Positions 1-11,390 of a stretch of DNA of 11,390 nt are shown in pieces. This DNA comes from Candidatus Iainarchaeum sp. Lineage in GTDB: Archaea > Iainarchaeota > Iainarchaeia > Iainarchaeales > CSSED10-239. The notes below the pieces were generated by a model. That model saw only the letters and a list, made by a program, of their open reading frames with translations, was not told where the DNA came from and searched no databases. The translations under genes and the position numbers were made by a program. The stretch spans positions 1 to 11,390 of the forward strand of contig JAQVRT010000023.1 of the NCBI GenBank assembly GCA_028700905.1. Direction: 5' to 3'. The stretch's first letter is position 1. Each line of letters starts with the position of its first letter.

Positions 1-90
1 ATATTTATAAACATAATGATTAAAGAGAAAAAAGGAAAAAAGTTAAAAAAACAATACTCTTTAAATAAAAATTGGTTTATATAATTATAT

Positions 91-786
91 ATGAGTATAA
101 GTATTAAATATCTTGGACACTCATCATTTCTGTTAACTATCGATAAAAAGAATATTTTAACAGACCCTTTTTTTAAAAATGATTCGTTAGGAAAAATGGA
201 AAGATTAGTCCCTTGTCATCATAAAGTTGAAGATCTTCCAAAGATTGACACTATTTTAATAAGTCACGAACACACAGATTCTTTTGATAAAGATTCAGTA
301 AACTATTTATCTAAAAAATATAATCCAAAGATTATATCTCATTACAGTATCTTGAAAGATATTGAAGGCCTTGAACATAATAAAGTTTCAATTGAAGAAT
401 ATCAAGCAAAAGATATCAATAACATAAATATTCAAGCTCTTCCTGCACATCACCCTGGTGCGTTTTATCCTTTAAGTTTTTTAATTAAAAACAAAAAAGG
501 AAAAACTGTTTATTTTGCAGGAGACACTTATATGACAAAAGACCATGACACTATAAAACCTGACATTGCACTTTTACCAATTGGTGGAAAAAGAACAATG
601 GATCTTGGAACTGCAATTAGGGTTATGAAAAAAATGAGACCTAAATTTGTAATTCCAATGCATTATGATACTTTTGAAGATATTAAAAGAAATCCTCAAG
701 AATTAATCTATAGGTTTGGAAAAAACTATACAGATGTTAATACAGTTATTTTAAATCCAGGTAAAACTTTTAAATTTAAAAATTAA
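91..786 (+). CDS. Metallo-beta-lactamase-fold hydrolase, UPF0173-like paralogue with degenerate motif 2 (HEHTDS instead of HxHxDH)
   Basis: 231-aa ORF with an ATG start. MBL motifs occur in order: IKYLGHSSFLL, LTDPF, ISHEHTDSFD, LPAHHPG, YFAGDT, VIPMHYDTFE. It is a clear paralogue of the 10063..10725 ORF (shared IKY[LI]GHS.FL.TI and [FI]VIPMHYDTFE). There is no SD; a TTTAAATA box sits about 29 nt upstream of the ATG. Confidence 0.8.
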   Translation: MSISIKYLGHSSFLLTIDKKNILTDPFFKNDSLGKMERLVPCHHKVEDLPKIDTILISHEHTDSFDKDSVNYLSKKYNPKIISHYSILKDIEGLEHNKVSIEEYQAKDINNINIQALPAHHPGAFYPLSFLIKNKKGKTVYFAGDTYMTKDHDTIKPDIALLPIGGKRTMDLGTAIRVMKKMRPKFVIPMHYDTFEDIKRNPQELIYRFGKNYTDVNTVILNPGKTFKFKN

Positions 787-1694
787 TAATCTTTAATTTC
801 TAAAGAAAAAAGATCATCTGGAAGAGAAATATTCTTTTTATTTTTTAAATTAGCTTCTAAATCTTTATATCTTGAAGACACATGAACTAAATATAGTTCT
901 TTTGCTTTTATTTTTTTTGAAAAACTAACAACTTCTGAAAAAGAAGAATGTTTCTTAAGTTTAGCTTTTTCTTTTTCTTCATCTAAGAAAGTACACTCAT
1001 GCACTAAAACATCTGGAGATTCAATAAATTTAGGATGTTTTTTTAAAACAGCAGTATCTGTAAAATATAATATTTTTTTACCTTGTTTTTTGAAAGATAA
1101 ATCCATTACTTGACTTGGTTTTATAATTTTACCATCTACCTTAATTGATTTTCCTTCTTGAAGTTTTGAAAATAAAGGTCCTTCTGGTATTTTAAGTTTA
1201 ATTGCTTTTTGTTTATTAAACTTACCAATTTTATCATTTACTTTAAAACAATAACCATAAGATGGAACTGTATGATCAAGCTTTACAGAAGTTATTACTC
1301 CATTATCAATCTTTATTTTTTGATTACTTTTAATTTGTAAAATATTTATTTTAAAAGAAAGATTTATTCCACCAGCTTTTAAAAAATTTTCAAGAAAAGT
1401 TTTATAACCAAAAGGAACATAGATGTTAAGTTCATCTTCTCTTTTTAAAAGAGACATGCTTGATAATAAACCTAAAAGTCCATAATAATGATCTCCATGA
1501 AAATGTGTTATAAAAATACTTTTTATTTTTTGAATACTTTGAGAAGTTTTTAAAATTTGTTGTTGAACATTTTCACTTGCATCAAAAAGATAATTACTTC
1601 CTCTATAATTAATTAATAAAGAAGTTAAGTTTCTAGATTTAGTTGGAGTAGATGCACTTGTTCCTAAAAAATAAATATTAATATTATCAGCCAT
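783..1694 (-). CDS. rnz: Ribonuclease Z (tRNA 3' endonuclease), short form
   Basis: 303 aa with an ATG start. N-terminal IYFLGTSASTPTKSRNLTSLL, motif 2 ITHFHGDHYYGLLGLL, later DHTVPSYGY, LYFTDT, VHECTF and LVHVSSRY match the RNase Z / ELAC1 layout, and the size is typical for it. Confidence 0.88.
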   Translation of the reverse strand: MADNINIYFLGTSASTPTKSRNLTSLLINYRGSNYLFDASENVQQQILKTSQSIQKIKSIFITHFHGDHYYGLLGLLSSMSLLKREDELNIYVPFGYKTFLENFLKAGGINLSFKINILQIKSNQKIKIDNGVITSVKLDHTVPSYGYCFKVNDKIGKFNKQKAIKLKIPEGPLFSKLQEGKSIKVDGKIIKPSQVMDLSFKKQGKKILYFTDTAVLKKHPKFIESPDVLVHECTFLDEEKEKAKLKKHSSFSEVVSFSKKIKAKELYLVHVSSRYKDLEANLKNKKNISLPDDLFSLEIKDY

Positions 1695-1801
1695 ATAAAA
1701 TATATAAAAACAAATGTATTTTAAGGATATTGATACATCTATTATATATCATATAATATTTAGATTCTAATTTTAATAAAAATAAAGAAAATTGAGAAAA
1801 T

Positions 1802-3673
1802 ATGAAAAAAGAAATTAAAGTAAAAGAACTTGTATACAAAGATACAAGTGAAATAATAATTCCAAAAAAAACAATTGATCAAGTAATTGGTCAAGACAAA
1901 TCTATAAATCTTATTAAAAAAGCAGCTCACCAAAAAAGACATATTCTTCTAATAGGAGAACCTGGAACAGGAAAATCTATGCTTGCAGCTGCTCTTGCAG
2001 AGATTTTACCTTCTTATCAATTAAAAGATATTTTATCATATCCAAATAAAGAAGATTCACATAATCCAATAATTAGAGTTGTAAATGCAGGAGAAGGAAA
2101 AAAAATTGTAGAAGATGCAAAACTACAAGCTATGAAAAATAATAGTTCTCAAAGACTATTAAGTTTTATACTTCCAATGGCATGGCTTATTCTTTCAGTT
2201 GCTTTATGGCAATTTAAAGTTATTTCAGACACAGTTTTTGCAGCAATGCTTATTCTTTCTGGATTTATAATGATTGCAACTGCCTTAAGTTTACAAATGA
2301 TGCAAAAAACAAAAGGATTAGTTCCTAAAATATTAATAGACAACTCTAAAAGAAAAGAAGCACCTTTTGTGGATGCTACTGGTGCAAGAGCAGGTGCTTT
2401 ACTTGGAGATGTTTTACATGATCCTCTACAATCAGGTGGTCTTGGAACTCCACCTCACTACAGAATTATTCCTGGGATGATACACAAAGCAAATGAAGGA
2501 GTTTTATTTTTAGACGAAATAGCATCTCTTTCACCAAAATCACAACAAGAACTTTTAACTATATTACAAGAAAAAAAATACAGTATAACTGGACAATCAG
2601 AACTTTCAAGTGGAGCTATGGTAAGAACAACACCTGCACCTTGTAATTTTATATTAGTTGCAGCAGGAAACTACCAAGATCTTGAAAAAGTTCATCCTGC
2701 TATAAGATCAAGAATTAGAGGTTCTGGTTATGAATGTCAAATGAATGTTGATATTCCAGATAATACTGAAAACAGAAATAAAATGGCACAATTTGTTGCA
2801 CAAGAAGTAATTAAAGATAAAAAAATTCCACACTTTACAAAAAATGCTGTAGAAGAAATTATTTTTGAAGCTAGAAAAAAAGCAACTAGAAAAAATCATT
2901 TAAGTTTAAAATTAAGAGAACTTGGTGGACTTGTAAGATCTGCAGGAGATATTGCAAAAGAAAAAGGATTAAGTCTTGTAACTGAAAAAGAAGTTATGGA
3001 AGCTAAAAAACTATCTTCAACTTTAGAACAACAAATGGTTGAAAAAATGATGGATGTTAAAAAAGAATATGACATTTATAAAACAACTGGTAAAAAAGTT
3101 GGAAGAGTAAATGGACTAGCTGTTATGGGAATGACAGAAGCAGGAATAATGCTTCCTATTGAATGTGAAGTTACATTTGCACAATCTCAAAATCAAGGAA
3201 AAGTTATAGCTACAGGAAAATTAGGAGAAATTGCAAAAGAATCTGTTGAAAATGTTTCTGCAATTTTTAAAAAATTAACTGGAAAAGATATCTCAAACTA
3301 TGACATACATGTTCAATTTTTACAAACACATGGAGTTGAAGGAGACTCAGCATCAATTTCTATTGCATCAGCTGTAATTTCTGTTCTTGAAAATATACCA
3401 ATTAAACAAACAATAGCAATGACAGGATCATTATCTATCAGAGGAGAAGTTTTACCTGTTGGTGGAGTTACAGGAAAGATTAATGCTGCAATTAACTCAA
3501 AGATTAAAAAAGTATTAATACCTTTTACAAACAAAGAAGACGTTGTTCTTTCAAAAGAAGCTCTTGACAAAATAGAAATAATTCCTGTTAAAACAATTAA
3601 AGAAGTTATAGAGCATGCTTTTGAAGATGGTGCTAAAAAAGAAAAACTATTAAAGAGATTAAAATCTCTTTAA
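1802..3673 (+). CDS. lonB: Archaeal membrane-bound Lon protease (LonB)
   Basis: 623 aa. Walker A GEPGTGKS and Walker B VLFLDEI are separated by two hydrophobic helices, which is the LonB hallmark. The C-terminal protease domain has [15 protein letters not shown] (Ser) and [11 protein letters not shown] (Lys) 43 residues apart, giving a Ser-Lys dyad. Confidence 0.93.
2153..2296 (+). other. Two-helix transmembrane insertion inside the LonB AAA+ module
   Basis: Residues ~118-165, [49 protein letters not shown], lie between Walker A and Walker B. Confidence 0.75.
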
Positions 3674-3678
3674 AATTC

Positions 3679-3686
3679 TTTTTTTT
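3679..3686 (+). terminator. T8 run after lonB, overlapping the PCNA stop codon
   Basis: TTTTTTTT starts 5 nt after the lonB TAA. Only 11 nt separate the convergent lonB and PCNA ORFs. Confidence 0.4.
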
Positions 3687-4401
3687 AAATTAACATACTT
3701 GACAAATAGAAATTAATCTTAACCTTATTCTCTAAATAATACTCTAGATAAAGAGGAGAATCTTCTGATAACTTAATTAAAACATCAGTCTCATTATCTA
3801 TTGATTTTGTAATATTTTTTAAATATGATAAAGAAAATTTAACCATGATATTTTTCTTAGACTTAATTTTAACTTTAGAAATTATAGTCTCGATTCTTCC
3901 TTTATCTCCTTGAGATTCAATAATAAATTTATTATTTTTTATTTTAAAAGTAACAGTTGTACCAATTAGACTTATATCTTTAAAAATTTCTTTTAAAAGA
4001 TAAGCTTTTAGAGAAATTTCTGCATCATACTCAATTTCTGGAATTGAGATTTCATTTTCAGAAATATCTATATAACTAATATTAAACTTTCTTTCAATTT
4101 GTCCTAAAAGATTAATCTCTAAAGAATTATCTTTTAATTCAAGCTTTAGTTTATCAGAATCAAAAGATCTTGAAATAATATTATATAACTCATGAATATT
4201 TATTCCAACTAAACTAGGCTCAACTAGATAATTTTCAAAATAAGATTTATCAAAATAAAAGTCAAGTAAAAGAATCTGTGTTTTATCAACAGCTTTGATA
4301 TATATTCCATCTTGTTTAAATCTTACATTAGTTTCTTGTATTAAGCTTGAGATTGACTCTAAAGCATCTTTAAAAAGTTTAGTATTTTTTGCAGTTATCA
4401 T
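3685..4401 (-). CDS. pcn: DNA polymerase sliding clamp (PCNA)
   Basis: 238 aa. The N-terminus, FKDALESISSLIQETNVRFKQDGIYIKAVDKTQILLLDF...YF, and the overall size and periodicity are typical of archaeal PCNA. It is divergent from the clamp-loader large subunit. Confidence 0.82.
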   Translation of the reverse strand: MITAKNTKLFKDALESISSLIQETNVRFKQDGIYIKAVDKTQILLLDFYFDKSYFENYLVEPSLVGINIHELYNIISRSFDSDKLKLELKDNSLEINLLGQIERKFNISYIDISENEISIPEIEYDAEISLKAYLLKEIFKDISLIGTTVTFKIKNNKFIIESQGDKGRIETIISKVKIKSKKNIMVKFSLSYLKNITKSIDNETDVLIKLSEDSPLYLEYYLENKVKINFYLSSMLI

Positions 4402-4514
4402 ATCTAATCACACAATATAATATATATTCCCTAAGATTTATAAACTATAATCATTTAAGTTAATAATTAATAAGAGTAATAACGTTTTTAATTACTTCCT
4501 AAATATATTATATT

Positions 4515-5756
4515 ATGACAAATTTTCTTGAAAAATACAGACCATCAAATCTTAGTGAAATGATTGGCCAGAAAAAACAGATTGAAACTTTAAAAGAAAG
4601 TTTAAGTAAAAATCCAAGTACACCAATCTTTATTTATGGAGAAAGTGGTATTGGAAAAACCTTAGCAGTAAAACTTCTTGCAAAAGAACTTAACTTGTCT
4701 ATTTATCATACAGATGCTTCTGATATTAGAGGAAAAGAAGCAATTACAAGTCTTGCTCAAGTAGCATATTCAGCATCAAACATATTTGGTCAAAAAAGAC
4801 TGATTCTTTTAGATGAAATTGACGCTCTTGAAGATAAAAGAGGAAGAGAAGATGCTGGAGGGTTTGCAGAAATTACAAAGATAATTGATAAAACAAAACA
4901 ACCAATAATTTTTATTGCAAACGATCCTTATGAAAATAAAAAACTAAGGCCTATCTTTAATAAATGTGTACAGATAAGGTTTGATCTTCCAAATAAACTT
5001 TCAATACTTAAGTTTGCAAAAGAAATTTGTGATAAAGAAGAAAAAGATTATGATTTAATGTCTCTTAAAACACTTGTTGAAAACACAAAAAATGATATTA
5101 GAGCTTTACTTTTAGATCTTGAGACTTTATGTAATTTTGATAAAATAACATTAGAAGACATAGAAGCCTTAGGAGATAGAAAAAGAGATGAAGATGTTTT
5201 TAAAGTTCTTGGAAAAATATTTTATCCAAGAGGTTTTCTTGAAACTAAAAATGCAATAAATGATTTAAGTATAGATTGGGAACTTTTATTTGCATGGCTT
5301 GAAGAAAATATACCTAGAAAATATAAAAATCCAATAAATCTTGAGAGAGGTATGGAAGCTTTAAGTAGAGCAGATGTTTTTAAAGGAAGAATTAAAGCTA
5401 CAAATTGGATTCTTTTAAAATATATTTTAGATTATTTAACAGTTGGAGTTGCTTATGCAAAAACAGAAAAAGAAGCAGGAGGCTTTTCACCTTTTGTTTT
5501 TCCAACACTTTTAAAGAAATTAAGTTCTAATAAAAAAGAAAAAATTATTTTTGATAATATTGTATTAAAAATGCAAGAGAAAATACATGCATCAAAAAGA
5601 ATAATTAAAAGAGACTACATACCTTTTCTTTTAATTATTGCACAAACAAATAAATTTACAAAAGATATTGTTAATTATTTTGGATTTGAGCATGAAGAAA
5701 TCAAACAACTTGGAGCAAAAATATCTTTAAAAGAATATGAAAAAATAATTGAATAA
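4515..5756 (+). CDS. rfcL: Replication factor C large subunit (clamp loader)
   Basis: 413 aa. It has LEKYRPSNLSEMIGQ (RFC box II), Walker A YGESGIGKT, Walker B LILLDEIDAL, IIFIANDPY (sensor 1 region) and NDIRALLLDLE (SRC-like / sensor region). It is shorter than most archaeal RFC-L proteins. Confidence 0.85.
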   Translation: MTNFLEKYRPSNLSEMIGQKKQIETLKESLSKNPSTPIFIYGESGIGKTLAVKLLAKELNLSIYHTDASDIRGKEAITSLAQVAYSASNIFGQKRLILLDEIDALEDKRGREDAGGFAEITKIIDKTKQPIIFIANDPYENKKLRPIFNKCVQIRFDLPNKLSILKFAKEICDKEEKDYDLMSLKTLVENTKNDIRALLLDLETLCNFDKITLEDIEALGDRKRDEDVFKVLGKIFYPRGFLETKNAINDLSIDWELLFAWLEENIPRKYKNPINLERGMEALSRADVFKGRIKATNWILLKYILDYLTVGVAYAKTEKEAGGFSPFVFPTLLKKLSSNKKEKIIFDNIVLKMQEKIHASKRIIKRDYIPFLLIIAQTNKFTKDIVNYFGFEHEEIKQLGAKISLKEYEKIIE

Positions 5757-5781
5757 TATTAAAAATAAAAAATGATTTAAT

Positions 5782-7572
5782 ATGGCAACAGAATATACAA
5801 GAATAGCAGTAATTGATAAAAATAAATGTCAACCAAAAGCATGTAACTATCTATGCCACAGAGTTTGTCCTCCTGTTAAAATGGGAGAAGATGCAATCGA
5901 AGTTACAAATAGAGAAAACTGGACTCCACCAGTAATTAATGAATCTCTATGTACTGGATGTGGAATCTGCCCTCATAAATGCCCTTTTAAAGCAATTACG
6001 ATTATAAACACAGGAATTAAGTTTGGAGATCCAATACACCAATATGGACAAAATAGCTTTAGAGTATATTCACTTCCATCCTCTGAAAAAGGTTTTATTA
6101 CAGGACTTATTGGAATTAATGGGTCTGGAAAAACAACAAGTATAAACATCCTTTCAGGAAATTTAGTTCCTAACTTAGGAGCCTATGATGAAAAAGAAGA
6201 CATAGACAAAGTAATTGAGTATTATAGAGGAAAAAATATCCAAAAGAATTTTATAGAAATTAAAGAAAAAAAATTATCTTTTGCATATAAAATACAGAAA
6301 GTTGAAGAAATTCCAAAAGTCTTTAAAAAAAGCATTAAAGAATTACTTGAAAATATTTCAAAAGATAAAGAATACTATGAAAAAATTATAAAAGAACTTG
6401 AAATTGAAAAACTTCTTTTAAAAACACCAACAGAGGTATCAGGTGGAGAATTACAAAGAATAGCAATTGCTGCATGTCTTTTAAAAGATGCTCAACTTTA
6501 TTTTTTTGATGAGTACACTACATTTTTAGATATTAAACAAAGATTTAAAATTGCAAAGATTTTAAGAGAAAAAATAAATGAAAATAATTCAATTATGTTA
6601 ATTGAACATGATCTTGCAATTTTAGATTATATTAGTGATTTTGTACAAATAATGTTTGGTAGGAAAAATGCATATGGACAATCTTCTAATAAAAAAACAA
6701 CAAAAAAAGGAATAAATGAATTTTTAGAAGGTTTCTTAAAAGAAGAAAACATAAGAATTAGAGATTATAAAATAGAATTTAGTTCTGCAAAATATGCAAC
6801 TGAAAAAAGAATAGAAACCACTCTTGCAAAATATCCTTCTTTTAAAAAAACATTAGGAGAATTTAACCTAGAAGTTGAAGAAGGAGAAATTAAGAAAGGA
6901 GAAATAATTGGTGTTTTAGGACAAAATGCTATTGGAAAAACAACCTTTATAAAAATTCTTGCAGGAGAAATAAAAGCAGATGATAAAGAGCTAGATATTA
7001 AACTTAAAGTATCATATAAACCTCAATATATAGATCTTAATGAAGAAATTACTGTTCAAGAATTATTTTTAAAAAAAGAAATAAATCAAGATATTTTTAA
7101 TTCAGAGATTAGAAGACAACTTGATATTGATAGTATAATTGATCAAGAAATAAATCAACTTTCTGGAGGAGAACTTCAAAAAGTTGCAATTGCATATACT
7201 CTTTCAAAAAACGCAGATATCTATCTTATTGATGAACCATCAGCATTTTTAGATGTTGAGCAAAGATTAATTGTTTCAAATGTTATTAAAAGCGTAATTT
7301 TAAAGACAGAAAAAAGTGCTTTAGTTGTAGATCACGATCTTTTATTTGTAGATTATATTTCAGATAGAGTTCTTTTATTCCAAGGAGAAGCCTCTGTTAA
7401 AGGTTTTGCAAACAAAATAGATAAAATAGAAGCTTCTTTTAATAAATTTTTAAAAGAACAAAACATGACTTTTAGACAAGATCCTGATACTAAAAGACCA
7501 AGAGCAAATAAACCAGACTCACAGAAAGATAAAGAACAAAGAAAAGAAAATAGTTATTATTATACTATTTAA
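5782..7572 (+). CDS. abce1: ABCE1 / RNase L inhibitor homologue (ribosome recycling ATPase)
   Basis: 596 aa. The N-terminal FeS domain has CQPKACNYLCHRVCP and CTGCGICPHKCP. There are two ABC domains: GINGSGKTT / VSGGELQR / FFDEYTTFLD / IEHDL, and GQNAIGKTT / LSGGELQK / LIDEPSAFLD / VDHDL. The C-terminal RQDPDTKRPRANKPDSQKDKEQ..YY tail is also present. Confidence 0.95.
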   Translation: MATEYTRIAVIDKNKCQPKACNYLCHRVCPPVKMGEDAIEVTNRENWTPPVINESLCTGCGICPHKCPFKAITIINTGIKFGDPIHQYGQNSFRVYSLPSSEKGFITGLIGINGSGKTTSINILSGNLVPNLGAYDEKEDIDKVIEYYRGKNIQKNFIEIKEKKLSFAYKIQKVEEIPKVFKKSIKELLENISKDKEYYEKIIKELEIEKLLLKTPTEVSGGELQRIAIAACLLKDAQLYFFDEYTTFLDIKQRFKIAKILREKINENNSIMLIEHDLAILDYISDFVQIMFGRKNAYGQSSNKKTTKKGINEFLEGFLKEENIRIRDYKIEFSSAKYATEKRIETTLAKYPSFKKTLGEFNLEVEEGEIKKGEIIGVLGQNAIGKTTFIKILAGEIKADDKELDIKLKVSYKPQYIDLNEEITVQELFLKKEINQDIFNSEIRRQLDIDSIIDQEINQLSGGELQKVAIAYTLSKNADIYLIDEPSAFLDVEQRLIVSNVIKSVILKTEKSALVVDHDLLFVDYISDRVLLFQGEASVKGFANKIDKIEASFNKFLKEQNMTFRQDPDTKRPRANKPDSQKDKEQRKENSYYYTI

Positions 7573-8057
7573 GATCTTCTTTGGAAAATAATTTCTGCAG
7601 AAATATAATTATCAACAATTGAAACATTACAATCAGAGAAATCACCAGAAACATTTATTTCTTTATCAAAATAAATTTCTTTTGAAATTTGAGAAGTAAT
7701 ATTTGAAGATTGGTTATTACATAATAAATCTAATTTTCCAGAAAATCTATCTCCTGAAAGAGCAGAATTATCAATTGTAATTTCACAATCAAGACTATTT
7801 TTATTTGTTTCATTTAACATAGATGAAAGATAACTATTAACTCTTGAATCATAATTACTTTTTGTTGCAATTGAACAACTATTAAAAGTTTCATCCAGCA
7901 AAGAATCTACAACAATATTATCTGCTGATAAGGCTAAAAGAGAAACATGATTATAAGAATTTGTTATAACTTCTGTGTTATCAGAAATAATTATTGAAGG
8001 AGTTAAAAAAACAATAACAATTAATAAAATAATTCCACTAAACAAACCTTTTTCCAT
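7569..8057 (-). CDS. Class III signal peptide (type IV pilin-like) protein, P4
   Basis: The track ORF starts at GTG 8069. I prefer ATG 8057 (MEKGLFSGIILLIVIVFLTPSII, 162 aa) because GAGGGG (plus-strand cccctc, 8062-8067) lies 4-6 nt upstream as an SD. The leader ends in KG and is followed by a hydrophobic helix. The mature part has 4 Cys and 5 N-x-S/T sequons. I recognise no family. Confidence 0.6.
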   Translation of the reverse strand: MEKGLFSGIILLIVIVFLTPSIIISDNTEVITNSYNHVSLLALSADNIVVDSLLDETFNSCSIATKSNYDSRVNSYLSSMLNETNKNSLDCEITIDNSALSGDRFSGKLDLLCNNQSSNITSQISKEIYFDKEINVSGDFSDCNVSIVDNYISAEIIFQRRS

Positions 8058-8340
8058 CAAACCCCTCACAATAAACTTTAGTTTCTAAATCATTATAACC
8101 ACTATCACTTGAAGTAAAATCATAATAGAAATATTCAGTACACCAGTAATACTCAGCTGGACTTGTAACTTCTCCTTCTCCTGAATTAAACTCATTATAA
8201 CTAAGTGAATTTAAAATTATTTGCTTATCTGTATTAACTGACCTATAAACAACAAAAGTTGTAAGTGTTAAAAATAAAATAAATATCATTACATAGTGAA
8301 GAGTTGTAATTGTTAAAATATATCCTTTATTTTGTTTCAT
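8038..8340 (-). CDS. Small class III signal peptide-like protein, P3 (aromatic-rich mature domain)
   Basis: 100 aa. The ATG abuts the P2 stop (TAAATG), and AAGGTGTGGAG SD lies 4 nt upstream. The N-terminus is MKQNKG-YILTITTLHYVMIFILFLTLTTFVV. The mature part has 2 Cys and a YYWCTEYFYYDF segment. Confidence 0.55.
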   Translation of the reverse strand: MKQNKGYILTITTLHYVMIFILFLTLTTFVVYRSVNTDKQIILNSLSYNEFNSGEGEVTSPAEYYWCTEYFYYDFTSSDSGYNDLETKVYCEGFDGKRFV

Positions 8341-8844
8341 TTATCTCCACACCTTTAAATTTAGTTCTTGTTTAGTATTTAAAATATTATCATTACCAGA
8401 TAAACTATCAATATACCTTTTTTTATTAATTGCAAAGTTTGGTGTAATTGAAACATTAAAATCTATAGAATAATAATTATCAATTGATGGATCTAAAACA
8501 TCAGTACATTCATTTGCAGTAAAAGCATAACCTGTAAGAGAACATTTATAGTTTGTAGGAATCCCTAGATTGTTTTTTGAAATATTTGAATTTTCAGTAA
8601 GGCATGCAGGAATATGATATCTATTATGAGAATCAAATGCATAACAATTAATATATGGATTATTAACTATATTTTTAAAAGCCATTTTTCCAACATTGTT
8701 TAATTGAGAATTAATATTATCTGTTGTTGTTGAATAAACTTTTGATTCAACAATATTTACTAAAAGGAAAGAAACAAGTATGATTAGAACAACTGAAAAA
8801 AGAATATCTAAAACCATAATTTGTCCTTTTCTATTTTTAATCAT
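8341..8844 (-). CDS. Class III signal peptide (type IV pilin-like) protein, P2
   Basis: The track ORF begins at TTG 8850. ATG 8844 gives MIKNRKG-QIMVLDILFSVVLIILVSFLLV (167 aa), leaving a 2-nt gap after the P1 stop. The mature part has 4 Cys and 2 sequons (NIS, NVS). Confidence 0.65.
   Translation of the reverse strand: MIKNRKGQIMVLDILFSVVLIILVSFLLVNIVESKVYSTTTDNINSQLNNVGKMAFKNIVNNPYINCYAFDSHNRYHIPACLTENSNISKNNLGIPTNYKCSLTGYAFTANECTDVLDPSIDNYYSIDFNVSITPNFAINKKRYIDSLSGNDNILNTKQELNLKVWR
8345..8354 (-). promoter_or_regulatory. Shine-Dalgarno site of P3, embedded in the end of P2
   Basis: Minus-strand AGGTGTGGAG, with GGAG 4 nt before ATG 8340. Confidence 0.5.
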
Positions 8845-8846
8845 AA

Positions 8847-9320
8847 TCAATCACAAGCAATTTCTCCAGCAACATTATAACAAGTAACTATTTCTCCACA
8901 ATACTTTTCAAAATCACTAAAAGAAAATTTAGTGTTGTTTAAAGACATGTTTTGATCATAATAGATTACAGAATCATCATACTCTACAATCATATTTAAA
9001 AAGCCAGGGTTAATAATAAACTTACATTCTACATTCTTAGAAGGAATTGTAATGTTTGGAATTTTAAAAGTATTTTGAAAACTTACATTAAAATTATTAT
9101 CAACAACATCAGTTACAAATATTTCTTGAGACTTTAAAAAACTATAAAGAGAATCTGAAATTTGAGATTGTTGTTCTTTTATTTTATAAAGCTCAATTGT
9201 TTCAACAGTATTGTTTGAAAGATCATTAAATACAGTTATAAATATTATTAGAAAGATAATAATGATTACAACTTCAATTGAAACTTGGCCCTTTTTATTT
9301 CTATTCATAAATATTAACAT
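8847..9320 (-). CDS. Class III signal peptide (type IV pilin-like) protein, P1, with canonical KGQxSxE prepilin motif
   Basis: 157 aa from ATG 9320, or 153 aa if the second ATG at 9308 is used (MNRNKKGQVSIEVVIIIIFLIIFITVF). KKGQVSIE (9273-9296) matches the archaeal Class_IIIsignal (PF04021-type) consensus, with Gln +1 and Glu +5 after the Gly. The mature part has 4 Cys and 5 sequons. Confidence 0.7.
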   Translation of the reverse strand: MLIFMNRNKKGQVSIEVVIIIIFLIIFITVFNDLSNNTVETIELYKIKEQQSQISDSLYSFLKSQEIFVTDVVDNNFNVSFQNTFKIPNITIPSKNVECKFIINPGFLNMIVEYDDSVIYYDQNMSLNNTKFSFSDFEKYCGEIVTCYNVAGEIACD

Positions 9321-9379
9321 TTAATAAGTTATATATTATAAAATAGAATAAAACATTTATAAACATTAGCAATTTTAAT

Positions 9380-9395
9380 AAAAAAAAGAAAAAAA
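9380..9395 (-). terminator. Oligo-T terminator after ef1b
   Basis: The minus strand reads TTTTTTTCTTTTTTTT immediately after the TAA stop (9396-9398). It separates the ef1b operon from the pilin-like operon. Confidence 0.5.
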
Positions 9396-9662
9396 TTAAA
9401 GTAAAGTAGATACTTCAATTTCTATGTCTCTTACACCTTCAATAGCCTTAATAGCATCTTCAAGTTTATCTAAAAGACCATCTATTTTATCAGGGAAGAC
9501 AACTCCTAACTTAATTACTTTTAATCCAAAAGCAATTGGTTCAACTTCTATTTTTGCAACTTTGAAAGGATCACCAAAACCTTTTTCTAAAGATTCTTTT
9601 ACCTTATCAATATCTTCTATTTCCTCAGGGTATACTTTGTATACTGAAAGAATGTCACCCAT
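9396..9662 (-). CDS. ef1b: Translation elongation factor aEF-1 beta
   Basis: 88 aa, MGDILSVYKVYPE...VEPIAFGLKVIKLGVVFPDK...IEGVRDIEIEVSTLL, matches the size and sequence pattern of archaeal EF-1beta. An AGGTGA SD lies 7 nt upstream of the ATG. Confidence 0.9.
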   Translation of the reverse strand: MGDILSVYKVYPEEIEDIDKVKESLEKGFGDPFKVAKIEVEPIAFGLKVIKLGVVFPDKIDGLLDKLEDAIKAIEGVRDIEIEVSTLL

Positions 9663-9669
9663 AAATAAT

Positions 9670-9675
9670 TCACCT
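9670..9675 (-). promoter_or_regulatory. Shine-Dalgarno site of ef1b
   Basis: Minus-strand AGGTGA, 7 nt before ATG 9662. Confidence 0.6.
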
Positions 9676-9708
9676 ACATTATGTTTTTAAAAATAATAAA
9701 TTTAATAC

Positions 9709-9864
9709 CTAAGGACCTATAAATGAACAACTTGGACACTTATATTTCTTTGATATAGACTTACATCTGTTACATCTAATAATTTCTACTTTCCCGCAGT
9801 TTGGGCATTTAAATTTTGTGAAATTATCTGTAACTTCTATATTACAACTACTGCATCTATCCAT
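9709..9864 (-). CDS. Zn-ribbon protein of the COG2888 / DUF1610 type (conserved archaeal partner of aEF-1beta)
   Basis: Hand-translated and absent from the ORF track: MDRCSSCNIEVTDNFTKFKCPNCGKVEIIRCNRCKSISKKYKCPSCSFIGP (51 aa, TAG stop). It has four CxxC pairs and a KCPxCxFxGP C-terminus. A GAGGTG SD lies 8 nt upstream, and the gene sits immediately upstream of ef1b on the same strand. Confidence 0.8.
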   Translation of the reverse strand: MDRCSSCNIEVTDNFTKFKCPNCGKVEIIRCNRCKSISKKYKCPSCSFIGP

Positions 9865-9872
9865 TAGTAATG

Positions 9873-9878
9873 CACCTC
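9873..9878 (-). promoter_or_regulatory. Shine-Dalgarno site of the Zn-ribbon gene
   Basis: Minus-strand GAGGTG, 8 nt before ATG 9864. Confidence 0.6.
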
Positions 9879-9918
9879 TAATTTTTTTAAAAAGAATAAT
9901 TATATATTAACTTAAAAC

Positions 9919-9931
9919 TATATATATTTAA
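9919..9931 (+). promoter_or_regulatory. Putative TATA box for the tRNA-Arg gene
   Basis: CTATATATATTTA is centred about 30 nt upstream of tRNA position 1 and preceded by an A-rich BRE-like stretch. This is the archaeal promoter geometry. Confidence 0.45.
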
Positions 9932-9955
9932 TAAACAAATCATTTTTAAAAGGGT

Positions 9956-10028
9956 GGGGTTGTAGCATAGTGGATAGTGCAGTTGGCTTCGGACCAACAG
10001 GTCGTGGGTTCAAATCCCACCAACCCCT
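9956..10028 (+). tRNA. tRNA-Arg (anticodon TCG)
   Basis: Manual cloverleaf fold.
- Acceptor stem: GGGGTTG (9956-9962) pairs with CAACCCC (10021-10027).
- D arm: GCAT/GTGC with loop AGTGGATA.
- Anticodon stem: GTTGG/CCAAC with loop CTTCGGA, anticodon TCG at 9989-9991, U33 and G37.
- Variable loop: 5 nt, AGGTC.
- T arm: GTGGG-TTCAAAT-CCCAC.
- 3' end: discriminator T at 10028. No CCA is encoded and no intron is present. Confidence 0.9.
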
Positions 10029-10057
10029 TTTTTCTATTTTTTTAAAAAAATTAAAAA
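10028..10057. terminator. Bidirectional oligo-T terminator between the convergent tRNA-Arg and MBL hydrolase genes
   Basis: The plus strand reads T6-CTA-T7-A7-TT-A5. This gives T-runs on the plus strand right after the tRNA and T-runs on the minus strand right after the TAG stop at 10063-10065. Confidence 0.55.
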
Positions 10058-10062
10058 GAGAA

Positions 10063-10725
10063 CTACATTTCTTTTTCTTCTAAAATATCAAAAACAATAA
10101 GCTCTACAGGAATATTTTGTAATTCCATCTCTTCTCTTAAATTTTCAGGAGTATATTTTAAAACTTCAAAGGTATCATAATGCATTGGAATTACAATCTT
10201 TGGTTTTAAAAGATTTAAAGCATAACAAGCTTCTTTTATACCCATATTAAACCTACCATCAATAGGAAGCATCACAATTTCTGGAGCATATAAATCTTTA
10301 ATAATTTTCATATCTAAAAAAACATTTGTATCTCCTGCAAAATAAATACTTCTTTGATCATATCTAATAATAAAACCTACAGGGACACCTTTATTTGAAG
10401 AATGCTCAGCTTTAACAAAAGTAAAAGAAATACCTTTATAATCAATTGTTCCACCTAAATTTCCACCAATTGTTGGGACATGAAATTTATTTAATTCTTG
10501 AGCAAGATCAAAAATTGTAATAATCTCTGCACCAGAATGTTTAGAAATCTCAATTGCATCTCCTAAATGATCATGATGATCATGGGTTAATAAAATAACA
10601 TCTGGCTTAACATCTAAAACACCCATTTTAGATAAAGGATTGTTTGTTATAAAAGGATCTAAAAGAATTTTAATATTATTAATTGTGATTAAAAAACAAG
10701 AATGTCCAATGTATTTAATATTCAT
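10063..10725 (-). CDS. UPF0173-family metallo-beta-lactamase-fold hydrolase (canonical metal ligands)
   Basis: 220 aa. Motifs are MNIKYIGHSCFLI, LLDPF, LLTHDHHDHLGDA, KAEHSS, YFAGDT, VIPMHYDTFE. A GTGAGGAG SD lies 8 nt upstream, and the ATG overlaps the upstream ORF's stop (ATGA). Confidence 0.88.
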   Translation of the reverse strand: MNIKYIGHSCFLITINNIKILLDPFITNNPLSKMGVLDVKPDVILLTHDHHDHLGDAIEISKHSGAEIITIFDLAQELNKFHVPTIGGNLGGTIDYKGISFTFVKAEHSSNKGVPVGFIIRYDQRSIYFAGDTNVFLDMKIIKDLYAPEIVMLPIDGRFNMGIKEACYALNLLKPKIVIPMHYDTFEVLKYTPENLREEMELQNIPVELIVFDILEEKEM

Positions 10726-11390
10726 GATTTAAGCTCCTCACTTTTTTTATTAATTTTTTCAATAATTGTAAATGGTCCAAAAAAATAAACTTTACCAAAA
10801 CTAAATCTTACTAAAATATCATTAATATAGATTTTAAACCTAATAGATAGACTTTGTTCAAAATCTTTTAAAATAAAATCCTTAAAAGAATCAAAATCTT
10901 TAATATTTAACTTAAAAGTAAAATCATTTTTTTTAATAAAAATATTATTACTCTCAAAAAAAGTTATAGTCTGAGGATATTGGTTTGAGCAATCAATAGT
11001 TAATTCTTCAAAAGAATAAAGTTCTAAAACATATTTAAAAAGATCAAAAGTTTTAGAATTTAGGTTAAATATAAGATAATCTTCAAAATTTTCATTTTTT
11101 AAAATATTTATGTGATTTGAAAGTATAGAAGAAATATAAGTATAATGAGAAACACTTGAATCAATTTCTTTTTTTAAAATTTCAAGATCGCTTATATAAA
11201 AATTAGAACTAGTCTTTCCTGTCTTTAAAAAACTAGGATCTTGTTTACTTCTTTCAAGAAATATCTGTAAATTTTTTACAATTTCATCAACATCTTCTAA
11301 AGAACTTTTTTTTCTTGATTTTTCTAAAAGATCATTTATGTTAATTAAAATTTTATTTTTAAGTTTAGACTCAATTGTCTGTCTTCCTTT
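10722..11390 (-). CDS. Hypothetical protein, C-terminal 222 codons (5' end outside window)
   Basis: I hand-translated the minus-strand frame and it is open from the window edge to TGA at 10722-10724. It reads ...LEDVDEIVKNLQIFLERSKQDPSFLKTGK...ELTIDCSNQYPQTITFFESNN...RFSFGKVYFFGPFTIIEKINKKSEELKS*. The other two minus frames hit stops near the 3' end of this region. The stop overlaps the ATG of the MBL gene. I recognise no family. Confidence 0.6.
   Translation of the reverse strand, partial: KGRQTIESKLKNKILININDLLEKSRKKSSLEDVDEIVKNLQIFLERSKQDPSFLKTGKTSSNFYISDLEILKKEIDSSVSHYTYISSILSNHINILKNENFEDYLIFNLNSKTFDLFKYVLELYSFEELTIDCSNQYPQTITFFESNNIFIKKNDFTFKLNIKDFDSFKDFILKDFEQSLSIRFKIYINDILVRFSFGKVYFFGPFTIIEKINKKSEELKS
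10734..10741 (-). promoter_or_regulatory. Shine-Dalgarno site of the UPF0173 hydrolase, embedded in the upstream ORF
   Basis: Minus-strand GTGAGGAG, 8 nt before ATG 10725. Confidence 0.6.

Follow-up and report, generated by a model that had tools for sequence, protein, structure and literature searches.

Sets of different pilins or pseudopilins in series are exemplified by ComGC-GG and GspG-K, and the bacterial tip subunits GspK and PilX lack Glu5. In archaea, the Epd pili of Methanococcus maripaludis, which represent TFF "system 1" and clade 1 of Makarova et al. 2016, consist of the major pilin EpdE and the minor pilins EpdA-D served by the EppA peptidase, one ATPase and two platform proteins. 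Epd pilin sites studied experimentally are KGQV, KGQI and RAQI; EppA substrates carry a +1 Gln/+5 Glu signature and M. maripaludis EppA requires the +1 Gln (PMC4371748). Archaeal pilin sets located away from the ATPase/TadC module are established (PMC4858521) and system 1 has been reported in DPANN archaea (preprint 10.64898/2026.04.22.720090). For DPANN signal-peptide proteins lacking detectable pilin similarity, association with T4P components has served as the basis for inferring that they are pilins (Makarova, Wolf and Koonin 2019; PMC6393860).

Here, we describe a four-gene array (P1-P4) in a stretch of 11,390 nt from Candidatus Iainarchaeum sp., referred to as the window, by its gene structure, the conservation of its cleavage motifs and cysteines, the predicted lollipop fold of P1 and P4, and its linkage to T4P machinery in distant relatives. 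P1-P4 probably constitute a conserved set of accessory (minor) pilins for an Epd-like type IV pilus, TFF "system 1".

Results

Four small ORFs are packed head to tail on the minus strand at 7569-9308/9320, with the following features in and around the array.

ABCE1 (RLI), 5782..7572, plus strand: Pfam Fer4_RLI and two ABC_tran domains; conserved neighbour outside the module
P4, 7569..8057, minus strand: class III signal-peptide protein, 162 aa from the ATG at 8057
P3, 8038..8340, minus strand: class III signal-peptide protein, 100 aa
P2, 8341..8844, minus strand: class III signal-peptide protein, 167 aa from the ATG at 8844
P1, 8847..9308, minus strand: class III signal-peptide protein, 153 aa from the ATG at 9308
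EF-1beta/P1 intergenic region, 9309..9395, minus strand: read from the sequence

Alternative starts are an upstream ATG at 9320 for P1 (8847-9320, 157 aa) and a GTG at 8069 for P4 (7569-8069, 166 aa), while the P2 ORF from a TTG start spans 8341-8850. The ORF list and reading of the sequence gave the spacing originally claimed, gaps of 2 nt and 0 nt followed by a 20-nt overlap, and a Shine-Dalgarno-like GGAG lies directly upstream of P3. T-rich tracts follow the EF-1beta stop, and the TATA-like TTTATAAA at about 9363-9356 makes 9309..9395 a probable separate promoter of the four-gene operon, although TATA-like strings are common at 25% GC. ABCE1 and P4 are convergent, their stop codons overlapping (TTAA, 7569-7572). 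As the initial annotation had stated, both flanks are translation genes by Pfam, ABCE1 (Fer4_RLI plus two ABC_tran) and aEF-1beta (EF1_GNE), and a Pfam scan of the whole window detected no ATPase, platform protein or peptidase.

All four proteins have the substrate architecture of prepilin peptidases that had been proposed, a short basic leader ending in K/R-G/A followed by ∼20 hydrophobic residues, and the leader sequences are those originally quoted. The −2 K/R and −1 G/A are almost invariant in every family (40–43 orthologs per family), and near-invariance of the leader motif contrasts with mature domains only 21–55% identical among orthologs. The P1 leader, MNRNKKG|QVSIE, has Gln at +1, Ser at +3 and Glu at +5, as in a canonical Epd/EppA-type site, and carries the full KGQxS[IL]E signature; in its 43 orthologs, −1 G/A, +1 Gln and +5 Asp/Glu are each present in 43/43, the −1 residue being Gly in the window, Ala in CP045477, the complete Forterrea genome, and no other residue among orthologs. 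P2, MIKNRKG|QIMVLD, has +1 Gln and +6 Asp, with −1 G/A, +1 Gln and +6 Asp/Glu in 40 of 40 orthologs. P1 (KGQV) and P2 (KGQI) thus share the +1 Gln of Epd/EppA-type pilins (PMC4371748, Table 1), whereas the +1 Gln required by M. maripaludis EppA is absent from P3 and P4. In P3, MKQNKG|YILTIT, position +1 is aromatic or hydrophobic; among 43 orthologs, −2 K/R occurs in 42, −1 G/A in all 43, +3 Phe in 38 and +6 Asp in 24, position +6 being Asp in distant lineages and Thr/Ser in the Forterrea clade. P4, MEKG|LFSGII, lacks a conserved acidic residue close to its N-terminus, the invariant positions in 32 sequences being K3, G4, L5, F6, P20, C61, C91, C113 and C143. The acidic N-terminal residue is graded, kept in P1 and P2, partly in P3 and missing in P4. 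These motifs suggest that the leaders of P1-P4 are cleaved. Alternatively, P1-P4 could be ordinary type II signal-anchor proteins that stay uncleaved in the membrane and expose their heads outside the cell, perhaps as envelope- or S-layer-associated proteins; their N-termini would then resemble class III signals without functioning as such, and their proximity to pilus genes would be inherited synteny. This we consider highly improbable, as near-invariant −2 K/R, −1 G/A, +1 Gln and +5/+6 Asp/Glu are unexpected for plain anchors at ABCE1 divergence to 45%, and in each of the four families a charged leader of 3–8 residues directly abuts the hydrophobic stretch. Of 604 ORFs from 20 related loci screened with a simple class III rule of our own, only about a dozen beyond the P1-P4 families were flagged.

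The cysteine counts of 4, 4, 2 and 4 given for P1 to P4 were correct, and orthologs keep both the counts and the positions. In P1, four cysteines are invariant (C95, C137, C143, C152), P2 has conserved C67, C101 and C113 together with the C-terminal motif ..L.VW[KR], P3 has invariant C67 and C91 in WC and YCE motifs, and in an alignment of 19 P4 orthologs three of four conserved cysteines are invariant and one is present in 18/19. Even, conserved numbers would be compatible with extracellular disulfides. The five sequons originally noted in each of P1 and P4 are present, but are not enriched over shuffles of the same Asn-rich composition (P=0.05 for P1, 0.29 for P4 and 0.9 for P2), and the argument for N-glycosylation is therefore weak. 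pN/pS between the window and CP045477 is 0.16–0.54, below 1 and mostly above that of housekeeping neighbours, a pattern as expected of surface proteins. Some P4 relatives carry an extra C-terminal domain of ∼200 aa (the L013 ortholog of 378 aa, P0029, P0054 and P0057).

P1 and P4 are predicted to fold as lollipops. AlphaFold monomer models agree with the pilin-like reading, showing an N-terminal helix of ∼55 residues and a beta-sheet head (AF2; P1, pLDDT 86, pTM 0.73, helix 11–65 then seven strands; P4, pLDDT 82, pTM 0.69, helix 4–60, helix 66–85 and five strands). Such a model arises from any N-terminal transmembrane helix, a point in favour of plain anchors, as are the absence of Pfam or NCBIfam models above threshold and of structural matches to pilins. 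Indeed, the mature domains are as unrecognised as first reported: PDB sequence searches with P1-P4 returned no matches, and Foldseek of the P1 and P4 models against the PDB gave nothing significant, pilin or other (best E 0.11 for P1 and 0.015 for P4, TM <0.35). Only P1 matches PF04021, below threshold (E=0.036; E<0.1 in 6/17 orthologs), and NCBIfam gave no match. hhalign aligned P2 with P1 at 91% probability over the N-terminal half, and all 24 remote P1 profile matches read are small, unnamed proteins with the P1 family's own K/R-G/A-Q leader. The P1 profile also detects tiny pilins and other KGQ proteins flanking the peptidase in distant loci, which argues against simple anchors.

The window is ∼99% identical to Ca. 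Forterrea multitransposorum (Iainarchaeota/Diapherotrites). In ∼18 related MAGs, the interval from ABCE1 to EF-1beta holds the same four families in unchanged order, and the ABCE1 neighbourhood is kept in L001-L020. In distant relatives in which ABCE1 is 42–49% identical, the array still adjoins ABCE1, an adjacency seen in L032, L034, L036, L037, L039 and at least 10 metagenome loci, and orthologs lie in the same order in these five loci, L040 and L044 (family HMM E-values down to 6e-28). The array is thus conserved across the phylum and is not the orphan it was taken for; nor is it an insertion, ABCE1 linkage being ancestral.

In L039 (Ca. Diapherotrites), L044 and L040, the array comes last in a gene run on one strand, in the following order.

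Start of run: T2SSE, T2SSF, T2SSF, Class_IIIsignal proteins of 55–61 aa, Peptidase_A24+Arc_PepC
Continuation: two more KGQ proteins, DUF2101, OB-fold, TctA, JAB, PGM, then the four-gene array

In 16 of 23 informative metagenome loci, the array follows a complete pilus locus on the same strand, 2.8–6.9 kb further downstream; loci counted as informative if they were anchored on the peptidase and extended for 8.5 kb or more downstream of it. The 55–61 aa pilins are head-less, have K[GA]Q leaders, match PF04021 and are candidates for tiny major pilins; the locus also holds extra globular class III proteins. With the array beside a full T4P locus having its own major-pilin candidates, the comparison with minor-pilin sets made in the initial annotation is apt. 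Four housekeeping-type genes lie between array and pilus locus, so that the linkage could be inherited gene order and not a functional operon, as the signal-anchor explanation would have it.

The same linkage bears on the possibility that P1-P4, once processed, do not polymerise into a long pilus but form a short pseudopilus or surface-anchored complex analogous to the Sulfolobus bindosome or a Com-like DNA-uptake apparatus. Four or five different pilins in series bring to mind the sets ComGC-GG and GspG-K. The substrates of archaeal prepilin peptidases include non-pilus proteins, among them sugar-binding proteins (PMC4371748), and Forterrea has a predicted dependence on nucleotide metabolism (PMC5905446); a DNA-uptake role, if true, would suit the predicted nucleotide-scavenging lifestyle. 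However, Pfam searches detected no solute-binding, nuclease or DNA-binding domain in the heads, no ComEC-like or Ced-like DNA-translocation gene was noticed among the listed Pfam families of neighbouring genes, and in distant relatives the pilus locus linked to the array encodes tiny pilins of the classic filament-forming type. A non-polymerised complex appears distinctly unlikely.

In Forterrea and all 20 close loci, no pilus machinery was detected in the ±10 kb around the array. The only hints of it are a gene immediately beyond the window whose product has a Pilin_N-like leader, and the mention of a "secretion-related ATPase" in the Forterrea genome paper (PMC5905446). In the Forterrea clade, the minor-pilin module would be encoded apart from the machinery and served in trans, and we infer that the machinery is present in this genome. 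Survival of a module detached from the tiny-pilin locus could also indicate that P1-P4 are not accessories of the tiny-pilin pilus but that the same machinery assembles them into a separate, second filament, with P1 as major and P2-P4 as minor subunits. P1 heads the operon, its leader is the most canonical of the four, and an intergenic region of its own precedes it; it has been proposed that surplus globular system 1 pilins may form a second, as yet unassigned filament (TFF preprint, 10.64898/2026.04.22.720090), and several H. volcanii pilins are each able to form pili (PMC4858521, PMC4371748). We regard a second filament as unlikely, since the operon position and tight or overlapping junctions suggest similar product amounts, not the large excess usual for a major subunit, and known system 1 major pilins are small stand-alone genes (PMC4858521).

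Discussion

As an accessory pilin module, P1-P4 would function as follows. The N-terminal hydrophobic helix would insert each precursor into the membrane, where the A24/Arc_PepC class III signal peptidase would cut off the basic leader after K/R-G/A. The T2SSE ATPase and two TadC-like platform proteins would then pull out mature subunits and build them into a filament, the shaft of which is probably composed of the 55–61 aa head-less pilins. P1-P4, with globular heads that would be stabilised by disulfides, would be incorporated in a tip or priming role, most likely as a heteromer able to prime and cap the pilus and to confer its binding specificity. Its lack of the conserved acidic residue, together with the extra domain found in some relatives, would make P4 the best candidate for the outermost subunit.

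The same-order conservation across the whole phylum suggests that the array of this tiny DPANN archaeon belongs to a familiar type of surface filament, as one of its uncharacterised components, and is not an orphan novelty. A system of undescribed composition had been envisaged; the associated machinery is the known Epd-like/TFF system 1, already reported in DPANN (10.64898/2026.04.22.720090; PMC4858521). What is new here is the conserved four-gene order, the motif signatures of each family and the persistent ABCE1 linkage.

The likeness to Epd is one of locus content and leader motifs. The locus next to the array in distant relatives encodes one T2SSE ATPase, two T2SSF proteins and a large dedicated A24/Arc_PepC peptidase, as well as 55–61 aa head-less K[GA]Q pilins and several extra globular class III proteins; P1 and P2 have the KGQ/+5 acidic processing signature (the acidic residue being at +6 in P2), and extra pilins at separate loci are known in system 1 (PMC4858521; 10.64898/2026.04.22.720090). 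Unlike Epd, P3 and P4 lack the +1 Gln required by M. maripaludis EppA, and the module is a separate unit beside ABCE1, wholly detached from machinery in the Forterrea clade. With the bacterial priming sets (FimU-PilVWX, GspH-I-J-K, ComGD-GG), P1-P4 share one compact operon of four different pilin-like genes, a graded acidic residue missing in P4 as in the tip subunits GspK and PilX, and an occasional extra domain in P4 as in modular adhesive pilins. They differ in that neither sequence searches nor Foldseek link them to a solved minor pilin, and in an archaeal cleavage motif (K/R at −2, Gln at +1) versus bacterial G|F/M-xxxE. Regarding PF04021, Class_IIIsignal (UPF0333/DUF361), all P1 scores (maximum ∼16 bits) are below the 23.7-bit gathering cut-off and P2, P3 and P4 give no match, yet the first 17 residues of P1 align to the model start, weak matches occur in 6/17 P1 orthologs and some distant homologs, JGI labels one ortholog "UPF0333 family", and the tiny pilins of the associated distant loci match the same model. 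Finally, although the study of DPANN "dark-matter" pilins gives example islands and not the P1-P4 families, the situation of P1-P4 is the one described there (PMC6393860).

Gene arrangement and strain relationship

The four minus-strand ORFs proposed in the initial annotation are indeed present between ABCE1 and aEF-1beta, separated by gaps of 2 nt, 0 nt and -20 nt and with GGAG/GAGG motifs immediately 5' of P3 and P4. G+C content of the window is ~25%. The features are:

7569-8057, minus strand, P4, 162 aa (166 aa from an upstream GTG at 8069)
8038-8340, minus strand, P3, 100 aa
8341-8844, minus strand, P2, 167 aa
8847-9308, minus strand, P1, 153 aa (157 aa from an upstream ATG at 9320)
9956-10028, tRNA-Arg

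Both proposed neighbours were confirmed by Pfam, ABCE1 through Fer4_RLI and two ABC_tran domains and aEF-1beta through EF1_GNE, and the other Pfam-identified genes in the window encode an HVO_2753-type zinc finger, LonB, PCNA, the RFC large subunit, RNase Z and two MBL-fold proteins. The statement that pilus machinery is missing from the window is also correct. ABCE1 (plus strand) and P4 (minus strand) are convergent, their stop codons sharing the TTAA at 7569-7572 with no intergenic room for terminators. The two MBL-fold genes (Lactamase_B_3; 91-786, plus strand, and 10063-10725, minus strand) are paralogs of ~35% mutual identity which flank the entire conserved block, and both are also kept in related loci.

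The complete genome of Candidatus Forterrea multitransposorum, CP045477.1, encodes an ABCE1 protein 99% identical to that of the window. This organism, a Crystal Geyser archaeon of the Diapherotrites/Iainarchaeota (DPANN), is predicted to live symbiotically (PMC5905446). The window represents a variant strain and does not reproduce the deposited CP045477 sequence (window 8847-9320 compared with 13066-13539 in L002, the CP045477 locus), and an exact-sequence search with the window proteins returned no match. Protein identity between the two is 94-98% for P1-P4, 95% for EF-1beta and 98-100% for most neighbours. Values of pN/pS against CP045477, based on small counts and indicative only, were 0.16-0.54 for P1-P4, 0.00-0.11 for six of nine neighbours and 0.16-0.41 for the other three, an indication that P1-P4 are under purifying selection with faster change. 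In CP045477 a reverse transcriptase gene (RVT_1, E=2e-23; L002 329-1360, minus strand) lies to the left of the window at a distance of ~3 kb and presumably belongs to the mobile elements behind the name of the genome.

Conservation of the leaders and cleavage sites

All four window proteins begin with a basic leader having K/R at -2 and G/A(/S) at -1 of the predicted cleavage site, followed by ~20 hydrophobic residues at the extreme N-terminus, the arrangement which defines class III signal peptides. Conservation was assessed in orthologs from 20 related loci, 7 distant loci and 16 metagenome loci, numbered from the predicted cleavage site. Across the families (40-43 orthologs each) K/R is found at -2 in 37-42 sequences and G/A at -1 in all but one.

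Residues conserved around the predicted cleavage site in orthologs of P1-P4
P1, n=43: -2 K/R 41; -1 G/A 43; +1 Q 43; +3 S 40; +5 D/E 43
P2, n=40: -2 K/R 37; -1 G/A 40; +1 Q 40; +6 D/E 40
P3, n=43: -2 K/R 42; -1 G/A 43; +1 F/Y/I/V; +3 F 38; +6 D 24 (T/S 18)
P4, n=42: -2 K 37; -1 G 41; +1 L/F/I/V; +2 F/Y 36; no conserved acidic residue

Identity of the mature domains within families is only 21-55%, so that conservation of the leader points to selection on the processing site. The two strains differ at residue -1 of P1, where the window has Gly and CP045477 has Ala. A crude in-house rule (K/R at -2, G/A/S at -1, then a strongly hydrophobic 22-mer), run on 604 ORFs, flagged ~12 that do not belong to the four families, and the chance of four consecutive ORFs being flagged by accident is therefore negligible. 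Thus, the ortholog motif counts and the in-house rule both bear out the class III-type leader architecture first assigned to these proteins.

The N-terminal acidic residue is graded along the array, being located at +5 in P1, at +6 in P2, at +6 in P3 of most lineages and absent from P4. Position +6 of P3 is Asp in distant lineages (24/43) and Thr/Ser throughout the Forterrea clade, the close relatives of Ca. Forterrea multitransposorum (18/43); in this clade the acidic residue has been lost clade-wide in one subunit only, P3.

Family models, predicted folds and composition

None of P1-P4 matched PF04021 (Class_IIIsignal), PF07790 (Pilin_N) or the NCBIfam pilin models at curated thresholds. The PF04021 comparison recommended in the initial annotation was weakly positive for P1 (E=0.036, 14.5 bits, below the 23.7-bit cut-off) and negative for P2-P4, which have no Pfam match at all; NCBIfam was empty for all four. 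Across all orthologs, Pfam and NCBIfam detected only sub-threshold PF04021 matches, confined to the P1 family. Profile searches of PDB sequences with the P1-P4 families were likewise empty.

AlphaFold2, run with family alignments on P1 and P4, gave confident models. The P1 model (pLDDT 86, pTM 0.73) has a helix at residues 11-65 followed by seven strands, and the P4 model (pLDDT 82, pTM 0.69) has helices at 4-60 and 66-85 and a five-stranded sheet. As modelled, both proteins have the lollipop architecture of a pilin, an extended N-terminal helix carrying a beta-sheet head. The structural comparison with pilin folds was favourable with respect to overall shape and unfavourable with respect to the head: Foldseek searches of the PDB with the two models gave no match at E<=0.001 and no pilin among the top 50. 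Since pilin heads are notoriously diverse, the Foldseek result counts against placing the proteins in a known family of pilin folds, not against pilin function. The original impression that the mature domains resemble nothing recognised stands, no significant match having been obtained in Pfam, NCBIfam, PDB sequences or Foldseek.

The cysteine counts of 4, 4, 2 and 4 were verified and the positions are conserved across orthologs, a pattern that fits extracellular disulfides. The argument from glycosylation sequons fails, N-x-S/T being not enriched over the shuffle expectation for these Asn-rich compositions. Common paralogy of all four families was considered and rejected: only P1 and P2 are related (hhalign, 91% probability, N-terminal half), and the other pairs match over the leader only. 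Some P4 orthologs (L013 11783-12919, minus strand, in a close locus, and the search matches P0029, P0054 and P0057) are extended at the C-terminus by ~75-215 aa that match no Pfam family (~200 aa in L013, P0029 and P0054), which suggests from sequence that P4 may be a modular, perhaps adhesin-bearing, pilin. One remote P1 homolog (P0111, 288 aa) has a Cys-rich DUF4215-like tail.

Distribution of the array and synteny with ABCE1

The operon was initially described as an orphan and its comparison with related genomes was proposed as a means of recognizing an insertion. Neither orphan status nor an insertion is supported. Tblastn and ORF inspection located the P1-P4 families, in unchanged order and flanked by ABCE1 and EF-1beta, in ~18 MAG loci, whose ABCE1 proteins are 62-85% identical to that of the window. 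With synteny conserved and G+C flat at ~0.22-0.25 over the operon, compared with 0.21-0.32 in the rest of the window, an origin by insertion or from a mobile element is not supported. In one close locus (L003 13768-14994, minus strand) a 408-aa hypothetical ORF with a basic N-terminus, possibly transposase-like, is inserted between P1 and EF-1beta; the P1/EF-1beta junction is therefore not fixed.

Full-length relatives are rare, a word-indexed search of 5.8 billion proteins returning only 25 for P1 and 37 for P4, all unannotated; one of them is labelled "UPF0333 family" by JGI. The P1 profile, run with HMMER over the whole of 1.84 billion representatives, added ~50 remote relatives of 129-160 aa, aligned over nearly the whole profile, and the leader [KR][GA]Q..[DE] is present in 24 of the 24 examined. 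On each contig of sufficient length (L032, L034, L036, L037 and L039) the remote P1 relative heads an equivalent array of four genes, in which family HMMs confirmed the order P1, P2, P3, P4. These distant arrays are followed by a convergent ABCE1, with either no gene or a single AsnB-like gene intervening, although the ABCE1 protein is only 45-49% identical to that of the window; the Methanobrevibacter protein is equally distant at 45%. Synteny between the pilin module and this ribosome-recycling gene, which persists in lineages with ABCE1 identities of 42-49%, is unusually durable.

Pilus machinery associated with distant arrays

In L039, a distant locus assigned by NCBI to "Ca. Diapherotrites archaeon", a pilus locus precedes the four-gene array on the same strand, in the following order, and the layout recurs in L044, L040 and L032.

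Gene order in L039
First part: T2SSE ATPase (intein-containing), T2SSF, T2SSF, 55-aa Class_IIIsignal protein, 56-aa protein, Peptidase_A24+Arc_PepC
Then: 151-aa and 127-aa KGQ proteins, DUF2101, OB-fold protein, TctA, JAB, phosphoglycerate mutase, array

The T2SSE gene (L039 1-1647) is split by an intein (Intein_splicing and LAGLIDADG_3), with a 1180-aa product. One secretion ATPase and two TadC-like platform genes per locus were observed in L039, L044 and more than 25 metagenome loci, relatives that carry an orthologous array. Upstream of the array in L032, L039, L040 and L044 is a dedicated peptidase of 341-376 aa (Peptidase_A24+Arc_PepC), adjoined by tiny head-less pilin candidates (55-61 aa, K[GA]Q leaders). 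Its motifs YTDLR and WAGGDVK are conserved, and we take these to bear the two catalytic Asp residues expected in GxGD-type A24 peptidases. The peptidase has 460 homologs and, among the 120 matches listed, those named by organism are mostly Diapherotrites.

A metagenome scan anchored on the peptidase gave 80 loci, annotated with local HMMs. The array was located 2.8-6.9 kb downstream of the peptidase, on the same strand, in 16 of the 23 loci having at least 8.5 kb downstream, and G+C content of these 16 spans 31-57%. In the distant relatives four housekeeping-type genes separate the pilus locus from the array, and the linkage is therefore suggestive, not operonic.

Search for machinery around the array in the Forterrea clade

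ATPase, platform and peptidase genes were not found within 10 kb on either side of the array in the window or close loci, and a T2SSE-type Walker A motif (G..GSGK[ST]) occurs in the 20 close loci only in ABCE1 and one small protein. Pfam detected only housekeeping genes, the reverse transcriptase and an FGE-sulfatase protein on the Forterrea flanks, and no tiny head-less pilin was found in the window or the 10 kb on either side. Two search matches considered as Forterrea-clade peptidases, P0170 (the most AT-rich) and P0179 ("ainarchaeum"), both derive from other lineages.

Three indirect hints point to machinery in the Forterrea genome. Firstly, the genome paper, in which pili are not mentioned, describes a repeat-containing "secretion-related ATPase" which was hard to assemble (PMC5905446). 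Secondly, a 453-aa protein with an FGE-sulfatase domain (E=4e-9; L002 2815-4176, minus strand), encoded 51 bp beyond the left end of the window, has a leader, MFFKYIFQRFRFQKG/ISPLIATILLIVVSVAI (FQKG/ISPLIATILL), that resembles PF07790 Pilin_N below threshold (E=0.028), making it a candidate for a second, PilA-type class III substrate. Thirdly, members of the Forterrea clade preserve the cleavage motifs strictly.

Discussion

As the associated machinery is of the Epd-like type, P1-P4 are most economically read as a conserved accessory-pilin module of this archaeal pilus, system 1. The A24/Arc_PepC peptidase would cleave the P1-P4 precursors, and the ATPase together with the two TadC-like proteins would assemble the mature subunits, probably into a heteromeric complex that primes or caps a shaft of tiny pilins. 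By analogy with GspK and PilX, the graded acidic residue and the P4 extension suggest an ordered complex in which P4 would be outermost. Homology or a shared fold of P1-P4 with GspH/I/J/K or FimU/PilV/W/X was not detected by Pfam, PDB-sequence or Foldseek searches, and only functional analogy can therefore be claimed.

For bacteria, a complex that primes pili or forms their tip is an accepted concept; for archaea the matter is unsettled. A more specific proposal, which we advance tentatively and regard as rather doubtful, is that P1-P4 would be the first archaeal equivalent to be recognised of the tip/priming complex that bacteria build from minor pilins: an ordered P4-P3-P2-P1 cap with P4, having no acidic residue and sometimes extended by a domain, outermost and P1 joined to the head-less-pilin shaft, the cap setting the attachment target in host-dependent Iainarchaeota. 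If the module reading is correct, a function would be provided for four "hypothetical" families without a Pfam model that are found throughout Iainarchaeota/Diapherotrites, and the per-family signatures and alignments could seed new models. This compact, conserved set of globular pilins would then be the most likely source of specificity for the one surface filament that is obvious in these reduced archaea, which probably depend on hosts, and a defined candidate for an archaeal pilus tip/priming complex.

Of the interpretation originally placed on the operon, pilin-like substrates forming a minor-pilin-like set are retained, while the orphan, the insertion and the undescribed system are not. 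The Epd-like machinery corresponds to clade 1 of Makarova et al. 2016 (PMC4858521) and to "system 1" of a 2026 TFF preprint (10.64898/2026.04.22.720090), reported from methanogens, Thermococcales and DPANN. System 1 combines a single ATPase and a pair of platform genes with a large dedicated peptidase, tiny head-less major pilins, many further class III proteins regarded as minor pilins and stand-alone pilin loci (PMC4858521; 10.64898/2026.04.22.720090). DPANN pilins are often undetectably divergent (Makarova et al. 2019, PMC6393860).

Cleavage sites of P1 and P2 match those listed for the Epd pilins of M. maripaludis (RAQI, KGQV, KGQL and KGQI), and P1, like EppA substrates, has Gln at +1 and Glu at +5, whereas the acidic residue of P2 is instead at +6 (PMC4371748). 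M. maripaludis EppA requires Gln at +1, which is invariant in P1 (43/43) and P2 (40/40), whereas P3 has F/Y/I/V and P4 L/F/I/V at this position. The ATPase with two platforms, the A24/Arc_PepC peptidase and the tiny pilins of system 1 are all found in array-bearing relatives of the window. The "undescribed composition" once suggested for the module is not supported: it does not point to a new kind of machine, as both the machinery type, Epd-like system 1, and the encoding of pilin sets in trans have been described previously.
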